A DNA stretch of 63,992 nucleotides, counting the filler, from Ministeria vibrans ATCC 50519 (taxonomy: Eukaryota > Protista > Filasterea), in the NCBI GenBank assembly GCA_943704425.1. It is 8 parts of 7 records of this genome, joined end to end, with 100 filler letters (N's around TTAATTAATTAA, not from the genome) between each part and the next. Parts side by side here need not be neighbours in the genome. Positions count along the whole stretch, not along the records: positions 1 to 17,784 come from CALSCP010001435.1; 7 more parts are not named here. The stretch is one strand, 5' to 3'. This document shows, in pieces, positions 1 to 63,992 of this stretch; position 1 is the stretch's first letter; each line of letters opens with the position of its first letter. Both the position numbers and the translations under genes were made by a program. A model generated the notes under the pieces. It ran no database searches and was not told where the DNA came from. It saw only the letters and a list, made by a program, of their open reading frames with translations.

Positions 1-62
1 GCGAGAGGACTGGAGTGGGCGGGGTGCGTACAGGGATCGTTCTCTTGCTTTTCCTCTCTCAG

Positions 63-3000
63 GCCAACGAGGCGACGCAGGAAGGACCGTCGACGGGCTC
101 GTATCAGACGAACATGCATCTGTACGAGGTGAGCGAGCTTGGCGCGGCTCTGGACACGAGCCTGGAGAACGGCTTGACGTCGGACGAGGCGGGCAGTCGG
201 CTGATGCGCGACGGACCCAACGTGCTGTCGCCGCCCAAGCAGAAGCCCGAGTGGCTCAAGTTTTTGCTGCAGTTTACCAACGGCTTTATGATCTTGCTCA
301 TGGGCGCGTCCATCCTGTCGTTTGTTGCGTACGCACTCGAGCCGGTGCAGCAGGATAATCTCTATCTGGGAGTGGTGCTCTTTGTCGTGGTCGTCATGAC
401 GTGCACCGCTGGCTACTACCAGGAGGGCAAGACGGGCAAGGTCATGGAACTCTTCAAGAGTATGCTTCCCGAGGCGTGTACCGTCACCCGCGATGGTCGT
501 GTGCAGACCATTTTGGCGTCGCAGCTCGTCGTTGGCGACATTGTCAAGATTCGTGGCGGCGAGAAGTGTCCCGCCGATTTGCGCATCATCTCCAACATGG
601 GCCTCAAGACCGACACATCGTCGATCACCGGCGAGTCCGATCCCATTGTCGCCGTGACCACCCCGACTCCCAACTCGCCCCCGCTCGAGTCGGTCTGTCT
701 CGTCTGGAACAGCAGTCTCGTTCTCGACGGCTCTGCCGAGGGTGTCGTCATCAAGACAGGTGACAACACTCTCATTGGTAGCATTGCATCGCTTGCAAGT
801 GGTGGCAAGGAGCAGCCTACCCTGCTTAACATTGAGGTGAACCGCTTCGTCAAGTTTATCACTGTCCTCTCCATCTGCATGGCCTCCGTCTTCTTCATCA
901 TTGGCGTCGCACGTGGCCCGCCCAAGGGCCAGTCTGAAGGCGAGAATGTTCTTAACGTATTTGTCAACGGTTTCATCATTATCATGGTCGCAAACGTCCC
1001 ACAAGTACAAACAAAAAACCGAAAAGAAGAAGAAAAAAAAACTTACCAATAACAAAAACGAGAATGAACATAAATGAACATTGCATTTTTTCTGTAGGGT
1101 CTTCCGAGTACAGTGACGAGTGTGTTGACGGTCACAGCGAAGAAAATGGCGCTGCGCAGTGTGTTCGTCAAGCGTCTCGAGTCGGTTGAGACACTGGGCA
1201 GTGTGGGTGTGATCTGTTCAGACAAGACTGGCACACTGACACAGAATGTCATGACGGTCGAGCGCGGCTGGACTCCCTCCAATCTATACTCGACATCTAC
1301 GGACTTTATTGGTGCGGCGGGCGGCAAGGCGTCCCACAAGCAGGGAGGTGACCCGATCAAGTGTCTTCCGGCTGCGCCAATGGGCGATCTCCTGTTTGTT
1401 GCGGCCCTCAACAGCCGCATTGCCGTCCAGTATGCCGATCCTACTCTTACCGCGGGCTCTGCTCCCGACGATGCCGAACTTATTCTTCAAGGTGATGCTA
1501 CCGAAAAGGTAAGTTTTTTTTCTTCAAAGTCGTCTTGTTCCTTGTTACTTTTTATTTTTCTTTTATCTCTTCTTCTTCCCCCTATAATTCTCACTCTCTT
1601 CATTATTTGTAGGCCATTTTCCGATTTAGTTCGCTCATGGTGAACATGCAGACGCTGCGTGCCGGCTACCAAAAGGTGTTTGAGGTGCCGTTCAACAGCA
1701 AGAACAAGTTTCAGGTGACAATCCACGCGCCCTTTTCGGGCTCGCAGCGTGTTCTCACGTTCAAGGGAGCACCCGAGATTGTGTTTGGACGCTGCTCTAC
1801 GTACATTGACAACGAGGGCAACGAGCAGAAGATTGACGATGATTTCTCGGCCGAGATGATGCGCGCGCAGGATCGTTTTGGCAACGACGGCGAACGTGTG
1901 CTCGGCTTTGCCATGCTGCCGTTGCCCACGGACGAGTACCCACCCGAGTACGACAGCAAGTATGAGGTGTCTAACGACGGCTGGACCTTCCCCGACCGTG
2001 GCTTCCGCTTCGTCGGTCTACTTGCCCTTTGTGATCCGCCCCGTGCATCGGTGCCCATGGCCGTGCAAAATTGCCACACGGCCGGCATCAAGGTCATCAT
2101 GATTACCGGTGACCATCCGTCGACGGCGTTGGCCATTGCCAAGAAGGTCGGCATTGTGCGTCCCGAGCACAACACCATCCAGGATGTGATGACCATGACC
2201 CAGACAGCCGTTCGTGCACTCACCGGCGGTGGTGTAGCGCCCAACGACGACGACGATGACGATGATGACGACGACTACGACGGTGCCGCAGGTACTGCTG
2301 CGCCTATTGCGTCGACCCAGTCGTCCATCAACCAGCGCACAGCAAGCATGATTAGCGAGGAAGACTTTGTGCGTCGACCTAAGGTGCGCTTCAACCGCTC
2401 GTCGTGGAACGAAATGGGTTCGGTGGCGCGCTTCCGTGCGCTCAGTGACCTCGATCCACCACAGAAGCTGACGAAGAAGCAGCGCAAGGCACTCATGTCG
2501 ACGGCGCCCGGTGCCATGCAGCCGTCACTCATGCAGGGAGTGCAGCTGGCGATTGATGGCGAAGTCATTGGTAAAGAGGGTCTGGCCATTCCGTCAGCGG
2601 TTGACCGTGGCGAGACGGATCTCGGTGTGATCCAGGTGCTCGATGGATTCGCCGCGGGCAACACGGTTGTCACGCATCCCATTTCGCAAAATGCCTCGGA
2701 GAAGCGTGTGACCCTGGCGCCTCAGCCGACGGTGCTCCCACGTGCGGGTGTCTTTGATCCGCGTGTGACGGCGGCCGTTATTCACGGACAAGACCTCGAG
2801 AAAATGCGCGATGACGAGGTCGACATGGTGCTGGAGAAGCAGGCGATTGTTTTTGCGCGCACGACGCCGCAGCAGAAGCTGCGCATTGTCACGCGCATCC
2901 AGCACCACAAGGCAATCTGTGCCATGACGGGTGACGGTGTCAATGACTCGCCGGCGCTCAAGAAGGCTGATGTCGGTGTGGCCATGGGCATCGCGGGATC

Positions 3001-3947
3001 GGCCGTGACCAAGGAGGCTGCAGACATCATTCTCATGGACGACGACTTTGCCTCGATTGTCTATGGTGTGCAAGAGGGCCGTCGTGTCTTTGACAACCTC
3101 AAGAAGACCATTGCCTACACTCTTTCGCATCTTCTCTCCGAAATGGTTCCCGTCATGCTTGCCCTTTCCGTCTCAATGCCTCAAGTACGTAAAACACGAG
3201 GAAACGTAGCTTTCATTGTGTGTCTTCATTGATATTTTCATTATTATTTTTATTTAGGGCTTTTCAAGTCTGTGTATTCTTATGGTGGATCTGGGCACTG
3301 AGCTTGCGCCTGCGATTGCTCTGTCGTTTGAGGACGCCGAGCCCAACATTATGCAGCGTCCTCCGCGCAACCCACAAAAGGACCGACTGGTGTCGCTTCC
3401 GCTACTGACGTACGCCTACCTGCAAGCGGGTGTGGTCCATGCGATTGTCGGAGTGCTGGTGTACGTTTGGGTGTTCATGCACAACCATGTGCCCATGTCG
3501 GCCCTGCCCTTTTCCACGTCCAACGGCTACTTTATTCCCGGTGGCACTGCCAACCTGACTGTCGACTACTACGGCACCGAGTACACCTTCTCGCCCGAGG
3601 AGCAGCAAAACATTCTGCTGACGGCCCAGTCAGGCTGGTTCATGTCTCTTGTGTTTGGACAGTTCTTCCATGTGTTTATGTGTCGCACGCGCACCTCCTC
3701 CATCTTCAAGCAGGGCATCTTCACCAACAACTACGTCAATGTCGGTGTCATTATCGAAATGGCTCTCTGCGCCTTCATCATTTACTTCCCGTACACCCAC
3801 ACCTTCTTCACCGACGGCTTCCTCCCAGGCATGTACTGGGCGGCACCCCTCATCACCTTTGTTGTGCTTTGGAGCTACAACGAGTGGAGGAAGCGCATGA
3901 TTCGTCGCTATCCTCTCAAGCCATGGGTCAAGCAGTTGACTTGGTGA
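63..3947 (+). CDS. P-type ATPase, subfamily IIC-like (Na+/K+, H+/K+ alpha-subunit family), 5' partial; exons 63-1004, 1098-1508, 1613-3184, 3258-3947
   Basis: After splicing at GT-AG introns: TGES, CSDKTGTLT (phosphorylation site), PFNSKNKFQ, KGAPE, MITGDHP, FARTTPQQK, TGDGVNDSPALKKAD, EGRRVFDNLKK. Ends ...KQLTW*. Confidence 0.93.
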
Positions 3948-4174
3948 TACAAAAGCAGATAGCAAGAGAGAGAGAGGAGAGAGAGGAGAAAGAAACAAAG
4001 TGATAGAGAGAGTCTGTGTGTGTATGAGAGAAAGAGAGTCACAGTGGGAGAAAGAGAAGAGAGAGAGAGGGGGGGGGTATAGAAAGATGTCTGTGTGTGA
4101 TTTTCGATATAAACAAACAAAAATGAATAGAATTACACCGTTTCTTTTTATTGATACATGGGGTGGGCAGGTGG

Positions 4175-5096
4175 TCAAGGAATGCGTTCATAGGGCTCCC
4201 ATTTGCGCATGCACGCCTCAAGAATGTGGTCCACGTGCTACAGAGACATAAGGGTGTTGAGTGATACCACAAGGACGACGGCGACGATGTGTACCTCTCT
4301 TGCTTTGTCGTGACAGTCTGGATTCATTTTCAGTGACTCGATGGCCCTTCGTCGCACACAGCGTTTGTGGTTGCCCAAGTACTTGAATTCTGGATTGGCC
4401 AACTCTTGTTTGATGTAGCAGTCACCACTGAGATTGGCAGCACGCACCTGTTGCACAAAAATAACGATCGTTTTCGTTAGTGTGCTTCTCTCTCCGACTT
4501 GGTGCCTCTATCACATTGATTCTATCATTCCTCCCTCCTCTCTGCTTCGCCCCGCCGACTACCTCTGAGCATGCATGATGCCTGCAGTTGTCCCAGGCAA
4601 TGTCAAACTTGGCGTAATCATAGGCGTGGATGAGTTCATGTGCGAGAGTGGCGTCCATGTACGCCTGCCGTCGAATGTTGTTCTGACACAGCACAATCCC
4701 CTCTTCCGGGACGAACCCGCCCATGGCCGGCTCGCTGCAGGGCCGACACACATAGATGTCCTCTGTGATAGGCACCCCCAGCTTCTCCATGGCCGTCAGC
4801 ATGTGCGCGACAAGCGGAGCTGCAATTTTTAATGTGTGTGTGTGTGTGTGTGAGAGGGAGAGAGAGTGAGACAGAGGGGAAACGAAGCGGTGCACAGCTT
4901 GAGCAACGTCGATCACACACGGCAAAGACAGGGGTGAGGATTCCGCGCAGAGGGGGCAGCAGGAAGGGCGGCAATCAATCAATCAATCAATCACACCTCT
5001 GGTTTTGGATCGCTCGAGAAAGGCCAAACATGATTCGTGCTGCTGTCGCTGCTTCGACTCTTCATCGTCCGGTTGGGATCCGCGAAAGAAGTCCAT
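4175..5096 (-). CDS. ATP23: Mitochondrial inner-membrane metalloprotease ATP23 (peptidase M76), 4 exons
   Basis: GGF..EEGIVLCQN, TLAHELIHAYD (HEXXH), WDNCRHHACSE|VRAANLSGDC, KRCVRRRAIES. Splices in frame from ATG 5096 to TGA 4175. Confidence 0.92.
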
Positions 5097-5241
5097 GGTA
5101 AAGAGACCAGAATATCAATTAGTTTGAAGTTTTTGAAGTTCGAACAATGAATAAAAAATAATTAATTTATTGGGCTCCTCTCATTAATTATCATTATTAT
5201 TATTTTTTATGAATATTATTTTAATTTTTCATTTAATTTGT

Positions 5242-6464
5242 TTACACAGGCGAGTGCATTCCAAGCTTCGTGTTGAACACGTTGAAAGCGCGCTTCTGGA
5301 AGCGAATGTAGCGACGACCGTCGAGTCCCTTTGCGTGTTCATTGAGTGCAATCAGAGGCACAAGAAGAAGAATGGTCACCACATAAGTGTACCTACCCAA
5401 AAACATTGTGAGTGCAACAGCACAAGATACCCATAATTATCAATATTGATATCATACCATTGAATATCGCTCAGCGCCACATTGAGTGACGGAGCATAGG
5501 TTACAGTGTTCATATAGATAGCAAAGAATACAATTTGGAGCACAATACTGCAAAAGGAAACAAATCAATTGAGGTGTGCTGTCAAACTTGTTGCATCAAT
5601 CGTACGTAAGAAGAGCTGCCAGACACCACTTGGGACTGCGAGAGGGTGGGTGAAGCCAAAAGGGAGTGTTTCGGCGGAGAAAAGACATGGACAGGACAAT
5701 GAGGTAGAGGAGAAAAGCAAAGGAGGAGAATGACTGGGCAAAGGCGAGTTGTGCATCGGCTGTGACTCCATTGAATGTGTATGGGTGAGTGGTCGCGAGA
5801 GCGCGATCGCCTTGTAGTGCTGCACACACACTAGTGCTGACATTCTTGTTGGCGTGACAGAGGTCATTGAGGACGAGCGCAAAGACAAGACAGGTGGAGA
5901 GGGCGATGGGGAGGATGCGATAGGCAAAGAGAAATACGAAGCGTTTGCGATCGGGAAGATGGTTCTTGTTCTTGACGGTGAGAGCGCGTTCGACGGCACG
6001 TGTCTCGTCGTCGTTGTGGGCGTGTTGCAGGAGAATGGGCCAGGAGAGCAGAGGAATAGGAATGAGAAGGGTGAAAAGCAGCTGTGTAACATTGAAGAGG
6101 GGTGGAAGCAAGAGAAATTGTGCAAAGAGCATAGAGAGTGAGAGTGCAATTGTCGCGCCCAATGCAAAGGTAACCGTGCGACGAGCACATGCAAGCAGAC
6201 GCCGCGACGAATACAGACTCACAATAAACAGTTGGAGTGGCGTGCTCCGCGAACCAGTCAAAGAGCCTAAATGTGAAGCAAGTTTAATGAGAAAGGCAAT
6301 GCTGTGTCAATGCTGTGTCAGCGCTCTTACATGGGACTGTGTTGATTGCCGACGAGAGGTCGTACAGGGGAGAGGCAATGTCGTCCAAGCGGGCCTCTTC
6401 TTTTTCACGGAAATGATCCATTGGACAGCCTAACGGTGACGGAAAGTCAAGTCAAAACAAACAA

Positions 6465-6555
<91 letters not shown>

Positions 6556-9500
6556 GTGTGTCCGTATGCGTTTCCGTACGTTCAGCGCGAAGAGGCTCAA
6601 GAGCAAAGGCACAGTCGGCAGCGCACCACGCAGCCACATTGTGGCAATTGTACGCACATCCCAGACAGCAAATCACCTCCGCGTACTCTTGCATGATCTT
6701 CATCATCTCCTAAAAGACACCAAAAATTAATGGTGCGTTCTCTCTCATTCCCAATGTTGCTTTTCTCTGTCACTCTCTCTGATCGTTTTGTTTTATCGAC
6801 AACTTACTGCGGACGAGGCATTGCTGCACTCAGTGAAGAGTGGCACTAACAGCGGGACATCATCAACACTCTCCAAATGCGGTCGAATGCTCCGCACACC
6901 TAACATAACAAGAAAGACAATGGGGTCAATGCAAATCTCACTCACTTTCACGTATACCCTTTGGCAGTCGTGACTTGTTTGCTGCGTAGGTGGGCACAAA
7001 ATCGAGTTTCTTCGAAGGTTTTACGCGCATAGTCGTCTCGTTCTCTTCGCCAAGTGAAATGTGACAGTTCCAGCCAGTTTCAATACCCATCTTCATGGCA
7101 AACTCTTTGCTGTGCATCTCATCCTAAGAAAATAACAACGACATCAATGTGTGCGTTAGTAAAGAGAATGAACAGAAGTAAATGTGAAAGTGTGTGTGTG
7201 TTAACCTCGTCACTGAAATACACAAAGCGAATTCCGGCCTTGTCCAGCGCCTCAACAGTACGAATCACCTGAAAAAAATAATAATGAGTAATGTCCGTCT
7301 CTTTCTCTGTTTTTTTTTATATATACGTCTTGTTTTGGCAGAACGTGCGTTGCAATCATTCCAACAAAGATTTGGCGTTGCATCAGCTGAAAGAGAGCAT
7401 TCGGCTCACCATCTTCGCGTGCGACACTGCACGGCAGATCTTCATCGTCACTGTCAGTCTAAAGAGAGTGAATACGTGAGTGAAAGAGAGGAGGGAGAAA
7501 GAGAGACAATTCTATAGGGAGAAACATTGAGAAAAAAAATAGAGTATGATAGAGAAAAAACAAAGCGATAGGGTGTGTGTGTGTGCGTGAGTGTGTGTGT
7601 GTGTGAGGTACACACATAGCCACACAACAAATGAGACTGTTCAATCGTTTGCGTTTTGCTACGTACTCCCGTCATGAAAGGAAGTCGCGCGAGCATATCC
7701 ACCTCTGTGCCTTGAATGTCAATGAACGAGCACGATGGACCACCCACAGACTGTTCAAGAGGCCGAAAGCTAAAAGCCGTCACACGTTTGGAACGAGTGT
7801 GCGCTTGGTAGAAGTGCTGAGCGGCTAATAGAAGAAGACACTGGTTTAGTGAACCTACAACACGACGTATTGCATTGCATACCTCTCAGCTGCACTGCGT
7901 CCATTGGTAGCAGCTGACGACCATCCCAGAAGTCAGTGCACATGGGAAAGAGCAGTGGAGGTGCACCCGAGGTGAAGAGAAACAGGTTCTTGGTGCCGTC
8001 GTCGGCCGAGGTTGCCCCCTGAGCACGCACACGGTCCGCGTCAGCAATGGAGACCACCATGGACGTGACACTGGGAACAACCAGACTGCCTTCCATGGCT
8101 CGTCGTCGGTGCGGGTGGCGCATGCCTTCCGCACCACTGCCACCTGCACCACCTCCAGTGCTGTTCCCCACAAGATTGGCACTCCCCATCGATGCACTAC
8201 TGCAGCTTGCATTGTCACCACCAGCAGCACCCCCACCAGGAAACCCCCCGCCACCACCCGTGAGAAAAGGCACGACGCCCGACGCGGCCATCATAGTCGA
8301 CTGTACATCGCCGCGTCGTCGCATCATCGTGTGCATGTAGCAGTGTCGCGGTGCAAAGCAATATATAGTCTTGAGTCGCTCGTACACCGCCCCGTTGATT
8401 TCCAGCGCATTCCCAACCATTTGCAAGGCAGTCAGAGGCGACGCAGCTTCCTCGCTTACCTCTCCCTCTTCGTCGACGCCACGCACATCTGCCACATTCA
8501 GTCCCACTGCATTGCCCAACGCACACATGCATCGATCAACCTTGTGGTGGTCGCCCATGGGAGTGAGACCTCGCTCGCGAAACGTCTGGTAGTTGGCATG
8601 TCGCTGAACTGATGACAAAACCGCGGGCATATCATGACCTGTACCAGAAAGAAAATAGAGAGGAAAAAAAAGAACGATGGAGAGCAAGAAGAGGGAAAAG
8701 AAATGACGGGAGACGGGAGAAAGAACAAAGTAATAGAGAGTACAAAAACAAAAGTGCGGGGGTGTGAGAGAAAGCCGGAAAAAAAATACTATTCTGTCAA
8801 AACAGTTAGAATTTGGAACATACCGGCCATAAGAAGTGAGTTGAGTGCGAGAGGTTTCATCTGCTCAATGTACTGCTGCCAGTGACTTTCCTCAAAGCGC
8901 AGTCCTTTCGACAAGTCAAGCACGACAAAGCGACGACGCGCATGTCCATCCGTCGCCGCGTGCGACTCGCCAGCACCCGCTTTGGTCATGGATGCCCCCT
9001 CAGTCGCGGTTGTGGTGGTTGGCATCTCGGACTCTCTCGCCGTATCTGATACAGTGTTGATGTTGTTCTTGCTGTTGTCGACCTCTTCGGAGATGGTCAC
9101 ACGAGCCTCTCGGCGCGTGGTATTCGAGCGCCTCTTGGAACCTTTGCTCAATGACGACGGCATGCCAGACTTAATGGACGGTGACGAGTCAGTTGCCTGG
9201 ACGGTTTCGGGTTCCTCTTCCACAGCCGGAAGATTCGCGGTCTCGGGTGCTTGGACAACAGGCTCGTCGTCCACGGCAGTCGACTCTCCCGTGACCCTAC
9301 TGTCATGTGTCACAGGCTCTGCAGACTCGACCGACTCAGACTGAACCGACTCGGGCACAGACTGCACAGTCTCAACAGTACTCTCACGTTCCGGCTCAAA
9401 CACAGGTTTCTCATCGACAGACGGAGATGCAGTCGTCTCTGCCGTCTCTTCCTCATCGACAGACGGAAATGCACGCGTCTCTTCCACCTCTTCCTCATCG

Positions 9501-9918
9501 ACAGACGGAGATGCAGTCGTCTCTTCCGTCTCTTCCTTCCCCAACACCTTCATCTCCAGACCACCGTCGAGAGAAGGACCATCATCATCCTTGACAACAG
9601 GCGGGTCTTCTGTTTCTTCCTCTGCCTGGCTCTCGTCCTCCTCCAGGTCCAATTCGTCGTCAGTGGTCGACGCAGACGACGACGAAGACGACGACGGCGC
9701 CATCTCGTGCGTCTCCTCTTGCTCATGCGCAAACCACACTTTGGCCACGGACTCCTCCGCCTCAGACAACACTCCTCGCTTGTCTACACAGCACAGTCGC
9801 GTTGCATTGCCCAGTGAGCGCACAAGCGGCGCCGAGCGCGGCAGTGTGCGGGTCTCACGCCCTCGCAGTATGTCCCAAAACAACCTCAGACGTTCCAAAC
9901 TCGTTTGAAAGGGCAAAA

Positions 9919-9949
<31 letters not shown>

Positions 9950-11574
9950 AGTTAAACAGAGTCACAAGGCATAAACAGTTTTTATTTCATGTACCTGCTC
10001 CGGTGGGATCCGAGTCAATGAGAATCGCAGTGGTGTAGTCATTTTGTGCGGTACGATGTGCCTTGGTAGTACCACCAGTGTGCTGCTCGACGGACCACTG
10101 CTCGACGGCACGGGAGGTGTCGAGAAGCACGGCGGAGCAGTAGACGTGGATGGCGAGCCAAAGGGTTGGGAAGAGGAGGGGAACGAGCGGAAGGATAACG
10201 GTCGCCGGAAGAGAGAGGAACATGGCGGGCCAAGGACCCGTCTCGCGCGTGAGAATCGTGTAGCGGATAACATTGGTGAGCAGCGCAATGAGAAAGGTGC
10301 CGGGCACAACGTACTTCATCAGAAGCTCACCGGTGATGCTCATTTCGCGCTCGATGACTGTGGGCGGACGAGTGTTGGTGGTCGACTTCAAAACGGTGTC
10401 AAGCATGGCGGTTAGGGGATATTCGAGTGCTTCAAAGAGCAGCGGGTCGACAAGATCGCAAGTGGCAACGGATGGGCCGTTGTTGGTAGAGGGAGTTGCT
10501 GTTGCTGCTGCCGTGGCTGCTGCTGCGGCTGCGGCCGTGGTCTGCGTGGTTGTGGTCGCACCGGAGAGGGATGAAATAGATGATGGAGTGTGCTTGAGAA
10601 CGGGAGAAGCGAGTGGCTGCGACGGTGCTTGGGAGTGTGATGACGCATTCGTCTGCTGCTGCTGAAGTTGTTGCGACGACTGTGGCGAGATCAGTGAGGG
10701 TGTCTGACTCGCTTGGAAAGCCTGCATTGCTGAAAGAGAAGGCACAATGCGACCGTCGGCAACTTCAAAGCCGATGAGAGCGGCCAAGGGCGACTGGAGC
10801 GTCGACGAGCGAATCGACATGATGGAGGAGGGAACTTGAAGCGATTGAGTGTCGGCGCCACAGAAGCGCACACGGCAAGGCGCCAGCTCGCCTGGCCACA
10901 GAAGCAACAAGTCGCCTTCAACAATAAGGTTGTCTGGCACATAGCAGCGCTCTCTGATGACGAGGGACACAACAAAATAATAATAATATTAATGAAGACG
11001 GAGAGGAATGTAATATTTTCCTTTTTTTATCCTTTACCCGTCGCGTAGACAGAGGCGCACGGTGCTGGAGGGAGCAGGAGCAGGGATCTCGGGAAGAGAG
11101 CGCACCGAGTCGTGGTTTGCAAGGTCGCGGAAGGGCTCGACGACGGTGAGAAGGCGAGAGGAGAGCTCGGCGAGTCGCAGTGACTCTTCGCGCCGCAACA
11201 GAACCAAATTGAGAATGGAGATGAGGAGGACAACGAGGCCTTCGACAAGTAAGGCGACGGGTCGAGCCACCAGGCTCGCTTCGGTTCCATTGGAAGATCC
11301 CTAGAGTGAGTGAGAGCGAAGGAGAGAAGAGATCAATCAGTCAATGAGAAATAGCAAAAAAGGAAACGAGTACCTCAGCAATGGCAAAGACAACAATGAA
11401 GACGACGGCGACAAGCATGGAGACCGCAATGGGATGCCATTTGGAGGGCAAGAAGCGCATTTGAGAGCGAATTTTGGTCTCTTGTTTTGCAACTGCCTGA
11501 TCAATTTGATCGAGGACGGCAGCGATTGCCTGCCTCGTGGATTTGCCACGGACAGGCAGGATTTCCATCTCCAT
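5242..11574 (-). CDS. TMEM94: TMEM94 / ERMA (P-type-ATPase-like ER membrane protein), multi-exon
   Basis: Matches TMEM94 motifs: GKSTRQA (N-terminus), SLGNATRLCCVDKRGVLSE, WQQYIEQMKPLALN, IRFVYFSDE..SKVFAMKMGIETGWNCHISL, IRPHLESVDDVPLLVPLFTEC, MMKIMQEYAEVICCLG, C-terminal FNTKLGMHSPV*. Confidence 0.9.
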
Positions 11575-11724
11575 TCTGAGGAGAGAGAGAGAGAAAAAAA
11601 ATTATTCAGAATACTCAATAATGAATAAAGAAACAAAGAAAGAAAGAATTCCAATCAATCCGAATTAATTTTTCAGAAAATACAGAACTTTTTCTCATAA
11701 TTCATTATACTGTCGCATAGTAAT

Positions 11725-13114
11725 ATGCACATTTTCACGCTAAACGACCTTCCTGTCGAACTAATTGTCTACATTCTGTCTCTGGTGGACGTCAGTGACG
11801 CCCCTCAGATTTTCTCGACCTGTCGCCGATGGCTCGCCTGTCGCGCCGACGTACTCCCTCGGCTGCTCTATGCCAGCTGTCGTGGACAATTTTATAAACA
11901 TGGCATCGCGTGGGACGTTGGAGAGTACGCAGAATTTTGTATTTTTGTTTGTTTTGTTGACTGAAGCATTTTTTTTTTGATGCTTCATCAAAATAAGCCA
12001 AAACGTAAAACACAAAACCAAAACACCTCAACGTAGCTGTCATTCACTGCAACGGGCTGTGGAGCGAGCACCCAATGTCGACGAGTTGGCCGCACGGATT
12101 TTCTCGTTGCACGCGAACACCGCGAGAGCACAGGCACGTGAGTACGTGCTGTGGGCGTGCGAGCGGGACCGCCCGTTGCTCGGGTGTGTGGCTCTCGCCG
12201 CCTGGAAGCGCAGCTTTCGCGACTCCCAGCGTAATCCAGCGAGTGCCGAGGCACACCACGAACTGGCACTGTTTGTGCGGCGTGCGGCTTTGTCTGGTGC
12301 CAACGACACACTTGCGCACCTGTTGGTGATGAACGATGCAGCATCGCTGCAGGCGATGAATGGCTCAAGGCTCAAGGCACTACTCACCCAGTGTGCCCGT
12401 TTACGACACGGCGACGTCATCTCTACGCTCTTGGCGCACCTCAAGACACCGTGTACCTGGCACGAGATCGACGATGCGCTCGCTGCGGCTCTCTTTGCCG
12501 GCGACCTTCAGCTCACACGATGCCTTCTCCAGGGACTTCACGAGCGCGCCCTGGACAGCGTCTCGGGCCTTGAAATTACCCATACTTTGTGTGTGGCGGT
12601 GCGTAGTGACGAAGCGTCCATCGAATGCTTGAAGGAGCTACTGTCGTTTCGTGGAGGTGTTCATAGGGTGTCTGCGCTGCGTGACTCGGTGATGGTGCAG
12701 AGAGCTGTGTGGACCGAAGTTGTCCTTGCAGCAGTGACGAGCAGCCAGTTTAAAGGTGCTGGCGAGTCAAAGCTGGACCTGATAAAGCATTGCATCAATA
12801 CACTCCCACCGCACTGTCTCACGGGCGAGATGACGCAGCGCTGGCTCATAGCTGCCTTGCCCACCCCCACCCTGTTTGCCTTCTTTCTTGCCTATGTCCC
12901 ACACAGACCCGCACTACCCTTTTCTCTGTACCTGAGTGCGTGTCGTGCGGGACTGGCCCCTCAACTGCGCATGATGTTGGAGCACGATCACTCGCGTGCG
13001 ACTCGTCTGCATGAGCTCCACTCGTACGGAGTGCGCGAGCGGTTCTCCGATGCCATTCGGGAGTGTCTCGTCCGCGACCGAACCAAGGGGAGTTGGCGTG
13101 GCAGAAGACGATAA
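11725..13114 (+). CDS. F-box protein with Leu/Ala-rich helical C-terminal region; exons 11725-11924, 12037-13114
   Basis: N-terminal LNDLPVELIVYILSLV...STCRRW is an F-box motif. The phase-2 intron joins it in frame to the 12059 ORF. Confidence 0.7.
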
Positions 13115-13240
13115 TGCGTTGTGAATTTTGTACTAGTAACTAGTGAATGTGATATTATTTGGAGCTTTACATGCGATGATTATTTTCAATTTTGACTCAT
13201 TTGAGAAGTGAGAACTGTAACTTTTATTTTTCATTCTACG

Positions 13241-14154
13241 ATGCTCCGTGCTGCATTCCGTCTTACGCATCGTAGTGTTCTCAGTCGTAGCGCGCTTTTG
13301 TCGCGCGGCTACACCGCTAGCTATGAGGAAGCGGCGCGTACCGCCGGCGAAATGGATTCTGTTGGTATAAACAAGGGGCAATTTTAAATCAACATTGTCT
13401 GGACTGCGTTTGCCCGCATTTGAGAACATGGCTGTGTGAAAATGACGTCTGAGCACAAAACATTCTGAGAGATATTGAACTGTTTTTCGTTTTTTGTCTG
13501 TTCCTTTTTTCAAAAACTCAAAAAAAAAAAAACACTCTCTTGCGCAGAAAAGGTCATTCACGAGCACGTTCCGGCCGAGAAGCGCGACGAGCTGTTGCGT
13601 GTGATGTACGGGTGGAACCAAGGGAAGCTTGTGGAATCGTTGGCGGTCCCGCAAGCGGCCAAGGCGATTGGCGACGCGAACGACTTTGACGTCGACCTGT
13701 ACCGCTTTGCGGCGGCCAAGGAGCCACGCACGCCGCGCACGGTGCGCTTTGGCGTGACGCAAACCTCCATTGTGCTGCCTACCACCGCGTCGGTCGACGA
13801 CCAGTACAATGCGCTGGCGGAGCGCCACGAACAGATGGTGGAGGCGGCAGCGGCCGCAGGCTGCAACGTCCTGTGCTTCCAGGAGGCCTGGTACATGTGT
13901 TTTGCCTTTTGCACGCGCGAAAAGATCCCCTGGAGTGCATTTGCACAGTGTGCTGAGACTGGCGCGTCGACCAAGCTGCTGCAGCGACTCGCAGCCAAAC
14001 ACAACATGGTCATTGTGAGTCCGATTCTGGAGCGTGATCGTGCTCATGGTGACACCATCTGGAACACAGCGGTTGTCATTGGCAACAACGGAAACGTATA
14101 AAGAGAGACCCACTTTAACACGCTCCAGAATGATTAATATATTTAATTATATAT

Positions 14155-14185
<31 letters not shown>

Positions 14186-15257
14186 TTGTGTAGGTGATTG
14201 GGAAGCACCGCAAAAACCATATTCCACGCGTGGGAGATTTCAACGAGTCGACCTACTACATGGAAGGGAACACTGGTACACTGCAGAACAAGAGTGCAAA
14301 ACTAAAGGGATTTAAAATTTTGCTCACTTTATCATTTTGTTTCTCTCTCCATCACTTTTCTCTCTATCACTTTGTGTCTCACTCTATCACTTTGTTTTTC
14401 TCTCTCTCTATCACTTTGTGCCTCTCTCTCAATCACTTTGTTTCTCTCTCTCTCTCAATCATTTTGTTTCTCTGTTTCTCTGTAGGATGGCCTGTGTTTG
14501 AGACTGCATTTGGGCGAATTGCCATCAACATCTGCTACGGGCGACACCACCCGCTCAATTGGATGGCCTTTGGGCTCAATGGCGCAGAAATTGTGTTCAA
14601 TCCTAGTGCGACGGTGGGTGCGCTCAGCGAGCCCATGTGGCCCGTCGAGGGTCGCTGTGCTGCCATTGCCAACTCGTATGCAATATCCTAACCCTGGTGA
14701 CAAAGTCGCAACCCTAACCCTAATCCATTCCTTGTTTTCCTCTGTAAACTGTCTTTCATTACATTAGGTACTTTGTTGCGGGTAACAACCGACTGGGCAC
14801 CGAGACATTTGCAAATGAGTTTACCAGCGGCAATGGCAAACCCGCTAAACACGATTTCGGTCATTTCTATGGAAGTTCGTACATTGCGGGCCCCGACGCC
14901 TCACGCACTCCCGTAAGCACTCCAAAGCACTCAAAGCCTCTCCTTCTCTCCTGACCTTTTTGTCACATGCAAACCCACACACACACACACTCTCTCTCGT
15001 TTACATACATATGTACTCACACACACTCTCTCTCACGCTTTCTCTCTGTCTCTGTCTTTGTCTCTCCCTCTCAGGGTCTGTCTCGCGTCCGTGACGGTGT
15101 GCTCATTACCGAAGCGGATCTTAACCTTGTCCAGCAAGTGCGCGACTCGTGGGGCTTCCAGATGACTGCTCGTTATGCTGATTACGCAAAGCTTCTCGAG
15201 AGATATGTTGCTCCTGATTTTCAGCCGCAAATTGTGACGGACTCTAAATCAAAGTGA
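13241..15257 (+). CDS. UPB1: Beta-ureidopropionase (beta-alanine synthase, nitrilase family), 6 exons
   Basis: Catalytic E-K-C motifs [29 protein letters not shown] and [13 protein letters not shown]; also [33 protein letters not shown]. Confidence 0.95.
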
Positions 15258-15561
15258 ACAAAAATAAATTAATCACTCAGCCCGAATAGGATTGTTTGTA
15301 TGCATTTTAAACCTAATATTTTATGGTCATCGTTTGAGCATTTTTGGCCAAGTTTCAAAAGTATTACGTGCTAAGCCATTGGTAAAGTCATCAGTTGGTG
15401 CCTATTGCGTCACTTGCCTGGCCATCAGCCAACCCGTCTTGCAAGTGGTTTTGAACTATTTGTTTCTTCCCTTTTCATTTGATGTTTGATAAACTGTAAA
15501 TGAATAAAAAAATATGCAGATTTTTTTTTCTTTCCATTCAGCAAAGTAAAGGTGCATCAAT

Positions 15562-17308
15562 ATGGCCAACCAAGGGATGTACGACGTGAGCGGAACGGGC
15601 GGAACGGGCAGGAAGCAAGAAACAAGCTGCTGGGAGTGGACGCTGTACATTCTCGTTGGTCTTCTCGCTCTCCTCACGATTGTCAACTTCGCTCTTGTCC
15701 TCTGGGTTATCTCCACACTCAACATGGTACGGATACTCTAGTCTGAGCTCTCCCTCCTCCCCGCACACCTTATTCGCGCTCCTCCTCTGAGCTGTCTTGG
15801 TATATAATATTTTGGCGTTTCATAAATTTTTTTTCGAATTCTCGTTTCTGTGCGACCCACTGAACTCGACATCGCCGCGTTCTCTCTGTTCCATTACCAT
15901 TGTATCTATCGCTGTGATTCCCTGTCGACAATCGCCTTATCTCTTCTGGTTTCACTTTGGAGCGTTTCTTTTTCTCTCTGACAGTGATGGACGTTTGTGT
16001 AGAACTCCAAAGGAATTCCCTCCATGGACATTGGCGACGACTCCGTCTCGATCTTCCAGAACCTCTTTGTTAACGGAATTGTCAGCGCCGAGCAGTACCA
16101 GTCGCAGGGCGCAGTAAGACGAAAATGCACTAACCCTAACCCTAACCCTAACCCTAAACAATATAATATGTAGGTGTCTCTTTCGTCTCAATCCGACATT
16201 GCTATCACGAGTACGGGCACGACGACCATTTCTGGGGCAGATGTTGATGTGAGTTTGTCGGGTGCTGCATCGACTTTCGACGTGATTGACTCAGCGGCCA
16301 GCCCGATTCTGCGTGCGAGCACGGGCGGAACCACCTTCCAGAAGGCTGTCCAGGCGAGTGCGGGTGCGACGCTTAGCGGCGCATCCACTGTCCTCGGTAC
16401 TTTGAATGTTCAGTCAGGCGCGTCGTTTACAGCCGACGCCGGATCTACGATCACGTTCAACTCCCTTCCCAATTTCAACAGGTCAGAATTTAAAAAATTT
16501 ATTATTATTATTATAGCAATTCGGTTGAAAAACTCCGTCATTATTAATTATAATATTATATTATTCTAATTATTTATATATAAGATGATATAACTCACCT
16601 ATATTTATATCATTAATTTTATTCCTTATCAATTTGTGGCGCATGCAGTGGAGTCAGTGTTGCCTCTGGCAAAGTGTCGTCGCCCGAAGTGCTACAGCTG
16701 CAGGGCGGCAGTTCGATTCAGGCAGGCACAGTCGATTTGTTGCGTCTCTCTGCGTCGGGAGTGGGTGCAAACATTACAATGAGTTCGGATCAGGTAGTGC
16801 ATTGTGTGGGTGTCTTGAACGTAGTGTGCTACTGAATGATCAAAATTATGGTGGCTAATTAGGATTGCAACTTTAATTGTTATAGGTTGTGTTGGAGCCC
16901 GGCAGTGCGTTCGAAGTTGCATCGCGAGCCTCGGCACAAACAGTCGTTCCCACATTTACTCTCTGTGTCTGCAAAACCACAAAGGTGAGAAAGAATATTG
17001 ATACGGACTTTTTCAACTATGTTCGCTGCACTGCTGTCCAGTGGCACTCATTGAGTGGTATTGAGTCGCTGAGCAAAATCTCACTCACACACTCATGGGC
17101 CAGACTCATCATTTCACCACTCTGCACTACACATTCTCACAGACCCCAACAGTTCCCCAAGGTCCACACATACTCACTCACTTTCTGCTCGTTTTACGTG
17201 ACACTGTAGAACCTGGCGAGTGGACAGTATGTGCTGTTTGCGCTTCCTCCGGGTCTCTCCTGCGCTCAGTCGGACCCAAACGATCTCATTGCGATCTGTC
17301 CAGTGTAA
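15562..17308 (+). CDS. Sarcoglycan beta/gamma/delta-like type II membrane protein, about 308 aa; exons 15562-15726, 16003-16113, 16174-16481, 16649-16793, 16886-16984, 17210-17308
   Basis: All five GT-AG introns keep frame. Short cytosolic N-terminus, TM helix WTLYILVGLLALLTIVNFALVLWVI, Ser/Thr/Gly-rich beta-strand ectodomain, C-terminal FTLCVC...VLF....SC........IC cysteine cluster. Confidence 0.72.
16130..16157 (+). repeat. Interstitial telomere-type repeat (CCCTAA)n inside an intron
   Basis: ctaaccctaaccctaaccctaaccctaa read directly. A shorter copy lies near 14711-14724. Confidence 0.85.
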
Positions 17309-17364
17309 TTGGTCTCTCTCTTTTTACACACTCCATTTGTTCTTTTCTTTACTAAGTCTGTTTT

Positions 17365-17507
17365 TCAAGTGAATTTTGCTTTGCTAAAGTCCATTTCGGG
17401 ATGAGCCGCCATAAACTTATTGAGCGTCTCTTGTTTCTTCTGTTCGTCTGAGGTTGGAAGGCCCATCTGCTTTTGGCGTTGGTCAAACATCATTTTCTCA
17501 ACAACAC
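17365..17507 (-). CDS. NUDC: NudC nuclear migration protein, last exon only
   Basis: [44 protein letters not shown] is the NudC C-terminal signature. Confidence 0.93.
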
Positions 17508-17736
17508 CTGGAAAGAGAGAATCGAGAGAGAATGAGTAATGGGTGAGGAGTGTCGAGTGCGTAGAGAAGTGTCCAATTGAGTTTGATATATACAATGAAG
17601 AAAATTGCAGTGAGGGAGAGAGAGGAAAATAGAGGGCGAGAACGAGGGGAGAAAGAAACAAAATAATAATAGCAAGGATTAAAGAGACCGTGATAGAAAA
17701 CAAAATGATGAGAAAGAGAGAGAAAGAGAGAGAGAG

Positions 17737-17782
<46 letters not shown>

Positions 17783-17784
17783 GG

Positions 17785-17884
17785 NNNNNNNNNNNNNNNN
17801 NNNNNNNNNNNNNNNNNNNNNNNNNNNNTTAATTAATTAANNNNNNNNNNNNNNNNNNNNNNNNNNNNNNNNNNNNNNNNNNNN
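17785..17884. other. Artificial contig linker N44-TTAATTAATTAA-N44 (also at 36551-36650, 38285-38384, 52803-52902, 56502-56601, 61451-61550, 62642-62741)
   Basis: The same stop-codon spacer flanked by N runs occurs seven times. Confidence 0.97.
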
Positions 17885-20800
17885 CACACCCACACGTGAA
17901 CACTCCCGCTCCATCCGTGCACGTGCCACCGTTCAGGCACGGCGACGATCCACATTCATCCGTGCTGATCTGGATCTTCGACACGGCCACACTCGGGATG
18001 CTCGCGCTCACTCCATTCGTCGGTGCACTCGTCCACTCCACTGCAGACAACATGTCCACAATCTCTCCCGCCACCGCGTCCGCGTTCACACGCATCTCCA
18101 CGGTGATCAGTCCAACAGACGTCGATGCTCCTGTGACGCTTCCAGCCGCAATGCCTGCTCCAAGTACAATCACGCTCCACGTTCCATTTACACGCGCTCC
18201 CTCAGAGCCCTTCATTCCAACGCCCACCGCGTTCACGCTTGCCGCCGACACAACAGTCGCATCGTCAAATGCATTGTTCGACGACGACGGGAACCACGAC
18301 GAGAACCCCCCGTCGTACACTGCAACCAGGTCAAACTCATCCGGCACCGCAAACGACCAGTCCGCCAAGAACGCCGTGCTGTTCGAGTTTGCCTCGTGAT
18401 GCACAACAAACGTGACGTTGAACACATCATTGACATTCAGCACATTCACAACATCCCCTTTGACAACCGTGTCCAAGCCAAGCACCGGCGAAACGATTGT
18501 CATCTGTGGTCCTTTGTTGACATCTGTTGTCCCGCCACTCCAATTCACGCGTGCCGCATCGCGCATCGTAGTAGTGCTAGCTGGTGAAGGTGTAGTCACG
18601 CGTGCTGTATACTCAACGGTGATGTATGCAACTCCTGTCCCTGTGTTTGTCAGGGTCCCAAAGTTTATATCAAAGGCCGAGCCATCCGTTGCAACAGCAA
18701 GGTTGCCACTGTTTGTCAAAGCCTCTAAAGTGTGACCAGTTGTGCTGGTGACTCCCGCATCGAAGGTGATACTGGTGATCTCGCGTCCCGTCAGACCCGT
18801 GCCCTCCAAGCCGGTCATCGCTGAGTTTACCTTTAGCAAGGCTGCGTTTACGTTTGTACCGGGCGGAAGACGAATGACAGCTTGGAGCGTAACTATCTCA
18901 CCAATGGCAACGTCCATGGCGGGCGTCTCAGGAAGTGACGATGTCACAAACGTCGAGCTGACCGTGAGCACATCGATTTCGCAACGAAGTCCGTAGAAAA
19001 CTGGGCTGCAGTCGCACACAAATGCGTCCAGGTTGTCAGTGCAAGTACCTCCATTCATGCAGGGGCTTGAAGCGCACTCGTCAATGTCCGTCTCACAAAG
19101 TGTGCCAGAATAGCCAGCAGCACAGCTGCAAAAGAAACCGTCTACTCCGTCTGTGCACACGCCACCGTTTTGACAAGGCATCGATGCGCACTCGTCAATG
19201 TCAGTCTCGCATGTAACACCAGTATATCCTCCAGGACACGCGCACGAAAACATATCAACAAGGTCCGCGCACACAGCACCATTGTGACAGGGACTTGAAG
19301 TGCACTCGTCCACGTCTGACTCACACTGGGCACCAGTGAATCCGGATGGGCACACACAGAAGTAGGCGCTAGGCACATCGACACAAGTTCCCCCGTTGGT
19401 ACACGGCGAAGAGCCGCATTCGTTGGTGTTCGTATCGCACAAAAGGCCGAACCAGCCCACATCGCAATTACACGTGAACATGTTGATGCCGTCGACACAC
19501 ACACCAGCATTTTGACAGGGACTCGAAGCGCACTCGTCAATGTCGCTCTCACAAAAAATACCGGTAAAGCCCGATGCACAGGTACACGTAAATTCATCAA
19601 CTCCGTCCACGCATGTAGCACCGTTCTGACACGCGCTCGACGCGCACTCGTCGATGTTTGTCTCACATTGGTCGCCTTGGTAGCCGTTGAGACAAGTGCA
19701 ACCAAAAAAGTTGACGCCATCGATACAGGAAGCGCCATTGACGCAGGGGCTCGAGGCGCACTCGTCGATGTTGGTCTCACACTGAACGCCCTGATAGCCT
19801 GTCACACAGTTGCAAGAAAACCCATTTATCTCGTCAACACACGCGCCAGCATTGAGACAAGGCGACGAGGCGCACTCGTCGTCTTCCACCTCACAAGTTG
19901 TTCCAAACCAGCCCGCAATACAGTTGCATGAGAAGCCATCGACCAGGTCGGTACATATGCCACCGTGTTGACATGGACTCGAAGCACACTCGTCAATCTC
20001 CGACTCGCAAATGCCCCCTGTGTAGCCACTGGCACAGGCACAGGTGAACCCATCAACGCCATCGGTACACGCGCCACCGTTTTGGCACGGAGAGGATGCG
20101 CACTCGTCAATGTCCGACTCGCAAAGCACGCCTGTGAATCCAGCTGTGCAAGTACATGAGAATCCACCAAGCGCATCGGAGCACACGGCGTTGTTCATGC
20201 ACGGCGACGAGCCGCATTCGTCGACGTCGGTTTCACAGTGATCGCCCACTGTGCCAGCGTCACATGAGCACGTGTAGCCTGCAAGTGTGTCGGTACATGT
20301 ACCGCTAAACTGACAGGGCGACGACGAGCATTCGTCCGTGTCCGTTTCGCAATCCGCGCCATGCCAACCAGTCGCACAGTTGCAGGTGTAGCTGTTGACA
20401 CCATCGACGCACACACCAGCGTTCTGACAGGGCGACGACACGCAATCGTCCACATTGGTCTCGCACACGCTACCAGCAAAGCCGGCCACGCATCCACAAC
20501 TGAACCCATTGACAAAGTCGATGCATGATGCGCCATTCTGGCACGGCGATGAGACACACTCGTCAATGTTTGACTCGCAATCGGCGCCGGTATACCCTGC
20601 AATACAGGCACACGAGTAGCCGTCAACGATGTCAGTGCATACACCGGCATTCTGACATGGGCTCGAGTCGCACTCGTCAATCTCGCTCTCACAAAGCGTC
20701 CCTATGTAGCCGCTGGCACATGTACAGGTGTAGGCAGCGGTAACGTCAACACACGTAGCGCCGTTCTGGCAGGGCGACGAGCCGCACTCATTTGTGATGA

Positions 20801-23800
20801 CGTCGCAGAGGGCACCAAAGAACCCGGTGGGGCAAACACAGACAAAGTGATCCACCTGATCGACACATGTGGCCGCATTCAGGCAGGGACTTGAGGCACA
20901 CTCGTCAATATCGCTTTCGCACAACACGCCAGTGTAGCCAGGAACACAGGTACATGTAAAGCGCGCGAGTTCGTCGGTACACAACCCACCATTTTGACAG
21001 GGGTTCGAGGTACACTCGTCCACAGGCGACTCGCAGACAGTACCAGTGAATCCATTGAGGCAGGTGCAGGAGTACCCGTCTACAAGGTCGACACAAGTAG
21101 CACCCGACTGACAAGGTGACGAGTGGCACTCGTCAACGTCCGTCTCGCAATAGACGCCGACGTAGCCGGGATCGCAGTCGCACACAAAACGGTTGAGCAT
21201 GGGAAGACAGACACCGTGAATGCAAGGCGACGAAGCGCACTCGTCAATATCAGACTCGCACAGAGTACCGGTGTAGCCGGCAACACAGGTGCACTGATAG
21301 CCACCAATCACGTCGATGCAAGTGGCACCATTATGGCATGGTGAGGACTCGCATTCGTCGGTCTCCACCTCGCAACGGAGACCAAAGAATCCAGTAGGAC
21401 ATGTACACGTGTAACCATTGACCATATCGGTGCAATTGCCACCATTTTCGCAAGGCGATGAAAGGCACTCGTCCTGCTCGGACTCGCAAAGGATGCCGGT
21501 GTAGCCGGCGACGCAGGTACAGGCATAGCCATTGACCGCGTCCGAGCAAGTGCCGGCGTTTTGACAGGGTGAGGACGTGCACTCGTCAATGTTGGTCTCG
21601 CAGTGAGTGCCGGCATAGCCGTTGCCACAGGTACACGTGTAGCCGTTAAGCAGATCGGTACAAGTGGCCACGTTTTGACAGGGAGTCGAAGCACACTCGT
21701 CGATGTTCGATTCGCACAGGTCGCCGGTGAATCCGGTAAGACAGGCGCACGTGAAGCCATCAATGATGTCGCTGCAGAAAGCCCCATTTTGACAGGGTGA
21801 TGAATGGCACTCGTCGACTTCCGATTCACAAATAGCGCCGGTGTAACCGCTGGGACAAGTGCAGGTATGGCCATTTACAATGTCGACGCAGGTAGCGCTG
21901 TTCAGACACGGACTCGACTCGCATTCATCCGTGTCCGTTTCGCACAGACTACCAAACCAGCCGCTGGCACAGGTACATGTGTAAGTATTTAGTTGGTCGA
22001 TACAAGTGGCACCGTTCTGGCACGGAGACGAGGCGCACTCGTCAATGTTGCTCTCGCAAACCACTCCGGTGTAGCCTGTGACGCAAGTGCACGCGAACGC
22101 GTTGAGAACCTGCGCGCATGTGGCACCATTTTGACAGGGCGACGAGGCGCACTCATCAATGTCCGACTCGCACAGGATCCCTGTATGGCCACCTACACAA
22201 CTACATGTGTAGCCATCGACACCATCAACGCATGTGGCGCCATTAAGACACGGGTTGGAGAGACACTCGTCAACGTTGGTTTCACAATGGTCGCCCGCCG
22301 TGCCACCGGCACAAGTACACGTATAGCCATTGACTGTGTCCGTACAGGTCGCGGAGTTCTGGCAAGGCGACGAGGCGCACTCGTCAATGTCAACTTCGCA
22401 CTGGTTCCCAAAGTAGCCCACGATACAGTCGCAATAGAAGGCACCAAGCAGGTTTGAGCAGGTCGCGCCATTATGACAGGGGGACGAAGCGCACTCGTCG
22501 ACCTCTGTCTCGCACTGCTCACCAGCAAAGCCAGTGGGGCAGGCGCATGTGTAGTTTGGAAAGTTGTCAATGCAAGTGGCAGCGTTGAGACAAGGCGACG
22601 ACTCGCATACGTCCATAGGCGTGCTGCAGTCAACACCAACAAAGAGTGGCAAGCATGTGCAGTTGAAACCGTTCTTGATCTGTCCCGAAATTTGGTCAAA
22701 AATGCCTGCCAGAAGACTGTTGTCCGAAGCATCTACAAAAAAAAAAAAAAAAAAAAAAAAAAAGGAAAAAAAAAAAGTTACCGTTAATGCGCTTCTCACT
22801 CGTCCATCGTCATGCCTGAGTAGACGTCGAAGAGCCAAAAGATGATCCGGTACATCAACTACCGGATGAAAATCACCATGATGGACGGCAGACAGCTCAT
22901 TGGAACAATGTTGGTACGCTCACTCGCTCTCTCTCTTCCTCTCTCGCTCTCTCGTTCTCTCTCTCGCGCGCGCCCTCCGCTCTGTGTGTCTCTTTGCCGT
23001 CTAACGCACGATCTGCTTGTGTCTCCCCTCGCGCAGGCCTTTGACAAGCACATGAACTTGGTATTGGGTGACTGTGAAGAGTACCGAAAGATCAAAGTGA
23101 GTGCAACAAAAACGTGTCGTGTGGTTTTTCCATCTCTCACACGCTGTTTTTGTCGTGTGTAGCAAAAGAAAGGCACGGTGAAGGAAGAGCGAGAGGAGCG
23201 ACGAATGCTGGGGCTTGTAGTGTTGCGTGGAGAAACAGTTGTGTCGCTGTCGGTGGAGGCGCCACCCGTGGTAGAAGGCGGCCGAGCGCGGGGCGGCGGA
23301 AACGGCGTTGCCACGGGCGTGGCGGGGGCACCGGGTGCGGGAATGGGACGAGCAGCAGGGCGTGGGATGGGAGCAGTATCGGCACCGCCCATGCCTGGCG
23401 GTGGACCTATGTCAGCAGCGCCACCCGGCCTTGCGGGACCCGTCGGTGCCGTTGGCGCACCCATGCCGGCCTCCATGATGCCCCCACCATCGGGCGGCCG
23501 CGGCGGCCCACCCCCACAGTACATGAATGCGCCCCCTCCAGGAATGGCGCCGCCCCCTGGCTTCCAGCAAGGCCCCCCCATGGGGTTCTCCGGCAGCGGT
23601 GGCCCGCCCCCCCCCATGGGTATGGGTGGAATGCCCCCGCCCGGCTTTGGCCGTGGCGGGCCCCCTCCCCCCGGCGGCTTCATGCCCCCGCCTGGCTTCA
23701 TGCCTCCCCCCGGCTTTGGCCGTGGCGGTCCTCCCCCACCTCATCAGTAGTAAATAAATGAAACGAAGACTGAAAAAAAAAAAAAAGAACAGGAAGACTG

Positions 23801-26800
23801 TACGAGAAGAAATTGCGTCTCTCTTTGACCTTTGTTGTCAATGCGAGACTGCGTGTCTGCCAGAGGCATTGCCAGATGCATGACAATGCCGAGTGGCGAG
23901 AAATCCGTTTCTATTGAGTATAATATTTTGAATAGGAGTGAACTTGAAATTTTTGTGTCAGTTGTTCACACACGTTCACCGCCAAAGGCGCTCCTCTCTC
24001 TCCACCCCCTGCATAGCTACCGTAGGGTCTATCCACATGCTTTCCGTGCGGCGTGAAGGCGGTTCTTTCCCCAAAACGGCGTTGCATCGTCGTCGCAACG
24101 TTGAATAATCGGTTTTCAACTCATCCGTTGCTTGTCCTTGATCAAACTCCACGTCCACACGTCGCACAGCGCGCACGCACGGTCGAACCAACACTCCTGT
24201 AACACAGGCAAGAATACACTTGAGTGGTATGGGAGAATTCAGGTTTGGGGTCGAGTGAGCGGAGGCAGAAAGGGCGCAGGGATATATGGCGCTTGATAGC
24301 GATCTCAAACTCTGAGGGCGCGCCGATTTTCACGGTCAGTTTTGTCCTTTTCACCAAATCCAGAGAAGAGAGAAGAGCCGGCCGCACCCCACGCACTGTC
24401 GTATCCATTTCCACAAAGTATGCAACGCATGGTTTCATTCTGTACGACGCCCCTCATCTTGTGCCGCGTCGATGCGTTTCATTACGATCGGCGTGGATTC
24501 TTTTGCTGCCGCCCAAATCACCTTCTTTTTGTTGTGACACTCTTGTGCGGTTTATTCCAACGTTCCTCAACACGGCGCCGATCAGAAGACGTATTGCTTA
24601 TTTTTATTTTTTTTTTATTTTTCGTTTGTTTTATTTTCATACTAATAATAATAACAATCATGATAATAATAATGGAAGAAGAAGAAAAACACAACCCATT
24701 TATTTATGATACAGTCAACAGTCACTACGCAAAGACACAGCCAGACCGCCTTGCAAACTCAACCGAAACTCTAGAGGTAAATATATAAATATTGTTGTAT
24801 TCTTCTTCTTCGATAATAATACTCATTATTTTCTTTATTGCTTTAATGCTTTATTAATGATACAGTCGGTTATTCGTCTTATTATTCTTACCATTAGTAA
24901 TAATAATTATTATTATTACTTTTATGAAAGTTGTATACTTGTACAGAACTTGTACATAATTCGAATATATATTACAATAGCCAGAGGACACTCAGGACAG
25001 TTCGAGGAAAGTGGCCCGTCATCGCCTGTGAAGGTATAAACACTGAGCAGTGAGCAATCACCATTCGCCGAGGAGTAAGGGAGTGAGTGGAGTCATAACG
25101 GTTCGTTAACGGTAATCGAAAATCGAAAAAGGAATTTTTTATTTTAAAAATCATTTAATTTTTTTTACTCGAAGCTCAAGTGGTTTCACTGGGGTGCCCT
25201 TTGAGAGCCAACTTCAAGCAAGATGGGAAAAAAGTGCAGTCGCACGCGCGACTACACTTGGATTCTTGTCGTTTTGGTGATCTCGATTGGATTGGCCTTG
25301 TCGTTTTTTCTCCTGTTCGACTTGAACCAAAACCAGGCGGACAGGGACAACTCCTCGTTTGCTGGTACCGCGCAGAGCATGGCTACAACCCTCGCGTCGG
25401 AGCTCGCGCTCTCTCGCGCCTCCGTTGGCTTACGTAAGACACAATTCTCATGTTATCCCCAAAAAAAAAAGAAAAAAAAGGCGAGCAGCTGCTTGAACCC
25501 ACTCCGAGTCTCCTCTCAAGTACATGCGTTGATTGCACGCCTGCAACCCCTCTGCCTGGTGCCAGTGGCGTCAAAGAAGCTCCGCAATTTTTGACCGTTT
25601 TCGTTTCACTGTTTCCATATATTCGTTATATTCGCCCTCCTTTTCCCTCCACTGCTACGTCATTGCATTTTATATGCCGCAGCGCCGCATCCGCTGTCAA
25701 AAAAGCCCGCTGTTTTTTCGGGAGTTGCACTTTTTAGTTTCGCTCTTTTTTTTTTCTGCTATCACTCTTCTGACTTTTTATCGCAGTTGCCGGACTGTTT
25801 CGCGCGAGAATCCAGCCGACACCCGAGGAGTTCGAGGTCTTTACAGAACCCATTCTCGAGGGGGGCACAATCCATCTCGTCTCGAGAATCGAAGTGATCA
25901 AACATGCACAACGCAACGCCACTGTGGGACGTGTGCTCGATGCCTATCCGTCCTTGCGCACCGACCCGAACGTCTTCGTGCTTGACTTCAAATATGTCAC
26001 GGCCTTTACGATCCCTCGAGTCGTTGCACCCGAGATTGTACGCCCCAGCTACATCGTCAACACCCTTGTGGCTCCCTTTTTGACCAATACTCGCGCCGTT
26101 CTCTTCAACGTCAACTCCACCGCGTCTCGTCAGGGCGCCCTGAATGCCTCTGCGGCGCTTGCCGAGCCCCGCTCGTCAGCTCTGCTCAGTTTGCCTTTTC
26201 AGGGCGCCATCCAGTACGGCTTCCAATTCATTGTGCCCTACTACAACAGCAGCGACACGTCAGGTGTCTCGCTCACCGTCGAAGAACGCACCGCCACCAT
26301 CGCTGGCTTTGCCAACGCCCTCTTTACCATTCCTAACGTCATCAACAAGGCCCTACGAGTACCCGCAGCCAATTCCATGCGTATCTTTGTCTACGACTAT
26401 CACACAGACGCGCCCGAGCCGGTTCTCATTCACCTTATCGAACCAGGAGGCATCTCTGTCAACGTTGTTGTCGACTATGTCAACGTGGGCCTCCCTGTAC
26501 CCACCCCAGACTACTCCAAAGTTACCTACGAGGCCGCAGTGACCGCCGTTGATCGCGACTGGCGTATTGTCTTTGTCAACGAAGAGTGAGACCTATTCTA
26601 ATTATTTCATGTTTTTTTTTTTAATTTCTTTTCTTGTGTGTCTCTTCTCTCTCGTTTTAGAAACGTCTCCTTCAGCGCAGCGGCCATCGTCGTCTTTGTT
26701 ATTTTAATGCTCTTTACTATTCTTATGATTGTCGTCATTCTGCTCTACCGTCAACTCCGTCGTTCCTACGACCAGACCGCTCGTGTGCTCGCCCAACTCA

Positions 26801-29800
26801 GAGTCCTTTACGACGGTACTTTTTGTTTTGTTTATTTATGCACACACCCTCATTACACCCTCCTCTCTCTCAACGCATTATCACATTCCATATATTTTGC
26901 GTACCCTCAACCCATCTGTGTTTACTCAATCTATGTCTCAACACACACATTCACCACAAAGACGCACACTACACCAGAAAGACACACACCACACCCACAA
27001 AGACACACATACACCACAAAGACACACACATACACCACAAAGACACACACATTACACCACAAAGACACACATACACATACACCACAAAGACACACATACA
27101 CCACAAAGACACACACATTACACCACAAAGACACACATACACATACATGTACGCGCGCATGTACGCACGCACACACACACACACTCACGCACTGACTCAT
27201 CAGTTCGATTTTGCCGCACGCACGCTCACTCTTGTGTTTTTTTCATTCAGGCGCCCCTGTGGGAATGGCATTTGTGGACCGACAAAATCGCTTTGCCAAC
27301 ATCAACGCCATCTCAGCGGCCCTCGACTGCGCATCCGTCGAAGATCACCTGGGCCAGAAAATTGACGCGGTGGGCACAGCGGCGTTCGCCGCAATGGCAG
27401 GAGAGAGAATTGAATATGTCTTCACGACTGGCGACACGATTCGCGACGCAGAAGTCGTCACGACACTGCCACCACTCCACTCAGCACAACAAGTACCCTA
27501 TGGCAATCAGACCGGCGAAGGTGACGACAGTGCTCCCGTTGCCATGACTATTGTACAGCTCGACGACGACGACGACCAGTACCTCGACGACAACAACTCG
27601 GACCCCAATGTGATTCCAATGCGTACACTTGAATCGCTTGAGTCGCCACCGCCACGCACCGCCACCTACCTCATGTCGTTGTACCCCGTCTTCTTTACCA
27701 AGGACGCCGAGGCACACTCCTCTCACTCCCATTCCCACTCTTCGCAGCAGCGCCTCAAAAACAACCCCGATTGTCGTGGCAGCCAGGCTCACATCGCTCT
27801 CCCCGACGGCGTCAGTATTGTGCTCAAGGACGTTAGTGATCTGAGTCAGGAGCGCAACAAGGCCCGCGAACACGACGAGTCCAAGACACTCTTTCTTGCG
27901 CGCATGTCCCACGAAATCCGCACCCCTCTCAACGGCATTTTGGGCGCCATTGACATTTTGCTCAGCTCACAAAGGGAGCAACAGCTCACGCTGGACCAGC
28001 AAAGTCTTGTTGGCGTGATCAATCACTGCTCACGCATGCTCATGACGCTCATTAACGACATTTTGGACACGAGCAAGATGGAGGCAGACAAACTGCAGCT
28101 CAACCTGCAGCCCGACGTCGTCGTTAACCACATTGTATTCAGCGTTGACATGTGTCAGCCGCTCGACGACGTCTCCCTCGCCATTTTTGTCGACCTCAAC
28201 ACATCTGATGCACTTGTGATGTGTGATGGCACTCGCGTCTCCCAGATCATTTTTAATCTTGTCTCAAACGCAGTCAAGTTCACCAAACGCGGTCATGTTC
28301 ATGTCGCCCTCTCAAGTGTCACCTCTGACAACAACTCACAAATCACTTACCGCATTGAAGTATTAGACACGGGCGAAGGTATGTTTAAAATTGTCCGTGC
28401 GATTTGTTTTTGAGCTCACTTTGTTGATTTCTCTCTCTCTCTCAAGGAATCGCAAAAGAGAAACTGTCCTCCATCTTTAACCCGTTCGTACAGGAAGATG
28501 AAAGCAACTCGCGCACGTAAGAAGATGTTCTGTTTTTTTTTTCTTCCCTTCTTTTGCTGTGCTGTCGCTTACATTTCTCATTATAACGAATAGACACGGT
28601 GGAGTGGGACTGGGACTGGCGATTGTGTGGCGGCTAGTGCAGCTGATGAATGGAACGATTGAGGTAATGAGTGAGCCGGGCAAAGGATCGACGTTTGTTG
28701 TCACTTTGCCGTGTGCGGTGGTGCCCGAGAGTGAGTCGGCGCGAGCGGCACGACTTCAGAAGACCACTGCTTGGCTGGCTGCTGGATATGAGACGGGTGG
28801 GCAGGGTTTCGCGGGGAGCACTGTCGCTGGGAGTATGGAGAGTGGTGGGAGTTCCGGACATGCGCCACTTGGTGCGGGATCGTTGACTGAGCTGGACGAG
28901 GCCATGGTGGAGCTTGCGTTGGACCAAACGGTACTTGTGGCGCTCAAGGGACAGGAGAGACAGACAGCCGCGCTGAGTGAGTATTTGATGACCAAACAGA
29001 ATACGCTGCGTGTCGACTGTCCTCGTGATGCCAGCGAGCTATTCGAGATAGTCAACTCATCGGCAGCCAAAGAGTACACCATTGTCATTGTCGACGCAGC
29101 CTACTGCGCTGATTTGTTTGAGATGCGTTCCGCCCAGACCGCTACCACGTCTCTCACACCCACGGGAGTGAAGCCACACGACACAACAAAACCTCCGCTG
29201 GCACTGAGTCGCCAAGATTTTGGGACTGAGGCTGTGCTCTTCTGGTGTACCCATCCCAACACGCGCCTCATTGTGACACGCATGATGCAGACCAGTGGCT
29301 TTGATGGTGTCCTCTCAAATGCCTCCGAGCTTGTGCCCGTCATCATGCTGCAGCGCGCCGCACTCATCGTCTCACAAGAGCGCGTCTATACCTCTACTCG
29401 CTCCGAGAGCAGCGGCAACACAGCCTGGTCCGAATCCTCGCATACAACACCGCAAAACAGCTCAAAGCTTGCTGACGAACGCCCCATCTGTCAGGAGAAC
29501 GGTGTGTGTCCCACGTGCAAGCATGTCATGACAACGTCGTACGGCGTCGATGCTGACGGCTCGGAGACATCCCAGCCGTCACGCTCGTCGTCATCGGCCG
29601 AGCGGCTTCTCTCTGAGGCACTCGGCAATCAGCACACGCTAGTGCGCACAACAGCACACAGCTCCGTGTCCCTACCAGCGGTTGATATCGGCGACGACAT
29701 TCGCGTGCGTGTCATGCTTGTTGAGGACAACGTTGTCAACCAGCGCATTGTCTCGGCCATGCTTGCGCGCATTCTCCCGTCTCACGTCATTCTCGACATC

Positions 29801-32800
29801 TGTGACAACGGTCAAATTGGAGTCGACACCTTTCAGAGCAAGTGCATTTCCTCCGAAGTCTATCTTATCATTTTCATGGACGTGCAAATGCCCGTTCTTG
29901 ACGGTATAGTGCTCCCCTCCCATCAATCGTCGTCGAGTTCTAATCATGCTTTGCTTTTTTTTTTGTAGGGTTTGGAGCAGCATCGAAGATTCGTGAGGTG
30001 GAAGCGCAGCGACGGCTGAAGCGAACGCCGATTGTGGCGCTGACGGCGCACGCGATGGCGTCTGATCGCAATGCCTGTCTGATTTCGGGCATGGACGATT
30101 ACCTGACCAAGCCGACATCGATGAAGGAGATTGGGCGTGTGCTCACCTACTTTGATGTGCCTGTAGTCGATTTGGCGGCCAAGGATATGGTGGCCAAGGC
30201 CAAGGGGAAGCTGAAGAAGAAGAAGAAGTCGGGCGCTGGAACGTCACTCAAGAAGAAGCTGTCGTTGCCGGAGACTCAGGCACCCATTCATTTGGTGAGG
30301 AGCACCGAGTCAATAGTCGAAGAGGAGAAGGACTTCGCCGAGACTGTTGTTTAACTTGTAACTATACTATTGTACCTATGAAGATGAGATCATTTTTTTT
30401 TAATTATTAGCGGCGTGTGTTCTGTTGTGGTACAAAATAATTCGTCAACTTTGCAAAAGTTCATTCGAGTACTGCTGGTACATGCAAAAGAAAGAGCCCA
30501 CTCACTAATTTGCCCCAATAGACCTTAGGTTAGGGAAAGTGAAAAGTTTACTCAAGGAGATAAAGATACAGTACAATGAAGAGTAATACAATGCTTGCCA
30601 TAGGCTACTAAGGCTAGCTTCAAGAAGATGATGGAGCACCCATAGGCCTACAGATACCTTAGGTTAATATGATCATTGATAGACAGGTGTTACAGCTTGT
30701 CAGAGCCATAAGCCAGTAAGCCTCCGCTGGGAGTATGGCGTACTATTGCGATTGTCTCACTGGATAGCGATTGCACTCGTGTTTTTGTTGTTGATCCTGT
30801 GGCATGAATCACTCATGAATAAGTATTCACTATATTCAGTTCAACTTCTTCAATAATTTGATCTGTTCTCAATCGTCGCACGTCCCCCCCCCCCCACGCG
30901 TGCGTATCCCCTCCCCCTGCCCCTCCCACCCCACGACCGACGATGACGGAGCGAACCGGCGGCCTTGTCCACCGCAACAAGGGCAAAAGTGCGGCTGCTG
31001 CCAAGCCCGGCAGCGACGACGAAGACCGTCCCGCGTACAGAGACGCCGACGACGAGGTGCCCCCCGCGCCCCCTCCCCCTCGTCTCCATGCCCACCCCCN
31101 NNNNNNNNNGACGTCCTCGTCGCTGGAGGTGCTTGCGGCGCTTGCGCTGGACGACGCAGACTACCAAGAGCACATAAAAAAAGATCCGCGTCGCGTTGTC
31201 AATAACCGAATCTACTCATACAAATGTATACCGTAGTAACGAGCGCCACCACCCGAGGTGTACGCAACTTCCTCGAGTCGATTGGCATTGTCAGCGCTCA
31301 CGTGTAACCCAATGGTGTAGATGGGAACAGGCGAGTTGGCGGTGCCACCTGAAGCATCAAATTAGATAATTATGTTGAACGAAACTCTCACAAATGGTTA
31401 CCATCAATGGTGTCGGGGCCGTAGTAGGGAGCACCCCAGTCGTCCTGATCATTGCCATCGTCCAGACCCTCCCGTCCCAGGGCGTCACCATCAGGGAACT
31501 CGTCGACGTCGTTGTTCTTGTACGAGTTAACGCCCGACGATGTGTCGTCTCCATCGGTTAGGGCCACCTGGGAAGATGCAGACAGTCGAAGAAGAAAAAT
31601 AAAGACAAGATTAGTTTAAGGCAAGTGAGCAAATCTCTTTTGAACATGTGTCACGTCGTACAATGTAGCTTTCGGCCTCGGGACGCCGGTGTACATAGGT
31701 GTAATTGATGCAATCGTGAATAGTGTCAAACAGAGGAGTCCACGTTCTGTAAGTTCAAACGTGTGCATCAGATGTAGTTTCCATTCAAGGTTCAGAAGAA
31801 GAATGAAAAAAGGGGGGGAGGAGAAGGAGAGGAGGGGAAAAAGAAATAAAGTGATAGAGAGCGAGAGAGAAAATACATACTCAATGGCAAAGATGGTGTT
31901 TTGGATTAGATAGACTAGCTGTTCGCGGCCAGACCGCCCCGTTCCGCTCACATCGACATCGTTCATGTACACAAATGGCTGGGCGAGGATCGGAATCGTG
32001 TCAGTCTGGCCTGATCCCGATCCTAAGCCAACGACTGAAACGAGAAGAAGAAGGAAGAGAAAGAAGACAGAGGCAAAGCGTGAGACACACAATCATGATA
32101 CACACAAAAAAACGAGGTGAGAGAGGGCGTTTAAAGTCGTCAAAAGGAAAGTAGATTCGCTGCTACTTCGTTGAGTATTTTTAACAGTGGTTCTTACTGC
32201 TGTCGCCAAATGTGTATAGCGCACACCGATCGTCATCGCCCAAAGTGGAAATCTGAGAAAATAATTGTCTGTCACATACACTGTCACACCCTCCCAAAAA
32301 AAAGTACCATTTCGACAGTGGCGTTTTTGATGGCGACAATGTCGGTGTCAGTGAGCGAACCCGAGTTGTCCAGCATGATTGTCAGGTCTAATACTTGGTT
32401 CTGGCCCTCTTCGCAGGAGCCGCCGTTTTGACAAGGATTTGATGCGCACTTGTCCTCAATGAGACAGTTCGTGCCGCGAAACCCAGTCACGCATTGGCAG
32501 GTGTAGCCGTCGAAGTGGTCGACACAGGTGCCACCGTTGCTGCACGGGTTTGAGTCGCACTCGTTCACCTCAGTCTCGCAGAGCGATCCCTGCAGTAACG
32601 AGAGAGAGAGAGTGGTTGGATGAGAGTCAGTGAGTGAGTTTGGGACTGAAACACGCTGAAGATTCGCTCATAATGGTTGGTTTCAAAGTGAAACACTGGT
32701 TGTAGGGTCACAGCATGGAGTGCAGCGGGGAGCCAGAACACGCGTAGAAGAGTAGGCGCGTGCGTGGCGGGGTTGAAAGAACGACAGTGCGCGTCACACT

Positions 32801-32969
32801 GACCACCTTCAACGTACCGTGTAGGTGTGCGGACAGATGCACGTGAAGAAGAAGATTGTGACTATTCTTCTCCGTCGTCTCGACGCAGAGGAGTCCTCGA
32901 CGCACGTTCCCGCATTTTGACATGGCGAGCTGAGTCAGTGAGAGAAGATATAGAAAAAAAAAAAAAAAG

Positions 32970-33005
<36 letters not shown>

Positions 33006-33617
33006 AAAAGTCCGTTAGAAAGCGCTAGGCACATTCGTTGCTAGATAGACGCGTAGCAGACGGTGTGGATACGCAAGTGGTGGGGGACTGGGAGGGGTAC
33101 GGCGCATCGATTTGCGCGAGTAGAATAGGACGCGGAGATTGACGATGAGGAACAGTGTGAAAATCGGGACAGGCGATTTGACAGGTCAGAAAAAGGGAAA
33201 GAATAGGCATAGGGGCGAACGGAGCGGGGAGAGACGTCAGCCATGAGGGTTGCTTTGGAAGGGAGAGAGAGGCCCCGAAGGACGCCACCAGTGGTTCTCG
33301 GGGATTCAAGTAGACGTCACAAAAGATTAGAGCGGCAGTCTCATGGCGCTGTCGATCGAGGCTGTACCTTGCGCATTCGCCGGTGCGCTTGACACGGTAC
33401 ACGGTTGCGGGGATGTTGAAGGCGTCGTCGATTCCTGAAGAAGGGCGAGGGAGGGGCGGAGAAGGAGACGTGTGTCGCGTCGTGAGTGAAAACGGTCGAC
33501 TGACTACGTTTCGCTCAAACCTGGCATGTAGGCAGGCTCAGCCTCGAACGACTCGCTGGCACATTCGCCCAGCGTTGCCGTCAAGAGGATCGCCAAGAAG
33601 ACAAAGAGGAGCCTCAT
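17885..33617 (-). CDS. Giant secreted/surface EGF-vWA protein (signal peptide, about 35 Notch/fibropellin-type cbEGF repeats, inserted vWA, DUF11-like domains), 3' partial; exons 33617-33521, 33434-33368, 32929-32818, 32589-32308, 32252-32198, 32034-31881, 31746-31662, 31567-31402, 31348-31232, 22732-17885
   Basis: Signal peptide [17 protein letters not shown]. vWA motifs [33 protein letters not shown]. There are 32 complete (D/N)EC.S.PC.N...C repeats in the large exon. Every junction keeps frame, including 31232 to 22732. Confidence 0.82.
22824..23750 (+). CDS. SNRPB: Small nuclear ribonucleoprotein SmB/B'; exons 22824-22913, 23037-23096, 23163-23750 (initiator exon not found)
   Basis: [24 protein letters not shown]|[49 protein letters not shown] and a Pro/Gly/Met-rich tail. 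Confidence 0.95.
25223..30354 (+). CDS. Membrane hybrid histidine kinase: TM-CHASE-TM-PAS-HisKA-HATPase-(degenerate REC)-REC, multi-exon
   Basis: H-box [19 protein letters not shown]-box [15 protein letters not shown]1 DTGEG, G2 GGVGLGLAI, receiver LVEDNVVNQ / [11 protein letters not shown] / [12 protein letters not shown]-like [23 protein letters not shown]-like ectodomain between two TM helices. Confidence 0.9.
26945..27140. repeat. Intronic minisatellite, unit approximately CACATACACCACAAAGACACA
   Basis: Multiple tandem imperfect copies inside an intron of the histidine kinase gene. Confidence 0.85.
30943..31056 (+). CDS. Possible first exon of an unidentified, truncated gene
   Basis: [15 protein letters not shown]...[15 protein letters not shown] followed by GAG|GTG, then an N gap. 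No recognisable family. Confidence 0.3.
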
Positions 33618-33886
33618 TCGCGTTGAGGCTCGATTTGAAAATTGCGGTTTCAAGAATAAGAGAAAAAAAATAATCAAAAATTTGGTGTGTCGTAATTGGC
33701 GATAGATAAGAAAAAATAAGATATCGCTCTCGATGTCAGGGACCGATCTTGTCGGTAGCATTGGCTTCAAAATGAAGCAGTCGACCTGGCTATGTCAAAT
33801 TGTCAATCGCATGCGATGAATCAAGATGTGCGTCAGTTTATTGGTAAAATTGAAATAGGTTTAGTACAAAAAAGAAAATTCGGAGA

Positions 33887-35490
33887 TTAATTGATTCGGC
33901 GGTAGCCACTGGAGCGACGTTGACAGACGCAGATGAGAATGAGGGCAAGAAGAAGGACGCCGCCTCCAACGCTGCACGACACGATGATGATGAGCTTGGT
34001 GTTGGACGAGCGACCTACGCGACAAGGGGTCGGTCAGCTGTACAATGGGAACACAATAGTGCAAAAAAGAGCATCACAATGGTGTACCAGAGGGGTTGAT
34101 GTCGCTGCAGGCAGGTGCAGTCTTCTCAACGAGGAAGAAAACATCGTACTTGCCAACCGAGTGCTGCAGAGTCAACCATGTCAGTGCAAACGTCTAATGT
34201 CATAACAATGCAGAGAAAAAAGTACCTCGCGACATTGACGCGCCTCAAAGGACGTTCTCAAGAAGGAGTAGTCACAGGATGAGTTGGAGTAGAGACTCAG
34301 TGTATACTCTCTGTGCAAACCCAAATAGAAGAGATGAAGAGAAGGAGGGAAAGAATGAACAAGATGTGTGCTTCAAAGAGGAGTGGTGTGACGTTGGTGC
34401 GTTACCCTCGGTCATTGGACAGCGTGTAGTACTGGATTTCGAAGTTGTATCCACGCCAGAGAGTGCAGTTGTCAGTGATCTCCAGAACGGAGAGGGTTCG
34501 ATCGCCGAGTGACTAATATCATATAATTATAATGTGCTCTGGCTCAAACAATTTCTCTGCTTACGTGAAGAGCGCACTTCGATGTACCTCCTACCAGAGG
34601 TCGACTAGCACCAAGCGCGACCTCGTTTTCGAGGGGAAAAGTGACGTACGTCGCAACCTGAACATGTATGGCCATCAAGAAGAAGTCAGAATTCACCGAG
34701 AGAGTGTCTTTTCTAACCTGTGAGTGCGTCATGTTGAGCCCGACGTCGTTGATGGGGCACACTGTGATGTTGTCTAGGCGCCACGAGGACCCATAGATGG
34801 TAGCTAGAGGTGGAATGAAGGAAAAAAAAAGAGAGAGAAAGAGAGAGAGAGGAGGGAGAAAGAAACAAAGTGATAGAGAGAGAGAAGAGTGAGAGACGAC
34901 GAGCGTGCTGGACACACTCACAGGCAAAGTGCGCATTGCACACACCCGAGGCAAAGTTCTTCTTGACAATGGCGCAGTCGGAGCAGTTGCTTTGCTTGCA
35001 GTCAAAGTACAGGTCGTAGAAGGCTCCTTCCGGAGCGTCTGTGTCGTACAAGTTGAAATTTAGGTTTTCTTTCTTTCTCCTTCTTTTTTTTTTTTTTTTC
35101 TTCACGCGACTGAACGAGTATGACTTGTCGACGTACTTGTAGAAGTGTTGGTGGGTAGCTGTGTGAGATAGTAGAAGGTGTCTGCGAGGTTCGGAATGGG
35201 GCGACAAGTGGAATTTGTCGTCGACAAGACAATGGTTTTCAGGGCATCACCTAAAGACGCAGGACGGGGAAGGGAAGAGACAGAGGGGACACGCGGCCAG
35301 CGGGCATGTGAGTATGTAAGTGATCGCATGCCCTGGTGGGAGTCGCACCGCCTGAGGCAACGGGGACGTTGTCGTAGCTGCATTTGGTGTTAGTCTCGCC
35401 CATGTTCGTGTAGAACGACATGAGCATCGATGCAGACGCATCGGCCGCCAGGATCACTCCCAACAAGACAGTCACCTTGAGTAGTGACAT
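33887..35490 (-). CDS. Uncharacterised Cys-containing type I membrane glycoprotein, multi-exon
   Basis: Signal peptide MSLLKVTVLLGVILAADASA, several N-x-S/T sequons, TM LIIIVSCSVGGGVLLALILICVC, tail QRRSSGYRRIN*. Some internal exons were not fully traced. Confidence 0.7.
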
Positions 35491-35576
35491 TTACAACTCA
35501 ATATACGCTTTAAACGAAAATAAATTGTTTGAAACTCCTGACTGATTGCACAATACAACACTTCTCTCTCATTGAC

Positions 35577-36207
35577 TCAGTCAGCAATGTCCAAATCATT
35601 GGTGATATCACAATCTCCAACGTGCACGGGTGACATGACGCGCGTGGCATCAGCAGCCGAGCCCGCCACAAAGACAGTCTTGATCCACATTCGGCCGCGC
35701 TGCATCGTCGCATCGGCACGCACCACGACACGCTGACCCACGCGGATCTGTACCATCTCAGGCTCAGCGGCAGGCTCATCGTGATCTACGTGCGAAGTTC
35801 AATTAGATAGACTTCATCGTGTGTTAGGGAACGGAGGTACTGGCAAGAAAAAGGGTGAGTGCATCACTCTCGGGATCGTGTTCGAAACGTTGGATGCGAG
35901 GAATCTCGGCACAGGGCACGCGACGCTCAAGGCCGACATCAAGGACAACGACGCCAAAGCTACGGTCAAGCACGTCGGTGACGAGAGCGTGGAAGAGGCG
36001 TGTGTCGGGAGCAGGCATGCGCTCGTGCAGCAGCACCCACAGATGGATCTCGCGCGACTTGTCCTGCACCGCCTTGGCGGCCATCTTGCGCGTGTTGCAT
36101 GTCTCTGCAATGCGCGCACAGTCACTGCTAGTGTATTTCGCGGGGGCTCCGCACGATAGTGACTCGGCCAGAAGACGGTGAACAGTCAGATCTGCATACC
36201 GTCGAAT
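35577..36207 (-). CDS. DIS3L2: DIS3L2-like 3'-5' exoribonuclease (RNB end plus S1), last two exons
   Basis: IRRYADLTVHRLL (RNase II/RNB signature), CNTRKMAAKAVQD, VTDVLDRSFGVVVLDVGLERRVPC. Confidence 0.82.
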
Positions 36208-36249
36208 CTAAGAGAGAAACAGAAGTAAATGCGAGATTCAATAACCTTT

Positions 36250-36500
36250 TATTTCTCTTTTTTTCTCTCTCTTTCTCTGTCACTTTGTTTCTCTCTTTCT
36301 CTATCACTTTGTTTCTCTCTCCTTTCTCTCTCTCTCTATCACTTTGTTTCTCCCTCCTGTCTCTCTCTCTATCACTTTGTTTCTCTCTCCTTTCTCTCTC
36401 TATCACGTTGTTTCTCCCTCCTCTCTCTCTCTCTATCACTTTGTTTCTCTCTCTCTCTATCACTTTGTTTCTCTCTGTTTCTCTCTCTCTCTCTATCACT

Positions 36501-36550
<50 letters not shown>
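36250..36550. repeat. Dispersed minisatellite (TCTCTCTATCACTTTGTTTCT)n array ending in (CT)n
   Basis: The same core unit occurs at about 3985, 14330-14480, 31850, 34860, 42710-42955, 43870, 45330-45470 and 52903-53180. Confidence 0.88.
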
Positions 36551-36650
36551 NNNNNNNNNNNNNNNNNNNNNNNNNNNNNNNNNNNNNNNNNNNNTTAATT
36601 AATTAANNNNNNNNNNNNNNNNNNNNNNNNNNNNNNNNNNNNNNNNNNNN

Positions 36651-36870
36651 AGTGCAATGGCTGAGTGAGCACCCTTAATGCAGTCAGACCAGACCAGACA
36701 AGTGCAATGGCTGAGTGAGCACCCTTAATGCAGTCAGACCAGACCAGACAAGTGCAATGGCTGAGTGAGCACCCTTAATGCAGTCAGACCAGACCAGACA
36801 AGTGCAATGCCTGAGTGAGCACCCTTAATGCAGTCAGACCAGACCAGACAAGTGCAATGCCTAAGTGAGT
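36651..36870. repeat. 50-bp tandem repeat, about 4.4 copies, cut by the contig start
   Basis: AGTGCAATGGCTGAGTGAGCACCCTTAATGCAGTCAGACCAGACCAGACA repeated head to tail. Confidence 0.95.
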
Positions 36871-37545
36871 GTACCAGACCAACACAACTCACTGCAAACT
36901 TCCATGGTGAGAAAAAACAACGCTACAGTGTAGATGGGAAGGCAGCGACCCCACAAAACAGAGCCAGGTACGTCTGACAAGGCACTTGGGGCACATGCTG
37001 AGGACTGTGGCGGTAGAGTGGAGTCGGGCGAGGTCACAGAAAAGTGTAGTCAGACATAGTTTGACTCATATGGCCCGAGTCATCGCCAAGCGCATGGGGT
37101 GTGCTGAGCTCAGCAGAGGAGATCGGGGATACCGTACGGCGTGCTTGGTGAACAATATTATCATATAACTAACGAAAATGATAAATTGGGAATGTCAACT
37201 GTTAATCATAAAGATCAACTCGCACTTACACAACACGCCAACTCATCCCTCTCGCACTGCATGGACTCCCCCTCCCCCCTCCATACGAACAGTCTCCACA
37301 CCACATTATTCACATACGATCATCCTCCCCCGCATCCATACGCAATTCCCAGACGAGTGCGAGCCCAACAGAGAGAGAGAGACCCACACAAATCACCCAC
37401 TTCGCGTGTGTCGCGTCGGCCAATGAAACACCACGTTTCCCCTCACACTCCCTCTGATCGCCATTGTGTCACTCCTCACTCCTCACTCTTTTGTTTTTGT
37501 GTCTCTCCACTCCCCCCGCCCCGCCCCCCCTCGCCTCTGCACCCT

Positions 37546-37996
37546 ATGATTGGATCTGTGTCGGACGCGCGTGAGTTGCTCGCGATCGCATCGACCACGC
37601 AACTGCTCGTTGCCTCTCTCGCCGCCATGCTCGGCGCAATCCTGCTCAGGAGCCAGGTACACACCCCCACACCCACACTCCTCCTCATCGTGCCGCCCTC
37701 TTTCTCTCTCTCTCTCTCTGTCTGTTGTGCTGATGGCGTTGCATTCAAAAATATCCCTTACTCAACTCACTCGTGTTTTCGTGTTTCGCTCTTCCTTTGC
37801 GCAGTGGCCGTCGCTCTACCTGGACTACCAGCTCCGGAGCATCCCCAAGATCAAAGGGTCCCTCCCCTTCTTCGGGCACGCCTTGAAGCTCGCGAATAGC
37901 TGTCCGTGGACCAAATTTGAGGACTGGGCCAAGTCCAACGACGGCAAAGTATGTTCGCACTCACTCTCCCACTTCCACTCATATAACATGCGTCTC

Positions 37997-38030
<34 letters not shown>

Positions 38031-38213
38031 TGTATCTTTGTCTCCAGATGGTCCGCATGCAAGTGTTTGACAAGGTTGGAGTCATTCTGGCCAAACCGTC
38101 ACAACTCGGACATGGTACAACACACACAGTGTGAGTGTGCGCCTTCATCATCATTCTCAACTGTTGTCTTTATGCATGTAGTCTTCAACAAGAGACAGCT
38201 CAACTACGCAAAG
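37546..38213 (+). CDS. Cytochrome P450, 5' exons only
   Basis: Hydrophobic N-terminal anchor, Pro hinge IPKIKGSLPFFGHAL, then FEDWAKSNDGK|MVRMQVFDKVGVILAKP, typical of microsomal P450 N-termini. The heme motif lies beyond the contig end. Confidence 0.75.
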
Positions 38214-38220
38214 GTAAGTG

Positions 38221-38284
<64 letters not shown>

Positions 38285-38448
38285 NNNNNNNNNNNNNNNN
38301 NNNNNNNNNNNNNNNNNNNNNNNNNNNNTTAATTAATTAANNNNNNNNNNNNNNNNNNNNNNNNNNNNNNNNNNNNNNNNNNNNAATAAACTATTATCCC
38401 ATGTTAAATTTAATTTTATTATTTTTATTTTATTGTTTCTCTTTGTAT

Positions 38449-39472
38449 ATGGGACTCCTCTCTGCTCTCACGTCGTGGCTTCGAGCCAAAAAGAGAAAGG
38501 TTCTTCAGCTTGCTCTCTTCTTCCAAAGTTGCAATGTTGCCACGCAACGGAATGTCATTTCCTGCTCCAATTTGTGTATTCATGTCCTGTCATGGGCACG
38601 TATTGCGCCACTCGGCTGTCTGGGAGACACGGAGAGTCTTCTTGACGCGTTCGTGACGTTTTTCTTTTCGTCTTGAAAGAATCATAATAATATTATTAAT
38701 TTGAGATTGTCATTTTGACTTCTTTTTTTTTTTTTTTGTCGTATGTGCTTTTTCTGCAGGTTACCGTGCTGTGCGTGGGGTTGGACAACAGCGGGAAGTC
38801 GACAGTGATCAACTGGCTCAAGGATGACAAGTCGCAGGCGACGGACATTGTGCCTACGGTGGGCTTTTCCGTCGAGCAGTTCAAGTCAAACGCCCTGTCA
38901 TTCACTGTCTTTGACATGAGTGGACAGGGACGCTACAGAACGCTCTGGGAGCATTACTATGCCGAGTGTGAGGCTATCATCTTTGTCATTGACAGGTATG
39001 CTGTGGAGGAAACACAAGCAAGCGATTTATTTAACGTTGTGTGTGTGTGTGTGTGTGTGTGCAGTGCCGATCGGTTACGCAGTGTGGTTGTTAAGGATGA
39101 ACTTGAGACTTTGCTTCACCATGCAGGTATCCTGTAACACTCATGATAGATTGGGTGCAGTATTATCACTATTATTTTGATATTAATTTTATTATTATAT
39201 TGTGTTAGACATTGCTGAGCGACGCATTCCCGTTCTGGTGCTTTCCAACAAGATCGATTTGCCAGAGAGCATGTCGGCCGTTGAGTGGACAACACTCTTG
39301 GAGTTGAGCAAGACAAAGAACAAGCCGTGGAGAATCGCGTATGAAATTACACATATTAATTATTATGATTATTGCTGATCATCGTTCTGTACATAGTGCT
39401 ACAAATGCGCTCACCGGAGAGGGTCTTTCAGAGGGAGTTGAGTGGCTCAGCGATCAATTGAGAACCAAATAA
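38449..39472 (+). CDS. ARL6: ARF-like GTPase ARL6 (BBS3), 5 exons
   Basis: MGLL N-terminus, [56 protein letters not shown]. Confidence 0.93.
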
Positions 39473-39698
39473 GAGAGAGAGAAAAACTTGTTCATAATTA
39501 CACACATTACTTCATCTACTTAGGACCTCCATTTTAATACAAAAATTAATAATAATAATAATAATAAAAATAAAATAATTATTGATAATAATTACAACGT
39601 TGATACGAACAGCTTGGAACCACGTCGACATTTTTTTTTATTTACTCTCATTAAAGCAGTTTTTGAGCTTATTTGACTTGTCTGTCTTATTTTTTACT

Positions 39699-40733
39699 TC
39701 ACGTCATGTCAAAATCACAGACGAGCCCAAAATGATCTGAGGGAAAGAGCCATTGGAGGGGATCGTCACCGTGCCAGTTGCGCCCGAGCAGCTCACCGAG
39801 ACCGAGGAAGAGCAATGAGAAGATGGTGAGGTTGGTGCGACAACGAGTGGCGTCGACGGGGCGGTGGGCCCAGAGACGCGCGTTGGAGGGAGTTATAAGA
39901 GAAGAGGAGCGCGATGGAGAGGTGTGGTCGCCGGCGTTGCTGAGGAGGATGCGATCAAGACGCATCTCGCGACGCTCTATGCCTGCGTAGATGCGCTGCA
40001 CGAGAGTGTTGACAGTTGCGTTCCACGTGGGCGTTTCGTCGTCCGGGTGGACATCTGTCCATGTGTCGGTGTACCCGGCGGGGATAAGGCTGCTCTCCCA
40101 CACGTGGTGGAAGTTGAGATCGCCCAGGAGCACAGTGGCCGTCGCATGTGTATCGTCACGGATCTGGTTGAGCGCATCGTTGAGGTAGGTAATTTGGCGT
40201 TCGCGCGAGCGCCAGTTCTTGTCGCGTGCCACCAAGTGAACCGAGCACACAAGAAGATTGTGTTGGGCGAGCAGTGGTACAACGGCGGCGCGACCGAGCG
40301 TGTGCACGTTTACCCGCATGAGCTCACGTAGGGCGGCACTGTGTTGTCGACCAATAACAAAGTTGCCAAAGGTTCGACTGCACGACGTGGCCTCCTCCGG
40401 TTCGTCGCTCGCCCAGAAGTCCTCTTGGACCCAGGGTTGGGCGAGGATCATTCGGATGAACGTGGGCGTGGCCTCGTTGAAGCAGATGACGTCGGCATCC
40501 AGCTCGGCCGCCTCGCGACAGATGCTCGCGTAGCGCATCTCAGCGTGTGCCACGTTTGCTCGGAACACCGTACCATTAGAGTAGCGATCAAAGAGCACGT
40601 TGAGCGTTGCAATGCGAATATGGGTCATGCTTGTGGTACAGGTGACATTTGAGCCTGCGACCTTCCATTGCTGCGACTCCTTCTCGAAGCAGTACGATCG
40701 CTGATCGCGGTAGACAGTGAACATGCGAGACAT
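39699..40733 (-). CDS. Endonuclease/exonuclease/phosphatase (EEP, TDP2-like) protein, intronless
   Basis: IATLNVLF, DADVICFNE, SVHL, LLGDLNF, GYTDTW, RLDRIL, PSDHFGL. Confidence 0.85.
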   Translation of the reverse strand: MSRMFTVYRDQRSYCFEKESQQWKVAGSNVTCTTSMTHIRIATLNVLFDRYSNGTVFRANVAHAEMRYASICREAAELDADVICFNEATPTFIRMILAQPWVQEDFWASDEPEEATSCSRTFGNFVIGRQHSAALRELMRVNVHTLGRAAVVPLLAQHNLLVCSVHLVARDKNWRSRERQITYLNDALNQIRDDTHATATVLLGDLNFHHVWESSLIPAGYTDTWTDVHPDDETPTWNATVNTLVQRIYAGIERREMRLDRILLSNAGDHTSPSRSSSLITPSNARLWAHRPVDATRCRTNLTIFSLLFLGLGELLGRNWHGDDPLQWLFPSDHFGLVCDFDMT

Positions 40734-41108
40734 ATGGAATTATGGATGAGGGATAAGTGAAGGACGAGAGGGAGAGAGAGAGAGAGAAAAAAGTGTGAAT
40801 CGGGGAGATTTCGTCGTGGCACTCACATTCGCCTTCATTTGTTTGTGTTTGGGCCAATTCATTTTCAGTTGGATCAAATGCGTAGCGGGAAAGAAAAAGC
40901 ACCACGGAATGACGTCTCCAAAAACATAATACTGCATGACTCATAAGCCATAAGTCATACCAAAGGAAGGAGCTTGTTGAATATGCGTCGTGAGTCGCGA
41001 GTGGGTGTCCAGGAGAAAATTCATTTTTGGTTGATCAATATATTGAAGAATCAGTCTGAACCCTTCAGCATTCTTTTTTCTTGGCAATAGGCGTACCTTC
41101 GCTCTGAT

Positions 41109-42675
41109 ATGATGGGCAAGGTGTCGAAACAGGCGTCGCAGTCGGCGGTGCCGTCGAAAGCGAAACAGGCGAGCATTTCGAGGTTTTTTGCAAAAGCCGC
41201 GCCAAAGGCGCCAAACCCCAGTGCGCCTGTTGCGGCCGCTGCAGCCGCCATTGTTGTTCTTGACGATGTAAGTGTTGGGTGGGTGTGTTCCTGGTGTTGC
41301 GCGCACACTCACGTTCTCTTTGTAAACTGCGCGTAGGAGCCAAGCGTGAAAGCGCGCGAAGAGCCAAAAGTGAATGAGACGAAGCGAGTGCGCAAGAATG
41401 CTCTACCGGCACCCAAACGTCGACGGGTGGTCGATAGCAGTGATGGAGAGCAAGAGGATGAGGGAGAGCACGAGGAGAAAGAGGACTCGGATGACTCAGA
41501 CGGCGACGAGTTTGTGCCGAGTCATGACGACGATGATGACGATGGCCTTGATGATGATGATGATGATGATGACTTTGACGAGGGTGACCGTGAAGTGGCC
41601 GATACAGCAGGGTCGTCGTCTCGACGCCGCAAGATCCCTGTGGCAAAGAGGCCCTCGAAGAAGCGGAATGCCAGAGCTGCACTGAGCTCAACATCAGCCA
41701 CCACAACAACAACACCGACGACGACGACATCAACAAGTACGGCTTCCATCACGACGACCCCTGCGGAATCACCTGCCAAAAAGGCCAAAACAACACCCAT
41801 ACTTCCCGTACCTCCCTCACCATCGCCATCAACGGCAGCCATCGCGGCCGTGTCAGCGACCTTTTCCGCTCCTCGCAAGTCACCCCCCAAAAAGGCTCCC
41901 TCTCGCTCGTCCAAGGCCAAAATTGGCGGCATCAAGTACACCGCACTCGAACAACAGTACTTGGGCTTTAAAGAGGAGTGTCCCGACGCAGTCCTTTTTG
42001 TCGAGTGTGGCTACCGCTACAAATTTTTCGGTGATGATGCATCGGTAAGGCCCACACCATTTGTGCGTCTCCTTTTAAATTTCATTTTTGTTTTCTCTTT
42101 CAGATTGCCTCACGCGAGCTCAACATTATGGCGTTTCCATCGGGGAACTTCTTGAATGCTTCGGTGCCGACCCACCGGCTGTCGGTGCACGTGCGGCGTC
42201 TGGTGAATCTTGGATACAAGGTGGGAGTGGTGCGGCAGACGGAGACGGCGGCGACCAAGAGCGAGGGGGATACCAAGAGCCAGGTGTTTGAGCGACGCCT
42301 CACCGACCTGTACACCAAAGCAACGCTGGTGGGCGAGCAGTTTGCGGCACTGAGCAGTAGCAGTAGTGATGGCAGTGACGCGACTGATGAGACGGCGTAC
42401 GAAGAGGCCGGATACCTTATGTGTCTTACTGAGACGGTAACAGACGCGGATGCAGACCGAGTGCACTTGGGAATGGTTGCAGTGTGTCCATCGACTGGCG
42501 CCATTGTTCACGACGCCTTTGATGATACTGTCGCACGTGCTGAACTTGCCACGCGCATCACTCACTTGCAGCCCGTTGAGTTGCTCATCCCAATGGAACT
42601 TAGTGCTCGCTCAGAGTCCTTTCTGCGTCGCATTCAGTCCTCTTCCATTGATCGTGAACATCAGGTGACAGACAG

Positions 42676-42712
<37 letters not shown>

Positions 42713-45700
42713 GGGAAAGAAACAAAGTGATAGAGAGAGAGGAGAAAGAAACAAAGTGATAGAGAGAGGAGGGGAAAGAAACAAAGTGATAGAGAGAGAG
42801 GAGGGGAAAGAAACAAAGTGATAGAGAGAGAGGAGGGGAAAGAAACAAAGTGATAGAGAGAGAGGAGGGGAAAGAAACAAAGTGATAGAGAGAGAGGAGG
42901 AGAAAGAAACAAAGTGATAGAGAGAGAGGAGAAAGAAACAAAGTGATAGAGAGAGGGAAAGAGGAAGAGTGACAGGAAATTGTGTCATCTAACGGAATGT
43001 GTATGAATGTGTGTTGCAGATTCGCATTGAGCGACTTCCTGAACCAATGGTTGATCCGTCAACGGCAGTGCAACGTCTCACAGAGTTTTGTGAGAATGGT
43101 ATGCAGCAACCAAAAAACGAGTGGCTGTGAAGCTGGGGTTTGTTTTCTTTTAGGGGAGCATCTTCAGACGATTCTGGGACTGCCGTCGTCGACGTCAACG
43201 TGTTTTGCAGCAGTTGCGAGCCATTTAGAAGTGTTTGGACTGTCCCGACTGTTGCAAATGGGTCGTGGCTCACTCGAAGCGTTCCAGTCTGTACACCGTG
43301 CACACATGATTCTTCCGGGCACTACCGTGACCAATCTTGAGCTTCTGGCTAACACAACAGACCAGTCGCGGAGTGCCTCACTACTCTCTGTTGTCGATCG
43401 CACTGCCACTGCGCCCGGTCGACGTCTCCTGCGTTCCTGGCTGCTCCATCCGCTCACAAGTCCTACTGCAATTGCAGCGCGTCAGGACGCAGTTCACGCC
43501 CTCAACTCACTTACATCCGAACACGCGCGACTGCGCACTCTCCTCTCCAAAATCCCCGATCTTGATCGTGCCCTCGCGCGTGTTTACTACCGAAAGGTGC
43601 AAGAAAAGTGCCTCGAAGTTTGTTTTTGAACACTATAATGTTTGTGTGTAGTGCTCTCCGACTGAGTTTATGGCACTTCTTCGTGCGTTTCAGTCGCTGA
43701 CGGAAGAGTTTCAACGGGCGCGCGCAAACACGTTCGCCGGTGTGCTTGAGGGCTCACCATTGCTTGCTCAGACCATTGCGACTCTCTCACAGGGTACTGA
43801 AGCGACTGGTAAAGACTACAAAAAAACGTGGTGTCTGGTGTCCATGTCCATTGGAGTGGGCAAGGGAGAGAGAAAGAAACAAAGTGAAGGGAGAAAGAAC
43901 AAAGTAGTGATACACACCGAGAGAGAAGGGAGAAGGAACAAAGTGATAGAGATAAAATTGAGTTGAAAAATCTTCTTAGAGGGAATGTTGAATGCACTCA
44001 ATGCGGATGCGGCTCGAACGGGCGACAAGAAGAACATGTTTACAAACCTGGAAGACTATCCTAACATTGCAGAGGGGAAGAATGTAAGAAAAGTGGCACG
44101 GACGATTGAAAAGAAGTCAGTCCAACTTAGTATATTTTTAATAGCGTGAACGAGAGATTCTCAGTGACTTAGAGGAGCATTTGCAAGAGTTGCGGGTGCA
44201 ATTGGAGATGCCCACTCTCGAGTATAAGTCAGTGTCGGAAAAGGACGTAAGAGATCATGACGAATGATTATATTATGTCACAGCTTCACACAATAGTGTA
44301 ATTAATACTGTCTAATGGATCCTATTTTTTTTTTGCAGTATTTGCTTGAAATTCCGATCAAGAATCGAAATCGAGTACCGCGCGACTTTGAGACGATCAA
44401 TTCAACAAAGGCATTTGTGCGGTTTCGCAGTCCCAAGACGATAGCGCTGATGCACACACTGGCTGTGGTGCGGGAGGAGCTGGAGAAGGAAGGGCAGGAG
44501 GCATGGACGTTGTTGCTAGGGTGAGAGATTGTGCGAGAGTATTTGAATGAGTTTGCAAGTTGCGTGTATGTGAATGAGTTGTGCGAAAGAGTTGTGTATG
44601 TACATGTGTGTATGTGGAAATTCAACTGTCCGTAATTTCTTTCTTTATTATAGTGAGTTTGCGATGCACTATGATGAGTATCGCGACCATGTGACGGCCC
44701 TATCAACCTTTGACTGTCTTCTGTCCCTGTCCCTCCTTGCTGAACAAGTACGAAAAAAAAAAGCAAAATGTGAATGTGCAGCTCATATTTCTTTTTTTTT
44801 ATGCGCTTGACAGACTGGATACGTACGACCGACCGTGGCACAATCTAGCTCAGCGTCGGCACACATTGTGTGTCGCAAGGCCCGTCATCCGATGGTTGAT
44901 GCGGCACTCCAGGACCGCTTTGTGCCGAACGACGTGCGACTGCATTCCACCAGTGCGACTGAGACAGACACAGAGAATGTGCGTGGCGGTGAGAGTGAGC
45001 TTAAACGTGCGCTGGTGGTGACGGGGCCCAATATGGGTGGCAAATCGTGCTATATACGTCAAGTGGCACTCATTGCGATTATGGCTCAGGTATCAAAAAT
45101 GGGAACCCTGTTGCAATTTTGTTTGAAAACGACTACAATTAGATGGGCTCGTGGGTTCCTTGTGAGTCGTGTGAAATTGGAGTGCTTGACGGGATTTTTA
45201 CACGGTACGAGTGAGAGAGAATGAGGGAGTGAATGGGAAAGCGCGAATGGGTGTTGTCGTGAGTATGAATGGTTATTGAGTATTTTTTAGTATTGTGTGA
45301 TTAGTGACTGAGTGTGATTAAATCTTTCTCTCTCTCTATCACTTTCTTTCTCTCACTTTTTTCTTTCTCTCTCTATCACTTTGTTTCTTTCTCTCTCTTT
45401 ATCAATTTCTTTCTTTCTCTCTCTCTATCACTTTGTTTCTTTCTCTCTCTCTCTCTATCACTTTGTTTCTTTTTTTTTCTCTCTCTCTTCCTCTCTCTCT
45501 CTCCCTCCCTCCCTCTCTTTCTCTCTCTGTAGCATGGGTGCAGCAGATGAGATGACAAGCGGAAGCAGTACATTTATGGTGGAAATGCGAGTAAGACCAT
45601 ATCTTGTTCTTGTGCTGCAGCAACAATGTTCTTCTCACGCGGTTTGCATAGGAAACGAGTGAGATTCTGAAGCGAGCGAGTGAACGATCACTGGTGATAT

Positions 45701-46191
45701 TGGACGAGCTTGGACGCGGCACGAGCACGCACGATGGGGTTGCCATTGCGTATGCGACACTGCGGCACGTGGTTGAGCGAGTGGGGTGTCTAGCGCTGTT
45801 TGTGACGCACTATCCAGTGTTGGGGGAGCTTGAGGCGCGTCATCCACAGCTCATCGGCAATTACCACATGGCGTTTATGGAGAATCGAAATGCGAGTTCG
45901 GACGAGAAGCACGATGATGATGCGGGAGCACAACACAGCATTACGTTTCTGTATCAACTCACGCGTGGCACGGCGAGTCGCTCGTACGGACTCAATGTGG
46001 CGCGTCTCGCCGCTGTGCCTGACTCAGTCATCCACCGTGCCGCGCAAAAGTCCCGTGCCCTTGAGTCGCAGGTGACCGCGCGTGGTGGGCTCTCCGAGAC
46101 CCATCGTCATTTGGCACAACGTCTCGTGGCGGAAGAATCTCTCACTGCGAGTACAGCACGCGCCGTCATTGTACGTCTCACGCAGGAGTAA
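41109..46191 (+). CDS. MSH3: DNA mismatch repair protein MSH3, multi-exon
   Basis: PIP box [31 protein letters not shown] (MSH3-type), [14 protein letters not shown], Walker [38 protein letters not shown]. Confidence 0.95.
42668..42960. repeat. Intronic (GA)n plus GAAAGAAACAAAGTGATAGAGAGA minisatellite array
   Basis: Multiple tandem units inside an MSH3 intron. Confidence 0.9.
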
Positions 46192-47241
46192 ACAACGATT
46201 TTTTTTATTAATAGTCAAAGTTCAAACGCACTTGCTCCGCCCGTTAATAACAGACGGACTGACACTTTTTGGGAAAAAGTCTCCATTTGAATACCAAAAA
46301 GTGAATTAGGAGAAAGCGCGAGCGCGCCAGTACATACCAATAAGACAATAAGAGTCGAGAGCTGCACTCAATGTCAAAACAAACAAGACAATATTATTTT
46401 ATAATATTATAAACTTCTAAACGAAATATCGCGAGAGAACCCATAGACTATACAGAATAAAGCAATGAGAATAATGTACTAATATGAGTAATAATAATTA
46501 CAAGTCGAAGAACCATTTCCGTAATAATCCTTTGTTTCATTATTGTTTGACATTGAGTGCCACTCTCTCTTTTGTTTTGAGTTTCGTAACTTTCATTTTG
46601 GACATAAACATTTTCAATAATCAATATTCTTTCTCTAACCCACCCACGTAAGCGCTATATTGCCACCCATCAATTTCGCTCTTGACAAGCGCTCTTATCT
46701 CTTGATCTCTGATTGTTCAGTACTTTCGTATTTTTTTCTCGGGAGTTTGACGCTTTTTTTTTTCGTCTCTCTCTCCAAACGAAAACAGACCAAATTTCGC
46801 CATTGCGCCTACTCCTACCTTTACCTCACCAAGTATTTCTTGTGCCAGTCTCGTCTTCTCGGCGGGGCTCAGTCAATTTCTTTGTGTGACCGTTTTTTTC
46901 GCTTTTTTGTTTTCTCCCTTTTTCTTTTCGTTTCTTTTTCTCTCTCTCTGCTCTCTCTCTCGCTCCACCAAAAACCCCGCCACCCCCATCGCCCTGTTAA
47001 AATCCTGTGTCTCAAGACGTACTACCAATCTGGACGCGACGCCTCACCTCTTAACGCTCTCTCTCTCTTCCTTTGTTTTCTTTTGTCTCTCTCTCTCTCC
47101 CAAACTCTCTCTCTCTCTTCAGCCACACACACACCCTCACCACGTTTTCATCTCATGTACACCAACTCCTTCAACAACATACACCCCTCCCACCGACCGC
47201 CTTTCGGAGTCTCAACAGTTTTTTTTGTCGCTAAAAACCTG

Positions 47242-47288
<47 letters not shown>

Positions 47289-47316
47289 NNNNNNNNNNTT
47301 TTTTTTTAGCGAAAAG

Positions 47317-50300
47317 ATGCGCGTCACTCTCAGCGTTCTCCTTTCCTTGGTGCTTCTCCCCCTCCTGACTGACGCTGCCTGCCTGAACCTCGATCCAAAC
47401 GGCAACTGCATTGTGCCGGCTGTGATCCCACCCGAGCCGGCCAGGGCGTCGTGGTGCTCGGCCGGCACGTACGGCGGCGTGTGCACTGCCGAGTGCACCA
47501 ATTGTGCCTCGGTGACCTGCACCGTCGACGGTAACTGCGTCGGCTACACGGAGACTGCCGCTGGAGCCCCCGCACTCCATTGTACTCCTGGATCCTACGG
47601 CGCCGACTGCCAGTCAGTGTGCCCATCCACCTGTGTGCAGGGCTGCACAGGCGCTGGTCTCTGTGTCGGCTTCGACCAGAGTGCAAACAACCAGGCGGCG
47701 AAGCACTGCACCAACGGCTACTTTGGCGACAGTTGTGCCTACCACTGTCCGTCCAACTGCGCCAAGGAAACATGCACCGTTGGGGGTCAGTGTCTCGGCT
47801 TTGACGCGCCGCAACAGCTCGAATCAGCGTCGCACTGTCAAGCGGGCTACTTTGGTGACTATTGTGGAAATGCGTGCCCCAGTGGCTGTGCCACGAGCGC
47901 ATGCACTGCCGTTGGCTTTTGCATTGGCTACCAACTGGGAGATGTGACGCAGGCTGCGTCGCACTGTATGGCTGGACAGTATGGCGATGATTGCTCGCAG
48001 ACGTGCTCGTCCAACTGTGCGAACGGTTGCACCACGTCGGGAGGCCGTTGCGTTGGCTTCAATGTACCGGCTGCCAACGAAGCTGCCTCCCACTGCAAGC
48101 CAGGTTTCACCGGTGACCAATGCACTGCGACGTGTCCCGAAAACTGCGCGCAAAAGGCCTGTACGGTCGATGGTCAGTGCATCGGTTTTGACGCGCACGA
48201 TTTTGAGTCGAACGCTGATCACTGCGAAACAGGCTACTTTGGTGATTTTTGTGACAAGGGCTGTCCGGATGGCTGCAAAAGTGCCGGCTGCAACATGGGC
48301 GGCTATTGCAACGGGTACCAGCATGGGAATGCCATGGCGGTCGCGGCTCATTGCAAAACGGGTCTGTTTGGCGAGAGTTGCGCTCAAGACTGTCCGGCGC
48401 ACTGTGCTCAGGCGGGCTGCACCACCACAGGGCGCTGTGTGGGCTTTGACAAGGTTATGTTCAATGCAACGGCCGCGCACTGTGTGGCTGGGTTCTTTGA
48501 TGATACGTGTAGCACGCCGTGTCCGAGCAACTGCGCGAGCAACGACTGTGCGGGCGACGGCCAGTGTATTGGATTTGATCAGGAGAGCTTTGAGTCAGCG
48601 GCGAGTCACTGCCAGCCGGGCTTTTTTGGAGACTTTTGCGACAATCTGTGTCCCGAAAACTGTGCCACGATCACCTGCACTGTGGGCGGCGTTTGCATTG
48701 GTTTTGAGCTGAAGAACGCGCTGGAGGCGGCGTCACACTGCAAGGCGGGCTTCTTTGCCGACGACTGCTCTGCCAGTTGTCCTGCCAACTGCGCCGCGCT
48801 CGGCTGCACCACGACGGGACGCTGTCTCGGCTACGATCAGCCAGACTTTCGCGAGCCTGCAAACCACTGCCAGGCGGGCTGGTGGGGCGAACACTGTGAC
48901 AATGGGTGTCCTTCGGCGTGTTCGCGCACTGACTGCACTAGCGGCGGTTTCTGCGTGGGCTACGACGAAAACGTACTTGGCGCCGCCGCGAGTCACTGCC
49001 AGGCGGGCTCGTGGGGTACGCAGTGTGAAAACTCATGTGGCTGCAGCACCTGCCTTGTGGGTGGCTGGTGCTCGGACTATGCCGATCCTCCGTCGGCCTG
49101 TGCCGATCCGACCAAGTGGGGCGAGCAATGCGACAAGGGATGCAACACACGCTGTGTGCACGGCTGCACTGTCTCGGGCAACTGCAACGGCTACCTTGCG
49201 TTGACGCCTGTTTCTCAGGCGACTCATTGTCAACCGGGATGGTTTGGCAATGCGTGCAATCACGGCTGTACGTCGGCATGCACGGCGGGCACTTGTGACG
49301 TGCTGGGCAACTGCCCTGGCTATGCGACCGCGACAGCCGTGGATCCAGCAAGCTTTTGCAACAACCACGGCTGGTCGATTGCCTGCCAAAATGGCTGCTC
49401 GGGCGGCTGTGGCGGCGAGTACTGCGGCATGAATGGCAACTGCGTTGGCTATCAGCTGCTCACGTCCACCGACAATGTCAAGGGCGTGTGCTTGGGCAAT
49501 GAGAACATGTTTGGCGACGCCTGCCAGTACGGCTGCTCGGCCGGCTGTGCTTCGGGCCAGTGTGATCGTTCAGGCAACTGCCCAGGGTATTCAAAGCTGC
49601 GCGTGGTAGACAAGACGACGCACTGTCAGGTGGGCATGTTTGGAAAGGCGTGTAGCCACGGGTGCACCAACAACTGCGCCGCGGACGGGTGTGTGGTCAA
49701 CGGCAACTGCTACGGCTACGAGACGCGCACTTCGATTGCACCCGCGTCGCACTGTGCCTTCCGCAACTTTGGCGACGCCTGTCAGCACGGCTGCTCCACA
49801 ACCTGTCTCAACCAGACGTATTGTGGCGCGCGCGGCAACTGCATTGGCTTTCAGTTGCTCACGTCAGTCGCGTCCAATGACCAGGTGTGTCGCACGCACA
49901 GCTTTGGGGACGCCTGTCAACATGGCTGCTCGGGCGGCTGCGCGCGCACTTGCGACCGTCTGGGCAACTGTCCCGGCTACGCGACGCTCACGCCCGTCTC
50001 AAAAACCTCCCACTGTAAGACCGGCTCGTTTGGCCCCGCCTGTCAGTGGGGCTGCACGACAGCGTGCTCGAGCGACGGCTGTGTGGTCAACGGCAACTGT
50101 TATGGCTACGAGCGGCTGAAGTCGACCGATCCGGCTTCGCACTGCTTGGGAGGCTTTGGCGACGCCTGTCAGCATGGCTGCTCGACGACCTGTCGCAGCA
50201 GCAAGTATTGTGGCTACTTTGGCAACTGTGTTGGCTTTGAGAAGCTCACATCGACCACATCGTCGAATGCTACGTGCGTCGGCACCATGTTTGGCGACGC

Positions 50301-50952
50301 GTGCCAGCACGGATGCTCGTCGGGCTGTGCGGGCCACTGCGATCGTTCGGGTAACTGCCCTGGCTATGCGACGCAGCACAGCGTCTCCAACTCGTCGCAG
50401 TGTCATGTGGGTGCCTTTGGCATTGCCTGTAGTCACCGGTGCACAAGTGCGTGCGCCGCCGACGGCTGTGTCCTCAATGGCAACTGCCTCGGCTATCAGA
50501 AGGTTTCGCCAGCATCGCCCGCGACGCAGTGCAAGGGCAATTGGGGCAATGCCTGTGAGCATGGATGCTCGCCTGGCTGTGCGACCGAACTGTGCGGTGT
50601 CAATGGAAACTGTCCGGGGTTCACCACTGTGCTGCCGCGTGGTGCGGACACGGCATGCAAGGCGGGTGTGCACGGCATTGCGTGTGCGCATGGTTGCTGT
50701 GATGGCAGTCCCTGCAGTGGCAACGGCGCACAGTGCTTTGGGAGCGCCACCGACAACGACGATATGGTGAGGCCGCAGCAGCAGCATCATCAGAAGCAGA
50801 GCACGACTGCGCTCATCGTCGGTGTCTGTGTCGGTGCGGTGCTTGTTGTTGTCATTGCCGCGGCGGTGTTTGTCGCTCGTCGCCGTCGAGCTGGAAGCAG
50901 GAGCAAGTCGGATATGGTTGAGTTGACGGGGGTGCAGTATGTGCGACTTTGA
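47317..50952 (+). CDS. Intronless type I membrane protein with about 26 six-cysteine repeats (laminin-EGF/SCARF/MEGF10-like), 1211 aa
   Basis: Signal peptide MRVTLSVLLSLVLLPLLTDA, repeats HC..G.FGD.C...CP..C....C...G.C.G(F/Y), TM ALIVGVCVGAVLVVVIAAAVFVA, RRRR stop-transfer, tail ending YVRL*. Confidence 0.88.
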   Translation: MRVTLSVLLSLVLLPLLTDAACLNLDPNGNCIVPAVIPPEPARASWCSAGTYGGVCTAECTNCASVTCTVDGNCVGYTETAAGAPALHCTPGSYGADCQSVCPSTCVQGCTGAGLCVGFDQSANNQAAKHCTNGYFGDSCAYHCPSNCAKETCTVGGQCLGFDAPQQLESASHCQAGYFGDYCGNACPSGCATSACTAVGFCIGYQLGDVTQAASHCMAGQYGDDCSQTCSSNCANGCTTSGGRCVGFNVPAANEAASHCKPGFTGDQCTATCPENCAQKACTVDGQCIGFDAHDFESNADHCETGYFGDFCDKGCPDGCKSAGCNMGGYCNGYQHGNAMAVAAHCKTGLFGESCAQDCPAHCAQAGCTTTGRCVGFDKVMFNATAAHCVAGFFDDTCSTPCPSNCASNDCAGDGQCIGFDQESFESAASHCQPGFFGDFCDNLCPENCATITCTVGGVCIGFELKNALEAASHCKAGFFADDCSASCPANCAALGCTTTGRCLGYDQPDFREPANHCQAGWWGEHCDNGCPSACSRTDCTSGGFCVGYDENVLGAAASHCQAGSWGTQCENSCGCSTCLVGGWCSDYADPPSACADPTKWGEQCDKGCNTRCVHGCTVSGNCNGYLALTPVSQATHCQPGWFGNACNHGCTSACTAGTCDVLGNCPGYATATAVDPASFCNNHGWSIACQNGCSGGCGGEYCGMNGNCVGYQLLTSTDNVKGVCLGNENMFGDACQYGCSAGCASGQCDRSGNCPGYSKLRVVDKTTHCQVGMFGKACSHGCTNNCAADGCVVNGNCYGYETRTSIAPASHCAFRNFGDACQHGCSTTCLNQTYCGARGNCIGFQLLTSVASNDQVCRTHSFGDACQHGCSGGCARTCDRLGNCPGYATLTPVSKTSHCKTGSFGPACQWGCTTACSSDGCVVNGNCYGYERLKSTDPASHCLGGFGDACQHGCSTTCRSSKYCGYFGNCVGFEKLTSTTSSNATCVGTMFGDACQHGCSSGCAGHCDRSGNCPGYATQHSVSNSSQCHVGAFGIACSHRCTSACAADGCVLNGNCLGYQKVSPASPATQCKGNWGNACEHGCSPGCATELCGVNGNCPGFTTVLPRGADTACKAGVHGIACAHGCCDGSPCSGNGAQCFGSATDNDDMVRPQQQHHQKQSTTALIVGVCVGAVLVVVIAAAVFVARRRRAGSRSKSDMVELTGVQYVRL

Positions 50953-51977
50953 ATATTCAGAGGAGAAAAAGAAAAAGAACAAACAACGTCACAAATGAAA
51001 CGAAAGAGAGACAGAAATGAAAGTCGCAGTTCAAAATTTACATTACATCAATTATTCTGTTTCAGTTTACTCACACACTCACACAACTATTATTTAGTCT
51101 TACTTAAAGATGTGTTGAATGTCCCAACCCAGAGGCAATTTTGTAGTACAACTGTTGACCTGATCATTATAAGTCTTGTTTCACACTTGGCTTCTCAACC
51201 GGTTGTGTTGTAGTTTCGTTGTAGTGATTTTGTTTGTATTGTGATTTCATTGTGAAATTTTGAATAATTCTTTTTCTTCGTCACTTTATTTTCCATTCTC
51301 CTGGTCAGTTTCTTGCATTGAACACGTCTACCTTGTACCTGCCATGTAAGTTAATTCGCGAAAGGCGCTCTTGGTGTTATCTTTGTTACCTTTTTTCTCC
51401 CATGTACCAATATCGCCCTCTCTCTCTCCCGGCTTCCCCCCTGTCCGTTTCGGCCCTTGCGCAATGCCATACCTCCATTCCAGACCCTCCCATCCACCCC
51501 CGCGTCTTTCTTGCCCACACAATACGGCCACACGCGTTGAACGAGAGAGAGAGAGACATGAACAGACCCAACTCTGTAATTTACGAAGCTTCCTTTGGTG
51601 TGTCCCCTGGCGGCTGACGCTTTTCTTCATTTTCTGCTGCCCGTTAGTACTGCGTCTACATACATACGTCCACACACGTTCGCGAACAAGAAATTTTGGG
51701 AATTCTTTGTTTGTTTGTTTTATTATTATTCGTTTATTAAAAGCTTTATTATTCTTATTATAAACTTTTTATTTCTTATTAATATTAAAATTATTTTAAT
51801 TTTATTTTCAATCGCCAGAAAACCGAAAACAAAACACCCTTTCCTCTTCCCTAATCTTCTTTGACCGCTCCTGTTTCCATCTACCTCTCTTTAATTTCCC
51901 TTGTACGTCTTGGGGCTACATTCGTCGGGAGACAGGAAATATGATTGTAACGATGTTTCTTTTTTTCTTTTTTTAGG

Positions 51978-52699
51978 GGAAAACTTGTACACTCTGTGAT
52001 CCTTCTGGTGATCCTTTGTGCCACAATGGGGTTTGCTCGCCCTGCAGACAGGACACCTCTCCTCGACAAAGATAGAGAATTCTTTGGCAATGATGAGCTT
52101 CTCCGTCTCAATGATGAGCCGCAGTCTGTTGTTGGGGCAAAGGCCGGAGCCGCAGGCTTGCCACGACACGCACGATGTGCTCCGGGAAAATATAATGCCG
52201 CAGGCAGCTGCGAAAGATGCAATGCATGGTAACAATGGAGTAAAGACGCACTCACAGCTCACACACTGACGGGTGATTGGCTACCTTTTATAACTACAGC
52301 CAATGTTCGCCTTGGGGTAACTGCGTTGAGAACTGCAGTGAATGCGGATGCTCTAGCTACAGAAAATGGTGTCAAGACTGTCCGGGAGGGAAGGTAATGC
52401 AAAGTAGGATGGTAGAAATGTTTGCCTTATTAAATAATAATAATAAATTATTATTATGATTAAAATAATATTAATAATTTTTATTATTAATTTTGTTATT
52501 AATTTTTTTCTATTTATTTTATTATTGTAGCATTCAGATGCTCAATATGGATGTGTAAACTGCGTTCCAGGAAAATACGTGCCGGTAATAATAATAATTA
52601 TTATTATTATATTTTTTTATTATGACAATTCTATCATTGAAATTTCTCAGGTAACTTCTGGTGGTGTCACGATTTGCCTTAGCTGCACTGCAGGACGGT
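51978..52699 (+). CDS. Secreted/surface Cys-rich protein (GCC2/3 or TNFR-like repeats), partial
   Basis: Hydrophobic leader VILLVILCATMGFA, RHAR|CAPGKY...CERC, CQDCPGGK, CVNCVPGKY, CLSCTAG across short exons. Truncated at a (TTA)n run. Confidence 0.6.
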
Positions 52700-52703
52700 A
52701 GAG

Positions 52704-52802
<99 letters not shown>

Positions 52803-52902
52803 NNNNNNNNNNNNNNNNNNNNNNNNNNNNNNNNNNNNNNNNNNNNTTAATTAATTAANNNNNNNNNNNNNNNNNNNNNNNNNNNNNNNNNNNNNNNNNN
52901 NN

Positions 52903-52993
52903 GAAACAAAGTGATAGAGAGAGAGAGAGAGAGAGAGGGGGGAGAAAGAAACAAAGTGATAGAGAGAGAGAGAGGAGGGAGAAAGAAACAAAG

Positions 52994-53040
<47 letters not shown>

Positions 53041-53056
53041 GGAGAAAGAAACAAAG

Positions 53057-53097
<41 letters not shown>

Positions 53098-53230
53098 GGA
53101 GAAAGAAACAAAGTGATAGAGAGGAGGGAAACAAACAAAGTGATAAAGAAAGAGGAGGAGGGGAAGAAACAAAGTGATAGAGAGAGAGGAGGGGAAGAAA
53201 CAAAGCGAGAGAGATAGAGAGGAAGGAGAA
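52903..53230. repeat. GAAAGAAACAAAGTGATAGAGAGA minisatellite array at contig start
   Basis: Tandem units with variable (GA)n spacers. Confidence 0.9.
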
Positions 53231-53328
53231 AGAACGAGGTGATAGACAGAAAGGACGGAGAATATAGGAAGGAGAAGGAAACAGAGGTTTTATTATTTTC
53301 AACATAATTAAATTTTTTGTTATGTAGG

Positions 53329-53631
53329 GTGAGTCGTTTGCAGCGCCTTCACGTGGTTGTGCCGCGCCATCGCACCGACCTCGCTCTCAACCTCCGCATC
53401 GAAATCACTCCTTCTCCGAGCACCACTACCACTACTCCTAGAGCACCGTTTGTCATTGGCGCGCAAGTGTCCCTTCCTCGCGACTCTCTCATCGTTGTGC
53501 GTCTCCCCCACACTTACTCCCCTCCTTCCTCAGCCCGGCTCCTTCCCGCTGCGCTGGTTGCACTTGCTGGCGCTTCTTCTTCCTTGACAAATCCGACTGT
53601 CGTTCGCTCCAAAGGGAAACCCCGTTTGTAA
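53329..53631 (+). CDS. Probable terminal exon of an unidentified gene
   Basis: Follows an acceptor-like TTATGTAG. Open frame VSRLQRLHVVVP...LIVVRLPHTY...GKPRL* with no recognised family. Confidence 0.4.
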   Translation: MSRLQRLHVVVPRHRTDLALNLRIEITPSPSTTTTTPRAPFVIGAQVSLPRDSLIVVRLPHTYSPPSSARLLPAALVALAGASSSLTNPTVVRSKGKPRL

Positions 53632-53703
53632 AACAAAAAGGAATGCAAAAAAAAAAATTCATACACAGCTTTTAAAAAATGTATGTGTACTCAACACGAA
53701 CTA

Positions 53704-55883
53704 TCAGTCCTTTTGGGCGCGAGCGGAGTGGCGCGCGGCAAGGGCAAAGTTACCGGAGAGGAAGGTAACAAAGCCAGCGACAGCAAGAAGACCAAGCGCC
53801 TGGAACATGTTGAGGTGAAGCCAGAAGAGAGCGAGAATAGCGAGAATGGCACCAATGCCACCGTGGAACAGCAGCGACCACAGCGAGAACGAAAAGTTGC
53901 TCACGTTGACACCAACAGCGATCCACTACGTGACACAAATAAATAAATAAAATTAGTTGCGAGTTTTGTTTTTCGGGATCACAACACGGAAACGTTGTGT
54001 GAAGTGTGCTTACGCCAAGGAAGAGAACGGCGGCCGGGGCGAGAACGAGAGCGGTAAAGACGGTCGAGATGATCATGGGCGGGCGAGCCTCGGGTTCGCG
54101 GAAGAGATGAGCGATCTCGGGCTTGGCGACGAACGGGGAGGCGGTGGGGGTGGCGGCCTCGCCCGAGAACTTCATGTCGACGTTGGTGAGAACCCACTCA
54201 AACGAGTTGGAGACGGTAGCGCCGCCAACAATGAGCGAGACGGTGTAGAGACCCGAGGCGGAGCCGAAGCTGGCGGCACGCTCCGACAGGTCGATGGAGA
54301 AGACGTAGGAACCGGCCTGGGCGCCCGGGTATGCAACAAAGATGACCTCCTTGCCGGACGCCTGGTTAGTGAAGCGGAAGAAGACCTGGTGAGGCGAGAG
54401 TGCCTCCTTGGACTTGGCCTCGACAAGCTTGAACTTGACGACGAGCTTCTGCGACGAGTCCATCTTGGTGACGGCCGACGCCGTCTTGGGGTAGCTGACC
54501 GAGACAGGCTTGCTCTCGGCGCTTGAGATGGTGTCGGCAGTGGTGACGGTGACGTCGATGGGGGACACCTCGACGCTGACCTTGGCCGAGAGGGTCGCCT
54601 CTTCAATGGCGATGAAGCGTTCGTTGTCGCTCTTGCCAGACACAGTGAGGGTGTAGACCGCCGCCTTGGGCTTGCCCGCGAGCAGATCCAAGGTGTAGGT
54701 GAGGCCGTCCTTGTCGGCGGCAAAGTCCTGCTCGCTTGCAATCGAGTTGCCCTCGCTGTCCTCAGCCGAGTCCAGCTGCACGCTAAACTCCTCGACAACA
54801 CCGCCAAGGGCGTTGCTCACAGCAATGGCAAGCTTGTCGCTGCTGCCCGACACGAGGGCGGTGCGAATGGGTGTGATGAAGACGGGCACCTGAAAGGTGT
54901 TGGACGAGAGGACCTCGAGCGCCTTGAGCGCCGCGGCAATGTCGGTGCTGCTCTCGCTGAAGCGCGATTGAAGGAAGAACGTGGCAAGCTTGACCAGCTG
55001 CTCGGCGGAGAAGGCGGCGGGGCTCTCTTCGGTGATGGAGGCAAGGGCAAAGGCACCGCGGGTGATGAGCGACGACACTTCAACGCCGCCCTCAAACTGA
55101 AGCGTCGTGGGCGACTCGAGGGCAATGGCAACACAGTCCTCAACCGTCTCCATGGCGGTCTTGACAGCCTTGGTGTCGGCGGCCTCGCTGGCCTTGCCAC
55201 CCACCAGTCCCAGCACGCCAAAAGCGGCCGCGTACGACCAGGCACCCTCGTCGCTGTCCATGACACCAATGGCCGACTTGCTCACCACTGAGAGGTCATA
55301 GGTCGAGCCGCTCGCGTGCAGGGCCTCGACGGCGTTGGCAAAAGCAGCGGCAGACGTGGGATCGGCAACCTCGGCGTTGAGCGCCTTTTGGACCTCGGCA
55401 CTCAGCTTGACGGGGCACTTGAAGAGGGACGAGGCAACAGAGAGCGCACGCACAGCCGCAGCGTCGTCGGCAGGCTGCGCGACACCCGCGACATACGTGC
55501 AGGCACCCTTGGTGTTCTTCACGGTCGCACCGAGCGCCGCCAGACCCTCGGCAACGGCAGCGGCGACGTGGATGCAGCAGAAGGAGCCATCTGCTTTCTG
55601 CTCGCTTTGGAGTTTGCTCGTCAGACGGGCGCGGTCCGCCGCGTCAAGAGACGACGCGTTGGCAACGGATGCGATGGCAACAAGCGCAACCGCGATGGTG
55701 GCGAGACAAAGGCGAACTGAGAGAGAGAAAAAAAAAAGAGAAGAGAGAAAAAAAAAAAAAAAAAAAAAACTGGAACAGGAAAAGTTGCACGGGAACAGCG
55801 TCGGGGACGTCGAAGAGCACGACACGTGTTAGAGAGCACTTGGGCAGGGGCACGGGGGTCAACATGCTTGGTGACATACCCAT
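53704..55883 (-). CDS. RPN2: Ribophorin II (oligosaccharyltransferase delta subunit), 3 exons
   Basis: Signal peptide, PHQVFFRF, SGLYTVSLIVG, KPEIAHLFREPEARPP, LFHGGIGAIL, FWLHLNMFQAL, TFLSGN. Confidence 0.93.
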
Positions 55884-56601
55884 AGTGACAGAAACAGTCG
55901 GTAAAGGTCAAAGAAGTGATTGTACAAGTTGTGAAGTGAGAAGATCAAAAATCAAAATTATCGAAACCACAAAGGGACAAATCATTCAGCATTGCACTTT
56001 TTCAAAATAATAAATATTCACCCAAAAAAAACACACTTAACGACTCTGTCTGAGTTTAACACTTGATCCATCACCAGTGTACACAGGAGGGAGACATGTC
56101 GAAGAAGGCGGCAAGTGTAAGTTCGTGACGTTGAAAGGAAAAATCTTTTTTTGGATCACTTGCTTCGCCAAATGTCCACTAAGAGCTCTAGCGATGGTGC
56201 TGTTGGAAAGGACATCGATGCAGCTGTGCTGGAAGGCTCTCTACCATGTGGAAGTCGTCTCGGGGGCGCTGTGAATCTCAAGAGAGACACACAAAAAAAA
56301 AAAAAAAAAAAAAAGAAACGAGTTTGACGGACAAGAAATCGCAAACACACTCGTTGGCCAGTCACCCTCGAGTGTGCACTGCCGAGCAGACGCAAGCAGG
56401 TTGCCCGTCAGCAGTGACTACCATACGGCCAATGGCTGTAGGTGTCATTTTTTTCACTGTCTGCTTTCTTTTTTTTTTTTTTCCCCTCTTCGTTTGACCG
56501 TNNNNNNNNNNNNNNNNNNNNNNNNNNNNNNNNNNNNNNNNNNNNTTAATTAATTAANNNNNNNNNNNNNNNNNNNNNNNNNNNNNNNNNNNNNNNNNNN
56601 N

Positions 56602-56673
<72 letters not shown>

Positions 56674-56675
<2 letters not shown>

Positions 56676-57674
56676 AGTCTGCCCAGTCGAATACTTTGAC
56701 GTAGTCAATTGAGTGGTAGACTGGGAAGAGACCAGACGGAGAGCCTTTCACGAACCATGAGATGGCTGTGTTGAGAATAACGTACATCGGATTGTGAGGG
56801 ATGTCCACTGTCTCTGGTGTGCGCTGCCAGAAGTAGTGGCCGTCGACGGACCAGTGCAGCGATGTGGCGCTGTAGTCGACGGCAAACGTGTGGTAGTCGG
56901 CAGAGAAGTCAATCGGTGGTGACGAACTTGGAGGATACGCACTAACGGAGCACATAGTTCACTCCCACTCATCATCATCGTATCCATTGATTATTACCCG
57001 TTTTTGTGATCCCAACAGTCCTGTCCACAGCTCTTGTTTGACCAATGAAACGTCCCAAACGCGTCGTATCGCTCTCCAGCGCCGTGTCCGTACGCCTCGA
57101 GAATGTCAATCTCGCCACCTACCGCACTATGTTCACTCTCCCCCACTTATTGCGCTTCAAACCACCCCCTACCTTTGGGCCAGCACACGTTGGGAGGATG
57201 GCTTGCTTCGGGCTCGGGCATGAGCCAGTGCGCCGGCCAGATTCCGACGGAGAGAGGAGACGGGAGTTGAGCGCGGATCTCAAAGCGCCCGTAGCGATGC
57301 GAGAACTTGTGCTCTGTGCTCACCCACCCGCTGGTGTAGTGGTAGGGCGTGGATCCGTACGGCATGTCACGCTTCTGGGTGCGCAGCTGCATCGATCGAG
57401 AGAGAAATTGAAATAGACGCGAGAGAAGATCAAAACTTATCGCTTTGTTTGTTTACAATTGTACCACCAAATGTCCTTTGCCATCCAGATAGACGTCATC
57501 GGCCATGTAGAGTTGGTGCTCCTGGGTGCCATGGGTGAAGTTGTTGGCGATGGTCCAGGACGTCTCGTTGAGGTGCGTTCCCTCAAAATTGTCCTCCCAC
57601 ACCAAATGCCACGAGGCCAGGGCGCCCTGGCAGGCCAGACTGCCCACAAGAGCAAGTGTGACAAGGGTGTTCAT
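56674..57674 (-). CDS. Secreted glycoside hydrolase family 16 (laminarinase / beta-1,3-glucanase-like), 4 exons
   Basis: Signal peptide, WHLVWEDNF, YTSG, YGRFEIRAQLP, GIWPAHWLMP, catalytic GEIDILE (in a small exon near 57100), YHTFAVDY, PMYVILN, IDYVKV. Confidence 0.92.
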
Positions 57675-58248
57675 AATGAGTTGTAATAAAGTTGAAAGTT
57701 ATTTATGAAATAAGAATTGGATTATTTGAGGAGAATTTTGTTCGAAATTTGTACTGCGGAAGTAAGAAAATAATTATAATAATATAATTATAAGTTACTC
57801 AAGAGATAAAATACAATACAATGAAAAGTAATGCAATGCTTCCACTATAGTCCATAAGCTAGTCCCAAGAAGATTGAGCATCCTAAGAAAATAAAAAGAG
57901 AATGGAGATACGGCAGTAGCATAGTGCGGAGATTATGTCTCTTTTGTGTTGCTCTTTGGTGTTCATCATACTTATATTATATTATTTTCACTTTTATTCC
58001 TAATGATTGTCTTGTTTGTACGGACGTGTTTGGAAGTCTGCGGCGGAAGTATTGTGCTGCTCTTTGTTATTTGTATAGTTTTGTTTTGACATTGAGTACA
58101 GCTCTTGATCCTCTATTTATTTTCTTGATTGTCTTGTTTTTACACTAAGGTTATCTTCCTCCATACACTAACCTCAAAACGATGGAGCGCTTATTAGATC
58201 CGCAAATGCACTCTCAATATCTAATTATTACTTTTATTATTATAAATT

Positions 58249-61200
58249 TTATTCGCTTTTAACGCGCAGAAACAGACTCTTCAAAAAACGCGCCTCATAG
58301 ACAACATTGCGCTTGGCCATATCCTCCAAATCCGCATGCAACGGCTATGAATTGGGTTTAAAACAGACGCTATAATCCTCTTTTTTCCCCATTTCTGTAC
58401 CTGTTGAACGAGCGTCGAAATGTTTTTCCCGTGCACTTCACACTGCTCCAGAAACTCAACAATTTCCTGCAAGCACAAGAACACGGAAGAAATTAATGAC
58501 TGTATTACTATTATATTGTTGTCATTGTTGTTATTATTGTTATTATTATTGTCTTTGCTATTGCTGTTATTATTGTTATTATTATTGTCTTTGTTATTGC
58601 TGTTATTATTATTTTGCTGTTAATAATAGTGTGTGGTGGGTTAGAGTGAGTGAGTGAAAACAACAAAGAAAAACAAAAAAAAGTAATGATATTATTTACG
58701 TCCAAAGTGTCATCTTTGACCGTAATAAGCTGCTTGTGAAGCATGTCAAGGAGGGCCAGGAAGCAGCGCTTGGCGTAGTGCCACGTGTCGCGTCCCAATT
58801 TCTTCTGTTGTGGCTCAAGCGACTTCATCACTCGACTGATTCCAAACTCGTAATTTCCTACGTTGTTTTTTGGTTTGTTTTGGTTTGGATTGTTTTCGTT
58901 TGTTTGTGTTGCATGGTTTACCTTTTGAGCAGTAGAGCGTTCCAATGACCAAATTCACAATGCACAAATGGAATACTTTTTTGTTTGAATCGTTTTTCAT
59001 CACCTGAAAAAAAATAATCATCTTTATTAGCACGGCAGAAGCATTCTTTTGTATATAGTCTTGTTGTGACATAATAAAGTACAAGCAGTGAGAATATTGA
59101 GAGCAGAATGGAACGCAGTGTATCATAAAACAACACAACAACATACAAATAAGAGAAATACAATTTATAATAATTAATAGGCTTACAATATCCTCGTCTG
59201 CTTCAATACGACGCATGAGCTCCTCCGCAACCTCATTCTGCGCAGTCATAATGTACGCAACACACAGGTTTGCAAGGACCATTGCGGGCACTTTGAGCAG
59301 AGCCTGACTGTGTGTCTCCACAATCGGAGAGTAGAACCCAATTGCTTCTTTGAACTTGCTCTCCTGTGTGTATGTGTTGGATCGTCAGTAGTATTACTAA
59401 AAGTTCTTAGTGTTTGGAGATATATATATATATATATATATATAATATGTATATATATAATTATATATATATATAATATGTATATGCGGGCAATATTAAT
59501 GAGTTAAGAATGAGTTTGGAGTGAGTTTAGAGTGTGTTTGACAGTGAGTTTGAGTGACAGATAGAAATTAATACAAATGAATTCAAAATGCGAGTGAGTG
59601 AGTGCGTGATGGTGTGTTGTGTTCGTGCCTGCATGAAGAGAACGTGTGCGACATTGAGTTTCCAGATTTCCTGATCGTGACAGAAATCGACAGATTTGCG
59701 GAATATTTTCTCGACAGCGGAATAGTCATGTTTGTCCCAGTGGATCTTCGCCTGAGCCATTAGAATGGGAAGGTACCTTGCAAGAGAAAAGAGGAAAACA
59801 ATCGTTAGGAGAGAGAGGTTACGGTTGAGGGGTTAGAATTAAAGTTGGGGATACGGTGAAGGCAAGGGCTAGGTTCGGAAATGTAAAATTAATGACGTTG
59901 ATTACTGTTGAACTGTCTGGTCGTATTGGAGCACCAATTTCTCAATCTTTGCGTTGGCTGCCTGTGACGCCCGCAGTTCCTTTACTTCAGCCGTCAGAGT
60001 GCGCAGGCGCTCGATATGCGTTGCTGCCATTTCGTCCATTTTACGATAGGCCTAAACAATATTAATAGGAATAATTATCAGTCATAAAAATGAAATAGAA
60101 TAGAATAAACGAATAATAATGAACTCATTAGCAGCTGTGCTGACTTTGTGTTACCTCTTTTTCATCCGTTTGTTGTGTAATTAGCGCATCGAGAAAATCA
60201 AACAAATACTATAAAACACAGGTTAAGCAGGAGAGTGAGAGAAAGCGAGAGACTCACCTGACTCATATGAGTGACAGTCAAATGAGCATTTTCGGCCAAC
60301 ACGTCAGCGGCCAAATCATAGTAGGAATGAGTACAGTACAGCACAAGCAGATTGGCAAAGGTCTCGTGTGGAGACGGATTTTGTTGCACTAGGAACTGCA
60401 GTTTCTCAAAGCCACTCGACTGGATGTTTGAAACAGGAGAGAGAGTGTGTGTGTTAGTGTGATATTGAGTGATTATTTTAGTGATATGTCTGTGAATAAA
60501 TGGAGTCTGATATTGATAATGAGTTGGTTATTTCATATTTTTGTGCGTGTGAGAGAGAGAGAGAGTTGAGTGAGGTGAGAACACAACCAATTTCGACTTT
60601 GTTTTGAATGTTATTACGGGATCTTCTTCCATTTCCAAGAGCGCTCTGTTGTGCAGAGTGACTGGATCAAGTTCACTCTCATCACGTGGAGGCATATCGT
60701 CAAGAGCCTCGCGCGCCGCATCGTCTGAACATGGAGTATATTAGTCAGTATAGTGTGCGTTTTTTAATAAAGAAATAAGCAGAGTTAGTGAGAGGGCATG
60801 ACAATAAATAGAAGCAAATCACACAACCCCCAAAAACGCACACGACAGATAAACCAACCACACATTTACAAACACAATGTTGTCAATGTCGTACAATCCT
60901 TGGTCTGCATCTCAATTGCTGCTTTCAAGTTGAGTGCCTCCACCAACGCACTCTGAGCCAGCACTACTGTGTTCCCCACAGACCGCGCCCCATCCACACC
61001 AGTTCCACCCCCATTTGCGTTCTGTCTCTTCCGCCCTGCTTCTCCGTTCATCATTAGCTCTCTCAGCCCCCCCACGTTTAGTTCTGGATGCGCTTTTACT
61101 CCCTTTTCAATTATGTCCCCTATTTTTTTCAGTGCCGCTCCAAACCTATAATAATCGTTGTCAGTCGGTACGTCTTTCTTACTTTTTATTCTCTGTTGTT

Positions 61201-61286
61201 TCTACCGCTTAAGTTTGTAATTGCACAACGCAACACTGTACAACAACAAAGGAACTTCACCGCACACTCCAATTGCTTTGGTAAAC
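58249..61286 (-). CDS. IFT70: Intraflagellar transport protein IFT70 / TTC30 (fleer), 5' partial, multi-exon
   Basis: HPELNVG..RSVGNT, LNLKAAIE, DMPPRDESELDPVTLHN, PHETFANLL, WKLNVAHVLFMQ, VLANLCVAYIMT.QNE.AEELM, HLCIVNLVIGTLYCSKGNYEFGISR. Confidence 0.94.
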
Positions 61287-61355
61287 CTATTATAAACGGC
61301 CAGAGACATTCAGTCAGATACAAAAAAACACACACACCACAAAGACAGACAGACA

Positions 61356-61450
<95 letters not shown>

Positions 61451-61550
61451 NNNNNNNNNNNNNNNNNNNNNNNNNNNNNNNNNNNNNNNNNNNNTTAATT
61501 AATTAANNNNNNNNNNNNNNNNNNNNNNNNNNNNNNNNNNNNNNNNNNNN

Positions 61551-62641
61551 TGTTCCCCTGGATGTGCATGGCCTACCGCATTCCAAAGGGTGTCCAGGCC
61601 AACATGGCCATCCTCGTCGGCACCACCTGGTACTCGCTGACCATGACCGGCGGTGAGACTCCCACCACCCCCAAGGGTGGATCGTGGGGCACCGTCTTTG
61701 ACGATGACCAGTGGCACTGGCGCTGCATCAACGTCCGCACCCAGCTGAACGGCTTTGTTGGCACTGACCCCTACTTCATCTCGGCCGTCATCTTCCTTCC
61801 GGCCGACCAGGGAAACGCCGGCAGTACCACGAGTGGCGGATTCTGGGTAACCAATCACAAAAATTGAAAAACATGAAAAAGACTCACACTATTTCATTGT
61901 TCTCCCCTTCAACAGATCGACGACTTTTGCATCACGTCGTTGTCAGAGCCCAATGTCCTGTTTGAGCGTCAACGCAATGCGGGTGTATGGGACGTAAAGC
62001 CAACGTGGAGCATTGTGTCTGACACGGCCGGCGGTGCCTTCAACATCACATCGGACGGTCAGCTCTTTGTGCAACAGGCGGGGTTGCTCAGCGCTTCGCG
62101 ACAGCCCGAGGTCGTTGTTTCGGTTGCTGCTCACTCGGGTGGTATCTCCGGCAACGGCTTTGTCATTGTCAAAATCCTTCCCGAGTCTGATCAGAGCGGG
62201 CAGGCCGACACTTTTACACACTGGGGTCGACGTGACTGTCCCGCCGGCACCGATATAGTGTACGAGGGAAGTGCTGCCGCTCACTTCTACTCCTCGTCCG
62301 GTTCCGGCACCAATGTCCAGTGCATGACACACAATGCAAACTACATGAACGTGTCCACGGGCAACGACGCAGGCGGTCGCCTCTACCGTCTCGAATACGT
62401 CATCGCGTCGACCCACGGCATGACAAGCATGCAAGCTCTCAATGGCTACGAGATGCCCTGTGCTGTCTGCCGCCCCTCCACACCTGCCGCAACCTTTATG
62501 ATTCCTGGTACACTTGCGTGCCCCTCCGAAGACGACTGGACCACCGTCTACAAGGGCTACCTCTTTGCCGCTGCCTACACCAGCCAGTGGGGCCTCAACT
62601 TCATGTGTGTGTCGGACGTCGCGCAGGGCCTGGGTCTCGCC
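61551..62641 (+). CDS. Internal fragment of an extracellular multidomain protein: beta-sandwich module, cadherin-like repeat, short-chain-collagen/spongin (C4-like) NC1 domain; intron 61847-61915
   Basis: WSIVS....AFNITSDGQLFV...VVVSVAA..GG.SG...VIVKIL is cadherin-like. THWGRRDCP..T.IVYEG......SSSGSGTNVQC...LY.LEY...MPCAVC...FMIPG..ACP...WT..YKGYL...FMCV is a spongin-type NC1 pattern. Confidence 0.78.
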
Positions 62642-62741
62642 NNNNNNNNNNNNNNNNNNNNNNNNNNNNNNNNNNNNNNNNNNNNTTAATTAATTAANNN
62701 NNNNNNNNNNNNNNNNNNNNNNNNNNNNNNNNNNNNNNNNN

Positions 62742-63992
62742 CTGCAATTCGCGCACCGACTCGATACTGTCGCCCCACTGGTCCACCGACACACACGCCA
62801 TCTTCTCTTCCACCGCAGTACTCGTAGACTCAACATGCTTCTCGTAAATGGCACAGTACGACTGATCGAGAAGGGTGCGTCGCACGGCAATGCAGTCTTG
62901 CACATCATTCTTGAACTTTGTTGAGAGCCCCTCGGCAGCAGCTTCAATGTCGCTGACAGCATAATGGTTGGCACGCGCGAGAGTCTGTGCAGACTGATGT
63001 ATAGCCTCAATCTTGCCCTCGAGTGCTTTAAGCTTTTTGAGATATTCTTCATGGTTACGCATCTGCAGCGTAATGGCATCGTAGGTGTCGCCAGTGTCGG
63101 TGGAGGAGAAGAACGTCATGGCGGCGTCAAGTATCGCACCGCAGTTGGCCACGTCGGCATTGAAGTCGTGCAGCTGACGGCACTGATGCAACTGTGTGTC
63201 ACGCATCGCAAACTCTTCGTGCAGGTGCGCGTGAAGCGAAGTCAACTCGGCAATGCACTCCTCGATTTGGTCGGATCGGGGATGACCATTAGCAACCAAC
63301 GTGGCACCAAACGCGTTAACATCATCAACGTCACCACGACCTGTGTCAATGTCCGCCTTGAAGTCCGCGTGCTTTTGAACGAGAACATCCGTGCCAGGAA
63401 TATCACTTGGGAGCTCGCGTGACGAGTCCGCTTCGACCTTCTCCCGCACCCACGTACAACATGCATTCCAGTCACGCAAGAAGCGTTGGAAGTCGACGTT
63501 CTCTGTCAAATTCATTTTCCTGCTTGCTGAGTGGCCCTTTAGAGCATTTAGAAGCTCTTCGGCTTTGCTGCAAGCAACCTCAACTTCCGGGCCGCCATCG
63601 ACAAGTTGACTCTGCAACACAGACGAACGCTTCGAGAGGTCTCGAACCTTCTCTTCCAGAGCACCAATATCTCGCACGTCGTCCTCGTGCTTGGACAGGT
63701 ACCCCGAAGCAGTAAAAACATCTTCACCAAGTTCCGCGTCGGTCAAAGCGCCCAACTTGCCTCTCATCCGATCGAGAGCATCGTCTGCTTCCTTGACAAA
63801 TACAAGAACCTCGAGACAGTCATTAAGCTGACGGCGCTTCTGATCGCACAAACGATGTAAATCATCCCACTGTGCTTCAACGTCCTCGTTGCGCTCCTGC
63901 ATCTCCGACGCACGCGGATGTCCCTCGTCCGCACGCTGCTGTGCCAGATCCCCAACTGCGCGCACTCGGTCTTCGTTCGCCGCCAAGTCGTT
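62742..63992 (-). CDS. Spectrin-repeat protein (spectrin-like), internal fragment of about four repeats
   Basis: Roughly 106-aa repeats with F.....W motifs, ELGEDV, L.KH.DF..DI, LVANGHPRSDQI, LARANHYAVSDI, DQWGDSIESV. Confidence 0.9.

Follow-up and report, generated by a model that had tools for sequence, protein, structure and literature searches.

An expressed six-exon gene for a sarcoglycan-like type II membrane protein in the genome of a presumed unicellular holozoan

The window analyzed in this study (the whole stretch of DNA, 63,992 nucleotides, along which all positions are counted) contained a single-copy, six-exon gene that is transcribed and spliced. We consider it likely that the product, a type II glycoprotein of 308 residues, belongs, as a very distant member, to the beta/gamma/delta/zeta-sarcoglycan family (Sarcoglycan_1) and forms a homotrimeric tower. 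An earlier note on this DNA had proposed a hidden sarcoglycan-like gene at the locus, and every exon-by-exon result (Pfam, PDB, the position of Asn42, language-model features, trimer prediction, and cysteines) pointed in that direction, but the profile score lay under the cut-off and the ectodomain was without sequence similarity. The sarcoglycan reading is probably right, short of formally established family membership. These results suggest that the sarcoglycan part of the dystrophin complex predates animals and perhaps began as three copies of one protein.

Gene structure, splicing, and expression

Three-frame translation revealed six GT..AG exons at 15562-17308 (+), comprising 927 nt or 308 codons, and an in-frame stop was located five codons upstream of the ATG. 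The introns were 276, 60, 167, 92, and 225 nt in length, with GT..AG borders in all five, and their G+C content was 0.20-0.47 versus 0.54-0.57 for the exons. The DNA from 15300 to 17500 was compared with contigs of runs X11, X16, X17, and X18 (studies P5 and P7). Contigs matching the exons with 100% identity, found in all four runs and both studies, omitted exactly 15727-16002, 16114-16173, 16482-16648, 16794-16885, and 16985-17209, and three contigs passed directly from 16113 to 16174 across the 60-nt intron 2. Since their contigs lack the introns, these runs behave as RNA, and the exact skipping of the five predicted introns therefore indicates that the six-exon model represents a real spliced mRNA. 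The gene is real, spliced, and expressed.

The six short exons and the length of about 308 residues given in the earlier note were thereby borne out, as was its expectation that the exons would be joined in transcripts. The peptides that it quoted were also present as written, namely the membrane-helix stretch, the NIT sequon, and the C-terminal segments TFTLCVCKTTK and NLASGQYVLF...ICPV. The idea that no real gene exists here, the open frames and splice sites being chance products, would agree with the lack of an annotated protein for this locus among protein collections, but it deserves virtually no credence, being already refuted by the five canonical junctions in the transcript contigs and opposed by the difference in G+C between exons and introns. 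Exons 1 and 3 each matched only themselves genome-wide, and the PF04790 profile led to one locus, showing that the gene is single-copy.

The features of the locus are listed below.

15562-15726 (+): exon 1 (55 aa), with a hydrophilic, putatively cytosolic tail of about 27 aa and the membrane helix; all measurable sarcoglycan similarity is here
15643-15717 (+): membrane helix, approximately residues 28-52, from Kyte-Doolittle hydropathy; aligns to delta-sarcoglycan 33-60 and gamma-sarcoglycan 35-60
15685-15687 (+): codon of Asn42, polar and midway along the membrane helix, aligned to delta-sarcoglycan N48 and gamma-sarcoglycan N50
16003-16113 (+): exon 2 (37 aa), juxtamembrane beginning of the ectodomain; junctions in spliced contigs
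16174-16481 (+): exon 3 (102 aa + 2 nt), beta-strand segment rich in Ser, Thr, Gly, and Ala; would form the core of a predicted three-chain beta-helix stalk
16649-16793 (+): exon 4 (1 nt + 48 aa), further beta-rich ectodomain, from sequence; junctions in spliced contigs
16770-16778 (+): the sole N-glycosylation sequon, N236-I-T, within exon 4
16886-16984 (+): exon 5 (33 aa), where the stalk ends and the first cysteine pair, C270-x-C272, lies, from sequence; junctions in spliced contigs
17210-17308 (+): exon 6 (32 aa + stop), with C294 and C306, from sequence; junction in spliced contigs
17306-17308 (+): stop codon TAA, end of exon 6
17036-17500 (-): transcribed stretch of a neighboring gene, overlapping intron 5 and exon 6 and reaching beyond (contig depth 628, run X11)

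The minus strand is assigned to the neighboring transcript because a minus-strand open frame lies at 17365-17703. An assignment of this frame as the C-terminus of NudC was rejected since it had no Pfam or PDB support.

Protein features and membrane topology

The 308-aa protein had no N-terminal signal peptide and a single hydrophobic helix, in which the top 19-residue window (residues 32-50) reached a Kyte-Doolittle mean of 2.61. The sequon N236-I-T was located C-terminal to this helix, as were four of the five cysteines; taken with the lack of a signal peptide, these positions therefore indicate a type II topology. The protein accordingly combines a short N-terminus, one helix, and a large C-terminal ectodomain, and its length of 308 aa compares with 289-291 aa for the PDB chains. 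The ectodomain was rich in Ser, Ala, Gly, Val, Leu, and Thr and showed alternating hydropathy in exon 3 (lag-1 z = -3.6) and exon 4 (lag-1 z = -2.6). Residue-to-residue alternation of this kind is, at the level of sequence, a signature of short beta-strands. The only ectodomain cysteines were C270, C272, C294, and C306, all within the last 39 residues, and the protein terminated two residues past C306.

Sequence similarity to sarcoglycans

All searches and structure predictions with this protein were performed on single exons, and such short queries have low sensitivity. Against Pfam, exon 1 alone matched Sarcoglycan_1 (PF04790) with an E-value of 8.5e-6 and 25.7 bits over positions 9-39 of the 259-position profile, under the gathering cut-off of 32.5 bits, and the second-best family was four orders of magnitude worse. 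In a six-frame search of the 29.7-Mb assembly, the same profile found this locus only (22.4 bits, genome-wide E-value 0.0012). The HMMER comparison with this profile, which the earlier note had named as a check, thus returned the expected family, but with a score below the cut-off and over the N-terminal 55 residues only.

When exon 1 was compared with 177,635 PDB sequences using phmmer, the top three matches were delta-sarcoglycan (9c3c_d and 8yt8_D) and gamma-sarcoglycan (9c3c_g), with E-values from 0.33 to 3.3, none of which is significant alone. Residues 27-54 were aligned with residues 33-60 of delta-sarcoglycan and 35-60 of gamma-sarcoglycan, at a nearly equal position in the protein, and the HMMER alignments placed Asn42 on delta N48 and gamma N50, in agreement with a conserved intramembrane asparagine. 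In animal sarcoglycans, beta N79, delta N48, and gamma N50 are conserved asparagines that make contacts within the three-helix membrane bundle (PMC13294987). Additionally, the named neighbors of exon 1 by Atlas language-model features all belonged to PF04790 (scores of 0.89, 0.81, and 0.76), the best neighbor having 190 of 256 features in common with it, and the family was common to all 10 of the 10 best matches. The residues of exon 1 conserved with sarcoglycans were the informative ones, that is, Tyr, the mid-helix Asn, Trp, and the terminal Asn. The Pfam, PDB, and language-model results agree on one family, although they concern the same 55 residues and so are not mutually independent.

None of exons 2-6, each searched alone, had a sarcoglycan match in Pfam or the PDB. 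Exon 2 alone matched no Pfam family and no PDB entry, and the PDB searches with exons 2, 3, 4, 5, and 6 returned only noise, such as antibodies and YopM. A phmmer search of 1.84 billion representative proteins with exon 3 found nothing but its own ORF call, P0001, for which a single 1.5 kb Logan contig is the recorded source, and scans of JGI metagenomes with exons 1 and 3 found no relatives. The Atlas neighbors of exon 3 were unnamed phage and green-algal clusters, together with Bactofilin at 0.89, and these at most hint at a beta-helix. Recognizable similarity of the ectodomain sequence to Sarcoglycan_1 was not found in these exon-by-exon searches, and the description of the middle of the ectodomain as compositionally similar, given previously, was therefore generous.

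These results bear on a different explanation, in which the gene encodes a type II surface protein specific to its lineage, with a stalk formed by a trimeric beta-helix and unrelated to sarcoglycans, and the likeness of the helix arose by convergence or chance. The measurable similarity is indeed confined to 28 hydrophobic residues and lies below the Pfam cut-off; nevertheless, three methods choose sarcoglycans, and sarcoglycans only, for exon 1, the conserved residues are the informative ones, and the locus is the sole Sarcoglycan_1 candidate in 29.7 Mb. The genome contains a comparable helix-only, sub-threshold match to DAG1 elsewhere, and helix-only matches are less trustworthy than their E-values imply, which calls for caution regarding the match of exon 1. 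The ectodomain stands as an orphan in sequence searches, exon 3 has phage and algal unknowns as its closest feature clusters, and trimeric beta-helix stalks also occur in phage fibers and some adhesins; on the other side, the sarcoglycan length, topology, three-chain ectodomain, and terminal four-cysteine cluster are all independent of the helix. We regard an unrelated protein as unlikely on this evidence, and prefer a distant relationship to sarcoglycans.

Predicted three-chain ectodomain

In animals, the ectodomains of the beta, gamma, and delta subunits fold together into a triangular, staggered beta-helix, which is closed by a C-terminal loop cap with conserved disulfides (PMC13294987). 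As a monomer, exon 3 of the candidate was predicted by AlphaFold2 to be poorly folded or disordered (pLDDT 48). When three copies were predicted together, without an alignment, the ipSAE was 0.95 in three of three runs versus 0.00 for the best of three controls, with a partner pLDDT of 95 and about 610 contacts, at least 98% of which agreed between runs. In a calibration made with two copies, not three, 21 of 30 proteins solved as one-chain pairs attained this ipSAE mark, as against none of 23 solved as single chains. This pass could also reflect memory in the model of any triple beta-helix or of similar solved complexes.

The contacts of the predicted trimer rise in parallel (2:53-3:59, 2:67-3:73, 2:73-3:79, 3:65-1:71, and 3:71-1:77), and the chains in the model are therefore parallel, each offset by six residues from the next. 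In the model, this offset would be the geometry expected of a C3 triple beta-helix with six-residue faces, and parallel chains would place all three N-termini on one side, an arrangement compatible with three helices in one membrane. Hydrophobic residues also recur at roughly every sixth position of the sequence past residue 55, counted from that residue. Since the gene is single-copy, all three chains of such an assembly would have to come from it, giving a homotrimer. A trimer model had been put forward in the earlier note as a means of comparison with the sarcoglycan beta-helix, and the intertwined, parallel, staggered three-chain beta-structure obtained here provides it as a prediction for the exon 3 segment only. 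We read the model as an architectural likeness to sarcoglycans and not as a proof of binding.

C-terminal cysteine cluster

In beta-, gamma-, and delta-sarcoglycan, it is the last four cysteines that are conserved (PMC2175228; see also PMC3279956 for this feature of the family). The candidate likewise had four cysteines at its very C-terminal end, the only ones of its ectodomain, starting with C-x-C and spaced C-x-C-x21-C-x11-C; gamma- and delta-sarcoglycan show the same placement. The spacers, of 21 and 11 residues, exceed in length those of animal sarcoglycans, which counts against the sarcoglycan reading, and the match of the cluster was not reproduced by any alignment tool on the short exons. 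In gamma-sarcoglycan, C283Y is a limb-girdle dystrophy mutation (PMC2175228). The mid-helix asparagine and the cysteine cap are the kind of sites that are struck by limb-girdle dystrophy mutations.

Host genome and the question of contamination

The assembly comprises 29.7 Mb in 2860 contigs. No light-harvesting (LHC) genes were found in it, and a photosynthetic alga was ruled out as the host on that ground. The genome contained three strong integrin beta genes, 35-38% identical to animal integrin beta, two T-box loci, many full-length tyrosine-kinase matches of 200-297 bits, and spectrin repeats, upward of 150 of them, in frames of 2500-3500 codons without introns, in line with the earlier statement that spectrin is present in this assembly. 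No Wnt gene was found in the genome, and homeodomain matches numbered just nine. A Na/K-ATPase-like gene on the same contig as the sarcoglycan-like gene was approximately 50% identical to its best named matches, and the nearest named proteins to the integrin beta and Na/K-ATPase-like genes of the host were 35-54% identical. The DNA of this locus was also present in seawater and algal-culture metagenomes. We take the presence of integrin beta, T-box genes, spectrin, and numerous tyrosine kinases, in a genome without Wnt matches and with few homeoboxes, to indicate a unicellular holozoan, e.g., a filasterean or similar organism, and neither an animal nor a distant protist. The non-animal host claimed in the earlier note agrees with the lack of Wnt and the few homeoboxes, but with so near a unicellular relative of animals as the host, the find is less unexpected than that note's title implied.

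Contamination, in which the contig would be of animal origin and would carry an ordinary animal sarcoglycan, is very improbable. Integrin beta, T-box genes, tyrosine kinases, and spectrin are animal-like, and the best named integrin matches are animals, but the level of identity of integrin beta to its animal counterparts is low, as is that of the Na/K-ATPase-like neighbor to anything named. Moreover, the size of the assembly, the short introns, the intron-free frames of thousands of codons, the lack of Wnt matches, and the few homeodomain matches oppose an animal source; the ectodomain matches no animal sarcoglycan, and the same DNA recurs in the seawater and algal-culture metagenomes.

Other components of the dystrophin complex

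A search of the genome for partners of the complex, as advised previously, yielded a candidate dystrobrevin-like EF-hand protein, but no alpha-sarcoglycan, and only a sub-threshold match for dystroglycan. The former is encoded by a long open frame (L002) on contig G000:C263, in which EF-hand_3 scored 26.9 and 22.2 bits, above its cut-off of 21.7, whereas EF-hand_2, with 26.0 bits, fell slightly short of its cut-off of 27. In this frame, the EF-hands are followed by a CxxC-x19-CxxC stretch and then by a coiled-coil-like, Gln/Glu-rich stretch, a sequence layout that resembles dystrobrevin; no Pfam ZZ match was found in it, and a homology search returned nothing at E <= 0.001. The best match to the dystroglycan profile (PF05454/DAG1), at G000:C2595, scored 19-22 bits against a cut-off of 23.3 and was centered on a membrane helix, with cadherin domains upstream on the same strand. 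The alpha/epsilon-sarcoglycan profile (PF05510) had no match at E <= 0.1 in the genome, and in a fragmented assembly this does not prove absence. The membrane-to-cortex linkage system at which the earlier note had hinted remains, for the sarcoglycan-like protein, an idea and not a finding.

Proposed architecture and significance

On the basis of these features, the following arrangement may be proposed. The N-terminal tail of about 27 aa would lie in the cytosol, and the membrane helix with its central Asn42 would form a three-helix bundle with two further copies. Outside the membrane, the Ser/Thr/Gly/Ala-rich ectodomains of three parallel chains would build one triple beta-helix stalk, with a shift of about six residues per face, and the last 39 residues, with cysteines 270, 272, 294, and 306, might form a cap stabilized by putative disulfides. 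The animal beta-gamma-delta heterotrimer would likely go back to such a homotrimer as its ancestral state. The homotrimer might serve as a rigid cell-surface tower organizing other membrane proteins, and the tower may couple to a cortical skeleton of dystrobrevin-like protein and spectrin.

We also lean, by a small measure, toward a broader scenario, in which a single-gene, homotrimeric proto-sarcoglycan occurs in a host without alpha-sarcoglycan or a clear dystroglycan. In this scenario, the tower would be older than animals, muscle, and the laminin-dystroglycan axis, its first role would have been independent of dystroglycan, and the heterotrimer would have arisen via duplication.

A published survey reported sarcoglycan in cnidarians and bilaterians only, using alpha-sarcoglycan, which belongs to a different family, as the query (PMC4582122). 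In the genome paper of Capsaspora, a filasterean, a passage refers to 'several components' of the dystrophin complex as present (PMC3753549). Genes of the beta/gamma/delta type from unicellular holozoans may already be contained in domain databases. If the candidate is a true homolog, the origin of the sarcoglycan tower moves to before animals, and, together with the cryo-EM structures of 2024, the gene would offer a testable picture in which one gene gave a homotrimer that was later split into three subunits. It would also provide a single-gene system for the function of the tower without muscle or dystroglycan.

Comparison with known systems

Triple beta-helices of phage tail fibers and spikes, such as T4 gp5 and gp12, consist of three parallel chains that form one beta-helix from short repeated strands. 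The candidate is similar to them in the predicted three-chain structure of exon 3, and its nearest language-model clusters include phage proteins. Unlike phage fibers, which are soluble parts of the virion without a membrane anchor, it is encoded by a spliced eukaryotic gene and has a sarcoglycan-type anchor and a cysteine cap, and no sequence homology with phage proteins was found.

Compared with the animal beta-gamma-delta heterotrimer, the candidate differs in being single-copy and presumably a homotrimer, and its genome differs from those of animal sarcoglycan hosts in having no alpha-sarcoglycan match and no clear dystroglycan. With delta-, gamma-, and zeta-sarcoglycan (PF04790; chains of 8YT8 and 9C3C), it shares a type II, single-pass organization of about 300 aa and an equally placed helix that follows the pattern LY..V.LL..L..VN.A...W, including the mid-helix asparagine. 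The beta-rich ectodomain, predicted in the candidate to be a three-chain beta-helix, is a further likeness, as are the exactly four ectodomain cysteines at the extreme C-terminus, with C-x-C first, and at least one N-glycosylation sequon. In contrast to these proteins, the candidate has no detectable similarity past the first 55 residues, and its Ser/Thr/Gly/Ala-rich ectodomain contains few charged residues and longer spacers between the cysteines.

The likeness to beta-sarcoglycan lies in family and architecture, since beta-sarcoglycan has its own membrane asparagine, N79 (PMC13294987), and the terminal cysteine cluster (PMC2175228), whereas it differs in its longer cytosolic tail, with the helix starting near residue 65. 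The short tail of the candidate and its PDB and Atlas matches would favor the delta/gamma/zeta type over beta, and the candidate could also predate the split between beta-sarcoglycan and the delta/gamma/zeta type.

Dystrobrevin-like, Cadherin and Spectrin-Repeat Frames in the Assembly

The Ministeria vibrans assembly contained an open frame with EF-hands of the dystrophin type, and a cadherin locus whose membrane-helix exon was compared with the dystroglycan profile:

L002:648-3071 (contig C263), open frame with dystrophin-type EF-hands (EF-hand_2 and EF-hand_3)
L003:3-1770 (contig C2595), cadherin domains (70.7 bits), upstream of and on the same strand as a membrane-helix exon

In the frame on C263, the EF-hands are followed by a half-ZZ-like CxxC-x19-CxxC and by a Gln/Glu-rich, coiled-coil-like stretch, and this layout is dystrobrevin-like. 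A search of a large protein collection returned no homologues of the frame. On C2595, the exon downstream of the cadherin domains encodes a stalk rich in Gly and Asn together with a membrane helix, the latter matching the dystroglycan profile below threshold (22 bits; cut-off, 23.3). The product of this locus could be either a receptor of the cadherin type or a dystroglycan-like protein, though a very remote one.

Additionally, canonical spectrin repeats, over 150 in number and scoring as high as 87 bits, were identified on contigs C572, C1674, C738, C942, and C596, within frames that run for 2500-3500 codons and lack introns. On C572, some blocks of repeats had identical scores, which suggests that they were recently duplicated internally or reflect a repeat in the assembly.

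Sarcoglycan-Like Gene and Its Minus-Strand Neighbour

A contig of sequencing run X11 spanning window positions 17036-17500 and beyond, and taking in intron 5 and exon 6 of the sarcoglycan-like gene together with the downstream region, had a depth of 628, compared with 2-7 for the gene itself. This contig is probably the transcript of a minus-strand neighbour (ORF 17365-17703), and the neighbour would thus have a long 3' end lying antisense over the last exon of the sarcoglycan-like gene. A reading of this ORF as a NudC C-terminus was unsupported by Pfam and PDB.

Intron 2 (60 nt) carries about four telomere-type repeats, (CCCTAA)n, at 16130-16159, reading TTAGGG on the opposite strand. In exon 4, run X16 has C for A at 16688 (GAA to GAC), and the resulting Glu208-to-Asp variant is conservative and lies between strains or samples.

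Other Genes on the Same Contig

The following features were found on the contig that bears the sarcoglycan-like gene:

15-3947 (+), P-type ATPase, at least three exons (Cation_ATPase_N, E1-E2_ATPase, Cation_ATPase, Hydrolase, and Cation_ATPase_C domains)
7770-10970 (-), 12059-13114 (+), and 13133-14113 (-), long open reading frames (305-385 codons)
14194-14691 (+), exon encoding a carbon-nitrogen hydrolase domain (E 2.4e-16)

The long open frames had no Pfam matches at E <= 0.001. The hydrolase domain is consistent with the beta-ureidopropionase-like neighbour proposed in the earlier note. The contig ends in a long (GA)n run (17700-17784), which is probably why it stops there. Among named relatives, the P-type ATPase was closest to animal Na/K-ATPase alpha subunits and to a transcript from Physarum, sharing about 50% identity with them.
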